In this document: in pieces, positions 1-64,000 of the stretch
How positions within the stretch are numbered: position 1 is the first letter of the stretch
How the letters are laid out: each line of letters starts with the position of its first letter
Source: Klebsormidium nitens
Lineage: Eukaryota > Plantae > Klebsormidiophyceae
DNA: 64,000 nt
Assembly: GCA_000708835.1 (NCBI GenBank)
Contig: DF236957.1
Coordinates: forward strand, 372,001 to 436,000
Reading direction: 5' to 3'
Made by a program: the position numbers and the translations under genes
The notes under the pieces: generated by a model
What the model saw: the letters and a program-made list of their open reading frames with translations, nothing else
Databases searched by the model: none
What the model was told of the DNA's origin: nothing

Positions 1-299
1 TTTAGCAAGCGCCAGATGTCAGCACGAGAAGCTGTTTGAGCTTCTCACGTGGATGTACCACGTGAAGAGGGCATCCAGCTCATGCCAGCTGAACCTGAGA
101 AAAGGCGTTCAGAAAGAGAGCGTTTCCAGCAGAAGTATAGCTAGAGCAAGCGAGAGAACTTGGTTGCGTTAAGAAATTACAGCAGGTGGTTTTGAAGAGC
201 ATGTTGAGAGCGTCTGTCTCGCCGTGTTTGTTTGAGATTTACTGTTCGTGAACAAACTGAATGTTGTTATGTTTCTGTGAGAGGATGATGATAGCTTCA

Positions 300-1500
300 T
301 GATATTGGGTAGCCCCGTTTTTGCCCTTTGAAACACACTCGCCTCTGCATGTAAGGCAAAACGTCTGAATTTGAAATGCAGCCCGAATTGGAAGACGCCT
401 ACGTCCCCAACAGTTTTGTGTCTTGTGAATCAAAGCAGGCTTGCCTACTGTGGTTTTGAATTTTTGCAGTTCTCAAGGTGGACACCTCTGACGGAGCTTG
501 GCAGCAAGTGGTAAGAACCTTATGCATTAGCTGGTTCATTCCTATGAGCCTGACCATCTTGCCGCTTCAAGGGTTTTTCAAAAGTTTTTCCTTCTTATTA
601 CTCAGCCCTTTCAAAATAAAGGCATCGCGCGTGAGGGCTTGCACAGTCAGGATGAAAGCAGGACTTGGAGGTTTACCTTTCTAAGCAGGCTTTCTTCTAA
701 CACGTACTTTCTTAGCATGCTCTCTTTTCAAGAATTTAAAACAGCCTGAAGAAGACGGTCTAAATCCAACAGCGCCTCAACTTTTTCACAGGAGCCTTAC
801 CTGGGGCTTTCAATTGGACCTTGTAGACTTGACACTTAGGAACCGACTCTACTCGGAATCGCATCTGTCCCAGAGCTGCCATACCCAAAGTATGAGTGCC
901 CCTATTGTGGACCAATTGTCATGTGGCAGATTTCTTGGACAGCAATCTCTAGGCTGCCCCTGGAGAAAAGTTTTCACTTGATCCCAGATTTTATGATGCT
1001 TGTGCAGGATATATCATTACACTTGAACCTGAAAGGCACTGCTGGGCACTTGGACAATGGCATCTGAAGCGCCGCTGTAAGTATTCAATGCGTTCCTCCT
1101 TGTTTCATGCTGACCTGTCCACACTGCCAACCCAGGTTATTCTGGCACAAACACTCCCTCCGCCACAAGATTCTATTTGAGCTTCAAACCAAACCTTCTG
1201 AATCATGAGCTATGGAAGAGATGTACGTTTGTGCACTCTCTTGAAGTTCCCTTGTAGTCCATGTATGTGGCTGCCAATTACTGAGTCCTTGAACATTCCC
1301 CTGTACCTTGCAGCAACGCCCTAGCAGTATCCTTGTAAGTCAAGCTCCTGCCACCATTGTCCCCTCTCAATATATACACAGCGTGTCCTTCAGTCCTCCT
1401 TCTCGCATGCTCCTCATAACCCCCACTTTTTCAACTAGACATACTAGAATGGGGCGTGAAGATATATCTTTGTTCTCACTCTTTCTAAGGCCCCTGACCA
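300..1500 (-). mobile_element. Degenerate non-LTR retrotransposon (LINE/L1-like) remnant, AP-endonuclease region of ORF2
   Basis: One minus-strand frame with many stops gives, in the expected order, KIYLHAP/RCVY..GQWWQEL, LQGNF (cf. GDFN), QKVW (cf. DxW), ITW and ERIEYL (cf. RIDY), then a SKSCFH linker-like motif. Motif recall only; boundaries approximate. Confidence 0.45.
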
Positions 1501-1689
1501 CGGTCCTAGGGCCGGGCTCCTTAATCGCCAAACCCTCCGTCCGGTTGAATCAATCCGTACCTAGTTCCTCACTGTGACTGGACTCTTGTACACCCTTGGC
1601 AGGCTGGCCATTGAACTGCCAACCTCCATTTCACTCTCTCCGAATCTGCTTCAATTTTGATTGGGTAATTTTACCCCTTTCTGTTACAG

Positions 1690-4600
1690 GCCACCGACGG
1701 CTGTCCTAGGGCTGGGTCACTTGGGCGCCAAAGTTGCCGAGCGCCTCGTCAATGAGAAGTTTCCGGTGGCGGTATGGAACAGGAGCACAGAGAAAGCGAA
1801 GTACCTGGGGGAGATGGGGGCAAAGGTGGGCAGCCGACTGGAGTGAAGCTTCTCGAGTTTCGTACGTTTCACAAACATTCTGTAGGTTCTCGGATATTGT
1901 GAACATTCGGACCGCTTCTTCGTTCTGAGCGCCAGAGACTCGGTCTCTTTCTGGCAGTATAACTTTCTTATCTGTCGCATGGGAAATATCGTAACAAGTG
2001 CCATCTAGATGTCACGAGTAGTTTAGAGGATTCGATTCCGGCGAGATCTTTTTGAGGACCGAGCAGGTAGGAACAGGGAGTTCGTTGATTGTGTACATCC
2101 TTCGGCACTCGCCATACTTGTCGTGCCATTTGAAGCTCAGAGTTTTGATCCGAATGGACAACTCCGATCACTTCACTATCATAAACTTCAGACTTTGACA
2201 CGTCAGATCTGGCGCGTCGCTGCGCCGTTGGCTGGGGCGGGCTAACTGCACAGAAGAAGGATGCAAAATATGTTTCCAATCGCAGGTCGCACAAATTCCG
2301 GCTGAAGCGCTCTCCCAGTCCGAGATCATCATCCTCATGCTGGTCGACGCGGCAGCCATACGGCAGACGCTGTTGTCCGACGAGAGCCAAAAGCATCTGA
2401 ACAAAAAAACCGTAAGCTGTTTGTCGCATGTCGGCGTCAGACTTATTTCGTGTACCGTTACTTTCTTGATTCACCTATAAGACAGCGGTTCTGTGCAAGT
2501 ATCCGGAGAGCGAAAATCAGACATTGCAGAGCAGATGACTTTGACCTCCACGTGCCTTCCTGCGTATTGTCGCTTTTCTCTCTTGCAAAAAATGGCTTTC
2601 TCTGGTCGCTACTTGTCCACTTCCGTATCCCTCCGACGTTCGTTCCTCGTCAAACTTATGTCGCTTTCTTTCTCATCGTCGACTTTCATTGGGTCGACGT
2701 ACGGGCAGAGGTCCTTGTGTGTGTGAATAAGAAAAATCGTTTTGAATCTGTTCAGTGTCGTTTGAAAACGTAGCGCTTCTCTTTTGCAGATTGTTCAGAT
2801 GGGCACGATCAGCGCCGGGGAGAGCCGCGAGCTGGAGGCGACCGTGACGAAGCTTGGGGCGCGATGGGTTGAAGCACCGGTGAGAACGCTGTCTCTCCTG
2901 TTTTGTCATCTCTCTCGTGTTAGTCATACAATAGCTCTTGAAAGCGTTCACTTCGAAGCTCCGGTGAGAACGCTCTCCTGGTCTGTCATCTTTTTCGTGT
3001 TAATTCGAAAAAGAATAGTTCTTGAAAGCGTTCACTTCGAAGCACCGGTAAGAACGCGAGCTCTCTCCTAGTCTGTCATCTCTCTCTCGTGAAAATAACA
3101 TGGCTCTTGAAAGCTTTCAGTTCAGGGCGACCAACGGAAGAACAGACGGCGCTGCCCAAACGAAACTTTGAGCTGCAAAGCTGTGATACGTCGTCGACGT
3201 GCTGTGAAGGACCCCGTACGATCCTGACAAATCTTCGACCTGTGAAGATCGCTGCCGAGGCTCTGCCCGTGCCCTGCTTGAAGCTAGGCAGGACAAACAA
3301 ACGTCCTATCCGTTGCACATCGTTCCGTTCCGAAGTGTTCCGTTACTGCTCGACTGCTTTCCGTTCCGATAGACGAAGGTTGACTTGAACGCGGCGCGCT
3401 CGTAGACTAGCAAGCACGGGCTATCCTCGTCCCAGAGTCTCTCAAGAGAGAGGGAGTCACAGCCCCTGTCAGGCTGGGTAGAAAAACGAAGCCGAGCGTT
3501 TCCTGTTGAATATTGCCAGGACCGCTCTGGGCAGATTTGAGTCCGGTAGTATTACTGCCGTAACTGTTTGGCGTCAACACCGCCACTAACGCCATAAGCA
3601 GGTGCGAAGCTCATAAGCCGAGACGCTCCGGGCACCCTGTGGGGTGGAAACGGAACCAAACTTGGAAAACGGAACCCGCTAATCGCGACACTGGTCTTCG
3701 CTTCGAAATTGGACTTTCAAATTAAGCTCATTCTTTGAAGCCCTTCGCAGGTGCAAGGCTCCAAAGCCGAGGCGCTCGCGGGCACGCTGCAGGTCATGAT
3801 CGGAGCGGAAACGGAACCGGAACCGGAATCAGCCATTGGGCGGGTGCTCGCAGCTCTGGGGTCCGTCGAGTACTTTGGCAAAGTGGGCGCGGCGTCGACT
3901 GTGAAGCTGGCGATCAACCATCTGCTGATCGCAGAGACGGCGGCGTTTTCGGCGTCGCTAGGACTGGTGCGCGCGAATGGCGTGGACGTGTCGAGGTTCA
4001 TGGTGAGCTTGACTTTCGGAAGAACTTGGTCGCCCCTACTTAAAGGAAACAGAGCTTGTTACTTGATTTTTTTGACAGAGAAGTTCCTGTGTTTACGGTT
4101 GTTATCCCGTGGTTATCTGCTTTCATTGCGCGAGGGGAAAGACCGCCATCAAGGAGGTCTATTGACTTGTAGCGCTTTTGCTTCGATCGGTGCGCTCAGA
4201 TAAACGTCGCTAGACCTGGCAGAATCTGACTCATTCCTTGGAAGCAAAGCTTTCCGGTACTGTGCATAGATGCGGAAAAGACGGCGAGCAACCATCGTGG
4301 GCGTTCGATGACGTGCTTTGAACCGCCTGGATTCGATTTTTGGTTTTTGACGGGATGGGCGCTTAGGGACTGATATGTCATCGTTGGGGTCAGGGATTGC
4401 TCTGCGCTTTCCGCGCAATGCTGGTCACTCCAGGACTCAGCCGTTGTGCGTACTCCCGATGTGATGTCTCGTTCAAGCGACATGTAGATTGTCGTAGCAG
4501 GGCCCTGAGCGCAACACTTTGCCGTTCAATGATTACGGGTTCACTTTCTTTGGTTGCCCTGAGTGTTTGCAGAATCCTGTTCTGCATAATATGACCCTGA

Positions 4601-6226
4601 AACAAGCAGCGAAACTTGCTAGAGCCTCACGGTTGCGGTGCAAGACATGGCCTGTAGCGCATTGTGTTGAGGACAACAACCCAACTTGTCAGCAAAGCTG
4701 TCACCAGTAGCAAGCAAAACAGAGGTAGTCTCTCCGGATAGCTCACAACCTTGTCGAATGCGGTGTGCAGGACACGCTCCGTGGCAGCGCGCTGTATGCG
4801 AAGCAGTTCGACAAGAAGCTGCAAAAGATGATGGACCGGATCCACAGCAACCCCAACTCCACCACCCGGCTCTTCCTAAAGGTGACTTCCCTCGTTTCCT
4901 GATGACCCACTTTTGACTTGCTTTTCTGAAACTATGATGTTTTACCCGCTCCAAGGCTACTTTCTGGTTGATTCCAACACAGTTGACTTCGTTTTGGTTG
5001 TCATGAGTCTGATTAGTTTTCACACACTTGAAAGTCTGTACCGGGGTTGCTCGTCTTTCCGACGTTCAAACGCTCTCCACTTTGAGAGCGCGTTTGTCAA
5101 GTAAGTCAGTTTTGAATCAAAGCGTCGTGGGGCCGGCCGCCAATTACTTTGAGCGATCCTTTGTGCCACATTCGCTTTCTTTCTACGCGGTCTTACACGC
5201 TACCGAAAATTATGCGAGCGACGTATCGAACACCCGCCCGGTCTGCAGGGTCACCGGAAAGGGACCGAACCTCCGACACCCTCGCCTTTGTCTGGGCTGA
5301 CCTTGTTCGCTTCACTTCAGCATGTTTGCTGCCACCGATCATTTTGAAACGCCGAGACACGGGGCGAAATCTAACAAGTGGAGCGTTAACGGCTCCGGGT
5401 GACTGAAGAGGCTGACAAGTGCTGCTGCACGTGTCCAGGTATTTTCTGCTGGGAACAAGTGCAGCCTCCAGTTTGTCGCTCCTGGATCGTCGACGGAAGT
5501 GAACTGACTGACTCTGTTGACAACATTTGAGTAACTCTGCATGTTGAACGGCTGCAGGATCTCGATCTGTTCGTCGCAGACGCGGAAGCTGCGAATCTAA
5601 AAGCGGACGGCGCAAAGGTAAGTCGGTCGCAGATTCGGCCAGAAGAATCGGAGGTTTTTGTTGAGGAGAGCGGTAGGTGCCTCACGCCTTTCGAAGCGAA
5701 GGAAGTTGTGGGCTTGGTTTCGAGCGATGTAAGTTGTCGGCTTGGTTTGAGTCTCGGCTAGCTTTCCTTCGACTTGATTCAGTCGGGGACCAATTATGTG
5801 CTTGCCTCCGTCAAACGGCTTCCATTTCTGGGCTCTTTAAGGCTGTCTTCTGATCAAGTCCTGCATTTAACTACGATTATCCTCAATAAGCCGCCAGCGA
5901 AAGTCGCATCTATTTTCACATGCTCTGGTTAGAGGCCCGGTCTGTTAGCTTTGGCGAAAGACTCAGGCTTCGAACCGCAGGTATTTACTGCACTTGTACT
6001 TGTATTGGATCCAACAACGGTTCGCCGCTTGACTGAGTACCAGCTTTAATTTGACCATTTTGTTTTGGAAGTTGATGTGCAGTCCTTATTGTTGTTTATG
6101 TGGGAGCAATTCACCAGGTTTGCTGGCTGCCTTGTGCAGAGCCTTCACGGGGTCATCCAAGCGGCCATAGACAAAGGGTTTGGCGACACGGACTATTCGG
6201 CAATCTACGAAGGGGTTAATCCTTGA
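1690..6226 (+). CDS. NAD(P)-dependent beta-hydroxyacid dehydrogenase (3-hydroxyisobutyrate/6PGD NAD-binding, GLYR-like), cyanobacterial-type; 5' exon not found in window
   Basis: Exons 1690-1825, 2286-2411, 2790-2879, 3751-4002, 4771-4881, 5558-5617, 6140-6226; all GT-AG and phase-consistent. Motifs GLGHLG..VAVWNRS, IVQMGTI, WVEAPVQGSKAEA, VKLAINHL (catalytic Lys), LRGSALYAKQFDKKL, DYSAIYEGVNP*. Confidence 0.88.
2871..3125 (+). repeat. Three tandem ~84-bp units that duplicate the exon-3 end and splice donor
   Basis: GAAGC(A/T)CCG|GT(G/A)AGAACGC recurs with donor G at 2880, 2964 and 3048, exactly 84 bp apart; each unit ends TTGAAAGC(G/T)TTCA(C/G)TTC. Confidence 0.9.
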
Positions 6227-7658
6227 GCGGCGTCGCAAGTTGTCATATAGCCAGCATCATTTTTGACCTTAGAACGATCGCTACTAACAATGCTACTCAG
6301 CAAAAATCTATTTATGTGATCAGATACAGTCCACTTATTCGTTTGTGGTTGATAGGTCGATTTGTAGAAATGACGGCCCAATCATAAAGCGGAGTTTGAC
6401 AAGGGATCCCTTCCATAATCTTCGGTTACCGAAGGTCAATCAACCTGATGCATTTCGGAAATTGGTGCATGCCGAGTTGCGGAGTCGACGGATTAACCTT
6501 CTTCCGAACTCTCTAAACAAGTCCTTCAGCAAAGTCCTCGTTTCTCAGGCCCCTCAGCGCCGCAAAGTCTTACACGTTGAGAGCTAGTAGCTAAAGTGGC
6601 CGTCCACGGACCCGGCTACTTGATGATCAGACATAGTTCGTAGTGTTACCAGTTCTCAAAGCACGAGTTTGATGCACAAGTGCGTCGGTGCAGCGATCAT
6701 ATAGGCTGTAAGGCGATTTTGTTGATATTGCAGCCTGCAACTTACTAAAACGTTGCAGATTGTTCCGTCTCATGTATGCCTTTCAAATGGACTCATAAAT
6801 GGTCTACGAACTTGTCCTTCCAACGCCAACCATTTTGATATGCAGTCGCGCTGATCGCGAGTTCAATCACATGATGACTAGCTACTTTTGAAAGCGAGCC
6901 TGACGGTGGATCACACATGCACACCGCATGCCAGTGTCCGACAATTCTTGTATGTGCCGCACAATGCACTGACTCATTGTATTAGCTGAAAATATGGATT
7001 ACAATCCGAAATTGTTGCACTCACATGATTACTACCTAGGTATTCAAGGAACGTGATTTGACCGATGCATATGTGTGTATGACTTATGATTCAGGTTGTG
7101 CCAGCATGTGCTCTGGATATATACGTATCACTACCGTACTCATGCAGTTGATCTCGATCATTCAGCAACATCACCGGAATTATCGGAGATGATCATGCAG
7201 CGCAATCGGCAAAATCTATATAGTGAGGCATGATCGATTACATCTTTGTGCGTCTATGGTAGGTATTAGTTGTGCCCCGCGGCCATGCATTCATGCGATT
7301 AGACGAGGATCATACATATGCAGCTAATGGGAAGATGTTGCCTACATGTATGCCTTGCCACAATCATGTCATTCATGAAACAAGGAATTGTTGAAAACAT
7401 GCAACGCACACGTCTAAAATCACTAGAAAACAATTTATAGCGACAGACTGATTGCACTATGGAATGCCTTGCAAACGCATGTGTGTCCGACTTGACTTGA
7501 CTAGTCTACGCTTGAGCCTGCTTGGAAATCCGTTCTGGGCCCGCTCTACCATGTTACTGAATCATCATCCGCCATGCCAACTCTTACACTTCGGTGAACC
7601 CCAGAATACCAACTCCTAACCAAGCGCCCTCACCAATGTCTCCCTCTCTCCTAGTATT

Positions 7659-8930
7659 TTACACGCCTGGCTCACAGAATGCCTTGAACCAACTATTGAC
7701 GGTGGCAGTCTTTCCCAGCAATCGCGTCCGCGTCTCGCGATGGTCATGCCCAAGCCAAGGCGCGTCGAGCGGCACAATACATCGGAAGAAGGTCACGGAG
7801 CACTGAGCGCCGCAAAATTTCTTCCCCTCATGTCTTTCGTCCTCAAGGATGAGGATTTTTGACTTGAGCATACTCTTTGGCACTCGTAGGCCGCAACTGC
7901 GGATCAAAGCCGCAAAATGGGGCCTAATGACAACTTCGCCCCGACAGACAATGAGCCGCTCCAAATCCGGACACTTGCGAGACAGGTCAGGAATTGCCAG
8001 TGTCCCCCTCTCTGGAGTAGGGGGGTTTGTGGAGAATGGGCTCTCATAAAGCAAAAGATGGCGGAGCTTAGGACAATGATGATATGCATCTTGGAGCATG
8101 CATTCAGACGCCTCCTTGCCCCATGAGAAGATCTGCAATTTCTCAAGGTGTCCCAGAACAAGTGCAGGTTGAGAGGCCCCCACAAAGTACTCGTCGTACA
8201 TACATTGTACCTTCAAGGAACGGAGACTGCTGAGGCAGTCTGGCAGATAGTCGGACACGTCCGCTAGATTGTCAAAGCCTGTGTTCAATGCAAACTCCAA
8301 GCTAAGGAGACTGTTCTCAGATTCCCCTATGGGGCCCGCCCATGACCTTGGTGTCATCTTTTGCCAAGTGCCTCGAAGGAGCAGACTTTCCAGTTTGGGA
8401 GTGGCCCCTACGATGCATTTTATGATGGTATCAAACGTACAGCAGCTCCCCAGATCAACCTCCAATGATAATAGAGACTCTTCTGATGCAGCAAAAAGCT
8501 TAACTAGCTTTTCGAGATCGTACTCAGACCTGATTTTGGCCACCGCCTTGGTCCATTGCAACTTGGACACGGCAGGGAAAAGAGCTTCCCACGCGTCTCT
8601 TGCCACTACTAACTGAGATAGCTTTGGCCGAAGGCTGAGCTCTTCTGAGAGAGCCTTGCGAACACCCACTCCTCGAAGCGGCTTGCCTTGTTTCTCAGAG
8701 CCCTCATTGTCACTGCCGCCAAGCAGCAGGGTCTTGGAGCACCGCCGCAAACAGCCTCGAAAAGCTTTGTTGACCCTCTCCAGCTGTGTCAAGCACGATG
8801 GATCGTCTGCCACAGCTTTCTGCAAAATGCAGTCCAGGAGCTCCGGGCAGAGCAGCTCAAAATTGCTGTCAGTGGCTTGGTCATTCAACAGGCTCGCCCT
8901 CCTCCTCATGTGCGCTTGCCTACCCGCCAT
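7659..8930 (-). CDS. Intronless F-box/LRR (RNI-like) protein, 423 aa
   Basis: Uninterrupted ORF. N-terminal F-box-like FELLCPELLDCILQKAV..LTQLERVNKAFR, followed by LxxLxL repeats (PKLESLLLRG, LSSLRSLKVQC, CPKLRHLLL, CPDLERLIV). Confidence 0.72.
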   Translation of the reverse strand: MAGRQAHMRRRASLLNDQATDSNFELLCPELLDCILQKAVADDPSCLTQLERVNKAFRGCLRRCSKTLLLGGSDNEGSEKQGKPLRGVGVRKALSEELSLRPKLSQLVVARDAWEALFPAVSKLQWTKAVAKIRSEYDLEKLVKLFAASEESLLSLEVDLGSCCTFDTIIKCIVGATPKLESLLLRGTWQKMTPRSWAGPIGESENSLLSLEFALNTGFDNLADVSDYLPDCLSSLRSLKVQCMYDEYFVGASQPALVLGHLEKLQIFSWGKEASECMLQDAYHHCPKLRHLLLYESPFSTNPPTPERGTLAIPDLSRKCPDLERLIVCRGEVVIRPHFAALIRSCGLRVPKSMLKSKILILEDERHEGKKFCGAQCSVTFFRCIVPLDAPWLGHDHRETRTRLLGKTATVNSWFKAFCEPGV

Positions 8931-9104
8931 TCTTTGGTGAGAAACTCCAGACTACTCAGACTCATGCCAAATTGCCAATGGCAAATGGCGTGAATTCTGA
9001 GCTAGCCAGATCTAGCCTGGGCAGTGGGAAATAGTAAATCGGCCCCATAATTCCGGGAATTTGTTGTATGGGACGGCCAGAGCAAAACCTTATTCCGGAC
9101 CTAA

Positions 9105-9124
9105 NNNNNNNNNNNNNNNNNNNN
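9105..9124. other. Assembly gap (20 N)
   Basis: Run of N in the sequence. Confidence 1.
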
Positions 9125-10679
9125 TGTCGCTCATAAGACCCTCCGCTTGGAAGCCTCTAGCAGTCCCCCGATGGGGGCCCTGAATCTCAGAATGCCCCCA
9201 AGCCCCCCCCCCCTCCACCCTGCGTCACCACTGAAGCCTCGAGCCCCCCCCCCCAAATAAATATGGGGGGGTACCAGGTACAAAATGACGGTACCCTAAC
9301 AAGTTCAGTCGGTAGGTTGACAACACGGTGTCCGGCATAGGTTTCCACCAATCCGGAATTGGAACTTCTGAAAGTTATGACGTGCTCGGTAGACTGCTTC
9401 TTTATGTATGTCCGAAACAACAATTCTGCATAATACTGGTCCGAGTTTGCAAAATTCCGGAATTTAAGGGCCGACGGCGATAGTGGATATACTCTAGCTT
9501 GCAGACGGAATTCTGCTGCATGAGACTCAGAGACCCTCATATCCCGGCGGAAGCAGGAATGGGCGGAACCCAGGCCTTGGCTAGCTCAAAATTCTCCTCT
9601 GACTCTGAGTCGTCAACATCAACATCTGTCAATTCGAGCAGAAGGTGTGCAGCAAAAAGCTGAAGTGGGGCGCATAATATTGGAGCTTTTCTCACCACCG
9701 GGAGACGGGGCATGGCAGCTCCAAGGAGTACAACGTAAGCCGTCAAAGTCGCCATGAATCGTGCTAGGCGGCAGCCGTTGGGCAGCTTGATTACGCAGCT
9801 CATGCGAGTGATCAGACGAGCCTCCACCACTCCTTCCCCATGGCTGCAGGGGTCATTAACAGATATCAAACTCATTGAAAATGAGCTGAGAGCTGTCAGA
9901 AACGTGAGCAATTCGGCACTCTGTCAAGATGCTGTCAGCCCAAGCACCCGTCACACTGTGATCGCTCAGGTATACCCTTTCCTCTTGGGGAGCAAACGTT
10001 TGTGTGGTTGGTTTCACGATGCAGCAGCCGCACGTCGCTGGATGAGTACGGCATCAACAGTGAGCAACTGCTGCATTTGCGAGCTTAAACTTTTCTTGCA
10101 CTCGTATAGGCGATCTGAGATGGAGGAGGGGGCGGCGCTGTGACTTTGAGCTGAATCTGAAAATGATTGTCAAGCTATCTGATTCACACGTGTGCAGAAT
10201 TTCTTGAGTACCTCCAACATAAGCCCTCACTGTGACAAATCCGGACAAGCAGTGCCACACAAGGTGGACCATGAAATTAAGGAACCTCAGAACGGCAGGG
10301 GTCACTTCAACAAGGATGTCAGAAAAGGACTGTCAAACTAAGAGGATATCAACATGGAGAGACAAAAAGCGAGAAGAGTCTAGCTCATGATGTGACCCTG
10401 GCATTGACGGTTAGCCTCCATTGATCCAAAACCACATAATTGATAGCCTCTGGTTGAAGTGGTACCCCATCACTGGGCTAAGAATGTCAACTTTTTTGTA
10501 CACTTGAAACTGATATTGGGTCCTCTAAGCAGACCTTTTGGCAATCCTCAACATGCCGCGTTGAGCCAGATCTGAGAAACCATCTAGTTCTTAACGTTTC
10601 TTGCCATAGGTTGGATCATGACTGTAGCTGTATATTTACCATTGGTGGTTTACAAAACTGATGTCAATACCTATTGCAG

Positions 10680-11360
10680 GTTGGCGTGGTTGAAGCATCA
10701 TCTGAGACAACAAAAGTTTGCACCACATGTAAGATCGAAAAGAAGTCGCGGGACTTCCACATCATGTCGACCAGTCCCGACGGGCGCCACTTTTTGTGTA
10801 GAGCATGTAAGGAAGAGTATGAGGCAAGGCATCGAGGTGTGCAGTTCCATTTGGGTCTGTCTCTGGAGGCGTCTAAGGAGATGGGAAAGATTTGTCGTCA
10901 GTGTGGAGTGAGAAAAGAAGCTCGTGATTTTACGTTGAACAAGAGAGCAAAAGATGGACTGTCGCGGAAGTGCAGGGCTTGCAACGCCGAGTGCATTGCC
11001 CTTTTTAGGAGCAGAGCACAGAGGGAAGTCCCTCCGGAGCAGGTCTGTCGAGTCTGCTGCCTGCTGAAGCCAAAGACCGATTTTGTGAAGGATGCCACGT
11101 TGATCTCGGGTTTGATGCGCAGCTGTAAAGCCTGTGAGCGAGAGCGTCATAGGCAGGATTACGATAGGCGGCGGAGATTCTCGTACGGCAGTCATTTCGA
11201 GATCGAAACAAAGAGGTGCGTAATCTGCAATGAAACCAAAGACCGAAGCGAATTTGCCCGAAGGAGGATGGTACTGGACGGTTTGCAGGCTGTCTGCAGG
11301 GCTTGTGTCAAGGTCGATAAGCAGAAGAGAAAAGACTCAAAAGCTGCAAATCTATCATGA
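10680..11360 (+). CDS. Terminal exon encoding four tandem C4 zinc-ribbon repeats (KxCxxC-x3-K-x4-F-x7-(D/S)G-x4-CxxC); upstream exons unresolved
   Basis: Acceptor TTGCAG at 10679, open frame to TGA at 11360. Four repeats: KVCTTC..CRAC, KICRQC..CRAC, QVCRVC..CKAC, KRCVIC..CRAC. Exon-like segments (e.g. 9850-9903) lie upstream but could not be phased. Confidence 0.7.
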   Translation, partial: VGVVEASSETTKVCTTCKIEKKSRDFHIMSTSPDGRHFLCRACKEEYEARHRGVQFHLGLSLEASKEMGKICRQCGVRKEARDFTLNKRAKDGLSRKCRACNAECIALFRSRAQREVPPEQVCRVCCLLKPKTDFVKDATLISGLMRSCKACERERHRQDYDRRRRFSYGSHFEIETKRCVICNETKDRSEFARRRMVLDGLQAVCRACVKVDKQKRKDSKAANLS

Positions 11361-12541
11361 CTGCATACGTTTTGCTCGAGCAAATGGGTGATGGCCGCGC
11401 CCTCTCTGGATTATTCAATGCATCCAAAGGAGTCATGCAGCCCTGATGCATGGTTGTCTTTCCGGCAGAAGCTTAAGTGTGTTATTTCAAGGTTGTCAGA
11501 ACGCATGGAAGGAGAACATGGACTCCAGTTTTCATTTCTGGACCCCCACACCGGTTGGTACTCTGCACACGCAACTTAGATTGACTTGGTTACGTTCCGG
11601 GTCATCGGGTTGTTTCTTTGTCGACTGCCAGGTATAAACGCCTGCATTTGAGCGCTCGGTGGAAGTCGGGGAGGTCGGTCAACAGCACGCTTTGAGTTAC
11701 GGTACTATGGGTTATGCTAGGTTGTGCGCGTAGCCAGTCCAACTTAAATCTTCAAGCGCGCGCAAACTGACCAGTACCAAACGGTGTGGGGGTCTCGACT
11801 GCAAACTCCCTAGTCCGCGTTCTCCTTCCATCCGTTCTGTCAGGACACGTACAGATAATGTCCGGTGCCCTACCTATGTGCAATTTGAACATCGACTTAC
11901 CATGACGTACAGAGCCAAAATCGTGTCGTTCATGCAATTACTTCAACGGGCAGAATGTGCATCATGATCGGCCAGAATTGCAGTTCATTGGATACAATGA
12001 TATGTGTATAATGATCATGATATATGTTAGTATGGTCATATGGGCACGTTCCTAGATGAATCTTGTGCAGCGACCGTCACGCTACGAAAGATGGACATGA
12101 GCGGCTGAATTCAAAAGCACGGTCGATCTGCTTCAAAATGCATGCTAGGCTTTCTTCAACCGTCCGTAGTAAATTGGCCCACTGCATGAAGGCTGCTGCC
12201 TCGGGCAGGGCCCCAAAGTTTGCTAACCCCCATTTCAATAGGACCTATAGCAAACTTAAGTGCAGAGTACACGCGGATAGATATAAATTACCGATCAGAT
12301 TCATGTTCACAATTTCCTAAAAGTATGGTAGTCTATGGATCTGGGATGAACACAGTATTGCATGTACTTACTTGGACCTTTCACGAGCTACGAAAGGGAC
12401 GAGGACTATTCCGCTCCGCAGAGGGCTGTACCACTTCGGTTGCAGGCCTTACAATACTGAACACAACTTTCTGTGTCGCAACTACTTGCATTCCGCTCCT
12501 GCAAGAGCAGCCGGAATGCTCGCGGTACCCCCTTGGACGGC

Positions 12542-15500
12542 TCACAGATCGTCGTTATGCTTGTTCCGGTTCCAGATCGGCATCAGCTCGTCCTCGTCCT
12601 TATACCGCTTGGCCTCCCGACGGGCTCCGCAAGAAACGCACCAAACGACCAACTGCAGACAGATGCGATGCTTAGCTTCCCGCAGATCAAAGTGCGGCCT
12701 TTTCATTCCGATCCTTCGCTTCCCTAGAATGATTGCGAGCTTCAAATCAGCAACAGCTTGCAAACCAAACCGACATGACGGTCGCCTCGTCTTTTAGACT
12801 CGGTAAGATTGCGAGTTTTACAACCGGTTGTTCATCCCAGCCTGCTTTTCTTACTTACTTACCTTTCTTTCTTCAAGATAAGCGGGTACCCCGTCAAAAC
12901 TGGCTTATCTTGCAGGATTGAGCCCATGGTTGTTGGGTCACGGAAACCTGATCTGAAGATGCAGTTGCTTCCACCGACCGCGCTGAGGGAAACGTGTTCT
13001 TCGACACACTGAGAATGTGAAGGCGTTCCTTGAATGCATCATCTCCAATGGATAATTCAAAAAGTGTCTTCTAACAGGGTGTCAATGTACGCAGCCTTCC
13101 TTCTGGTGTGAGTTTCTTAGCACCACTCACCACTAGGGCAAGGATCGCCGAGTTCCCAATCGCGACGATCTTCCACTTGCCCTTCAACTCTTGAAGGAAG
13201 CCCGCCCTGTCGACAGAAAAGCGCCAGGAATCGTAAGTGCAAAGCCGAATCCAACAACAAAGCAAAGTGCAATTACAAGCTGACGTCTTAGGGGCTCACA
13301 ATAGATGACGTCGAGCATGGTCGCTTCGTATCGAGAGTCTAGTTGATTTCTTCGCTGACCATTCCGCAGTGTGCGACACTCCAGCCAGCAGCCTGCTTTT
13401 TTGATTCTCGACATGAACTTCCTCACCGGCACGAATTGCAGTCGAGGCACTCCTGTTCACTCCTGTTGACCCGCAGCCCACACACGCTCTGAGGATCTAG
13501 GGTTCTAAGTAACCCTGTAGATAACGAACTTACTGACTATCTTTGAAGTTGTCTTGAGGGGAAGGCTCACCGGCACGAGTTGCAGTCGAGGCACTCCTGT
13601 TGGATGTTGCTGCTGTATGTCAGGCAGTCCGTGTCGTTACCCAGGGGGGTGGTGGTGTCGTATGACGTGCTGGTGATGATCGGGAAGCCGCACCTGCGCA
13701 TGCATCCGCCGGTTGTTCAGAGAGAGCTTCAGAGTTACTTTTCCGGTTCAGCGCCTTTGGAAGAAGCTCTCCGACCGTCTGACCAAAATTCAGCGAAAGT
13801 AGCTTTCAAAGGAGGTCAGGAGGACCGACCCACTCTGACGTGATCGGCGAACGCTGCATTCTGATTGCGGCATTCCCGCCCGTATCACGTCACTTGTCGC
13901 ACGTGGCATAATTCCAGTTTTGCGGAGTGCAAACGGAAAAAAACCCGCGAAAGATTCTCGACCCCTCGTTTCCTTCGAACAAGTTGAGCGCAATTGCCGA
14001 TGAAACCGAGCAAGTTCCGAACATGTGTCGGGTCTCCAAAATCTACTGATTAAGGCCGTATATTTAGTCTGACGCCCTTTCCAAGCATGGAGAAAGAGGG
14101 TTTAGGGCTTACGAGGACGGAGGCCGGCAGCAACCCGACTCGATGGGGCTCAGGTTGCCCAGGTTTGCGAGGAAGATGTCCGTTGTCTGCAATTTGGATC
14201 AGACGACTTAGCTGCATATTGAGAACACTTTCTGGGGGGCGGAAGCTACTGGGGTGATTCGCGCCCGAGGATAAGCCCACACGGTTAGCCGACTCTTGTT
14301 GCAGGGTCGTCTGATCGGCTACAATGTTATCGAGATTGCTGAACCGAAGTAAAGGGTCACTATATTCTGTTGGCTGAGGAAATTGAGCGCGCTTGTGTTC
14401 GAATTCGATCGAGCAGGCAATCAATGGTGAAAGTTCGATGCCACACTTGACAAGGACCAAGGCCGTTCGGCAGGTAATGGAAATCAGATTCGCGGACATA
14501 CAAATTTGTGGCCTTTTCCCATCAGGCACTACGTCAAACGGCTTGATCCAAACTCAACATCACGGACTTTGAAAGGGACTGTAATCCAGTTTTTTGAAGG
14601 GGCCGGTTCAGGGCTGACCGGGGGCGCTGGGGAAGGTTCTGGCAGTAGCCTTTCCCCAGCAAGGCACGGCTTGAACGACTTGACCCAAAACTTCAAATGA
14701 CGGTCCTTGAGCAAGACCGTAACCAACAACGGCTTGACAACGTGGACCTCTAGGAAAACCGTAACCCGGTTCTTAACCGGTGGTTTAGGTGCTCACGGGA
14801 AAGCGCTGGGGAAGTCTTGGCGGCAGCCTTTCTCTCGCAGGCACAAGCTCAAAAGGCTTGATCAAAATTCAACAACATGGACCTTAAGAGACACCCCAGT
14901 CATTGAAGAGACACCCCAGTTCTTAACCGGGCCGGTTAAAAGCTTACCGGGAAGCGCTGGGGAAAGTCTTGGCAGTAGCCCTTCTCCTGCAGGCACGACT
15001 TGATGGACCGCCACGTGCTGGGCTTCTCCACTTGTTTCTGGAGCCACGCCGAGTAGTCCTGCAGCCGATACTCGAGCACGCTGCGAAACCGGGTTTGCAA
15101 GGAGGTTACGAAGGTTTCGGAAGGGGTATAGCAGGTCCAAAACCATGTTAGAGGGGGTACGAAGGGGTTTTAGAATGTTTCGACTGGGTCGTCAGATCTG
15201 ACATGCGTTAAGAAGACCTGCAGCCGGTACTCGAGCACGCTGCGAAACCGGGTTTGCAAGGAGGTCACGAGGGTTTGGGAGGGATCTAGCACATCCCGGA
15301 CCACATCAGGTGGATTGTAACGGTTTGGAAATTACGAAGCGGGTCGTTGAATTTTTGCGTGCGTTTATAAATACCTGCAGCCAGCACTCAAGCCCGCTGC
15401 AGCAAAGTTTCGGTTTGCAACGGGGTTTAGCCGAACACATTGGACGTGCAGCATCTAGCTAACAAGTTGCGAATCTCGTCAAGCGATCGAAGCCACGAAA

Positions 15501-18439
15501 ATACGTGCGCGATCGCTCGAAGCAGACACCGGCATTTCGTAAGCAACTTAGAAAGATTGTACGATGGCTACTAGCAACCGTGCGCAAAGGTGAGTCGCGG
15601 TCATCCTCACCCTTGCCCGGCTAGCTCCTTGCCCGCCCCGTCATTCGTGACAATGAAACTGCATGTGATACGAGCAGACATTAACCTTCCCACCCGAGCC
15701 CATCGTCAATAGCAACAGCAGGTTTGTGAAATATGACTGTGAGAAACCTTTCCTGGGGCCAATTGAGAAAGAAACAGCGGGACCACTTTACTGTGCGGAG
15801 CCAAAACTGCCGGGCGGAACTACCTGTCCCGGGCGGAACCACCTTCTTTGGACGGAACAACCGGTCTTCGAAGGGGCCCGCGAGTTTTTAAAGGGGGTCA
15901 GAACCAGCACTGTTTTGGCCAATCCTCTGGCCAGACGAGTCAGGTGACTTGCAAATGTGGACACATGCACGATCTGCGCTAAGAAGTCACGGCCATAACG
16001 AAAGAGAACTCTGTGCCTGACACGAGTCTGTTGCCTTCAACTCAAAAGACAAGCACCGTGCAAAGTGCGCCCCACTCGGACCCATCCTTTGTAGAATATA
16101 TACCCCAGACCACTTTTCCAACTTTTCTGTAAGAATGTTTTTTCTTATCGACGCGTGAGATCAGTCAAAACTTATCGACACGTGAGATCAGTCAAAACCT
16201 GGATAGAAATTCTGACTCCCTCCGGAAGGCATCAGTGTCGCATCAGAAGGCAAAGCTTTCAAGTGGCTACGCAAGAGAAGAACGCTACAAGTAGGAAAGC
16301 GAACGGAGGGTACTCACGAGAAGATGGTGAAGGCGAGAAGCGCCAGCCACAGGATCGCCATCAGGAGCCCGTACTGGAGCGTGCCACGTGTCAAGGAAAA
16401 AGCTCGAGCATTCTGCTTCAGGACTAACATCGCAATCTTCCAAATACCAACCCCAGTGCCGCAAGGGCATCAAATTTCCAACGTCGAATACCCGATGCTG
16501 CCACTTCAAGAGCTTGGCTACGAAAGACGTAGCCGAATACTTCTGCAGATGTTACGTGAAGACAACCCCCATCTCGCAAATACAGAGAGAACAACAGAGT
16601 TTTGACTGTGCAACGGTGGCGCCTTGAAGGCCAAATCGGAAGGATACGATCCAGAGGAAGCAGGCGGAGTGGGTCCATGCTCCGGCGATGCCCAGGAGCG
16701 ACCTGCAAACAGGAATGCCACGTGTCGTTCAATTTTTGATATGTCGCCTGCAGGCGGACCGCAGAACCACGAGATGGCTACGGGATGACCCAGAATCGCA
16801 GCGCTGCCGTTTGACGTCGCAAATCGAACGCTCGAGACCTTTCGTTTGCATTTGGTCAGGCACGGTTTGTCTGAACCCCAGTATCGGAACCGGTTCTGCC
16901 AAAGTTTGCGACACCCTGGCTGAACCCTGCAGACTGGAGTCCTTATGTTGCAAACGGACGGTAGCGATGCGAATTGGACTATGGTGAAGTTCTGCGGTCC
17001 GCCTGCCTGCATCCTATTACAGGCAGATTGAACAGCTAGACGCTGCACAAGCGGAATCCTTGCAGCATACTATCAGCGTCCAGAATCGTCCTTCCGTGCT
17101 TGTTGGCGAATCAAGAGATCCATGTCTTCACCGCAAGTATGACCCAAGATTGGCGACCATGAAAAAGCAGCGAGCTTCTGAAGTTCTTGACCTTCCCCAG
17201 TATCAGCGCTTCAGATCTAATCTTGGGCCAGAAATGCCTAAATCAAAAATCAAGTTTAAACCAGATGTCAACAATCTGTCGCCCCTCCTTTCTATCTTCA
17301 AGCACTCCCTTCCCTCCTTTTCCTGCGCTACCGCGTTCTTGCATGATGATACGTAGAATATGGTGCTCACAAACAGGACTTCAATGTCTGCCGCCATGAC
17401 TTTATTAAGTCCAGAAACAGCAGAAGCAGCATGATCCATCTTTGGGACATTGAAGCCCATAGGTCAAAAAAATGCCCACCTTCCTTGAGTCGAATGACAA
17501 GGACATTATATTGAAGCCTCAATCCGGATGTTCAGAAATGCCAAGGATTGACTTACAGGAATAGGAGGAGCACCCCAAGGATCAGCACTGGGTACATGAA
17601 GAAGCGGTAGCACTGGGGGGTGCTTGCGACGGCCAGGTAGATCCCAAAGCCGATAATGGGCAGCGACAGAAGCTGCAAATCCACCGTAATGTCGATAAGT
17701 CTCTATCTTGAGAAAAAGAAATTCTACAAAGATCATTGTACTGGGCTGAGACAATTTGACACACTGACCTGAACATTCGCGGTCTCCAACCCCGAACCCA
17801 CCCCTACCCCCGAGCTAACCCCAACTGTCCCTCGAGCTGATCTTATGATTCATAGAGCTTACGTTCGAGACATACTGAAGCATCTGAGAGCTTCCATTCT
17901 TGTGCAAGGTTTTGACCCGAGGGCTTAAATGTACCTAACAGTTGCAGCAGAACTTAGTGTCAGCCGGGTCAACAACGTTCTCTGAAATTCAGTTACTTTT
18001 CATTGCCTCAAGAAAGAAAGCGAAATGCCACATTCACTATCATTGAAAGCTAGTAAGGCTTACAAAAACAAACTTGGTGTTCTGATCCTGAAAGGAAGCC
18101 TTCTTCAGGTGGGACCTGCAGTTTGACTATCGTCCAGTGGGCAATCCTAGACCGTCATAATTCACCAGCAATGGATCAAGCTTCAAAATATCGCAGTGCG
18201 CCTGGTTTGGCAGTGGCGTTATTGTGTCCCAAATCTTTGATACCGACGCAAGGCCATGCTTATTCTAAAAAGGCTGGATCAACAATGCCATGCTGGCTGA
18301 TGAATTTGGAATGAAAGATTGGTTCACAGTCAAATGGTACCCAGGAAGACATGTGGGACGTTGGATAACTTTTGAATGAGTGGGCCCTTACCAGTGTCAG
18401 AATGTTGAGCCATTTGATGCTCCAGGTGGCGCACCCCAT
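12542..18439 (-). CDS. TET: Plant-type tetraspanin, 10 exons, 279 aa
   Basis: Exons (high to low) 18439-18392, 17672-17557, 16702-16648, 16373-16318, 15658-15611, 15080-14948, 14186-14113, 13693-13571, 13206-13131, 12652-12542; 840 nt, phases consistent. MGCATWSIKWLNILTLLLSLPIIGFGIYL, EYRLQDYSAWLQ, WRSIKSCL, SPIESGCCRPP (plant GCCK/RP motif), CLDCNSCRAGFL..WKIVAI; four TM segments. Confidence 0.93.
14540..15425 (-). repeat. Degenerate tandem copies of tetraspanin exon-6 acceptor and donor junctions in the flanking introns
   Basis: Acceptor plus 22-nt copies at 15218-15239 and 15375-15396 (true junction at 15080). Exon-end plus donor copies at about 14797-14845 and 14619-14670 (true donor at 14947). 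Confidence 0.85.
16374..16647 (-). other. U12-type (minor spliceosome) GT-AG intron, tetraspanin intron 3
   Basis: 5' splice site GTATCCTTCC; branch site TTCCTTGAC at 16398-16390 with branch A 17 nt from the 3' CAG; flanking exons join in frame. Confidence 0.88.
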
Positions 18440-20208
18440 TATGGAAACCCGCTCAGTGACCACCAGGTGACAATTGAATAACCGCTGCGGAACCACCACC
18501 AACTACTTATAGCTGGCAGCTATCCTCAATCAAATGTTCGACTAGTTGTGCTGGAGGGGTCTTCAGAGGTGCCGCCTGCACAGACGAACTTTCAATGGTC
18601 ACATTGATGCGAGAACCAAACCGCCTCCTTGGAAAACCGATATAGAAGTTCTTGGATCACAACTGCGACAAAAGTGATTGGACGCCCTTGCACATAATAG
18701 GATGATCAAAAATTCGTGCGCAGACAACTATGAATCCGTCAACCTGAGGAACTGTCAAGAGAAGTCTCAAACTAAAGTGGGCGGTGCTGAAAGATGCACG
18801 AGCCGTGTGAAGTTAAAATGCAATTTCGAAGATACAAAAAGCCAATTCCACCCCAAGCGATTAGCGCGAAGTGATCTGACTGGTACAATTTCTCTCTGTT
18901 GACCATTGATGTTGGTATATGACGTCACTGAGTGTGGTGCACTTGCAGCAACGAGGACAAGCTAAGGGTACTCCAAACATGCTTTTACTCCCCCAGTGAC
19001 ACTTCTGATTCTCAACCTGAGCAGCTAGATCAAGAATCGCATTGATGCACATTTAATTGCCAGGACCCCTAGGATTTGAAAGCCAGGACCCCTTGAGCCT
19101 TGAGTTCCAACTTCCACGTTGATCTCCATCACAAGGGGCAGCGTGAACGAAGCAATGTCGAGTGGATTGACAGACATCTTGGGGAATGTCAAGGTCCACG
19201 AACGCAGGGGGGATCAAAACGAAACCCTCACTGGCACAGATAATGTCAACATGAACCTTGTCTCAAGGCACTCCTCCACTGACGCAGGTAGCTGTTTCAA
19301 ACACAAGAAATTACGCCAGTAAATTTGACATGGTAGAGCAACACATCGCAGAAAGGTTTTTTTCTTCTTGCCAGTAGAGAACGGCGGGGCAGGAATGTAA
19401 TCAAGTGTGCTGATCTTGGTACAAACCTTGGAGCTTACCCAGAAGACACAACAGCTCAACTAACACTCATACACGAGAATCTGACAAGTGAGGTTCTCGG
19501 CAGCTCACATGGGGATGTCTGAAGCCTGAACGTCTGAAGAAAGAAACATCGACGTCAACCCCTAATGTTACTAGCCGAAAGAGAAGGCCCGTCCGAACTC
19601 TTTTCTAGTGCTGCCAGCTAGATTGAAGAAAGGAGGAGAGAGAAGTCGAAGGACAATGCTGAGGGCCTATCCTCTGATGTGATAGCGCAAGAGTTTGCGT
19701 CCTCCTGATGCAGAAAGGATCGTGAGAATTGCGACGAGGCGCAAGAAAGAAACAAACGAATGCTGCGAAAGGTGTGGCTCAGATCTTTGACACCAGCAGT
19801 ACCAGTGCTGACATTGTTGCTCGAACTTCGAAGAGATCCAGGGACAACGAAGGACAGTGTCATGAGCTGTAGAGGGATCACCAGACCAGAGCGGAATATT
19901 CGGACGGGCCAAACAAAACCGAGGGGCAGGCCGCGGCCGCGTTTGCGACGAGCGCGCAGCCCCGGCGCCGCGGCTCTCCTTGCCTGGCTGACGGGGTTTA
20001 GCAGACTATCGGAGATTGCCAATTGGGTAGAAGCAGGAACTCCAAGAAAATTCTACGTTGATGGCAATTTCTGTATCGCATCCAGACCGTTTAGACGTTC
20101 CCCATCGCCCTTGAAGAGCTTCTCCCTTGCTCGTCTTCTTCCTCTTTCCGAATCCTAGCCGGCAGTCCAGTCGCGCCAGGGCGGCTACTTCCCCCCCGTG
20201 CTGCCACC

Positions 20209-22848
20209 ATGCCTGCCGGACATGGGATGCGCGCCCGGACGAGGGACCTGTTCTCTCGGGGCTTCAGGCAAAAGGGTTTCATTCCCTTGACCGTGTACCT
20301 GCGTTCGTTCAAGGTCGGCGACTACGTTGATGTGAAGGTCAATTCGGCGGTGCACAACGGCATGCCCTTCAAGTACTACCATGATAAGTTGCCAATACTT
20401 GATCTCTTATGAAGTTTTTAGATAAGTCACATGATTGGGCCGCGGTGGGTTCCATTGGCAATGGTGCTTTTCTGATGGTCTGGGAAGTTAGGGTTGCTCT
20501 TCGTTCTGCGGTGAAATTTTGCCTGTGGTCATCTTAATCATAATGAGTGTGTTCTTGTATACAACTGACACGTTTTAGGGCGTCATCATCCTGCACCGGA
20601 AACGAGATTATGTGCAAGGAATGGAAAGCAGAAGCCCATGATTCCGGAATGTCATCTCTGCATACGCAGAGTTTGTGCTCTGATTTCTGAGCTTGACAAG
20701 TCCCATCTTCGGTCGTGCACGCAGGACAGGGAAGGTCTGGAATGTCACAAAGCGGTCGGTCGGAGTTGAGATCAACAAGCAGGTAAGAAGCTGCCCATGC
20801 TCATTGCGGTAACGGTTTCAGGGAGCCCATGTTGGGATTGTTGGCTTCGGAGCTCAGGAAGGGCTGCCAGCTTACTCCATATCGGTTCGCAGCGGTTGTG
20901 TGCAAGAGAGGAAAGGAAAGGTGGTAACGATGGCAGGCGAAGTTTACAAGCCAGTCAGAATGGTTTCCTGCCCCACAGCAACAACAGTCTTGACAAAGCT
21001 CCCGTGTATCTGAGCCACATGGAAGACTTTTGACAGCATGCGGCAGAGGTTGACAGGGACTATTAAGGCCTCGGGCTATCATAGTCTCAGCTTTCCTTGG
21101 GAAGAAGACACCCTCTGGCTCTGGGATCTGATTTGAAGGGTGGTTTGCTTGTTTTGCGGGAAAGCCAGTAGACTGTCCAGCAGGAGCGACAGCCTGGGAG
21201 TAGCCTCCGGGTAATTGCAGGGCATCCAGAATCTCTTCCAATGGTCCCGGCAGACTCTTTCTAAGTTCGTTCTTGTAGCGCCCTTGGAGATTGCTGAGAA
21301 TAAGAGCGCAATCGATGTAAAGGCAAAATAGAGATTATTATGACGCAATAGATGTCCGTCCTACCTGTAATGACAGCAGAGCATAAAGAAACGGAGATGT
21401 GTAACAGAAGGGGGTTGTACGCGTTGCTAAAAGCGGGGGATTCAAGCTGGACAGAACGCCCCTGCCAGGCCTTTATGGGACATTCCCTGCCCCCGCACGC
21501 ACTAACTTTGCGCCCTGTAGATGCCGTGCAAGAAAAGAAGCGAGCTTCTCTTCTCTGTAACCAGCGCAATTTCTCGGTCTGGGTTCTGGGGTGCCAAGGA
21601 CGTAGTCGTGGATTTTGTCCCAAGCCTTAGAATTTCACAGTGAGTTTGGACCTCACACAATGAGTCCAGATGTTGAGCAGGAACCTGCATTTTGTCAGGG
21701 AGATGGTCGTTAGTGTCAGGTTGACAGTTGCCTGATGAAACCAGTCCGCAGCAGCGGGTTTTAATGGAGGCGCGAGCAAGTGGTCACCTTTTTGCCCATC
21801 TCCACAGGTGGGAGGTCGCATCATCAAGAAGAGGATCCATGTGAGGATTGAGCATGTGAAGCCGTCTCGGTGTCACGAGGACTTCTTGGAGAGGAGGAAG
21901 AAGAACGACCAGCTCAAGGTGAGAGTGTGCTCCAATGTTTATGTCATGGCCAGTATGGGAAGCATCAGAAGTTGGTCAGTTGTCTGAGTGAGACTCTATT
22001 GAGAAGTTCTGGATGATTACTTCTCAGGCAGGCAGGAATCTGCGGGGTCTGCTTGTGAGGGTCCCATCCTTTCGCGGGACTTGCAGAGGACGGCAATTGG
22101 TCTGTGAGAATTGCCGGCAGTGTTGCGGTAGGCCTGTTTTACCATGCCGTTTATGGGAGGGGGGAGGGAGGGAGGCCAGGGTGGCTGTGCTCCTCCGGCC
22201 AGTAGGTAGCGAAGTTCCATGAAATCGGTGGTTGAGAGATTAGGGGACAAACAGATAGCATTCTGGAAGCAAGAAGTTGTAGTTTGCGCTATGGCAGGGG
22301 TGTTTAGACTTCTCTCGGGGTTGTTTTGTATGCACATAGGAGCCCCACAGACCCATTGCCAGCAGATGAGTTGCGCTGGCCAGAAGCTCGCAGTGAGACA
22401 GCGTACTGTCTCGCCTGCGTTGGTGAAGTGTGAAGCGGTAGAGAGCGGAGCTTGTGTGGTTATAACATTATCCATCTTTCACAAGTAGGCAGCAGAAGAC
22501 GAGCAAGAGATGAGGGATTAAGAGCATTCTGTAGTTGAGTTCCGCGTTTGTGGAAAGCTGCACATCTGCTCTTGTTTTCTGGTTGTGTTTGAAACCCCCC
22601 ATGCATGCAACGGGTCAGTCAGGATGTGGGGTTAGTTGAGTTTGAGGCTTGAACATGTCATTCTTTCTTCAGGTTGACAAATAGACTTCGATTCTTTGCA
22701 GGCTGAGGCAAAGAAGCGCGGGGAGAGCCTCCATGTGAGAAGACAACCCGCGGGACCTAAGCCCGGTTTCTTGGTGGAGAAGGCTGACATCGAGACCGTC
22801 ACTCCTATCCCCTACGACGTCGTCAACGATCTCAAGGGAGGATATTAA
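20209..22848 (+). CDS. RPL21: 60S ribosomal protein eL21, 164 aa
   Basis: Exons 20209-20383, 20721-20782, 21808-21918, 22702-22848 (495 nt). [58 protein letters not shown]. The first intron boundary is non-canonical in this model. Confidence 0.97.
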
Positions 22849-24026
22849 TGGGGCTAGAAGAGTACAGGAGTACAGACTTGCCAGTGTGTCCTTGAAGATT
22901 TACCCCCTTCTCATTGGTTCTTCTCTCACCTTGCGCTGTGGCTTACAAGAGGTATGGTTCTGCATGATGGAACCACCTTGTATCAATGCTCCTTATTGCA
23001 CTCGTTGAACATGACTTCATGCTTGCGATATCTCAGAAGAAAGAAAAAAGAAATCAAGTATCAATTGGGTTCTATCAGCCGCACAGTGTATAGTCCGAGG
23101 TATTGCTATCACATTATGGCAGTATGGCCGGATGTTCTTAGTCAGCTCCGTCGCACGCAATGCAGTATGTGGTGATGGTAAAAGTTCTTTAGTAGTCTCG
23201 CCCGGCGCTTGGCCACATCAGGCAGCATGGAGTGTGGCTTTCAGCGGATCCTGAATCTCTGTCGCACGCCATGCAGCCTTGCTGTAGTTGCAAATCATGT
23301 TCAGGACCAAATAAAGCAAACCTAACCAAAGAAGCAGGACATAACTCGAGCCCCCAGTCACTAAGTTCTTATATGATCAATCGGAGCCATTGGCAAAATG
23401 TGGCTCAGGTTTCACTGCAACGGCTCGGGGAAACCCAAATGATAAGATACCGATTGATGTTGCATTCCGATTGAAGAGCGAAGATATAGGGGCTCATTGA
23501 GTTGACGCCCACAGACCTATCTTCGAATCATGCACATGATTGAGTGCACCGTTAGATCATAGAGTGGTGAAGCTCCCCGTGTCATGGGCCCGACGGTAGA
23601 GCCCACCATTGTGGTCTGTCAGAACAACTAATGGGTTAAAAGTAAAGTTTGCCTACTGGTTCTTGGGTAACCGTTGATTGCATGATCCAAATCAATTGCA
23701 ACACGATAGACTTTATATGCATGATGACGTCACTAGGCCGCATGCAAGCTCCATGCGCCGGGCTTCTTGCTCATATTTGATTTGGGCTCAATGCAATCTA
23801 CCTAAGCATGTCACCACGTTGAGAATTTTGATGTTGGACACGCTATTGCATGATCGACTCAATGCTTTCAAAAGTGACCGGTTTGAAGAAAGAAACATCT
23901 AACTCGTCTTATAGGCTATTGCTTGGTATATACCATGCATGCTCGACCACTTCTGTTGTGATGCAAACCGCAGCTAGCCCTTCAATGAAGCCAATACAGC
24001 GGAAGTCTGGTTATCTCCGAACTTGA

Positions 24027-24147
24027 ATGGCATTGAAACATAAGGCTCGTTCGATTGAGAACGAGCCTTATGTTTAGGCTCATGCTCTGTGCAATCGTAG
24101 CTGTCAGAGTCGCTCGCTCTCGATCGAACCTTATGTTTCAATGCCAT
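24027..24147. repeat. Nested inverted repeats (foldback)
   Basis: Perfect 17-bp stem 24036-24052/24059-24075 with a 6-nt loop; a second 19-bp arm at 24129-24147 is the reverse complement of 24027-24045. Confidence 0.9.
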
Positions 24148-24606
24148 CATAGTGACAAGCACAAGCCTTCGAAATTCATCGACTCCACCTTTCAGCGTTC
24201 GACCTCGCGACTGTTTCAAGGTTGCCAGATTCGAACGAGCTGCGCTTTGTCTTAAATTCACCCATACATCTAGGGACTTCAGCAAACAAGACAGACTTTT
24301 AGGGCAGAATTCCACGGTATACGTATGCATGTCAGACGGTCAGACTAATCAGCTTGTCATGTAGTACCCGTCATGTATGCCATGAACTCCCGAACTGCTG
24401 TCATGCAGGCCGGGCTTGTCCTCTAGATTGCAACGCATGCCATGTTCCCTTGCTGTCATCATTGCTCTTTACATTTTGGTGGATTTTGGCGGACTTGCGG
24501 GTCACATGTCAAGAGCCTGTGGTCACTTCCGACCCAGATGCTCGTCAATCACAACGGGTCAACAATCTCAGCTAGCCAATAAAAAAAGAAAGAAACGAAC
24601 GCGGTC

Positions 24607-27051
24607 CTACTTGCGTAATCGTTTTCCTACTACCTTGAGCGCGGTAATGCATCCTCCCACCAACCCCGACGCAAACGACAGGAACGTCCGCCACAGCGTG
24701 GCCTCCTTGCGCTTTACCGTAACCGCATAAAGCAAGCCGAAACCCAGCATGGCATAACCATAATAGGCATAAACTTGGGTGGCCAACTCAAACCAGCTCC
24801 ATGGGTCTATTGCCTTGACGACATTGACCCCCCGGGAGTTCAATCGCATGTTGACGATTGCAATTTCAGACGGACCGCTGGGGTAGAATGAGATTTGACC
24901 GTCGAACGGCGGGAGGGTATAGATGGACTCCCCGGTCCCCGTTCTGTCCTGCACCCGGTATTGCCAGAGGAAAAACTCATCAGAACAAACGTAGCTTCAA
25001 CAGAACACGCATTGCAACACGATGTGTGCCCAAGGTTTGAAACTATATCAGTCCGATGCACCAGGCGCCAAGCCGTAAGATTGAAAAGAGGATCAGAACG
25101 AAGCTGACTGGCGACGAAACAAAGAAATGAGGATGGCAGTAAATTAGTGCATTCAGGCAAGCCCCTTCAGGTCAGGCCTACGTCCGCAAACCGGTCGACC
25201 TAACCGCTCTCTGTCGGTTCGACCTTTTCGTGTCTGCAATTAAGGCTGAAGCTTCAGCAATCATCCAACAATGTGTCACATCCGAACTTTTCCTCGGAAT
25301 CTGTTAAAAGACCCGGCTTTCGAATAATTCCTGAGACTCTAACGAGCGACCAATAGACCAAACAAAGTCAAATGGTGTCTAGCAGCCATGTGGGCCACTC
25401 GAATCTGGGCGATCTTCCAAACCAGCGAACCATCATATCCAGTTGCAGAGACCCCTGAAGCAAGAGATTATTGAAACCTGACCGATGTTCCGCTAGGTCC
25501 GATACTGCCGGAAACTTCCTCCTCAAGGATCGAGAGTGACGGGTACCGGCGACCACACAAGTTGGAAAAGATTTAGAGTCCTAAAGAAGCAGCTGAAGTC
25601 ACTCCTAACAAGAGGACTCACATGATTCTTGTTGAGATCGACCGAATCCATCAGGGACAAAGTCAAGCGCGCCTGTTGGGATAGAGGGAGCTCCTGGATG
25701 AATCGAGACCTGATGCTTGTAGTCTGGTTCGGTAGCGGCTCCGATGAGAAAGTAGACAAGAGGAAATACGTGCGCTGGAAGAGAGGGTCCGCGGGCGGTG
25801 AACGATACGTGAACGTAATCGAGAGTGCGATCGTATCCCCTATGTAATCGTCTTTCTTGACAGTGTACCCCGTAAGATTGTATCCGAAGCAGAGGCCGTA
25901 GTTAGTCACCGTAGTTTGAACGGGACAATTGCTGGAAACGACTTCAAACACCCGATCAGCCGTCCGACTGGCATTCCACATCAAGGGCAGCGTTGCGTTA
26001 TAATCAAAGGGCGGCGAGTCTCCGGAAATGAATTGGCAACTGGCAACAAATCCGTACAGGATGATGTCATCAAAAACGGTGCTTGTCGGGGTGGGGCAGA
26101 TATAAAAGTATGGGAGATTGATGTCCTGAGCTTCATATGCAGAAGAGATGGCAGGATGGTCGCGCGCCTGTCGCCTCTGCAGGGGGAGAACGGAAACTAA
26201 TCGGACTGGTCGTATGGTAGAGCATTCTGTTTCATTGGGATGATCCTTTAGCTCCTCTGCAAAGCGGGCGGGTTGTCTTGATGTTTAAGCGAGGCAACCA
26301 AGCGTGCTGTTACTCACGGCAGGTGCTAGCCTTTGCCTTGACACTCATGCATCCAGTCTTAACCGTGACTTAGGCAACCAGAAATATTACCCGAGATGCA
26401 AATCAGAGTCCAGAACCTTTAGGGGCTTAAGGTTATAACTTGGTATGAAAGAGGCCTTCTTCTACCGCTAGGCTCTCAGGTGCCAGGGGCATGTCAAAAG
26501 GCAACAAGAAGTACACAGATGTAAGTTAAACTCTATCGTTGGCTGCTCCACTGAGCTCAAGACTTGAACGATCTGACTTGCTCGAAGTGGGCAGATTAAG
26601 CGCGTGGCAATGTCAAGTAAAACCTGGCGGCACCGCTGGTTGATGGCTCCTATTATCCTGTGTAGGAGCAGGACCTACAGGGCTCCATTCCAAGTGCTGT
26701 GCAAGTGTAAGCACTTGAACCTCCTCAACAGTGCATTGACGCTATGGTGCTCCCATGGTACTATAAATCACTATCTGGGCACTTCTACTCAATCAGCAAA
26801 AATCTGAAAATTGGACCTCTTACAATGATGCATGACAGTGTCTCAGACGCATCTCAGACTGGGGCTGGATTCTAGAAGAGAGGGGCAGAGGTGCGCGCCA
26901 CAGAGGGGCAGATCGAGGCACTCACCCCAATGATATAGAAGATGGTTGGCAGCAATGGTAACAGCATTATGAAAACAAACGTTCTCCATGCGCAGCATTG
27001 TTCCTTGTCGCCTTCCACGTCGCTGGGGGGAAGCAGGCTGAGGATGCCCAT
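24607..27051 (-). CDS. Two-TM membrane protein with ~230-aa ectodomain; candidate PAC(TMEM206)/DEG-ENaC-superfamily channel, ~340 aa
   Basis: Exons 27051-26926, 26176-25622, 24948-24607; all phase 0, GT-AG. TM1 TFVFIMLLPLLPTIFYIIG; post-TM1 HPAISSAYEAQDINLPYFYICP; VTNYGLCFGYN; four NxT/S sequons; pre-TM2/TM2 AIVNMRLNSRGVNVVKAIDPWSWFELATQVYAYYGYAMLGFGLLYAV. The gene model is well supported; the family call is inferred. Confidence 0.72.
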
Positions 27052-27166
27052 TGCCAGGTGTCAGCTCTCAGTCCACCAATCGATTGGCACACCGCTGGCA
27101 AAAGGACTGGTGGATTCCTCACTTACCCAGAGTTTGAGAGTTCAGTCAATGAAACAGAGTCAATGG

Positions 27167-27320
27167 GTTCAATGAGCGTTGCCAGCAGGACTTTCCTGCC
27201 TCCCAATGAGCGCTGGCCAGCAGGACTTTCAATGAGCGCTGCAGGCCAGCAGGACTTTCAATGAACGCTGGCAAGCAGGACCTTCAATGAGCGCTGGCCA
27301 GCAGGGTTTTCTTGCCTCCC
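27167..27320. repeat. Short degenerate tandem repeat (~25-35 bp, about 5 copies)
   Basis: Core CAATGAGCGCTGGCCAGCAGGACTTT repeated with variants, just upstream of the 2-TM gene start. Confidence 0.85.
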
Positions 27321-27897
27321 AATATTGGCGTGACCTTAAGTTAGCGGACAGGCGCACTTCTTTGAGCCGCAGGACCCCAAACACTCAGCAGGCAAATGTG
27401 AGGCAAATATCAGCAGCTTCATTAAATAGTGATGGGGGGACGACTTGCAGCCAACCCGGAAACTTTGTGACGGGTTCCCAGCAGCGCCAATTCAGGCAGG
27501 CCGAGGAGAAGGAGGAGGAGCCAGGGCCCAGCGAGCTCGGGCTTACCCAGCTTGGCACTGGCAGCTGGTTAGACGGTCTCCAGATCCCGATTTTGAAATA
27601 CCGTACTGCTACGAATTTTCGGCAAAAATAAATAATAATATGTGCCCTCAGGCTTCAGCTGGAAAATGTTTTGGAGCCACAATGGTCGATCACGGTACTT
27701 TTTAGCGGGTAACACTAGGTCTGCCGAAAGGATAGGCGTCGAAGGTGCCGAAATCAAATAGCAGTACGGTATGACAAAAAATGAGTAAGGCCACGGACTC
27801 GGGAGTGCGCAAACGTCCTGCACAAGTACGACGGACGTGCACCAGCGCCTGCTTCAAAGTTCATATCGTACGGTACTAGGTAGGTACCACTTTAATA

Positions 27898-28311
27898 GGG
27901 CCTATTCAGACCAAAAGTTGGGTCAGCGCTCCACAATCGAGGTTTTTTGGCCAATTGCAAGGTACATTTCTCCGGGTTCTCGGTCACAAATCTGGTGTAT
28001 TCAGACCGGTTCTAGGTTTCAGGGTGAAAATTTGGGTTCCCTGCCACGTGGAAGCTGGGCCTGTCAACTGGATTCGCCGAGCGACGTCACGACTGGCACA
28101 GAGACCCAAGAATCGAAGAACCGAGAACCGAGAACCCGCCCGAATAGCACGTTCACGGGTTTCGACATTTTCGAGAACCTGGGTCTCCGAAAACAACCGA
28201 GAACCGAGTTCGGTCTGATGCACCGTCTGTCAACTTGGGTTCCCGATCGCGACCCAGGTTCTCCATTTTGGCTGGGGAACCCGAAACCCAAAGCTCGGTC
28301 TGAATAGGCCC
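27898..28311. mobile_element. Tourist-like (PIF/Harbinger) MITE, ~414 bp
   Basis: Perfect TIR GGGCCTATTCAGACC...GGTCTGAATAGGCCC; flanks ATA/TTA (TWA-type target, one mismatch); internal GAACC(C)/GGTTC sub-repeats; no coding capacity. Confidence 0.78.
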
Positions 28312-30345
28312 TTATTAGTATACCCGGTACCGTGCTACCGTACGTACCTCTTTAAAGTGTACCGGTCCGCTTATCCCGAAGGTTCGGGCTACAGTAAGTG
28401 CGCCTGACTCGGACAAGTCTCCGAGTCACACACTTGCAGCAAGACCGTACAACCGCGCCAGATGGCTTCCTGTCAGCACCCCCGCCTGATTCAACAAGAA
28501 AGCATATGATTAAACAAAGTACGGTACATGTGCTCCAAAAGAGTCTAAATCCGGGTCCCGCCGGCCGGCGCGTTTGACGTCGAGTCTGACAGGTCCACCA
28601 GGCGGGCCCCGGGGCTGCGCGTATTGACACTTTAATTTGACAGTCGGTTAAATCCGAGCACTGTGTATAGCTGCCTGGCTGGTTGAGTAGCCAGCCGAGA
28701 CTGCCCGGCGTCGGAGCCCGGCCTCTGGGCTCCTCGACGTGCCAGTCCGATTCCCGGCGGGTGAGTTGCTCGCACAGTGCACTGATCGGATGACGTCAAC
28801 GTCCTCACCGGTCACTGTAGCTACTGCTACCGTTCTGGTACATACAAAGTACCGGTACTACCGGTACCGATGCTACAGGGTTGAAGCACTGGGTAGTAGG
28901 TACTCGATCGATCCGACAAAGCAAGTGGCTCCAAGGAAGTTTCTGAACGCCAGCTTCAGCTCATCATATGGCCTCCCTTCCACTATTAATTCTAGCTGGC
29001 ATCCTTTCCTCAGGAACTCACCCTGCCACTAACTACATGGAGGCATTTCCAGGAAGGTCACAGCTCGAGTATTCTGACTTTAAATGCAAGTCACGACGTG
29101 CCCATCAGTGAGGCACTGCACGGAGCTGCTACAGCCAAACGCGCTTCACATACCGTATCAGACAGAGGCCGTGTCTTTCCATTACCCTGGCACAAGGAAG
29201 CCAGGGAGCCCGACAATGCACACACCCAGATAGAATATAAGGCTGCGGCTTCTGCGCCAAACGAACAAGGTACACAAGGTTGGGGAGTGAGCACTAGGAG
29301 AAAGAAGAGATTGCAGCACTGTATATAGTGACTGTGCTTCATTTCCCTGATCGACAAACCTCTCCTTCGGACACAGAACGAGCATCAACGCTGCTGAAAT
29401 CTTTCCCACCTCTACGCGGCTTTCCGACGTCTGTGTCATTTTGAAAAGACTGCAACAAAGATCGCACCCTGCTCTCGTTGAACGTGACTGCATTGCTGTT
29501 TCAAGGTAGCCAGGTGAGTCAGGGAGAGCGCATAGGATCCTTCAATGCAAGTATTTCTGGAAGGCTATCTTTCATTCAAACAACATAGGTCTCTGGCTAT
29601 GTTTTGCGTCCATCTCGTCCAAGACTTTCCATTCACCAAAATGCACCTGGAAGGGCTAAGAAGAATCCATTTTGGTGCACGTCTCACAAAGGACAGCTGA
29701 CAGCGGCTGGCAGAACAAAAGGTGACACCTTTTGGACTCATATGCACTTCTCGCTGGATCTGAGGCCCACTGCTGTTGGTTGTGCCAGGACACTGAGTAA
29801 GACCAGGAATGCAAGCTTCACCCTTCGTCAAGGTGGACAAGCTCTGTTTTCTGACTGAATCTACTACCGGTAGACATCTTCTCGGCAATCTAATCTTGCA
29901 GAATACATTCTGGCAAGCTGGTTCAAGTGAGGGAACAGGTAGCTCAGTCAAAAATGTTTATCTGGGCTTGCTGAAATTGGCTAGAGGCTATGGCTTCTTT
30001 GTTTTCTGTATGCAGAGTTTGGGCCCAGTCTGTGCTAGCGCCCAACAGTGCCCGGCACTTCCAAACCTCACTTATGTTCTCCAGCTATGAAAGGGAACAT
30101 GTGCATTGCCCAGAAGCATCACTTCTGGCAGCAATTAGTTCCAAAAATAACCCACCTCTGACAATGCTGGTCTTGCTGTCTTTCCAAACTCAAGCTATTC
30201 TGAACTGAAATGCTGAAGTCCAGGTTGGCTCAGGACATTCGAGGCCATTCTGCACAGCCTCAGGTTATACAAAACCCTCTGCCTCTTTCCCCGAGCTTCT
30301 TTCTGTGTTCTGACCGCCGTGCGCTTCCTGTTCACTCCTTGCAGA

Positions 30346-33049
30346 ATGGCTGCCCGTCAACTATCAATCATACGGCTCCGTGCCCTCCTTGGCCCATGCA
30401 TGGTTATCCACCTCCTGCACTCTGCTCGCATCGCGGCAGCTGTGGTTGGCACAGTCGACCCAGCCACCGGACTCCTACCTTACCATGGGGACAACGGGCA
30501 ATACATTACGTCCTCTGGGCGCGTCTTTGTCACCTACCAAAGATGCCCCCCCGGCACCTTCATCGCAAACTGGACGATTGGGCTGTCCATTGTGGAAGGT
30601 TCGGCGGGGACTGTTGCGGGGGCCAGGGTGAAAGTGGTCACTGGGCTCTCGGGCAGTTGTTTCACGATCAACCCGCCGGCAACCTTTGTGCGCCGGCTAT
30701 GGGGTTACGGCGTCGCTTTCGAGGAGGTGCAGAACGTCTCTGTTACTTTCGCGGGCGGAAATTCCGTTGCGGGGACTTCGTTCAACGGGGTCGACTACGC
30801 CCCCGGAGGGTTGGGTGCGCTTCTTGGGTTGGGAACGGCGACGTTTCCCCGGGCGACAGCCTGGCAGGACCGATGCCCAGACGGCTCTGCCATAGACGGT
30901 TACACTATAGGTTTGTATAACCCACCCTTGAGTTACGCAATGGATCTGGTTACCGTGCAGTTTTCATGCAGCGGGGTGGCGCAAACCACAAACAATGGGA
31001 ACGCGTTAGAGGGGCCCCGGCCTTGGTACCCTCCGGCTGCTGAGCTCCTTCCAATTGACAGTCTAGACGGGTATTCTAAAACAAAGTACCCGGTTAATCC
31101 AAGCCCTCCGGTTAGCGCTCAAGAGACCTGGCTCCCATGGCACGGAAAGGGCGATCGAGAACTCCTTGAGGCGACCCAGCTGACGGCCGACAACCTTCTT
31201 CTGTTCCAAACCCAGATCTGCCCGGTTGGCAGTTTCATGGCCAGCTTGCAGATTGGTCTTTTCGGCGCCCCCACTCCAAAGGTCACTTACATCCAGGCGA
31301 ATTGCTCCAACGCAACAACCGGCACGTTTGTGGCCCGCTTGCAGCCCCTAGCAGGCAACGACCGGTCCGGGTCAATCGTAACAGTGACCCTAAGCCTGGC
31401 TAACGCAACCCGGGTTAACGGGAGCACGTCCATCACGGCCGCGGGCTCTCACCCGAGCAGCCTGTTCGGGCTTGGCACGACGTCGATTTTGGGCAACACG
31501 TGGAACGACACGTGTCCGGACGGCCAGGTTTTGGACGGCTTCCAAGGAGTGTCCGGCGGTTTGGACACCGCCGTTCAGTCGCTCCGCTTCCATTGCTCCG
31601 CCCTCAACGCGACCCCCCCCGCCGCTAATGCGTCAGTTGTGCGCCAAATTGCGGGGAATCCCCCGGGCCCAGGCCCGGCCCCTGCACCGACCGCTCTTCA
31701 AAATGTGACCTATCCGTCGGCTGCCGTCGCGGAAGGGCAGATCTTGGACCTGCTCAACGAGTTGCGGGGTCAGCAGGGGGTGGTTAACCTAACCTCGACA
31801 CCGGTTGAGAAGTGCACGGCGGCAGCGCTGGCCCAGGCGCGGGGCCTGACGTTTCCGCCCAACTGCTCAAGGGTGGACCCGTATAACCCGTAAGTCGACC
31901 AACTCTAGTTCGACGATCTTGGCCGCAACTTTGCGGCAGAAAGGTCTAGTCGAACTTTTTGAACCGCTTTCGATTTGCTATTGTCAGCGTGTGCAAACCG
32001 CCGCCTGTCATTGATCTTCTTGGCTCCCGCTTGGCAACTCTCGAAGCTGCTGTCTCTGTTGCTCGAATCAGGAAGGCCTCTTCTTCACAGCTATGTGGTC
32101 TGACTTTTGTCTTCTTATCACCTGTGACAATTTGAATTGCTCAATCATAGCAATCGTAAAACATTTTTTTCATAAGCTTCTGGAAGGAAAGCTTCCTTTC
32201 TAGCACGCCTGGTGACGTAAAGGAGCTGCAGCCGTAATGCTTTTTGTCAGACATACAAAGAAGTGTTTCCTAATGGCGACTGAATACCAGTGGCCCTGTT
32301 CATCAAAAGACAAAAAACTGGGGCGTTATAGCATCCTCCGAGATACGTCCCTTTTGTACCTTCCGCATCTGTTCATCCAAGCAAAGTTGCTCCGAGATTC
32401 TGATCGTTTCGCCGCTCGCATTAGTCGTCGTGTTATCCGTTCAAGTCGCAGGGTTAGCGAACTCCGACTCAACGCCAACCGCGGCAGTAAGGTCTCGTCT
32501 AGCTAGAACAAGAAGTTACGTTCGAGAAGTTCACTTGGAAAGAAAGCAGGAGCCTCGCCTGCGTGCAAAGACCTTTCAGTGCACCATGTCGGAGTTTTAG
32601 GGCACAATCGTTGTTGAATCCACGAATCAATGCACCAGCTTAAGCTCCCGTCAACCATTACGTCTTTCCTATGGCCACTCTTTGGATTCAACGCTAGGAA
32701 CCGGGGCATCCTTGCTTTGCAGGCGTGAACACATGGAACGTCCGTTGAAGTGCCGTCGTACTGCATGTTATTTAAAGCTGATTGGAAAGTGGTCATTGAG
32801 CGGAACCGATCATGCGCGCGCAGGTTTCTCAACTGCCTCCCAAGCAAAGCGGCGCCGGTCCCGGAGAGCCTCTTCTGGCTGACGTATTGCGAGGGCCCGG
32901 CGACTCCGCAGGAGATCGTCGCGTCGTGGAACGAGCCGGAAATCCTGCCCTTTAGCACCACACTCAACCCCAAGTTCGTCAACGTGGGGATCTCCCAGGT
33001 GGGCGCGTATACCATCGGGATATTCACAAGTGCCTACCCTCCAGCCTAA
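30346..33049 (+). CDS. Secreted protein: signal peptide, two internally duplicated Cys-containing beta-prism/lectin-like modules, Pro linker and C-terminal CAP/SCP-like domain; ~589 aa
   Basis: Exons 30346-31889 and 32824-33049 join in phase 2 (CC|G). Repeated CPxGxF/CPDGxxxDG motifs. CAP-like QILDLLNELRGQQG..PATPQEIVASWN..NPKFVNVGISQVGAYTIGIF. Confidence 0.75.
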
Positions 33050-34126
33050 TATACTATATTATGCTGGTATAGTGTAGTATAATATAGTCGAAGGGTTCGG
33101 GCCGGGCACGTATTAAGAAAGACGCTTCATATGAGGTGTTTGGAGCCGCTTTCAAGAAGAACGGTAAGGCAAGCCTGGCATGACTCGGAGTCGCCCCTTA
33201 GGATCTAGAGTGTTGCGTAGGAACAAGTGATAGCACTTAGTCAGCTGCTCCGCAGTTTTCCGAATGATTGAGAGCCCGATTGCCTTACTCATGTGCGCAC
33301 GGCGAGTGCACGTACGGGAAAGCTCTGATCGCCTGGTTTTCTAGTGGCAGCCTCGAGCACGAAGACCACTACGTGCTTTACGCATTGTCTTGCAGTAAAG
33401 ATACCAAATTTGTCTTTCAATTAAACTTGAATCCATGCGCAAATTAAATGCTGTCAGTGTAGCCTCCATTTAATCATGCACTCAGTGCTTCAATATTCCA
33501 ACGCATGCTATAGTCCATCTGCAAAACGTCGGCCCACTCACTATCGTGGCGAGTGCATAAATTGGGTGCCGCCACGTGACGATGCTAGGTCGCCCATGCA
33601 AGCGACCGGACGTTGAGCGGACTGAGTCCAATTGACTGGACGATATACGTATGCGTTGTGCAGTTAAGCGCATCTTAACTGTGCTGTAGATTCGCGAGTC
33701 CGGCCAAGTCGGAATATAACTTGCTTGAGAGTATCCGGATTGGTAGGCGTGCATGAAAGATCATCATTCATCATTGACATGCATGCATGCACTGCAAATA
33801 ATGAACAACCGACTCTGGAAATGCAAGTGACTCAGTATGCTTATGTACGTCGATTGTAAGAGCAGCAATCAATGGCCGTTGAAACGGGTATCGAAAGTTG
33901 CAAGCGGCGGGCCCGGCCTCAATAAAGTAGGTAATGCCTCTGGCTTACAAGTTTGCGACGAGAAGCTGCGAGTAGTTTCTACGATTTTGCAGTTGGATTG
34001 TGTCACCGTGAGGTCACTCGTCTACGTGTTTTACCGTCCTCCTCAATCTAGCTCAACAACAACAAGAAAAGCGATCTGTAGTCATCTACCATGATCTGCT
34101 TAGGGAATCGAGAAAATATGCGCCGC

Positions 34127-37100
34127 TCATCGGAATTGACCAAACTGGTTGTTGTAGCCGCCCATCTGGGGGTTAGCGCCGAAGCCTCCTGGGGCGCCGA
34201 AACCAGGTTGGGGAGCGGCACCAAACCCTGCTTGGGGTGCCCCAAACCCTGCCTGCGGGGCTCCAAACCCTCCCGGGCCACCAAACCCTGGTTGAGGGCC
34301 GCCAAACCCTACTCCGGGCGCAGGCGCAAAACCTGGCTGGGGACCACCCATGCCTGAATTGGAGCAACAAAATTCCCATGAGAGAAGGTTATTCCTGAGA
34401 CAAGTTCTCTTTCTGAGGGAGCAAAACAAAACAAAATAGACCCTGTTTCGGAATAAGGCAAAGGACGTATCACGGTCACGGTGTCCGCTTGGACGGTCGT
34501 GGAAGAAGAAAAGGAGTGCACGCACGCAGTCCCGTCAGGATGCACCGCACTCAACCACGGGAATCCCACCTCGTTGGCGCCCTAGAACGATTTCATGTCT
34601 CGATTCAGAACCAACGCACGTCACCTTAACACCATACAGCCGACCCCCAACAGATCCAAACAAAAACTCCCACCTCCAAACCCGCCACGAAAACAGCCGA
34701 ACCCCAAAGAAAACAAATGTACTCACCTCCAAACCCGCCAAACGGAGCGGCAGGTGGCGCGATGCCGGCGGCACCCTGCAGCCCGAGGCCGCTGCCGCCG
34801 CCCATGGCCCGGCCCATCCCGGTGGGGGTGCTCGTCTCGGCCTTCTTGGGTTCCGGCATAAACGAGGATCCGTCCAGCTGGCCGACGATGCCCAGGTGCG
34901 CCAGGTTGCTCTGGGCGCCTGCAAACCGTGGGTTAAAGCTGGGTTAGGGGACTGGTTGACAAGGAAATGTTTGAGTTGATTGCTTGATGGGGTTTAGGCT
35001 CGCTTAGACCGGTTCGGCTGTGCGCTGCATGAAGCTATGCAGAGATCTCGGTTACACAAAGCTTTGGAAACAGTGAGTTGCGGTGGTTCTCTGAACGTTT
35101 GGCCCCCGGCTTGAGCACATGGCCCGGACACTTCATTTAAGCCCAACCAGATTGCCAGTTTGAACTGCTCTAGTTAGGTTGTTTGTAACAGCTTCTGCTT
35201 TGACCTGCCCAGAACGCTTGAAAACAAGATGCGGGTTTCCGGTCGACTTAAGCGTGAGTGGACCAATGCCTTCAAACGCAGTACGCAGATAAACGAGTCC
35301 TGCGCCTTTCGCCGAAGGGCACAAGCTTCATGTTTCAGGAGCTCCAGCCCCCCTCTGGCAGTGGCAGCCTCTTTCCACGCTGCAACTTCAAGGGAGGCGT
35401 TGCATTCTGAATCCTTCTGGCCCTTGGCAGGCCCTGGGCATGTATTTCCTCGGAAAAAGCTAAAATAAGAACATTTGCTTGGTATAGTCAGTAAATCGGG
35501 TGTTTTACCCTTCAAGCAGATTGCGGCTGCTGCTGCAGGCGAATTTGCCAGCGGACCGGCAAATATCAAAATTACCTTTCAAGCTTTGCGCGTGTATATT
35601 CTGAAAGATGCTTCAAACGCAGTACGCAGATATCTTTATCCGAAAGGCAACACGCTCTGGTGTCAACCAGTTTCCCAGCATCTGATCGTCCAACTCGAAC
35701 CACACCAAACTTCCAAATGTGAAGACCGGCAAACGGCTTCAATTCAGCGCCAGCACGAGCCGCGAACACCCTCTAATCGCATTTCAATCAAGGGCTGCAG
35801 AGTACGACGAGATCGGCTCTTCGGAGCAAGTCCTGAGCAGCAACTGCGTCGTTTTCGACGCATCCAGGGATCCTTACTTGGCTTCAGGTTGAGGTCCACG
35901 ATGCCCGTGCTGAGGGTATCTGCCCAGAGCTTAGAGCTCGGCTGCGAAGTGCTGGGCTTGTTCTGGGAGGAGAGCGGAGCAGGCGCCTGGTTGGTTTGCG
36001 TAGCGGGGGCCGGCTTGCTGACGGGTGCAGGGGCCGGCGCCGACCCGAAAGATCCAAAGCCGTCATCGCCTGCGTATACAATGACATTTGGCTGTCAGAT
36101 GAGCGTTCGATTTCGAGCAGAAGCTGGCCTCTCGGAAGATTTCTTCTAGCTGACCGAGATAGAAGGGCAATGAAGCACAACGGAATATGGTAGCACGCAG
36201 GCTGTGAAAAAGGGCGTCTACGCAACGTCATCACTTGGCCACTTTTAGCAGGGCCCGGTGCTCGGGGCACAAATTCGATACCGGCTTGTGGGCGACAGGA
36301 TAGTGGAAAGCCCTGCTTCGATGTCGCTATGTGACGTCAGGCGTTCCGGTTCCCAGGACGCCCACTTTACACTTCAAGGTAGACTAATTTCGCAAAGGGA
36401 ACTCCAGACGTAGAAGGTCCAGACATAGGAACCTTGATACAGAGAAGGTTCTGAAGGGGTCTAAAGACAATTAGGCGAAGGAAACCGTTGACGAAGTATT
36501 ACAGTCCACACACGACGGCGACAGCCCCCGTGTAAAGAGCAGCATACACGGCTTGTGGAGAGACCCAGATTGACTTGAGAGACAGCACGGTTGTCCACAC
36601 GCAACCAGCTGGAAAGTGAAAGATTAGCTGAAGGTTTCGCTTCAAAAGAAGACGCCTCCGCCAACCAAAGTAAGCGTGCAAGAAGAACTCACCGAAAGCA
36701 TCAAACCCTCCTGCCGCGGGAGCCGGCTTCTGCGGCGCCTGGACCCCGAACCCGTTGCTCGGCGGCGCCTGAATCCCGAAGCCGTTGCTCGACGGCGCAC
36801 CAAAAGCATCGAAACCTGTGGGGGCCGCTTGCTTCGGGGCCGGGACCGATGCGAAGTCTCCGAATGCGTCGTGAGCGGGGGCAGCCGGGGCAGGGGCTCC
36901 GAAGAAGTCGTTCGTTGCTTGAGTGGCGGGCGCGTTGAAGCCACCTCCGAAAAAGTCCTAGAATAGGGTGGAGACGAGTTTAGGGGGTTGGCTAGGGCGG
37001 AGGGATAATGCGTCTGGAGCCACGAATCGAGCCGTGTGTGTAGAATCGACGCATGTCGTTCTGGACTGTAGAGGCAAGAAGCAAAGGGAGGTGAAAGGCA

Positions 37101-40100
37101 GCGGGCGGCTCGGAAAGGTCTTCAGTTTCGGTGGACCATGTAGCATACGTAGGGCCTCGACCACGATCCCCAGCAGCGTCTCATAAGCAGCAGTTGTACT
37201 TATGAGAAGTTTGCGCAAGACTCGAAACACGACAGGGGCGCCCAAGTCACAGGTACCTCGTCCATTTCTGAGCAAGCTGGGTCAAGGTCTGATTCTCAAC
37301 CAGAGCTACACAGAAGGCGTTATGAGCCGTCTTAAAGCCCTAAAACAACGAGTGTGAAGCAACTTTAAGAATGTAAGTATTGCACGCTTACCTGAGCCGG
37401 TGCAGCAGCAGGGGCGGCGGGCGCAGGGGCCGCCACTGGAGCCGACTGGAACGACACGTCTCCGAACAGGTCCTCCACACCGGCGGACTTGCTGGCTGGT
37501 GCAGCAGTGGAGGCACCGAAAAAGTCCATCTGGGCAGCTGCAAGAAGACGGAAGAAGAGTTTAGCAGCTGTGAAAATTTCGAAAAGGCTTTGGGTCCCGT
37601 TGGCAGGCTGGGTAAAACGGCTTTTATTATGGAGTGGTGCAGGGATTAAAAGATAGGGGTGCGATGGTGCTATTGTAGGGCGAGTGTGCGAGCAGTTCCT
37701 GGATTAGTAGGGGCGCCTGGGCTTCCTCCCCTTGTCACAGATTAGTAATCTGCTGTAGGCAACATAATCAGTCCTCTTTGAAGCTGCTGATACACTGCAT
37801 AAAACGGAGACGCCAAGTGAAGCTTTCCAGTCTTCCATCAGGGCCTCGCGAGCAGCCACGTATCTTCCCAACATCCCACCGACGAACTGTGAAACAACAA
37901 CCAACACAATGTTCAGAAGCATTTTGTGATTGCAATATGTTCACAGCTTGGCAAGCTCGAAAGACAGTGAGTCAATCTCCTGAAGAAATCACGCACCTGC
38001 GGGTGGAGCTGCCTTGAACTCTGCGCCCCTCGGGTCGAACTCATCGAACCCTCCCGCCTCTTGCTGGTTGAACTGAGCTCCCGCTGAGCCGCTCCCAGGC
38101 TTCCCTACGGAAGTGGGGGGCGTGGCACGGCCGCTGCGATTGGCAGCCCTGCTGACGGCGGCCGCCAATGATGACGAGTCCCTGAACAAAAAGGGGCAGA
38201 ACTTACTAAAAACAAACTCGAAGTTGATTGAAAATATTTGCGTCCTCCGCTGCCTCGTCTGTGCTCATCTTCTTTCCGCCTCAGCAGACAATCGTGGACA
38301 ATGATTGCAAAGCTTCCATTCGTGGAAAGATATTTGATACAGCCGCATTCGACGCTAATCTCGGGAGAAGAGGGGCAGAAGAGAGCTCATTGGGCTTGTC
38401 ACTGGAACCCAATTGTATCAATGTAGTTGGACAAACCAGGATTGCCAACCTTCAGCTGATTAACCAACGTCTCACAGAAAGGCACTATGTTGGCAGTGGC
38501 TTCGCAGGTTTAGAGGCTAGCAGGGCAGACGTGATTTGAGACTAATAAGCAGACAAGGAGCACTCACTTTTTGTGGTCGTCGTTGTCATTTCCGTAGTAC
38601 GTCTCCTCGTAGCTTGGCGGGGCTGCCATCCGGCCGCGCGCCTCCTTGCGCTCCGATCTGGCGTCCTGGTGCTGGCCGCCCGATTTGCTCGACGAGCCCC
38701 TGCAACGATCGACAGGTTATACCTAGTAGTTAGAAAAAGATGGTTTTCCATGAGCTTCTCGCAAAGGCCCTGTCGTGAAGTTGATGCAAATTGCTAGAAG
38801 TTTGTTTTCCCAAACAGGCAGAGAAAGTGGTCTTCAAAATAGGGGCATCGCGATGCAGATGCAGTCACCCTGATACCAAAAAGGGCTTAATGAGCTACTT
38901 CGACGTTTCTTTTGAAAACCAGTTTGTCGTTCTGAAGCAGTCAGGCTGAAGGCAACCTTTTGTGATGAGAGGACTTGCTCAAAATCGTTTCCTGGCTGCT
39001 CAGATTACTTTCTCAGCTGACTTGCAGACAAACTGAGCACCAATACTTATGTGACGCAAGATAGTACTCTGAGCTGACCGTTAACCAACTAGCCAACCAA
39101 AGTGCTGAAAGAAACACCTTGAGATCAGCGGACGATGTGACCAGCAATGAATGTGACTCTTGACAAGTAGAGCCATGTGGGGTGGCTCGCAGTAGCAAAC
39201 CTCACCTGACATCAAAGTCGTCATCATAGTCGCCCTTGCTCCCTCCTTCGTAACCAGAGTACTTGTCTTTCTCTTCCCTGTCGTACTTGTCGTCGCCGTA
39301 CTTATCTTCCCTCGCGCCGTACTTGTCGCCTCCTGACCGGCTGCTGTACTTGTCATCGCTGCCATAACCGCCATACTTGCTGCCCCCTCCATACTTGTCA
39401 TCATTTCCATAACCGCCATATTTGTCGTCACTCCCATGACCTCCGTACTTACCCCCGCTCCCACCATCGTATGAGCCTGGGGTGTGGATCGCCCCGGTCG
39501 AGGAGACCCCACGATACCTGGGCCGATAAAGCTCAACGTGTGAGCGGGTGCCGTACGATACATCAGGCTGTCTCTGCGCTTCTTGCTTGAGGAGAGAACT
39601 GACAGTAGTCCAAGGCAAAACTTGTAGTTGACGACATCGGGACAAAATGATTTCGTCCAGTGTGAAGATAGGTACAGCACCCACAATTCTGCAGGATACT
39701 ATCGGGTGCAACACCTACATGAAAAGACATCTCTCACAATAGCAGTGTCTTCGAGTCATTGCTGTCAAGTGAGATCGTTGATCTACTCACTTGTCCCGGT
39801 TCTTCTGGGCCTTGTCACGCACCTCCCTGATCTTCTCCTTGTCATTGACCAGGGCAATGACTGTCTGGGCCTTCTTGCGCACATTGATGCCCTGATCTTT
39901 TCCATTCGGCTCAACAAACTGGAAGTCAACAAGAGTCTGCAGAAAAGCAGCTGCAGATCAGCGAGCGTGCACCTAGCGACTGGTAGGACTAGGACTGCCT
40001 CTTTATCCCTGACTTTGCTCCCGGTCAATCTAAGCACATGTGCCGATGATCCGAGATCGCAGATTCAGTCAAGCAATAGTTTAGAGGCATGAGTCAGCAC

Positions 40101-41042
40101 CTAGTTTGCATTCCATATGCTGGCCCCTTTGTTTCTCAAGCCCAGCAACATGGTTATCAAGGTCAAAAGACAACAACGCCAACCAGTACTCACTGTAGTC
40201 TCTTCTTGAAGATGGAACACTAGCTGATAAAGGGACTTTGCGTGAAAGGGAGGATTCTTGCTCCTCCGGTTTTGGGCAGAGAACCCCTTCTCTACCCACT
40301 CACCTGAATTTGATACTGATGCTCCCGAAGCTCGTCAATAACTCTCTCCGTCCCCTGCGCCACTAGAAACTCCAACACGGTGAGGGACTTGTAAACGTGC
40401 CGCCAGTCTTTGCCTGTGTCGTTCAACCGCTTCCACAGGATGCTCATGATGAGTTGGTAGTCATTGAAGTTTCTCGTCGCCGAGGCAATGTCCGACATGA
40501 GTGTACCATGAGGACCCCATGGCTCATTGCTTGTGGCCTCCAAAACCTGCATGGCCAAAGGTGCATGGATTGAGATTGGCACGGATCGCCTTGCAGCAAA
40601 AAGCAGACCGCCAGGACTTGCAACTTCCTGAGATGCAAGAAGAAGCATAGAGTGGGCCTTCCAAATCCTTGCATGACTCACAACAGCGGAAGGCAACACG
40701 TCTCTGCCGGGTACTCCTGAACTGCTCATTAGCATTTTAGGGTTCAAGGAGAAAGAGTCCCGCTCTGCAAGAATTGCTGAGCCCCCTGCAGGTTGCGTTA
40801 CTAGGGCTTACCTTCTGCTCAATTTCAGGCAATTTGAGAATCTTCTTGTTGACTTCCCTCTTCCTGCAACCGGAGAAAGACATATGAGGGCTTCGGCTGG
40901 AAATTGGCAGCAAAGGTAAGCCCCAATGAATCTTGCTGGATCAGATCTGTGCATTGAGAACCGAATGCAGGACCAATCTGCGTGAAACTTACACTTGACG
41001 CACTGTCTGGTCGACCAACTTGCTGATGTTTAACATAGACAT
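34127..41042 (-). CDS. Epsin-related ENTH-domain clathrin adaptor, 12 exons, ~713 aa
   Basis: Exons 41042-40993, 40863-40812, 40546-40304, 39936-39791, 39517-39206, 38699-38568, 38181-37997, 37537-37392, 36957-36693, 36069-35878, 34918-34727, 34353-34127. [54 protein letters not shown] motifs, [14 protein letters not shown]. Confidence 0.95.
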
Positions 41043-41489
41043 GGTGCCCCGTCTTCTTGCACAGCCTCGATCGGCGTCCTCTGTGCTCTGGGCCTTGGGC
41101 CCTAATTGATCCTCTTCGCGATCAGCGCACAATCCTTACACAGGCACTTCAATCCAGGGTTCCACACCTCTGAGGCTGCAATGGGCACAGAAACCGTGCA
41201 AATGAGAGCAATCTGTCTACTGCGGCGCCCTGAAACAGCCTGCGTGCTCTGTGACTGTCTACCACCAATCGGCCTTCGACAGAGATCGTTTGGTCAGCAG
41301 TCAGCGCCGCCCTGCACCTTGACCCTGGATGAGAGGTGGTCAACGTAGACTCAAGAACATGATGATGAAGTTGGACAGCGGAGAGACTCGACGCTGCGTG
41401 GGTAAACCGCTGCCCTGAAGATCTAGTACAGGTATTTACGTCAGATTTTAGTGAGCCAATCAGAGGTCCTCCCCTCCGTCCGATTTGTA

Positions 41490-41689
41490 ATACCGGTAAC
41501 TCTCGTGTGACCTAACGGGCGTGTGACCTAAGATACAGTTTACCCGGGCACTTCAAACTAAAACACCTAACCCAAATAATCACCCGCTCCGCACCCCAAC
41601 CCACCCTAACCACCATACCAACCCCACCCGTCCCCCGGGTGCCTATCTTAGGTCACACGGCTCTTAGGTCACACGAGAGTTATCGAAGT
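41490..41689. mobile_element. Mutator-like MITE (200 bp) with 9-bp target-site duplication
   Basis: Direct repeat CGATTTGTA at 41481-41489 and 41690-41698. Imperfect ~45-bp TIRs (..TAACTCTCGTGTGACCTAA..GTGTGACCTAAGATA / TATCTTAGGTCACAC..TTAGGTCACACGAGAGTTA..). C/A-rich core. Confidence 0.8.
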
Positions 41690-42027
41690 CGATTTGTAGA
41701 CTTCTGCCTTCCATACCGTCAGATTGAAACTGCACTCACGATGACACCGTTAGAACTGCACGTCCGATCGTCCCAAGGATGAGCCTTTCCTGGCGGCCTA
41801 ATCTCAAATCTGAGGGTGGCTCTTCACCGATCAGACGGTTTGCGAGTGGTGTGCGACAGGCAAGCTGCGCAGTCCTCGGCAAACGCGCCGCAGCCTCGCA
41901 GGGGAGTGGAAACAGGTGGAGCTGGCGGGCCGGTGGCAGCGACTTTCGCTGGCACCCTTGCTGCTCTGAATGATAGCGTTGTCAGTACATTCATTTCCTA
42001 CCATCTATCGGAGGGGTGAAAGCCAGG

Positions 42028-43671
42028 ATGCCGCTGTATGATGTCATTTGCCTTTTCAAGGCAGCTGCGGCGAGAAAAGATGTTGTCGAGATAATGGCGT
42101 CAGTTGGAAGGCGTGTCTATGCAAGGAACGGAGTTGTGACGAACGTCACTAGCTATGGAGTGCAGCCACTTGGTTACCAGATAAAGAGGCAGGGCACGCG
42201 CTTTGATGAGGTGAGACTCTGTATCTGCTTTCAGGGAGAGCTCCAGTGCCCGGAGTGTGGCGCTCTCAGGGCTCACATCCTTCTGCCAGTTTTTCAAAAG
42301 GAGTGGTAGGAAAGAACAAAAAAAAAAATACAGTGGAAAACATTACTAATGCAGCAGGGAAGTTTGCTGGCGTCTCCATGGCTCACAATAGGGCAGGAGT
42401 TCAAAACGCGCATACCAACGAAGGGCAGCTTGCTGAGAAGGGAGTGGTTCTCTGGCAAACGAAAAGGCTCTGGCATTCTGTATGCATGAGGAATTGGTGG
42501 TGGCAACTTGATTCGTAAATCAAAAGCATCAAGCTCGGAGTTTTGCATTTCATGTCCAAAGATTGTTTCTCAGACCCGCTCCTGGGAGATTGTGTCCAAA
42601 GCTCGGTAGGGAGCTATAATGCTGTTTACCAATCTATCGCTTCCTAGGTTGGAGGTGGTGTAGCTGGATGGGCACGTAATTTATGTGGGGCAGGATGATC
42701 TTCTTAAGGCACACCATCTAATGAAATATCGGCCCTTCTTTGCACTCCCGCGCGAGAAGTCTCCTGTCCCTTTACGGGATTCTACAAGCTTGTTGTTAAA
42801 GCCCTATCCATGGTGGTGATTCTTGCTTTGTATCCAGGCTTGATTGCATCGTGCCGTGTTTCATTCATCTGCTGATGCGTAACTTTTAGTGGAACCATTT
42901 GAAGCTTGTTTTTGGCTTGTCTTTTGACAGCATGTTCGCATGGCCCTGTTGCAGAGGCCCCTCGGAATCTCGGATCGTAAGTGGGATTGTTTGTATCATT
43001 CATCAACTTAAAACGTTGGTTGTCAAGTTCCTGATCTTGTCGGTGTTGGAGTGGTAGGCAACAACCAGAAAATGTAGGGGGATTAACTGTACTTCTGATT
43101 TCAACCTTCACCTCCTCTCTCCAATTTGCAGGCCCAGCTGATGCAGATGACATTTATGGCGCCAACAGCAATGGTCAAAGAGCTGCACGTCCTGCAACAA
43201 GACGACCGCCTGCTGCGACACTCTGTCCTGAAGCACAAGCCGTTCTGGAAGGAGGAGGTCATCGACAACCAGTTGTGGTCGTACTTGGTCAACAAGAGTT
43301 CTGATGCTTGGGACGAGGCTCGCGAAGAGGAAATGGTGCCTGCTTCAACGAGCGAAGCAACGGAGGACTTCGAGGGCTTCGAGGACTTTGATCCTGACTA
43401 TGATCCGGAACTGGAGTTTGCTGCTGATGAGCTTGATGAGACTGACCTGGAGTCGGAGGAACCGGAAGCCAGTGGTGAATCTAACGACACAGTCCGACAT
43501 GCGTACAACGCGGAAGATCCGAGTGGGGAAACGCACGCAAGTGCATCTGATGACGACAAGCAAGGGGCTTATGAGGCGCTTTTGAAATGGAGAATGGATT
43601 TTAGAAATAGGCAGAGACGAAGAACACGGACTGCCGTTGACGAAGACGACGAAGATGGCAAGGATGCTTGA
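42028..43671 (+). CDS. RPS6: Mitochondrial ribosomal protein bS6m with long acidic C-terminal extension, 240 aa
   Basis: Exons 42028-42210 and 43132-43671. MPLYDVICLFK..VGRRVYARNGVVTNVTSYG..LGYQIKR..QLMQMTFMA..KELHVLQQDDRLLRHSVLKH matches the recalled plant mitochondrial S6 pattern. Confidence 0.88.
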
Positions 43672-43907
43672 AGAAGGCTTCCACTCTTTATATGCAAAAG
43701 TAAGTAACCCGATTTTCTCGTGATCGTCATGCATGGCAGTGGGTTTCTGTGGCTATGCATCATAAGCGTTTGCCTGGTATGAAGAAGGTTTTTGAGCATC
43801 TCCTCAAAATGAGGATGCAAATGCTGCCATGCTGGACTACAGTCACATATATAACCAGAATTAAATCAGATATGTTTCGTTTGGAATTGAACATGCAGAT
43901 CTGAGAT

Positions 43908-44032
43908 GGGTATACCTAGGTATACCCCGACATGCACCATCTTAACCAATCAAACTCAGCTAGTGCGCTTGCATATGCATGTGAAAAATCAATTTGCAAG
44001 CGCACTAGCTGAGTTTGATTGGTTAAGATGGT
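43908..44032. repeat. 20-bp perfect palindrome plus perfect 38-bp inverted repeat (21-nt loop)
   Basis: GGGTATACCTAGGTATACCC at 43908-43927. Arms 43936-43973 and 43995-44032 are exact reverse complements. Confidence 0.95.
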
Positions 44033-44555
44033 TTAATTTTTAAATTGCAGCCTTCGTCTCAGCGTGTTACATGTACATGGTCAGTTGTCGAGCGGTGCAT
44101 CATGGACTTGTATAGAAGCACACATATTATACTGAATACACGCGCGCGCATCGATCACAAGATAACCGAGACCCATGGCCTGATTAAGGATGTTTGTGAG
44201 TCCGCGATTGACACTTGCCCGTCTGCATAAGTAATCCGTTTCGAAGAACAAACTGAGTCCTCGGCTGAGGTCCACATGAAGGGTCAATCACAGCAGAAGC
44301 ATGTTGCACATTGTGATATTGGCTTAGCGAGACGGGCTGCAGACAACGAATAAATGGACCAGAGCAACAAAGAACGACACAATCAGACTAACCAACTAAG
44401 CTTTGGAGACCATACATTCGCGAAGTACTTGTTCTGATGACAATCTGTAGAACACTCGACTTTTGTGCCAGAGACCGCCAGGTATTAGATGCCTCACGAA
44501 TTCAACTGGTCATAGGGGATGACAAACGAGCAGATATACACAATGTACAGACAAC

Positions 44556-46206
44556 CTATGGTATTTGCCTGTTGTATGGCATGTCTGATCCAATCTCCGC
44601 TCGCTCGTCCCGTTCATCTTTGATCTGCAAGATTTGGAGAACGTGACCAGTAAGGCACCAAGTTAGAAAACGAAATTTGTACACAAGATAGGATGCTCTC
44701 TGTATGAATCTTCAGGTTACCAAAAACATGAGCACTTGCAAGAAGCAGAAGCCCTGAGCTAAGAAGTCAGTCCAAGATTCAATCAGGTATAGGGCAGATC
44801 CGTCACTCGCACTAAATGGTAGCCAGGAACCCAACTTAGCTGCACATTCAAACCCACTTAAGTCTGCATTCTGTGAGCTGGATGCCCCATGAAATGGCAT
44901 GAGTGGTGGATTGCTTTTAAGGTAAGCTTACCTCAGCCAACTGCTTTTGAATGTAGAATGCATACGGCGTTTGCTTTTCCTGCAGAAGCATGCACCTCAG
45001 GTTCAATCACCAAAATATCAATCTCTTGACAGTAAGAGTCAAGCTTTGTGACATGTGCACTTCCATAGCCTTTATCGAGCGCAGAAAGACTGTGCCATGG
45101 GCCTCTGCTGAATTGAATGTAGATGCTATCATGTTCCTTTGCCCCAGACCTTCTGCAGAAACGGCACACAATGTTCCTTTGCCCCAGACCTTCCCTAAAT
45201 TCTGCACACATTACCTGGACAGTAACTACCTCTCACCTTGCAAAGCCCCACAAATGAAAGCTAAAGTAGTCGCCTTGCTCTTCACAATTGAGCACCAAAA
45301 CCAGCATGGTCTGCCTTACAAGAAAATTTCCCAAGAGTTCCTACCTGGAGCTCTTTGGACAGGTAGTTATGCTTCATTGAAAGGTCAATGGCCCGCTTCA
45401 ACCGCTGGTTACGAGCATCCGTCTCTTCCCGGGGCAGCCTTTTGAGGGCCTCCTTGACATCCAAGTCATAAAGGTCGTCGTACAGGTCATCGTACCTCAA
45501 CCCTGCAGGAAAGGTGGACATGATCAGGCGGTGATTGAAATATGTGCAGCGCAAGCTGATCTAATCGCAAATCAAAGCTGCCAATGTCTGAGAAGGACAA
45601 CGCCATACTTAAGTGTAGGCGAGAGCTCATAACCATCAAGGCTCCACTTGAGCACTAACCAAAAGGCACAAAGTAGACAAGATGGTCACAGATAACGTGG
45701 CATAGCATACTCTAAGACGCCATACCTACCACAAATATCCTTCAAGCTGGAAAACACGCAACACTTTTCAAACAAGCCAGATTTACAAGAGCAGACAACT
45801 ACATTAGGGGGACACACTTTTGCGAATAAGTGCAAATGTAATTTCTCAAATCTCCCTACTCTCTGCTTTATCAGCACCATGATTGTACGGCAAAAGCTCG
45901 AATGGTCCAGCACAACAATGACGAGCGCTTAGGTGGACAGATCATAAATGCAAGTGGCTCTCAACGAAGAATCTGCTGAGTTCTCCACATTTACTGTGCA
46001 TCTTAATGCTGCAACCTCACGCCGCATTCTGTTGTGTAAATCTGTTCACGCTGGTGTGAATACAGATCCATACAACATCAACAGACTAATCCCGTACCGT
46101 ATTTTTTCAGCGCCTTTCCAACGGCCGCCTGATACCTTGTTACCGCCCACAACCAGGCAGGTTCTGTGAGCTTGGCAAAAAACTTGGAAACTCCGGTCAT
46201 GGCCAT
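44556..46206 (-). CDS. QCR7: Cytochrome b-c1 complex subunit 7, 127 aa
   Basis: Exons 46206-46098, 45502-45345, 44979-44932, 44624-44556. LKKYGLRYDDLYD..DVKEALKRLPREETDARNQRLKRAIDLSMKHNYL..QTPY..ERAEIG..YNRQIP*. Confidence 0.95.
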
Positions 46207-46794
46207 GGTGCCACCTGCCAAGCAACCACCGATCGATGCCTCCTCAGCAAGATGTTAGTAGCCCTGGCAGTGCCCCCTGGACCTTTGACGAGATTGCCGC
46301 CCTACCAGGCTACCTGCCGTACCTCCTCCTGTTTGCATGAGGGTCTCAGGCTAGAGAGGCTCAAGCTTCCCTGATCCGCCCTGGGGCAGCAGAACTAGGC
46401 AAGCGAGAAGGTTTTGATGTTCTCACAAGTTGAGGCTGGAATCGATTCGGGCTATCCACGAGCGAGGATGGGCCACATGCTATCCGACGGTTCACAGGCC
46501 ATCGATCTCTGTCGCTTGGCTCCATGCTTGAATCGGACCGTCGAGGCCTGCTGAGTAGAAGCGTGGACGGTGTCCAGGACTCCAAAAATCCTGCCAGTTA
46601 AAGTTGGAGTTCAGACTTCAGCTCGATCGGATGCTCAAGCCTCAAGGTCGGAGCAAGATGGCAATCAGCTGAAATCAGTCTGATTTTTGAGGTGGTGTCC
46701 AATTAACATTCTGCACAAACCCCCAAAGTGGTGCTTTCAGAGGTTTGAGAGGCACACAAGCTTCCTGTCAGGTTTGAGTTGGTCCTTGCTTGAG

Positions 46795-49700
46795 ATGATG
46801 GCGACCACAGCGTCCGCTCCGGCGGCCAAGTGTTTCCTTCTCAAAGAACAAATGCTGCAATCACAGCGTTGCAGCTCATGCTCTACTCTCAGAGGCCCAG
46901 GAGCATTTCCTCTCATACAACACCGGAAGGCTTTACGACCGATGAGCAGTCACTCAAAGCCAGCCTTGACCTTCACTTCTTCAAAGCAGTCTACTTCACA
47001 ACTGCATCGTAGTTTGCAAAACAAACAGCATTCGGCAGCGTTCAGAGTCTCTGCTCAAAGTAGTCTTTCAGCTGCATCAGAGCCAGCTGGTTACGCGCAG
47101 CGAAAAAGTGACACGAGGGCCAGGGGGGACGTTCGCACGCTAGCGGTAGCGGAAGCAGTGGGAAGAGATTTGGGGAGTCATGAAGAGGAGGAAGAGATAG
47201 AAGCGAACACTGGTGATGAGCGGGAGTTGCCAGCATTCGACTGGAAAGCTCATTGGTATGCTGTGGGGGTGGTGCAAGTAAGCGTTTTCTCATTGCGCTT
47301 CTGGTATCTTTGCGCCTACAGCTAAGGTCGATGGAAGCAACTTCAAGTGTTTGAATTTTGTGTGTATGGATAATCTGTGTAAAGCGAGCTTGTCTGGCTG
47401 ACTGCTGGTGCTTTCCTTTCCTGAGGTGGTGCACAGATGAAGTTTGTGCTGCATCAAAGCGGTGCTACTCAGTACTTTATGCGGGGCCAATGCTCTACTT
47501 GATGCTTGTCAGAAAGCAAATAATATGCTCATAGGGCATGTTGCGGGAGATTCTTGAAGTTTGAAAAAGTGTCCGTTTTTCTCGGTTTGTTGCTCGCAAT
47601 TCTCTGACTTCCTGAGACTATCAGAGTAAGGGTCGTTCAAGTGGCATCTATCAGTAGAAAAGAGACTTTTTCCCAAGTCCTATCAGGCTGCTGTTGCTGT
47701 GTTGATCGAGGATGGGAAGCTTGATGATTCTGTCCCTGATATATCCCAGTGTTTATGCCACTCTTGAGAGTATGCAAAGGATTGTGATTGTTAATCCGGA
47801 CAAGCCAGAGGCCGTTTAAGCTTATTCGTGTAAGCTGATTATGAAAACGATACACAAATCAGAAGCGTTGTAGGACAGGAACATGACGTGTCGGAATCCA
47901 TCCCTTATTCAGGTGTATTATACAAAGTAGTGTGATTAATACCAGGTTCGTTCATTGCTGTGGAAGAAACCTCTTGTGGCACCATCAACTGACACTCAGA
48001 GTTCTCCCCAGGACATGGACCCGAGCATCCCCCACCCGCTCACCATCCTAGGCCAGCCAGTCGTCCTCTGGTACGATAGGAACGAAGCTAAGTGGCGCTG
48101 CTTCTTGGACCAGTGTCCCCACCGCCTTGCGCCCCTTTCCGAGGGCAGGATCGACGAGGAAGGCCGTCTTCAGTGCAGCTACCATGGGTGGTCGTTCGAG
48201 GGACGGGGGGCGTGTGCGTGCATCCCACAGGTGAGCTAAAGTTATCAGGCCTTTTGCGCACTATTCAGCGTGTTAAAGTGGAGATACTATTGGTTGTGAT
48301 TTGAGCTTAACAACCACTGGTTTTAATTGAGAGTCGGCATCTTGAGGGGGTCAGGTGGGGAGGTGTGCGCCAGCTACCCACAGCTTACACATCTACTCAT
48401 TGCGAGTGTTCCAGCTGTTTGAACTGTTTGAGAACCGGTTTGAGCTAAGTCTGGAAGACTAGAAGGGTTCTCGGTCTGAGTTATAGCCGTGCTTACCCGA
48501 TACAATCTTCCTAGATTGACACCATCGAACGAGCCTACTTGGCTCTTTCCCTGCATCCATCTTGACACCTGTCTTGAGTAACGGCAAGGGGCCACTTAGA
48601 TGCAGTACATACTGCCTCTTGACTCCATGGCTCGGCTTTCCTTGGTTTGTCGTTTTCCTTGTATTATATTTTCTTTGTTTGTTGTTCTCCTTCGTGTTTG
48701 TTTCGTCGAAGTGAGGGACATCGTCTTTGTGTTTGTTATTGCAGAATTGAAAGAACTTTACGGGTTGTACCCGTCAACTGTTCTGCACTTTTTCTCTCTT
48801 TTACGGTTAGAGTATCTCTGGCCTCTGACAAAGCATACGGCCATCAAATCAAAGCGGTCCTAAGACCTTACTTACAAATCTCTTGCGAGTCGTGTCTGTT
48901 TGGTCGTGCTCCTACAATTTTCAGCAGGCTTTTTTGTCTGGGAAACATAACGACGTCTTGGGTTGAGGTACACAGAAGTGTCGAATCGTTTTGAGTCTCA
49001 CCATTGTTTGCAACGGCACTCTCATGATGGAAGATCTGGATGGCTCCCAGCCTGATAGTGGGTGGGGCTTTCCGATATCTTTCTTCCAACATGAACAAGC
49101 GAGAAGGACTCAAAGCCCCTCTTGCGGCGGCAGTGCGCGACCTTCTTTCTGAGCGGTGGAAGCAGGACTCGAGCTGCACCATAATATTTGCTAGACTATT
49201 CCTTGGATTTTTCCACAATTCGTTTGGACATCCAGCAGTTTAAGAAAAGGTTCCTTCAACCTTTGAAATGTATGGGCCGCAGTATGGTGCGACTCTATTG
49301 ACTCGCTGTTTCCTTTGTCGCTGTCGCGTAGCCACTTTTTCTTTTGATACATTGACCAAGACATCTTCATTGTTTTGTCTGCCGTGGACCTTTCGAGATG
49401 CAGCAGTGGGGTTCACAATGAAGAGGGTTTGAAGTACAATCTCTTTACTAGTCTGTGCTTCGCAGCCAAAGCCCTGCCTTGTTTGACGGCCATGCCATGT
49501 TTATTCAGATTTTCGGCGGAACCTATTTTCCTTTTGTTTTCAACAAAACAGGAGGATTTGGGGCGACACGATGTGACCTGCCGACGATTGTCTTCATCTT
49601 ATGTTCCTTCTCCCCAACCTGCTGACCTCAAATCCCGTCAACCGCCGGGCTTCATGGGCTCCTAGCGACCGTTGTAACGTTCCGAGTCACTTCAGAGCCA

Positions 49701-52700
49701 AGCGTTACTCGTCTCCACAGGCTGCTTCTGAAGGCCCTGAGGCGAAGGCAGCCGCCAACCCGCGCGCAGCGGTGCGCACTTTCCCCATCTCTGAGGCGGG
49801 CGGGCTGCTTTTTGTGTGGCCCGACAGTGATCCCAAGGCGGCCTACAAGGCGGCCTACTCGCGCTTGCCTTTGACGCCAGGTGAGAGAAGCGGTGGATGC
49901 AGAACGTGCCACTTCCGTTTGTCTTTGTGAGTTCTCCTCTGCTGTTTTCTGCGGACTTCAACCGTTGAGATTTCCAGTGTGACCCTTTTTTCAGATTTGT
50001 TGTCGAGGCAGTCATGTGCACTCCCATGAAGGTCTGACTCCTACACGTCCGTTCAGGATAGAGGGCGAGCTGAGAACCGTGTAATCAAACACAGTTATAT
50101 TCTGTTTGCAACAGTTCGGTGTTCGAGTACCTAACATAATAGCCGTGATGCTACGACACATTGAAAAGATCAGCAGAAGGCCTTTCGGGGCGCGGATTAC
50201 TTTCTTTTCATGGTCTGAGAACCGACAAGCGGGTTTGGACGACCCTCTTCAAATCCGAGAGCGTGTTACTCAATGCGTTACCTTTGGATCTGTAAGACAA
50301 TAAAAATGCAGCCGGAGCTTTGTCATCCTCTTCCCGTGGTTCGTACCTTAAGCTGAATATCGTGGTCACTCTTGTGCTCGAGAAGAACGTAGATATACAA
50401 TGATTGGATTTTGTTCACCGCCCCTGCAGGCGTCGCGGACGATTGGATGACATCACACTACGCCCGCGACATGGAGTACGGGTACGAGATCCTGGTGGAG
50501 AATCTGGTGGATCCCGCCCACGTGCCATTCAGCCACAACGGCGTCGGAGGGATCAACCGGAAGTCGGTGAGAACGAGCTCGCTACAAACGAACAAGTTTG
50601 ACCGGGACAGCCTGCTTTAGAAGTTCTGGACGGATACCCGAAACTCTAACGTTGAGGTATTGAATCCAGGTTCGCCTGTTCAAGTTGGTGAATCTAATCC
50701 GAAACAGGTGGTTGCTATTTCTTCGAATGCATTTCTCAAGGCAGCTTTTATGTTTACCCTTGGATTGGTCCCAAGTCTGCTCAACGTGAGATTTTTGAAG
50801 ATGGAGCTCCTTTCAAGGTAGACGTAACTTTGGCGGCTCTGAAGAGAAACAATATCCTACCCCAATGAGAAGAACGCAGTTGAAGGCCGTAAAGTTACCC
50901 CGTTGGGTTCTTTTATCCAGGCCGCTCCCCTCGAGTTTCGCATCACGCGCATGGACCACACCGGCTTCTTCGGCAGAGGCGTCAGCGGCAGCTTTGCCCC
51001 GAACACGGTCGGGGGGAACGAGTTCCTAGCGCCCAACCGCTTCTCCTACACTCGAACCACCCCCCGAGACGACGGCTCGGAATCCAACTTCATCATCACT
51101 GTACACGTCACCCCGCGGGGGCCCGGGAAGAGCCGCGTAATCCTGTCTACGTACGCAAAGACTTTGAACGAGAAGAAAGTGAAAACGGGGCTTCTGGCGA
51201 GGGTGAAGGGGTTCAACTTCCGGCGGCTGCTGTTCCGGTTCCGGCCCCGGTGGCTGACCCACCTGGTGCTGGACGCGATCTTCGACGGGGACGCGGTGTT
51301 CCTCCGGGGGCAGGTGAGAGCGCATTCGGAAGACCTTTGAAGGCAAGCAAAAACGAAGACACTGAAGGGGTCATGGTGAATGAAAAGAGAAGGTCACCGT
51401 TCATTAGTTCTTACCTGGGTGGGTGAGCAGAGGAGGAGGATCCGTAGGTTTGGATGATTGTGAAGTAGGTTCTAAGACGCGTACATTTGACTTGCGGGTC
51501 ATTCTAGCTCTCCGCGTCACGCATCTGACGAAAGCAGAGCTTGGCTTCGGGGAGAAGGCGAATGGGGCAGTGGCGAGAAACGGGTTGTCCAAAAGACGTT
51601 CGTAGGGCCGGAGATTGCACCGTGATTATCCAGTGAGTGCTTGTAACGCCGTTCCAAACATACCTATGACTTGCTCCCGCTCTCGGCCGACCACTGCACA
51701 AGCGAATCTTTTGAGCTTGCACGCAAGCCCTTCGTTTTCTGTCCACAGGAGATTGCGCTGCAGACCACGCCAGCGAACGCGTCCGCGACGTCAGCGGTCG
51801 ACGAGCGCGGGGTCCGCAAAGTCGACGCTCCGCGGGAGTACTTCATGCCCACGCCCGCAGACCGGTTCGTGCTCGCGTTCCGACAGTGGCTCAACCGGTA
51901 TGCAGGTACGTGGGTTCTCTCGGCCCTCCTCTCTTTTAGCGCCTCTCTTGGTTGGTTTGTTCTATGTTCTGCCTGAACGGTGACGAGCAGCTTGGACCAG
52001 GTTGAGCTTAGATGGAGGTGCCTGGCAAGAACTATTGTGGAGCTTTTGCCGGAGAACGGATCCAATAGGATGCGCCGTTCTCTTCAAAATTGGAGTTCCC
52101 GGACCGTACGTTCGCGCAGATATTCATCCGGATTCTGGAAGTAATGGCAAGGCGTTACCATGACACGCAGAGATAGTGAATCTTAAATCGAGTTTACTGG
52201 AACGGCGCCGCCTGTAACTCAGTCTCCGAGCGATTGCCGATGCTCGGACATGACGACGACTCGCGTCATAAAAGATTCTGCATATATTGCTCTGCCGCCC
52301 ACGTGTTTCATCTCATCTTCGACGTCTCTTCTCGTGTCAGGCGGCGGCGTCCCGTGGGCCGAGCTGGGCGTGCCAGAACTTGACGTCAAGCTGACGTCAC
52401 GGGAGGCCGTCATGGACCGCTGGCATCAGCACACCACGCAGTGCACCACCTGTTCCGGCGCGCTCGAGAAGGCGCGCACCGCCCAGAAAGGTGGCGTCTC
52501 CTTCTTGCTTCTTTTCAAAGCTTTTCCCTCTTTGGTCGTCGATGCCAGAAGCGGTTTTCAGCAGAAGACGTCCAGCTTTCAGCAGGTTGCTGCGTAGTCA
52601 AGTAATCAGCGCGCCTGATTTCGTGTGACCGAATCTGAAAGGTTTCCTGCAACATAGACAGGTTTCGAAACGGCTTCTGTGTCGCTCATTCCATGTCGAT

Positions 52701-53060
52701 TACTTGTAGCAACGAGTACGACGTTCAATCCTGAATTACTCACCGTTACTTTGAGACATCTTCGCTTCTGTATTCGCAAAGCTTTTGAGTCTCTGCGAAA
52801 CGTGGGTTCTTTAAGTCCTTGTCTCGTGCATCGGAACGGATGCATCATATGCAAAAAAGACGTATGCGCTGTTCTTTTCTTCAGCTCTTTGGGTGGCTGC
52901 CGCGCTTCTTGTCGCCGCCACCCTAGTTGCCGGCCAGGCGTGGGGACCGCTAGCGCGCGGGGGGTTGGTCTCGCTCGCGCTGCTTTCGACGGCCGCAGGA
53001 TTCGCGCTCAACGGGCTCGTTCAGCGCTTCATCTACACCGGGTACAACCACGCCAAGTAG
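46795..53060 (+). CDS. Plastid-targeted PAO/PTC52(ACD1-like) Rieske non-heme iron oxygenase, 8 exons, ~624 aa
   Basis: Exons 46795-47277, 48012-48230, 49721-49880, 50430-50566, 50921-51313, 51749-51905, 52341-52490, 52885-53060. Ser/Ala-rich transit-peptide-like N-terminus, Rieske [17 protein letters not shown], Fe site [14 protein letters not shown]-terminal HTTQCTTC and two TM helices. Confidence 0.92.
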
Positions 53061-54659
53061 GAAGGGTATAATCTAGTGCGGTCTGCATTGGACCATAGGC
53101 AAAGGTCTCGCGGCACGAGCTGTACATAGCATGCGGTGTACATAGTTGGTCAAGTAAAGCGCTTCATTAGGTGCATACGAGTCGGATATATCCATGCGAA
53201 CACTCTTAAGACCTTCCTTGCTCAGCTGGAAACCACAAGGTCGAACATCGATCGATACCAAGAACGCGATAGTTGCTCATTTGACCCTAGTTTAATGACT
53301 CCTTGCCGAATCGACACATGTGGCACCAAGATTGAATTGCAATCTGCACGCTGTATAGCACGCAGTACGTAGCCAAGTTCAAACCGATCAAGCTGTCTGG
53401 CTATCGAAAGGCTTCTGGCACCGTCTCCAACGTCAAGGGCATGCCCGGAGAAAATAAACCGTAATTGGAGATCGACTAGATCGAGTCATGCAAGGCCGGC
53501 GGCCACTTAGTATTGCGCACTGAGTAAAGATTCGTTGAGCAATGGGTTGGAACATGCTGGCAAGTTGCAGTGCATGGTCAAGGCCGCTGCTCGTTGTCCG
53601 ACCAGGGGCATGTTGATTGTACTATGATAATCTGTCGACTGCTTCATGGATTCGTTGCGCGCGCCGCTGACCAGGTTGGAGCATGCAGCATGAGGCTTAT
53701 GCATAACTTATATCAAGCGTCCGGCGCATGTGCAGAACCGTTGACATGTATACATGAATTGCAGTGATCGATATCAGAATTTGCAGAGTCTGACATGTAC
53801 GTGGTGGCACAAAGTCTCGAATGTGGACCAATGCTAATGGGCCGTATAGCTTGAGCTTCCAATGTGCACAAGCTAGGTTCATGCATGACATGGGCAACCG
53901 CGTTAGCTGCGGCTTTAAGTTATAGCACGGCTCAAGAACTGCGGTGTTAATGAATTGCATCCACGTCCTTGTACAAAGTCCTCCTTCAAACTTATCAAAA
54001 AGTTAAGGCGGCTCTGCGCCACTGCTATGGGCACTGACGCATCCGAGCGGCTGCCCATAGCAGCCGTTGATGAATCTGAATGAACGATGGAGCGGACACG
54101 TTACGATTGCGTTGGTTCTGGACGCCATAAGAAACGCTTTGTAGAGATACATATGTCGGTCAATAGGACGCTGGTTACTGCTTCGGAACAGGTCTGAATC
54201 GATTCTTTTTCAACCCCGCAACGCACAGTAGACGGCAGGCCAGATTGACGACAATAGTAAGCCGTGCAGAATCATGCGGATGTGTGCTGCGCGAGATTTT
54301 GACAAACGCTGGCCATGAACAGAAGCGAGCACTACGATGTGTTTTGGTATGAAAACGCAGGGACGGGGTAAGAAGACAGACATGATTATCGATCTATAAC
54401 GGCATGCGTGCAGTAAGTACGGCAGCTTTATTTACTTGCTCAGGTTCGAGACGTTGCGACGTTCGCAACGCATGTCTATGTCTAGGCGGCCGGCCCTCCA
54501 TCGCTTCCGACTTTTAGGGTCCACGTATCCATGTCATGTACACACTCCTTTGTTGAGTTTTGTAGAGAGACTCGTTTGAGGACACTACTACGTTCTTATG
54601 GTGGGTTTGAACCTAACGTAAACCGCTGATACCACTTTAGACCCAAATCCCAAACCCTG

Positions 54660-56658
54660 CTACGCCCCGGAAGGGCCGGCCGCGATGCCCGCGCCGGGCG
54701 CGGGCGCGGGCGCGAGCACGGGGCGGGGCCCCGGTAGAACGTTGATGGCGACCTTCATGCCGTCGAGACAGTGGCCGTCGACCCTGCCCAGAAACAGAAC
54801 GGACGAATCTGTAGTTAGTACCAACTTTGCCTGGCGCTTCCGCATTTTCGAATTTGTAAACCATAGGTTGGCCGATTGGGGGATCTGATTGTAAATTCGT
54901 CAGAAAGCGAAGCTCAGATGAATCGGTCGACCAGATGTCTACCTTTACTGAGATCAGAGAAGCACATTTTGAGCGCGCGTACCTATGCATGCACGGGAAG
55001 TACAATAAGTGGCCCGTGTCGTTCCGTGGGCTTTGCGGACTTGCGCGGATTCAAAGCCGACGAGTCCGTGACGCGAGATCACAAAACCGGGCGTCGACGT
55101 TTCTCGAACAACTTTGGTTACACCATCCAAACGCGCGCGCTCAAGAATCACATTTCCGCTTTTTTTGACCGAACTTGTTCAGAGAAGACGACTTGCTTCG
55201 TGTATTGGGTCACAGCCTCGTCGAGAGTATTGGTGATAAATCTCCCTGGCACAAATTCTCAGATTCTCCGAAAGCAGGGTAGTTCGAACTACAGTAGCTC
55301 TCACAAGGTAATCGCTGCGCATCCGACGGAATGAGCAGTCGGCATACAAGCGCAATGCAGACAAGGGTTGGTTGGAGTGGTACTGACTCGCATGCGTAGT
55401 AGTCCGGGCCAGGCGCTGAGACCGGTACGTTCACGCCGACCAGTCCCGGGGCAACGTTGGAGTTGTTGGGCTGACTCAGGTTGGTTGAGTTGGAAAAGTC
55501 GCACGCGGTCAGGGACTGGTTATTGGGCAGCGCGAAGACGGTGTGAATCGCTGGGGGGAACACGAAGACTGCACGAGACAACAGAAAGAGGCTTTCGAAG
55601 TTCGAAGATGGGCAAATGAGCTGAGGGCTGAGACGGGTAGGCCAGCGAAAGTGCGTGTGGGCCGCAGCAATCTTTCTGATTAAATGTTGAAGCCGAATGG
55701 ACCTTTCAGTACCCCGGAAAGAGGCTTCATTCTCTCAATCCTCAGTTCTCTTGGCCTGTCCGGTTGTAACCTCTTTCATGTTGCTGACCTTCAGTCTTCA
55801 AGCACTTCGGTCTCTCAGATGGTCAAATTCCGAAAAGACTGCCTTACACAACGAAATGAGAACGATTGCCAGGACAGAAATTTTCACTTCGTCTCTCATC
55901 CCCTCACGTTGCAAAAGTTCAATCTGGTCAGAAGAGAGATCGAGAAATGATGTCATCTCCGGACAGCGCCGAGGTCCAGAACGAGCAGGAAAGAACTAGA
56001 TATGGGACTCACAGAGAACGTCGCCCACGTAGACTGGGTTCTGCTCCGCCCACAGCGGGTAGTTGATTCCGAGCCCCCATCCCGACGATCCCCCGACTTG
56101 AACCAGGTCAGCTCTTGCCCCCTGAACCAATCAGACGAGTTGGGAGTAATTGTTTATTTTTCAACATATTAGTGAAAAGATGGGGCATTTCTGCAGTCAC
56201 TGAAATATAAAGGCACTGCCAAAGCCTTTGACCAGGTTCAAAGTATGGCAAGTGCTGTCAGCGTGCTGACAGCTTGGAAGTTGGGCCAAGCGGCTATTTT
56301 TGAAATGGTCGTTTCAGGTGTCGAAAGGCTGATTTCTTGGACAGCAAAAAGAGCTTGCAATAGGCAGAGGGCTGCTTTCCAAGGGGGGTTTTTCACGACT
56401 TCAAAAGGTTCTCTACCTGTCCTTTTGCTCCCCAAACCAAATAGATTGCCCCACAAATCGATTTCTGGGAAACGCAGAAACTTTGGCACGCAAGGGCTTT
56501 CCACCACGAATGCTCCTTATATACGGCTAATCAACAAAAGCGACGATCCGAGGGAGTCAGAGAAGGGAATCGCAGAACGTGCTCCTCACCAGCGTAGCAG
56601 CGCCAAGGCAAATTAGAGCCGCGAGAAGTGCCCGTTGCAACACCTCTTCGCGCGCCAT
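54660..56658 (-). CDS. Phytocyanin (plantacyanin/uclacyanin-like blue copper protein), secreted, 160 aa
   Basis: Exons 56658-56590, 56121-56013, 55568-55388, 54783-54660. Signal peptide, VGGSSGW, YVGDVL, HTV, YYACEVDGHCLDGMKVAINV (His/Cys/His/Met ligands) and a PAPAP tail. Confidence 0.92.
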
Positions 56659-57675
56659 TGTGGTTTCGCCCAACCTCGCCTCGCCCTAGCCCGTGTTAGA
56701 GATCAATTCTCTCCTGTTTAATGTGCCTCTTACAGACCAAAAAACAACCGGCGCAGGCCTCAACGGAGTTGTCACCGAACTTTTCCACGTTGATAAGAGT
56801 CGCGTCAGGACCTTCTTGCAACGACTCCCTGTATATTGCCTTTTCTGCTAGAAGGAAATAGAAACAGGGGCTGCAAATACGCAGCTTTCACCTGTCAAAA
56901 AGCAGGGAGTCCCTCTGAAAGGATCGTCCTTCCAATCCGCTTGTAAATATAGTTGGAGCTTTCCGTAATACTACTCTAGCAGTCCTAAGTTCCTTTGAAC
57001 GAAGAGGGAGAGAACTCTTCCAGCCGGATAACTCAAGTTCATGCCTGCGGAGTGACTGTTTAGGGGGCTTCCTTTTACAGCGCTGTATCTGTACGGTACT
57101 TCACATGTGTTTGACCATTCGCATGACAATGCAGGAAAGTCGAACTGGCGGCTTGAAGCACGGCTAGCGAGATCCTGCTGGACGAAAGTCAACTCACCGC
57201 CGCGGTGCATGGGGTGGTGGTACAGGCTGTGCCGTAAGACATTCGCCATTGGGCTTCAGCGAGACTTTCGGGTAATTGTCCCTGAGCCCTTCGTCTGTTC
57301 TTCTGCTTGGTTAGACTGAGACTAAGAGGTTGCGCAGTAACGGAAGGCAGGTGCTTCCAGACCCGTAGGCACCCACTATACAGCCCACGTAAGTTGCCCC
57401 CCCATAAGATCAGCCAGCTGGGGCTGTTGCGGCAGCTGGTTGCTTTTTTGTTGTGCTGATCTCATGCGTGAAGAGTTGGTGGAGGCGTCGAGCTCCTCGC
57501 TGCGGAACCACCGGATCAGTAAGAGCACCACTGTCGTTGGCCGCACCGCGTGTCTCCTTGAGGAACCGGGACGCTGCCCAGAACGTAGCCCGAAGCGCTC
57601 GAATGCGCGACAAAATATGGTAAGTGCTTAGGAACGAAGGCAAGAGGTAGAGCGCGCGCAGTTCTTGCAGCCACC

Positions 57676-58710
57676 ATGTTTCCCTGGCTGTTATCCGCGA
57701 TCTGCTTCTTCAAAAGGCGGTCGAATCCTGTCATCACAGCATCGCAAAATGCAGCGCAGATTCCAAGAAATCAAGCATTGAAGCGGCCAAACGGCACAGT
57801 GATCGATACGGGGCGCGCAAAGCGACTGCGTTTGATGGGCTTTCATGGGATCAGTGAGTACGAAGAAGCAGTCGCCCCTAGAGAAAGTGCAGGTGATCAA
57901 ACCAAAGCGGAAGTCTTCGCCTCAGAGGCCTTCTACGAAAGGGGCGTAATCGCAGTCAAGGAAGAGCGGCGCGCAGATGGCTTTGAGTGCTTCAGAGGGG
58001 GGGCAGCTTTAGGCAGCGCCCGGTGCATGCTAGAGCTCGCGGCTTGCTTTGCCGAAGGCGACAGCTGTCCGCAGGACGTGATAGCCGCGGTCGCTCTCTT
58101 TAACCAAGCCCACAATCTCCCTGGTTTCGCTGAAGTGCTTGGGGCCGAGCTCGCTCGGGTGCAATACAAACTTGGCAAGAGTGCTTTCGATGCCGGATCG
58201 ATCAAAGCGGTGGAGTTCTTGACAGCCGCGGCTGACTATGGGCACCCAGGCGCGCAATATGAACTGGGTACTTTGCACGAACTAGGCTGGGGGGTCGAGC
58301 GAAATATGGACGAAGCAATCGTCTGGTGGGGAAAGGCAGCCGACCAAAACGACCTTCTCGCGCTCTACAAGCTGGGAGAATGCCATCGCGATGGCAAAAG
58401 AGTTGCCCGAGACAGCGCAAAGGCAGCTGCGCTGTTCAGTAGGGCGGCCGAACTAGGACACGTCAGCGCGGGGTTTGAAGTGGGATGGTGCTACTTCACA
58501 GGATGGGGCGTCGCTCGCGACTTTGCGGAAGCGTTCCGCTGGTTTAGGAAGGCGGCGGAACAGGGCGACCGGACAGCGCAGTCTCTCGTGGCTTACTGCT
58601 ATCGCTCTGGGACCGGCGTGACCAAGAACGTGGAGAAAGGACTCGCGTGGTCAAAAGGGCGGGGGAAGGGAGGTTCCGTTCGAGAGCAACGGACAATGAC
58701 GGAATGCTAA
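57676..58710 (+). CDS. Sel1-like repeat (SLR) protein, CDS intronless, 344 aa
   Basis: About five SLR units (e.g. GHPGAQYELGTLHELGWGVERNMDEAIVWWGKAADQ). A probable 5' UTR intron (GTAAG about 57620 to CAG 57670) ends just before CCACC-ATG. Confidence 0.88.
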   Translation: MFPWLLSAICFFKRRSNPVITASQNAAQIPRNQALKRPNGTVIDTGRAKRLRLMGFHGISEYEEAVAPRESAGDQTKAEVFASEAFYERGVIAVKEERRADGFECFRGGAALGSARCMLELAACFAEGDSCPQDVIAAVALFNQAHNLPGFAEVLGAELARVQYKLGKSAFDAGSIKAVEFLTAAADYGHPGAQYELGTLHELGWGVERNMDEAIVWWGKAADQNDLLALYKLGECHRDGKRVARDSAKAAALFSRAAELGHVSAGFEVGWCYFTGWGVARDFAEAFRWFRKAAEQGDRTAQSLVAYCYRSGTGVTKNVEKGLAWSKGRGKGGSVREQRTMTEC

Positions 58711-60343
58711 GTGAATAAGCGCAACGTGGACGCAGCGGCTATGTGGAATCAGAAGGCCGCGACGCGTTAGCATAGAACTTTCGACATCGCGGCGGGCCTA
58801 AAGCTTTATAAAGCGGCAACGGTGCAAGAAATATTAGAAAAAGGGCGTCAATTAGGCCAAGGGGGTCGAAAGTGAGGACACTGCTGTCAGGGCTTTGCTG
58901 AGAATGCTAGAGAAGGGACCGCTGAGCCAAAGAGCGTAGAGTGCAAGACTTAGATTGTGACCACACTCGCAGCATTACCTAGCCGAGTTCCGAGTCAGCA
59001 TTTTGTTTGTACAGAAAACGCTCGCTAGAAAAGGTCTACTGGAAAGCAAGAATGGGTACCGGTAGTAGGAAAGTCTACCTGATCAGAGGTGCTTTAGTAA
59101 CGGACTCGAAAGAAGAAACGAAAGCTAAACGATTGATTGCTTTGGACCATCTAGTACTTCAAGTTGTCAGTGTCGATGCTCAAGAGTGCTTTCCGGCGAG
59201 TCTTAGGATTTCGTCGCGCCTGTGACTTGCATCCATGATTACCACATGCGAGTATTAGTTCGACAGTTCCCAGTCCCTTACATCGATCTTGAATAGAATA
59301 GGCGGTTTGCTCTTCCACGTCACGAGCTTTTGAGTCATGTTGAGTCGAAGATCTGCACATGTGTGTTTTGGAATACAAGCGTGACGACTGCGGCTGGTCT
59401 CAAATGGAAGCACTGCGTCGATCGGTAGTTCGCCCGGTCATGTTAATTTCATCATTTGTTGATTAGAAACGAGGTGCAGAGCGCCATTCGAAGATGCAGA
59501 GCGCCACTTAGAGATGATAACAAGTTCTGCTCGTACGGCTGTATGTACGATCGCAGTTCCTTGCCTTATACGGTATCTTGCATTTCTGCCGCCTTGATGC
59601 ATGTCCGACACTTAGAGCCCGGCTTTATACTATGACAATTCTGTTTGGTTGGCCATGAGGATAGGCACATGGACTGCTGTTAATTTCAGTCCCCAGGCAC
59701 AACCTAGTTGCATGTCGAAGTCATGGTTGGCCGGATACTTGAATAGGCAAGTCAGCTCGAAAGCGCCATGTAATATCTGCGATCATGCTGAATTTCATCG
59801 ACCTCTGGATTGATTTGCAACGTACCCATATGCCTGATCTGTAAGCACGTGGTACTTGCATGCATCTTTGTCGGACACCGGAAGTAATGAGCTCGCGAAA
59901 GGCGCTCCAGCCCAGAATCCAAGAATGTACGGCGGGTAGCACCGGCCCAGTACGAACAGCCCTGGCTGGTTCGACCGGACCAATCTGCCGCGGAACAGTG
60001 TGCCCAATAAAAAACATATATGTTACACGCTTGTCTCTCGGTCTCACCCTTGCCTGCGACACAAGGTAAGACTTCCTTGGCAATGCTGATTGCTGCTGCG
60101 TCTGACGTACCTCGACTGGCCAACACGGGGTTCCAACAACGCACCACTTGCGCAACTAGTTTACTGACGTTACCTAACCTATGACAACTAAAGCGATGTG
60201 ATTTGACGCTACACCGATGCTTTTGAATGTCAACCCAAGGACGTAGAGGCGTAAACGAGACACGAGTGATGTCGCAACGCTTAAAGCTACCCCATAATCA
60301 CTAGAAACATTAGAAAGAACAAGCGTGCCATGCCTTGGCAAGC

Positions 60344-63300
60344 TCACACCTTCCTGGTTTTGTTGAAGATCCGGAATGCGAGGACTGCTAGGGCTTTGAA
60401 CAAGAGAGTGAACGCTATCAAAGCCAGTAAATCATAGCCCCGCCGGCTGTAGGTCAAGTTCTGCAGATCACAGCAAAACAGAAGTGTCAAGGTCTTTCTT
60501 CGAGACAACGACAGCCTTGTCAACAGCCATTCGGCGGTAGTCGTTACGAAGATAGTAAAGAGGAACATAAACGCCCATTGAGGACAAACTGTAAGGCTGT
60601 TACGAATAATTTCCCAACACCCAAAAGGAACATAGAGAGGGGAAGGAGCAGAACACATACGAAATGCACATGCTTCGTCACAAGCTCACAACCTGCCAAA
60701 GCGAAGAGAGCCGACGACAACGTAAGACTACAGGACGGGGGAAAGGGTCTCGCATTTAAACATTCTCCCTGCATTACCGGCATCAAACAGTTCTTCCTTC
60801 AAGCGACGGGACGAGCCTTCGTGAATCGCACTTGTACCCGTCTCTAAGCGATAACGGCAGCAAACGAGGGATGTAGAATAGAGTTATCGCACTCACCCAT
60901 TCTCCCTGCACAACCGGCCATGTGATCCGGTTAAAGTTCGGATGGTCCAATAGCCGCTCACAGCGGCACTGGGGGCACGCGTTCCCGTCGATGAGGCAAC
61001 CCGCAAGAATGCAGTTCGGCGTGCTAGTGTTGCAGTAAAAGGCGACACTAGCGAGACAGTTGAACGCGTACTGGAGCGGGTTAAGCCAGAAAAGCCAGAC
61101 GTAAAAGTCGGGGATGTTGGCGCGGTTAACGAGGTAACCCGAGGTTAGGCTCCAGAGGGTGGTGAAGAAGGTGAGGATGAGCGCGGCGACCTGGGGAGGG
61201 TTAAGAAGAGGGTTAGGGCGAGACCACGAGGGACGGCAAACACTCGGGGGGTTCAGCAAAAAGATAGGAACGATTAGCAGCGACAAAGGGACTTTGGGTA
61301 GCTGCAACATTTCCTCGAATGGAGACGCTGAAGAGAGCAGGGTACAGAAAAGATGACGATGGAATCGAACAAAGAAAAGAACGCCCAGAGAAGGGAGAAA
61401 GGCTATAAGGATCATGATGTTGTTTCTAACCGGGGCAGGTAGCGTGCATCTCACAAACTTGGAAGACGAAGAAAGGCTGGTGTACAATGAAGCCACATGT
61501 ACCGATCTCGGGTGGCTTTGAGCAGTTTTTTGGGCAGTGCGAGATGCATCTAGACTGTTAGCGCGCTCTTCACCAACGGAACCAAGCACACTAGATGCAA
61601 GAACTAGATGCAAGTCATAGACCAAAAATTGTTAAGCGCTCGAACTTTACCTTGGCGTTGAGCGCGACCTCGGCCACAAGCAGCCCGAAGTAGACCATGG
61701 CCAGGGTGTAGAGAAAGACGGCTGCGAGTGACGTCAGGAAAGTGGTGCCTGACGTCAGCGCGATGTCAGCCATGCCGTAGACGATGATGGTGAAGATGAA
61801 AGACGTCACCAGCAGGAAAGGCAGCTGCAAGAGGAGAAGGGCATCGTTAGGAGGGGGGTTACGGATAGGGTCAAATGGGCTTTTGGGAAAGGCCGAGTCC
61901 GTGGCCCAAGAAGACCTGCCACAGGGACACCCTTAATCCCTACAAAGGTCGACCACAATCACGCGGTTCCTCACAGGCTGCTCGAGTAAGGAAATGGACA
62001 ATATATTGGGCTCAGAGTACTGTCTGCTCGGCCTAGAGGGTTGTCAAAGCAATAAGAGTACAGGGAAGCAAACGGAGGATGTGGTCGGCAAAATGGCAAC
62101 TCCATTGTCTCAACAACGATACCAGGCGGGACGCACTTGGGCAATGAGAGGGAGTCAGCGAAACGCTGCGGTCTTCAAAGTGCAAAACAGCGCAATCTCA
62201 ACAGCACCACCCGATGCTTTTGGAACCACAAAGGCTGCATCACGGATGTCAAACTAGGACCGCCTCAAAAGAAGATGCGCCCACCTCCGCGAAACCCCAG
62301 GCGAGGCTGTAATTGAGCGCGCTGTAGGCCGACACGTGGCGCTCTCGCAGGTACATGGGCTGCTCGCGGTTCCAGGCCATCACCACAAACACCGCGTTCA
62401 TCAGGCCGAAGAGTAGCACGGCGAGGTAGATCACTCCGACACGTGACACCACGCCGGAGGTAGTGTCTTGGCCAACCTGCGTGGGAGATAGCGAGTGTCA
62501 AGCCAAATGTATGGGTTGTGGAAAACAAAGTCAAGAAGTGAGTTTCCAAGGTTGAAGAGCACAAGAAACGACGAGAACCGAGCCGGAATTTGTGTCTGGG
62601 TCAAAATCTGGAAGGACGTATAGAATTTGAAAGGACAGTGGTACGGAGTTTGAGCAAAGAATCTAGTTTCGCATTTGTCAGCAGAATAGCAGCACAGACA
62701 GGTGTGTCGCGCTCCCGCGTGACACAATGTCGTAGCGTGTGCCTTGACCAAGCTACAGAAAAGATGCGCTGGCGTCAACAGGCACATAAGGGGTGGTCAG
62801 AAGGAGCACCGAAGCTACAGCAGATCTCACCTTGAAGCAGAGCGAGCCCAGGATGAGCGCGAGTAGGATGCCCATGAGCGCGCGCCCGAAGCTGTTGTTC
62901 ACGTTCCGCCAGAAGGTGCGCACCGCGCGCTTCGTCACCTCGCCCTGCCGCCGCCAGGGGGGCGCCGCATAGCCCTGCCAAAAAGTCAGCGGAATGACGT
63001 CAGCAAAACGCCTCCTTAGGGGCCCGTCCCGGCACAGACGCATCGAAGTCGTCTGAATGCAAGTTTGTCATCAGAAATGCCCCTCCCCGCCATTATTGCG
63101 GTCAGTGTCTCTACTTGATACAATTCCAAACGGTGCCTTTCGAACTTGCTTCGACTCTCATGAAGGGCGTATGACCCCACGAGAATCGCTGTCATCCAAC
63201 AACTAAGAAGGTGGAGCGTTTCAAAACAAGATACTTCAAAGCTGAAGAAAAGGCGGAAGCACACGGAAAGCGATGGACCGACCTCTTCCGAAAAGTCCGG

Positions 63301-64000
63301 CCCCGCCTCGCCCTTGCTCCAGCGCAGCGTATCGAGTTCCTCTGCATTGACGTCATACAGCTCGCTCTTCTTGTAGTCTATAGCGTACTCTCGGTGCGCC
63401 ACGCGCGTAATTCCGGCGCCGATTACCTCCATGATGTACGACGCGGGGTTCTGGTTGTCGCCGCACGCGACAGTTCCGGGTATCGCCTGAGACATGGGGA
63501 AGGATATTCAATATGGATGATAAGAAGATTGGTGCAATCTGCTCGATTGAAGCGGAGGCATGTTGACAGCGGATCCCGAGGACCTGCTTGTGACGATGCT
63601 GGATTCCGATTGGACTGCAAAAAGGTAAGAAATTTGAGCGTCTGCACTGCATTGTCGCGACAAGACTTTATGCCGGTCAAGGTTCACCAGCCGATATTGA
63701 GCTGCAAAATTGCAGAGAAGTGAACTCCTGCATCTATCGATCTTGACAGTTTTTGGGAACAACATGTCAGGAAAGGAACGCACAAGCAAGCAAGCCCGCC
63801 GCAGACCACTGAAACCCAGAGTCAGCAAAAATGGCCCATAAACAAAGACGCCAGCCCACCTCGAAGTATTTGACCACGTTTTCTCCGTCAGGCCCGATTG
63901 GCCCGAAGAAGACGGTCTCCCCCCCGAACTTAAGCAACAGCAGCATGTCGAATGCGGAGAAGAGGCGCGCGCTGGGCTGGTGTGACGTCATCACAATCGT
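60344..64000 (-). CDS. ABCG/PDR transporter, 3' portion (end of NBD plus TMD); gene continues beyond window
   Basis: Exons 64000-63860, 63486-63283, 62974-62831, 62476-62285, 61824-61651, 61190-60897, 60460-60344. MTSHQPSARLFSAFDMLLLLKFGGETVFFGP, NPASYIMEV, YLRER, AELPF, WLFWLNPLQY. Confidence 0.93.

Follow-up and report, generated by a model that had tools for sequence, protein, structure and literature searches.

An expressed orphan gene of Klebsormidium nitens encodes a predicted two-pass membrane protein with a weak likeness to PAC and ASIC/ENaC channels

The Klebsormidium nitens gene KFL_000080480 is real, spliced and expressed, and its product, judged by its sequence, is an orphan. We read this product, tentatively and with a probability of roughly 0.4, as a very divergent two-pass outer-domain protein, whose build is nearest to PAC and ASIC/ENaC among characterised proteins and which may work as an oligomeric sensor. 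Its kinship to these channels is unproven: what links it to them is a weak, low-confidence likeness, not family membership. The gene itself is thus well founded, whereas the channel kinship is so far a lead.

Results

Gene model and expression

The coding sequence is made of three minus-strand exons (27051-26926, 26176-25622 and 24948-24607), which encode 42, 185 and 113 residues plus the stop, with every joint in phase 0, donors GTGAGT and acceptors CAG. This rebuilt model of 340 aa agrees with the three phase-0 exons and about 340 aa that an earlier note on this DNA had deduced. The spliced product is identical, letter for letter, to GAQ78142.1 / KFL_000080480 of K. nitens, which the database already annotates with exactly the same exon model as a hypothetical 'transmembrane protein'. 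The features are listed below in the order of transcription, with positions in the window, i.e. the whole stretch of 64,000 nt that was analysed.

24479..27562, minus strand: transcribed unit (mRNA span), from contigs of X9, X11, X15 and X19
27052..27562, minus strand: 5' UTR of about 511 nt, from contig coverage, with a 26-nt tandem repeat and one uORF of 28 codons, whose ATG is at 27422
26926..27051, minus strand: coding part of exon 1, residues 1-42, with acidic N-tail, conserved Cys19-Cys20 and predicted TM1
26177..26925, minus strand: intron 1, 749 nt, GT..AG, joint in 4/4 runs
25622..26176, minus strand: exon 2, residues 43-227, with most of the predicted ectodomain, its four conserved Cys and the sequons N102, N110, N142 and N192
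26123..26158, minus strand: post-TM1 motif HPAISSAYEAQD, residues 49-60, local match to human PAC 98-109 (His98 region)
24949..25621, minus strand: intron 2, 673 nt, GT..AG, joint in 4/4 runs
24607..24948, minus strand: coding part of exon 3, residues 228-340 and stop, with the last predicted ectodomain strands, predicted TM2 and basic C-tail
24479..24606, minus strand: 3' UTR of about 128 nt; contigs end at 24479-24502

Both splice joints are carried exactly by assembled transcript contigs (Logan) of four runs from four studies, including the joint of exon 1 (TM1) to exon 2, for which the earlier note had proposed confirmation by RNA. The joint 26176|26926 omits 749 nt and the joint 24947/8|25621/2 omits 673 nt, and their ends read CT..AC on the plus strand and hence GT..AG in the direction of the gene. 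Contig depth was 25-61 in the exons versus 2-7 in the introns, and coverage was zero beyond about 24479-27562 (checked in 23800-24400 and 27575-28300). In-frame stops are located directly upstream of the ATG at 27051, which has a good start context (GGCAATGG), and GC3 of the gene is 0.64 versus 0.49 in its introns.

Relatives and profile searches

Besides the protein itself, word searches retrieved a sole relative, an orthologue of K. subtile that is 56% identical along 98% of the length; the queries were exon 2, the full protein and the profile of the two sequences. When exon 2 was compared exhaustively by HMMER with 1.84 billion representatives, nothing beyond KFL_000080480 itself came up. 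Conserved peptides and a degenerate DNA pattern for 'PYFYICPTP' found no relatives in viral, prokaryotic-genome and metagenome collections, and tblastn gave no paralogues within the window. No Pfam family, including ASC (PF00858), TMEM206 (PF15122) and P2X (PF00864), was matched at E <= 10 by the separate exon pieces, the whole protein, its ectodomain or the orthologue, so that the profile comparison with these three families, by which the earlier note had wanted its channel assignment checked, did not bear the assignment out. ERGIC_N (PF13850) and COPIIcoated_ERV (PF07970) were likewise without match at E <= 10. Searches of the PDB by phmmer/hmmsearch with the protein, the two-sequence profile and two motif-segment profiles retrieved no PAC, ASIC or ENaC chain; their marginal matches (KCa3.1, E 2.3; 3os7, galactose mutarotase-like, E 0.021; Nup188; FimG) were judged unrelated. 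By every sequence criterion, the Klebsormidium protein is placed outside the PAC, DEG/ENaC and P2X families.

In the literature, we found no paper on KFL_000080480 and nothing on look-alikes of PAC or DEG-ENaC in plants, algae or fungi. PAC/TMEM206 has been reported from vertebrates and one hemichordate only, with no paralogues (PMC6663466), and sequence searches have traced DEG/ENaC no further than holozoans, a single alveolate and a single stramenopile (PMC10507113). These reports are consistent with the statement of the earlier note that such channels have not been described in streptophytes.

Protein layout and conservation

TM1 is predicted at about residues 22-42 (26926-26988; hydropathy up to 2.18 over residues 24-42), and TM2 at about residues 276-304 (24718-24804), followed by a basic tail. 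The ectodomain between them (about residues 43-275, about 235 aa) carries Cys 69, 89, 126 and 138 and the sequons N102, N110, N142 and N192, and this segment is sheet-rich in every model. Thus, the layout described in the earlier note, a short N-tail, TM1, a beta-rich ectodomain with four Cys and four sequons, TM2 and a basic C-tail, is present. A third hydrophobic stretch (residues 315-335) in the K. nitens protein is absent as a conserved feature in the orthologue, and therefore we favour two TM helices. Directly after TM1, the flank is basic (RRQAR), at odds with the positive-inside rule if this loop faces outward; therefore, the two-pass topology is a prediction only, and this flank speaks weakly against the orientation assumed here.

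The K. subtile orthologue keeps all four ectodomain Cys and three of the four sequons. Identity between the two species is 64% in the ectodomain, 38% in TM1, 45% in TM2 and 28-38% in the tails, the best conserved stretch being residues 61-145 (73%). The C-terminus is wholly different between the two proteins, and Arg307-Lys308 at the TM2 boundary is conserved in both. There was no significant conserved helical face on TM1 or TM2 (p 0.26 and 0.15, respectively). As a separate observation, helices that are conserved less than the ectodomain are unlike what is expected of pore-lining helices, which counts against a channel.

Local motifs

The motif of PAC that the earlier note had given was found to be exact (human PAC residues 98-120, confirmed in 7jna). 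It aligns best at the post-TM1 site, the topologically equivalent place, in both Klebsormidium proteins. The score of this short match was 30 in K. nitens (p 0.04), for which the motif had been picked after inspection, and 40 in K. subtile (0/2000 shuffles; next-best site 10), whose protein was not part of that choice. The match follows the pattern 'HP..S..Y...D'. A motif-segment profile of this post-TM1 region gave no significant match PDB-wide and no PAC chain. The residues 'HPA[IV]S' after TM1 are also reminiscent of the post-TM1 'FPAVT' motif of DEG/ENaC. Another segment, 'GLCFGYN', is invariant in K. nitens and K. subtile and was compared with '...G.CYTFN', presumably the conserved beta-ball motif of ASIC; its segment profile retrieved no ASIC or ENaC chain from the PDB at E <= 10.

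Structure models and language-model neighbours

AlphaFold2 gave pLDDT of 39 with the single sequence and 34 with two sequences, and these models were unusable; a shape search of the ESM Atlas with the first of them (TM <= 0.25) was meaningless. The Atlas's own ESMFold model of the protein is of low confidence (pLDDT 0.51) and is not independent of the language-model features. This low-confidence model gave TM 0.59 by query with the representative of an arthropod ASC cluster over 275 residues, helices included, 0.54-0.62 with Mucoromycota clusters, 0.49/0.46 with TMEM206, and 0.44-0.49 by query with two ERGIC_N/COPIIcoated_ERV clusters over 215-228 residues, the last being about equal to PAC.

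By language-model features, the nearest neighbours of both orthologues were unnamed Mucoromycota two-TM clusters with scores of 0.94-0.96 (206-218/256 features), and Y80K_N, a ciliate family (PF27811), scored 0.92. TMEM206 was among the top 30 of 7.7 million clusters for both orthologues (0.88 and 0.86). HMMER detected no sequence-level link to the Mucoromycota clusters or Y80K_N, nor did Pfam, whose profile set may lack PF27811.

Discussion

In the reading that we prefer, the Klebsormidium protein would be a membrane glycoprotein built as a hairpin, whose two tails lie in the cytosol, with an outer domain held by disulfide bonds and a likely palmitoylation site at the conserved Cys-Cys before TM1. 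It may belong to an unnamed, very divergent group of eukaryotic two-pass proteins, mostly from Mucoromycota fungi together with the ciliate Y80K_N family. Within this group, the build of helix, beta-domain and helix would be closest to trimeric PAC and ASIC/ENaC among characterised proteins. The most likely action is predicted to be that of an oligomer, whose outer domain senses an external signal and relays it to the two helices. Protons are the obvious candidate for this signal because of the conserved His-Pro just after TM1. PAC and ASIC both have a beta-domain of 12 strands placed between their two TM helices, and yet are not homologous in sequence (PMC7904269), and therefore the lack of sequence matches in our searches does not exclude a PAC/ASIC fold. 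If such a build is true, the architecture of the trimeric channels would be ancient and widespread or would have arisen more than once, and the protein would be a new candidate in the plant lineage for sensing external pH or ions, in a subaerial alga near the water-to-land transition. A further-reaching version, in which Klebsormidium, Mucoromycota and ciliates have in common an unrecognised branch of PAC/DEG-ENaC-type trimeric two-helix channels and KFL_000080480 is a proton- or ligand-gated channel, seems unlikely to us; if it holds, the origin of the channel architecture would move far outside animals.

It is quite possible that the protein forms no pore, that its beta-rich outer domain does the work (for example in adhesion, in binding to the wall or matrix, or as a receptor or enzyme-like protein) while the helices anchor it, and that the likeness to PAC/ASIC is a coincidence of topology. 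The distribution of conservation is in favour of such an anchor, with 64% identity in the ectodomain (73% in residues 61-145) versus 38% and 45% in the helices and 28-38% in the tails, and so are the lack of a conserved face on TM2, the lack of a sequence-level tie to any channel family and the marginal PDB profile match (E 0.021) to 3os7, which has a beta-sandwich sugar-binding fold. On the other hand, one helix would suffice for an anchor and two are present, the invariant His-Pro after TM1 matches the proton-sensor site of PAC, TMEM206 ranks in the top 30 of 7.7 million clusters with either orthologue, and the superposition of the Atlas model on ASC extends over 275 residues and takes in the helices. 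If the two passes do no more than anchor an outer domain, the protein would be an ordinary lineage-specific orphan. The TM scores with the two ERGIC_N/COPIIcoated_ERV clusters (0.44-0.49 by query, 215-228 residues) and the equal layout, in which two helices with short tails enclose a luminal domain of ~230-250 residues, raise another reading, an early-secretory two-pass protein like ERGIC/Erv41-Erv46, which would have a luminal beta-sandwich and serve as a cargo receptor that cycles between ER and Golgi. This is improbable: these scores are below those for ASC and the Mucoromycota clusters, both Pfam families are without match at E <= 10, the ERGIC/Erv families are missing from the top language-model neighbours, and the tails have no conserved sorting motif, with a C-terminus that differs wholly between the species.

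The strong reading of the earlier note was a true descendant of DEG/ENaC or PAC, acting as a channel for Na+ or Cl- that is gated by protons or a ligand. It draws on the same language-model and Atlas neighbours and the same PAC motif match as the reading that we prefer, and on the likeness of 'HPA[IV]S' to the DEG/ENaC 'FPAVT' motif. However, there is no profile match to ASC or TMEM206, the 'GLCFGYN' profile retrieves no ASIC or ENaC chain, HG and G-x-S are absent, and the ectodomain, with its four Cys, is too small for finger, thumb and knuckle; such direct descent is very improbable. A chance ORF or a mis-annotated non-coding transcript could account for the confinement of relatives to one genus and for the poor structure predictions. 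This explanation is effectively refuted by the exact splice joints in four studies, the orthologue of K. subtile (56% identity across 98% of the length, the Cys and motifs being invariant), the GC3 of 0.64 versus 0.49 in introns, and the good start-codon context with stops upstream.

Comparison with known systems

P2X receptors (PF00864) have ten conserved ectodomain Cys; the Klebsormidium protein differs from them in having four and in giving no P2X profile match. The hallmarks of DEG/ENaC are HG before TM1, the G-x-S (GAS) filter in TM2 and an ectodomain that is rich in Cys and has a thumb and a finger. When the 340 aa were read directly, there was no His-Gly in the N-tail and no G-A-S or G-x-S in TM2, in agreement with the earlier note, which had remarked on the absence of the GAS selectivity motif. 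Two TM helices around a beta-rich, probably disulfide-bonded ectodomain are, as predicted for Klebsormidium, common to both, but the DEG/ENaC ectodomain has 14 or more Cys instead of four, and that of Klebsormidium is about 150 residues shorter, with no room for thumb, finger and knuckle. The ERGIC/Erv41-Erv46 proteins (PF13850 + PF07970) are similar to the predicted layout in being two-pass with a luminal beta-sandwich of similar size, whereas the Klebsormidium protein is without profile match, without language-model proximity and without conserved sorting signals in the tails.

PAC is a trimer with an acid-activated Cl- current and with a Lys (K319) that faces the pore where TM2 nears the cytosol. 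It differs from the Klebsormidium protein in the acidic-pocket Glu107, which is opposite an Ala in the latter; in addition, the Klebsormidium TM2 is weakly conserved, and sequence homology is undetectable by Pfam and PDB searches. On the other hand, the two are alike in length (340 aa here and 350 aa in PAC) and in the predicted order of a short N-tail, TM1, an N-glycosylated ectodomain of ~235 aa (sequons here), TM2 and basic residues at its cytosolic end. The proton-sensor His98 of PAC lies in the TM1-beta1 linker, and His49-Pro50 of Klebsormidium, invariant in both species, aligns with His98-Pro99 at the motif level only, with matches of Ser, Tyr/Phe and Asp beside it. The systems nearest to the Klebsormidium protein are the Mucoromycota clusters and Y80K_N, both by language-model features (0.92-0.96, 193-218/256, for both orthologues) and by structure of the low-confidence model (TM 0.53-0.62 by query).

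Gene model and transcripts

KFL_000080480 was rebuilt on the minus strand; both introns begin with a GTGAGT donor and end with a CAG acceptor, and the spliced product has 340 residues. The rebuilt model confirmed what the earlier note had observed of the gene, namely three phase-0 exons giving about 340 residues, of which the default ORF display shows only fragments.

Parts of the gene (window positions)
up to ~27562, minus strand: 5' UTR, ~511 nt, from RNA contigs
27051-26926, minus strand: exon 1 coding part, rebuilt, phase 0
26176-25622, minus strand: exon 2 coding part, rebuilt, phase 0
24948-24607, minus strand: exon 3 coding part, rebuilt, phase 0
down to ~24479, minus strand: 3' UTR, ~128 nt, from RNA contigs

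In-frame stops lie immediately upstream of the ATG (27051), and GC3 is 0.64 in the coding sequence versus 0.49 in the introns. An identical annotated model already exists: the spliced translation equals database protein P0001 (GAQ78142.1, 'hypothetical protein KFL_000080480', Klebsormidium nitens), the sole match of an exhaustive search. The guess of a green-lineage, streptophyte origin was right. UniProt A0A1Y1HKJ2 names the product 'Transmembrane protein', and our literature search found no paper mentioning KFL_000080480.

Sequence from the locus occurs in 20 public runs from seven studies. For the splicing check, contigs assembled from four runs, each of a different study, were placed on 23800-28300. 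Both joints, 26176|26926 (skipping 749 nt) and 24947/8|25621/2 (skipping 673 nt), were present in 4/4 runs, and the skipped segments end in CT..AC on the plus strand, that is, GT..AG on the gene's strand. Transcripts therefore join exon 1 to exon 2 and match both predicted junctions exactly; one contig (run X15) spans all three exons. Contig depth was 25-61 over exons versus 2-7 over introns, and within the placed region there was no coverage outside ~24479-27562. The run records are silent on type, but the two joints, the depth contrast and the bounded coverage identify the runs as RNA. Parts of both introns (25024-25547 and 26148-26955) lay under low-depth contigs (depth 2-8) in three of the four runs, which fits pre-mRNA or partial intron retention.

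The 5' UTR contains one upstream ORF of 28 codons starting at 27422 and a tandem repeat at 27204-27305, in which a 26-nt unit (consensus CAATGAGCGCTGGCCAGCAGGACTTT) is present 3.8 times with 86% matches. About 330 nt past the transcript 3' end, and free of RNA contig coverage, lies an inverted repeat at 24027-24147 with 38-nt arms, 84% complementary and 45 nt apart. Within this repeat sits a perfect hairpin of 17 nt (24036-24075), and the whole may represent a small MITE-like element.

Other open frames in the window
57676-58710, plus strand: 344 aa, Sel1 repeats (PF08238, E 4e-39; three strong matches)
60786-61625, minus strand: matches the ABC-2 type transporter membrane domain (PF01061, E 7e-9); probably one of the exons of an ABCG-type gene
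30319-31893, plus strand: 524 aa, no Pfam match at E <= 0.001
7659-8930, minus strand: 423 aa, no Pfam match at E <= 0.001

Protein layout and conservation

The 340-residue translation has the layout described in the earlier note, with both membrane helices predicted.

Layout of the protein and identity to the K. subtile orthologue
residues 1-21: N-tail, acidic; conserved Cys-Cys pair at 19-20; tails 28-38%
residues 22-42: TM1, hydropathy maximum 2.18; 38%
residues 43-275: ectodomain, Cys 69, 89, 126 and 138, sequons N102, N110, N142 and N192; 64% (73% over residues 61-145)
residues 276-304: TM2, Tyr- and Gly-rich; 45%
residues 305-340: C-tail, basic

The sole relative found was a K. subtile transcript product of 359 residues (56% identity over 98% of length). 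All four Cys of the ectodomain are shared with it, as are three of its four sequons, and the invariant blocks are HPA.S, D-I-.-LPYFYICPTPT, FDDII.YGF, SNCPVQTT and GLCFGYN.TGYT. We read two helices because a third hydrophobic stretch (residues 315-335) is not conserved in K. subtile. The two-pass topology is a prediction, and the basic flank after TM1, RRQAR, fits an outward-facing loop poorly. Between the two proteins, no conserved helical face was detectable on TM1 or TM2.

Family searches and motifs

At E <= 10, Pfam gave no match for the exon pieces, the whole protein, the ectodomain or the orthologue. The ASC, TMEM206 and P2X profiles, which the earlier note had suggested as a check, failed along with ERGIC_N and COPIIcoated_ERV. 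Exhaustive phmmer of the exon-2 part against 1.84 billion cluster representatives returned only itself, word-seeded searches with the whole protein or a two-sequence profile found nothing beyond the two Klebsormidium proteins, and nothing related turned up in viral, prokaryotic or metagenome collections. PDB sequence and profile searches retrieved no PAC, ASIC, ENaC or P2X chain; their top match was a marginal galactose mutarotase-like beta-sandwich (E 0.021). By sequence, the product is an orphan restricted to the genus.

The PAC sequence given in the earlier note is exactly human PAC residues 98-120 (7jna and other entries). When this 23-mer was scanned across both proteins with shuffles, both aligned best locally at the site that follows TM1, at H49 of K. 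nitens (score 30, shuffles p 0.04) and at H53 of K. subtile (score 40, shuffles 0/2000), with a next-best ungapped site of 10 in both. The K. subtile protein, unseen when the motif was proposed, adds Ser and Lys matches, giving H-P-x-x-S-x-S-[YF]-K-x-x-D. In PAC, the segment carries His98, the proton sensor, and Asp109, a residue of the acidic pocket. The match is suggestive but short and was chosen post hoc; its pairwise expectation is estimated at roughly 0.1. Profiles of the post-TM1 segment (E <= 10) and of the GLCFGYN segment retrieved from the PDB no PAC chain and no ASIC or ENaC chain, respectively.

Predicted fold

AlphaFold2 models were unusable (mean pLDDT 39 without alignment, 34 with the two-sequence alignment), both placing strands centrally and long helices terminally, and a shape search with the first gave noise only (TM <= 0.25). 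ESM Atlas language-model neighbours agreed between the orthologues, queried independently. The Atlas holds its own low-confidence model of the exact K. nitens protein (pLDDT 0.51, pTM 0.42), and its neighbours and the language-model ones are mutually non-independent views.

ESM Atlas neighbours (TM against the Atlas model, pLDDT 0.51)
unnamed Mucoromycota 'transmembrane protein' clusters: language-model score 0.94-0.96, 206-218/256 features; TM by query 0.54-0.62
ciliate family with Pfam domain Y80K_N: language-model score 0.92; TM by query 0.53
TMEM206 cluster: ranks 23 and 30 of 7.7 million clusters, scores 0.88 and 0.86, features 171 and 169; TM by query 0.49, by target 0.46
ASC cluster: TM by query 0.59, 275 residues aligned
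two ERGIC/Erv clusters: TM by query 0.44-0.49

On both views the product looks like the general class of helix, beta-rich domain, helix, and within that class they do not tell apart a channel of the PAC/ASIC type and a luminal sandwich of the Erv41 type.

Interpretation

We tentatively favor (probability roughly 0.4) a hairpin membrane glycoprotein from a two-pass family that is unnamed and has diverged deeply. Its nearest characterised look-alikes are the PAC and ASIC/ENaC channels, and it would probably act as an oligomeric sensor or channel. An outer-domain protein anchored by two helices with no pore is the main rival and a real possibility, since selection keeps the outer domain and not the helices. 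A cargo receptor of the ERGIC/Erv kind is unlikely, as the sequence does not place the protein in that family. Less probable still is that the protein truly descends from DEG/ENaC or PAC and has classical channel function, a reading which the sequence likewise fails to support; tested by sequence, the product belongs to none of the PAC, DEG/ENaC, P2X and ERGIC families. The channel interpretation of the earlier note is a candidate reading.

On direct reading, the product lacks the DEG/ENaC hallmarks, namely the HG motif before TM1, the Cys-rich thumb and finger, and the G-x-S filter in TM2. DEG/ENaC sequences are reported from holozoans, one alveolate and one stramenopile (PMC10507113), and TMEM206 is stated to lack homologues outside vertebrates and a hemichordate (PMC6663466). 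PAC and ASIC have a core fold in common without sequence homology (PMC7904269); therefore the lack of sequence matches, though no evidence for that fold in the Klebsormidium protein, is compatible with it.
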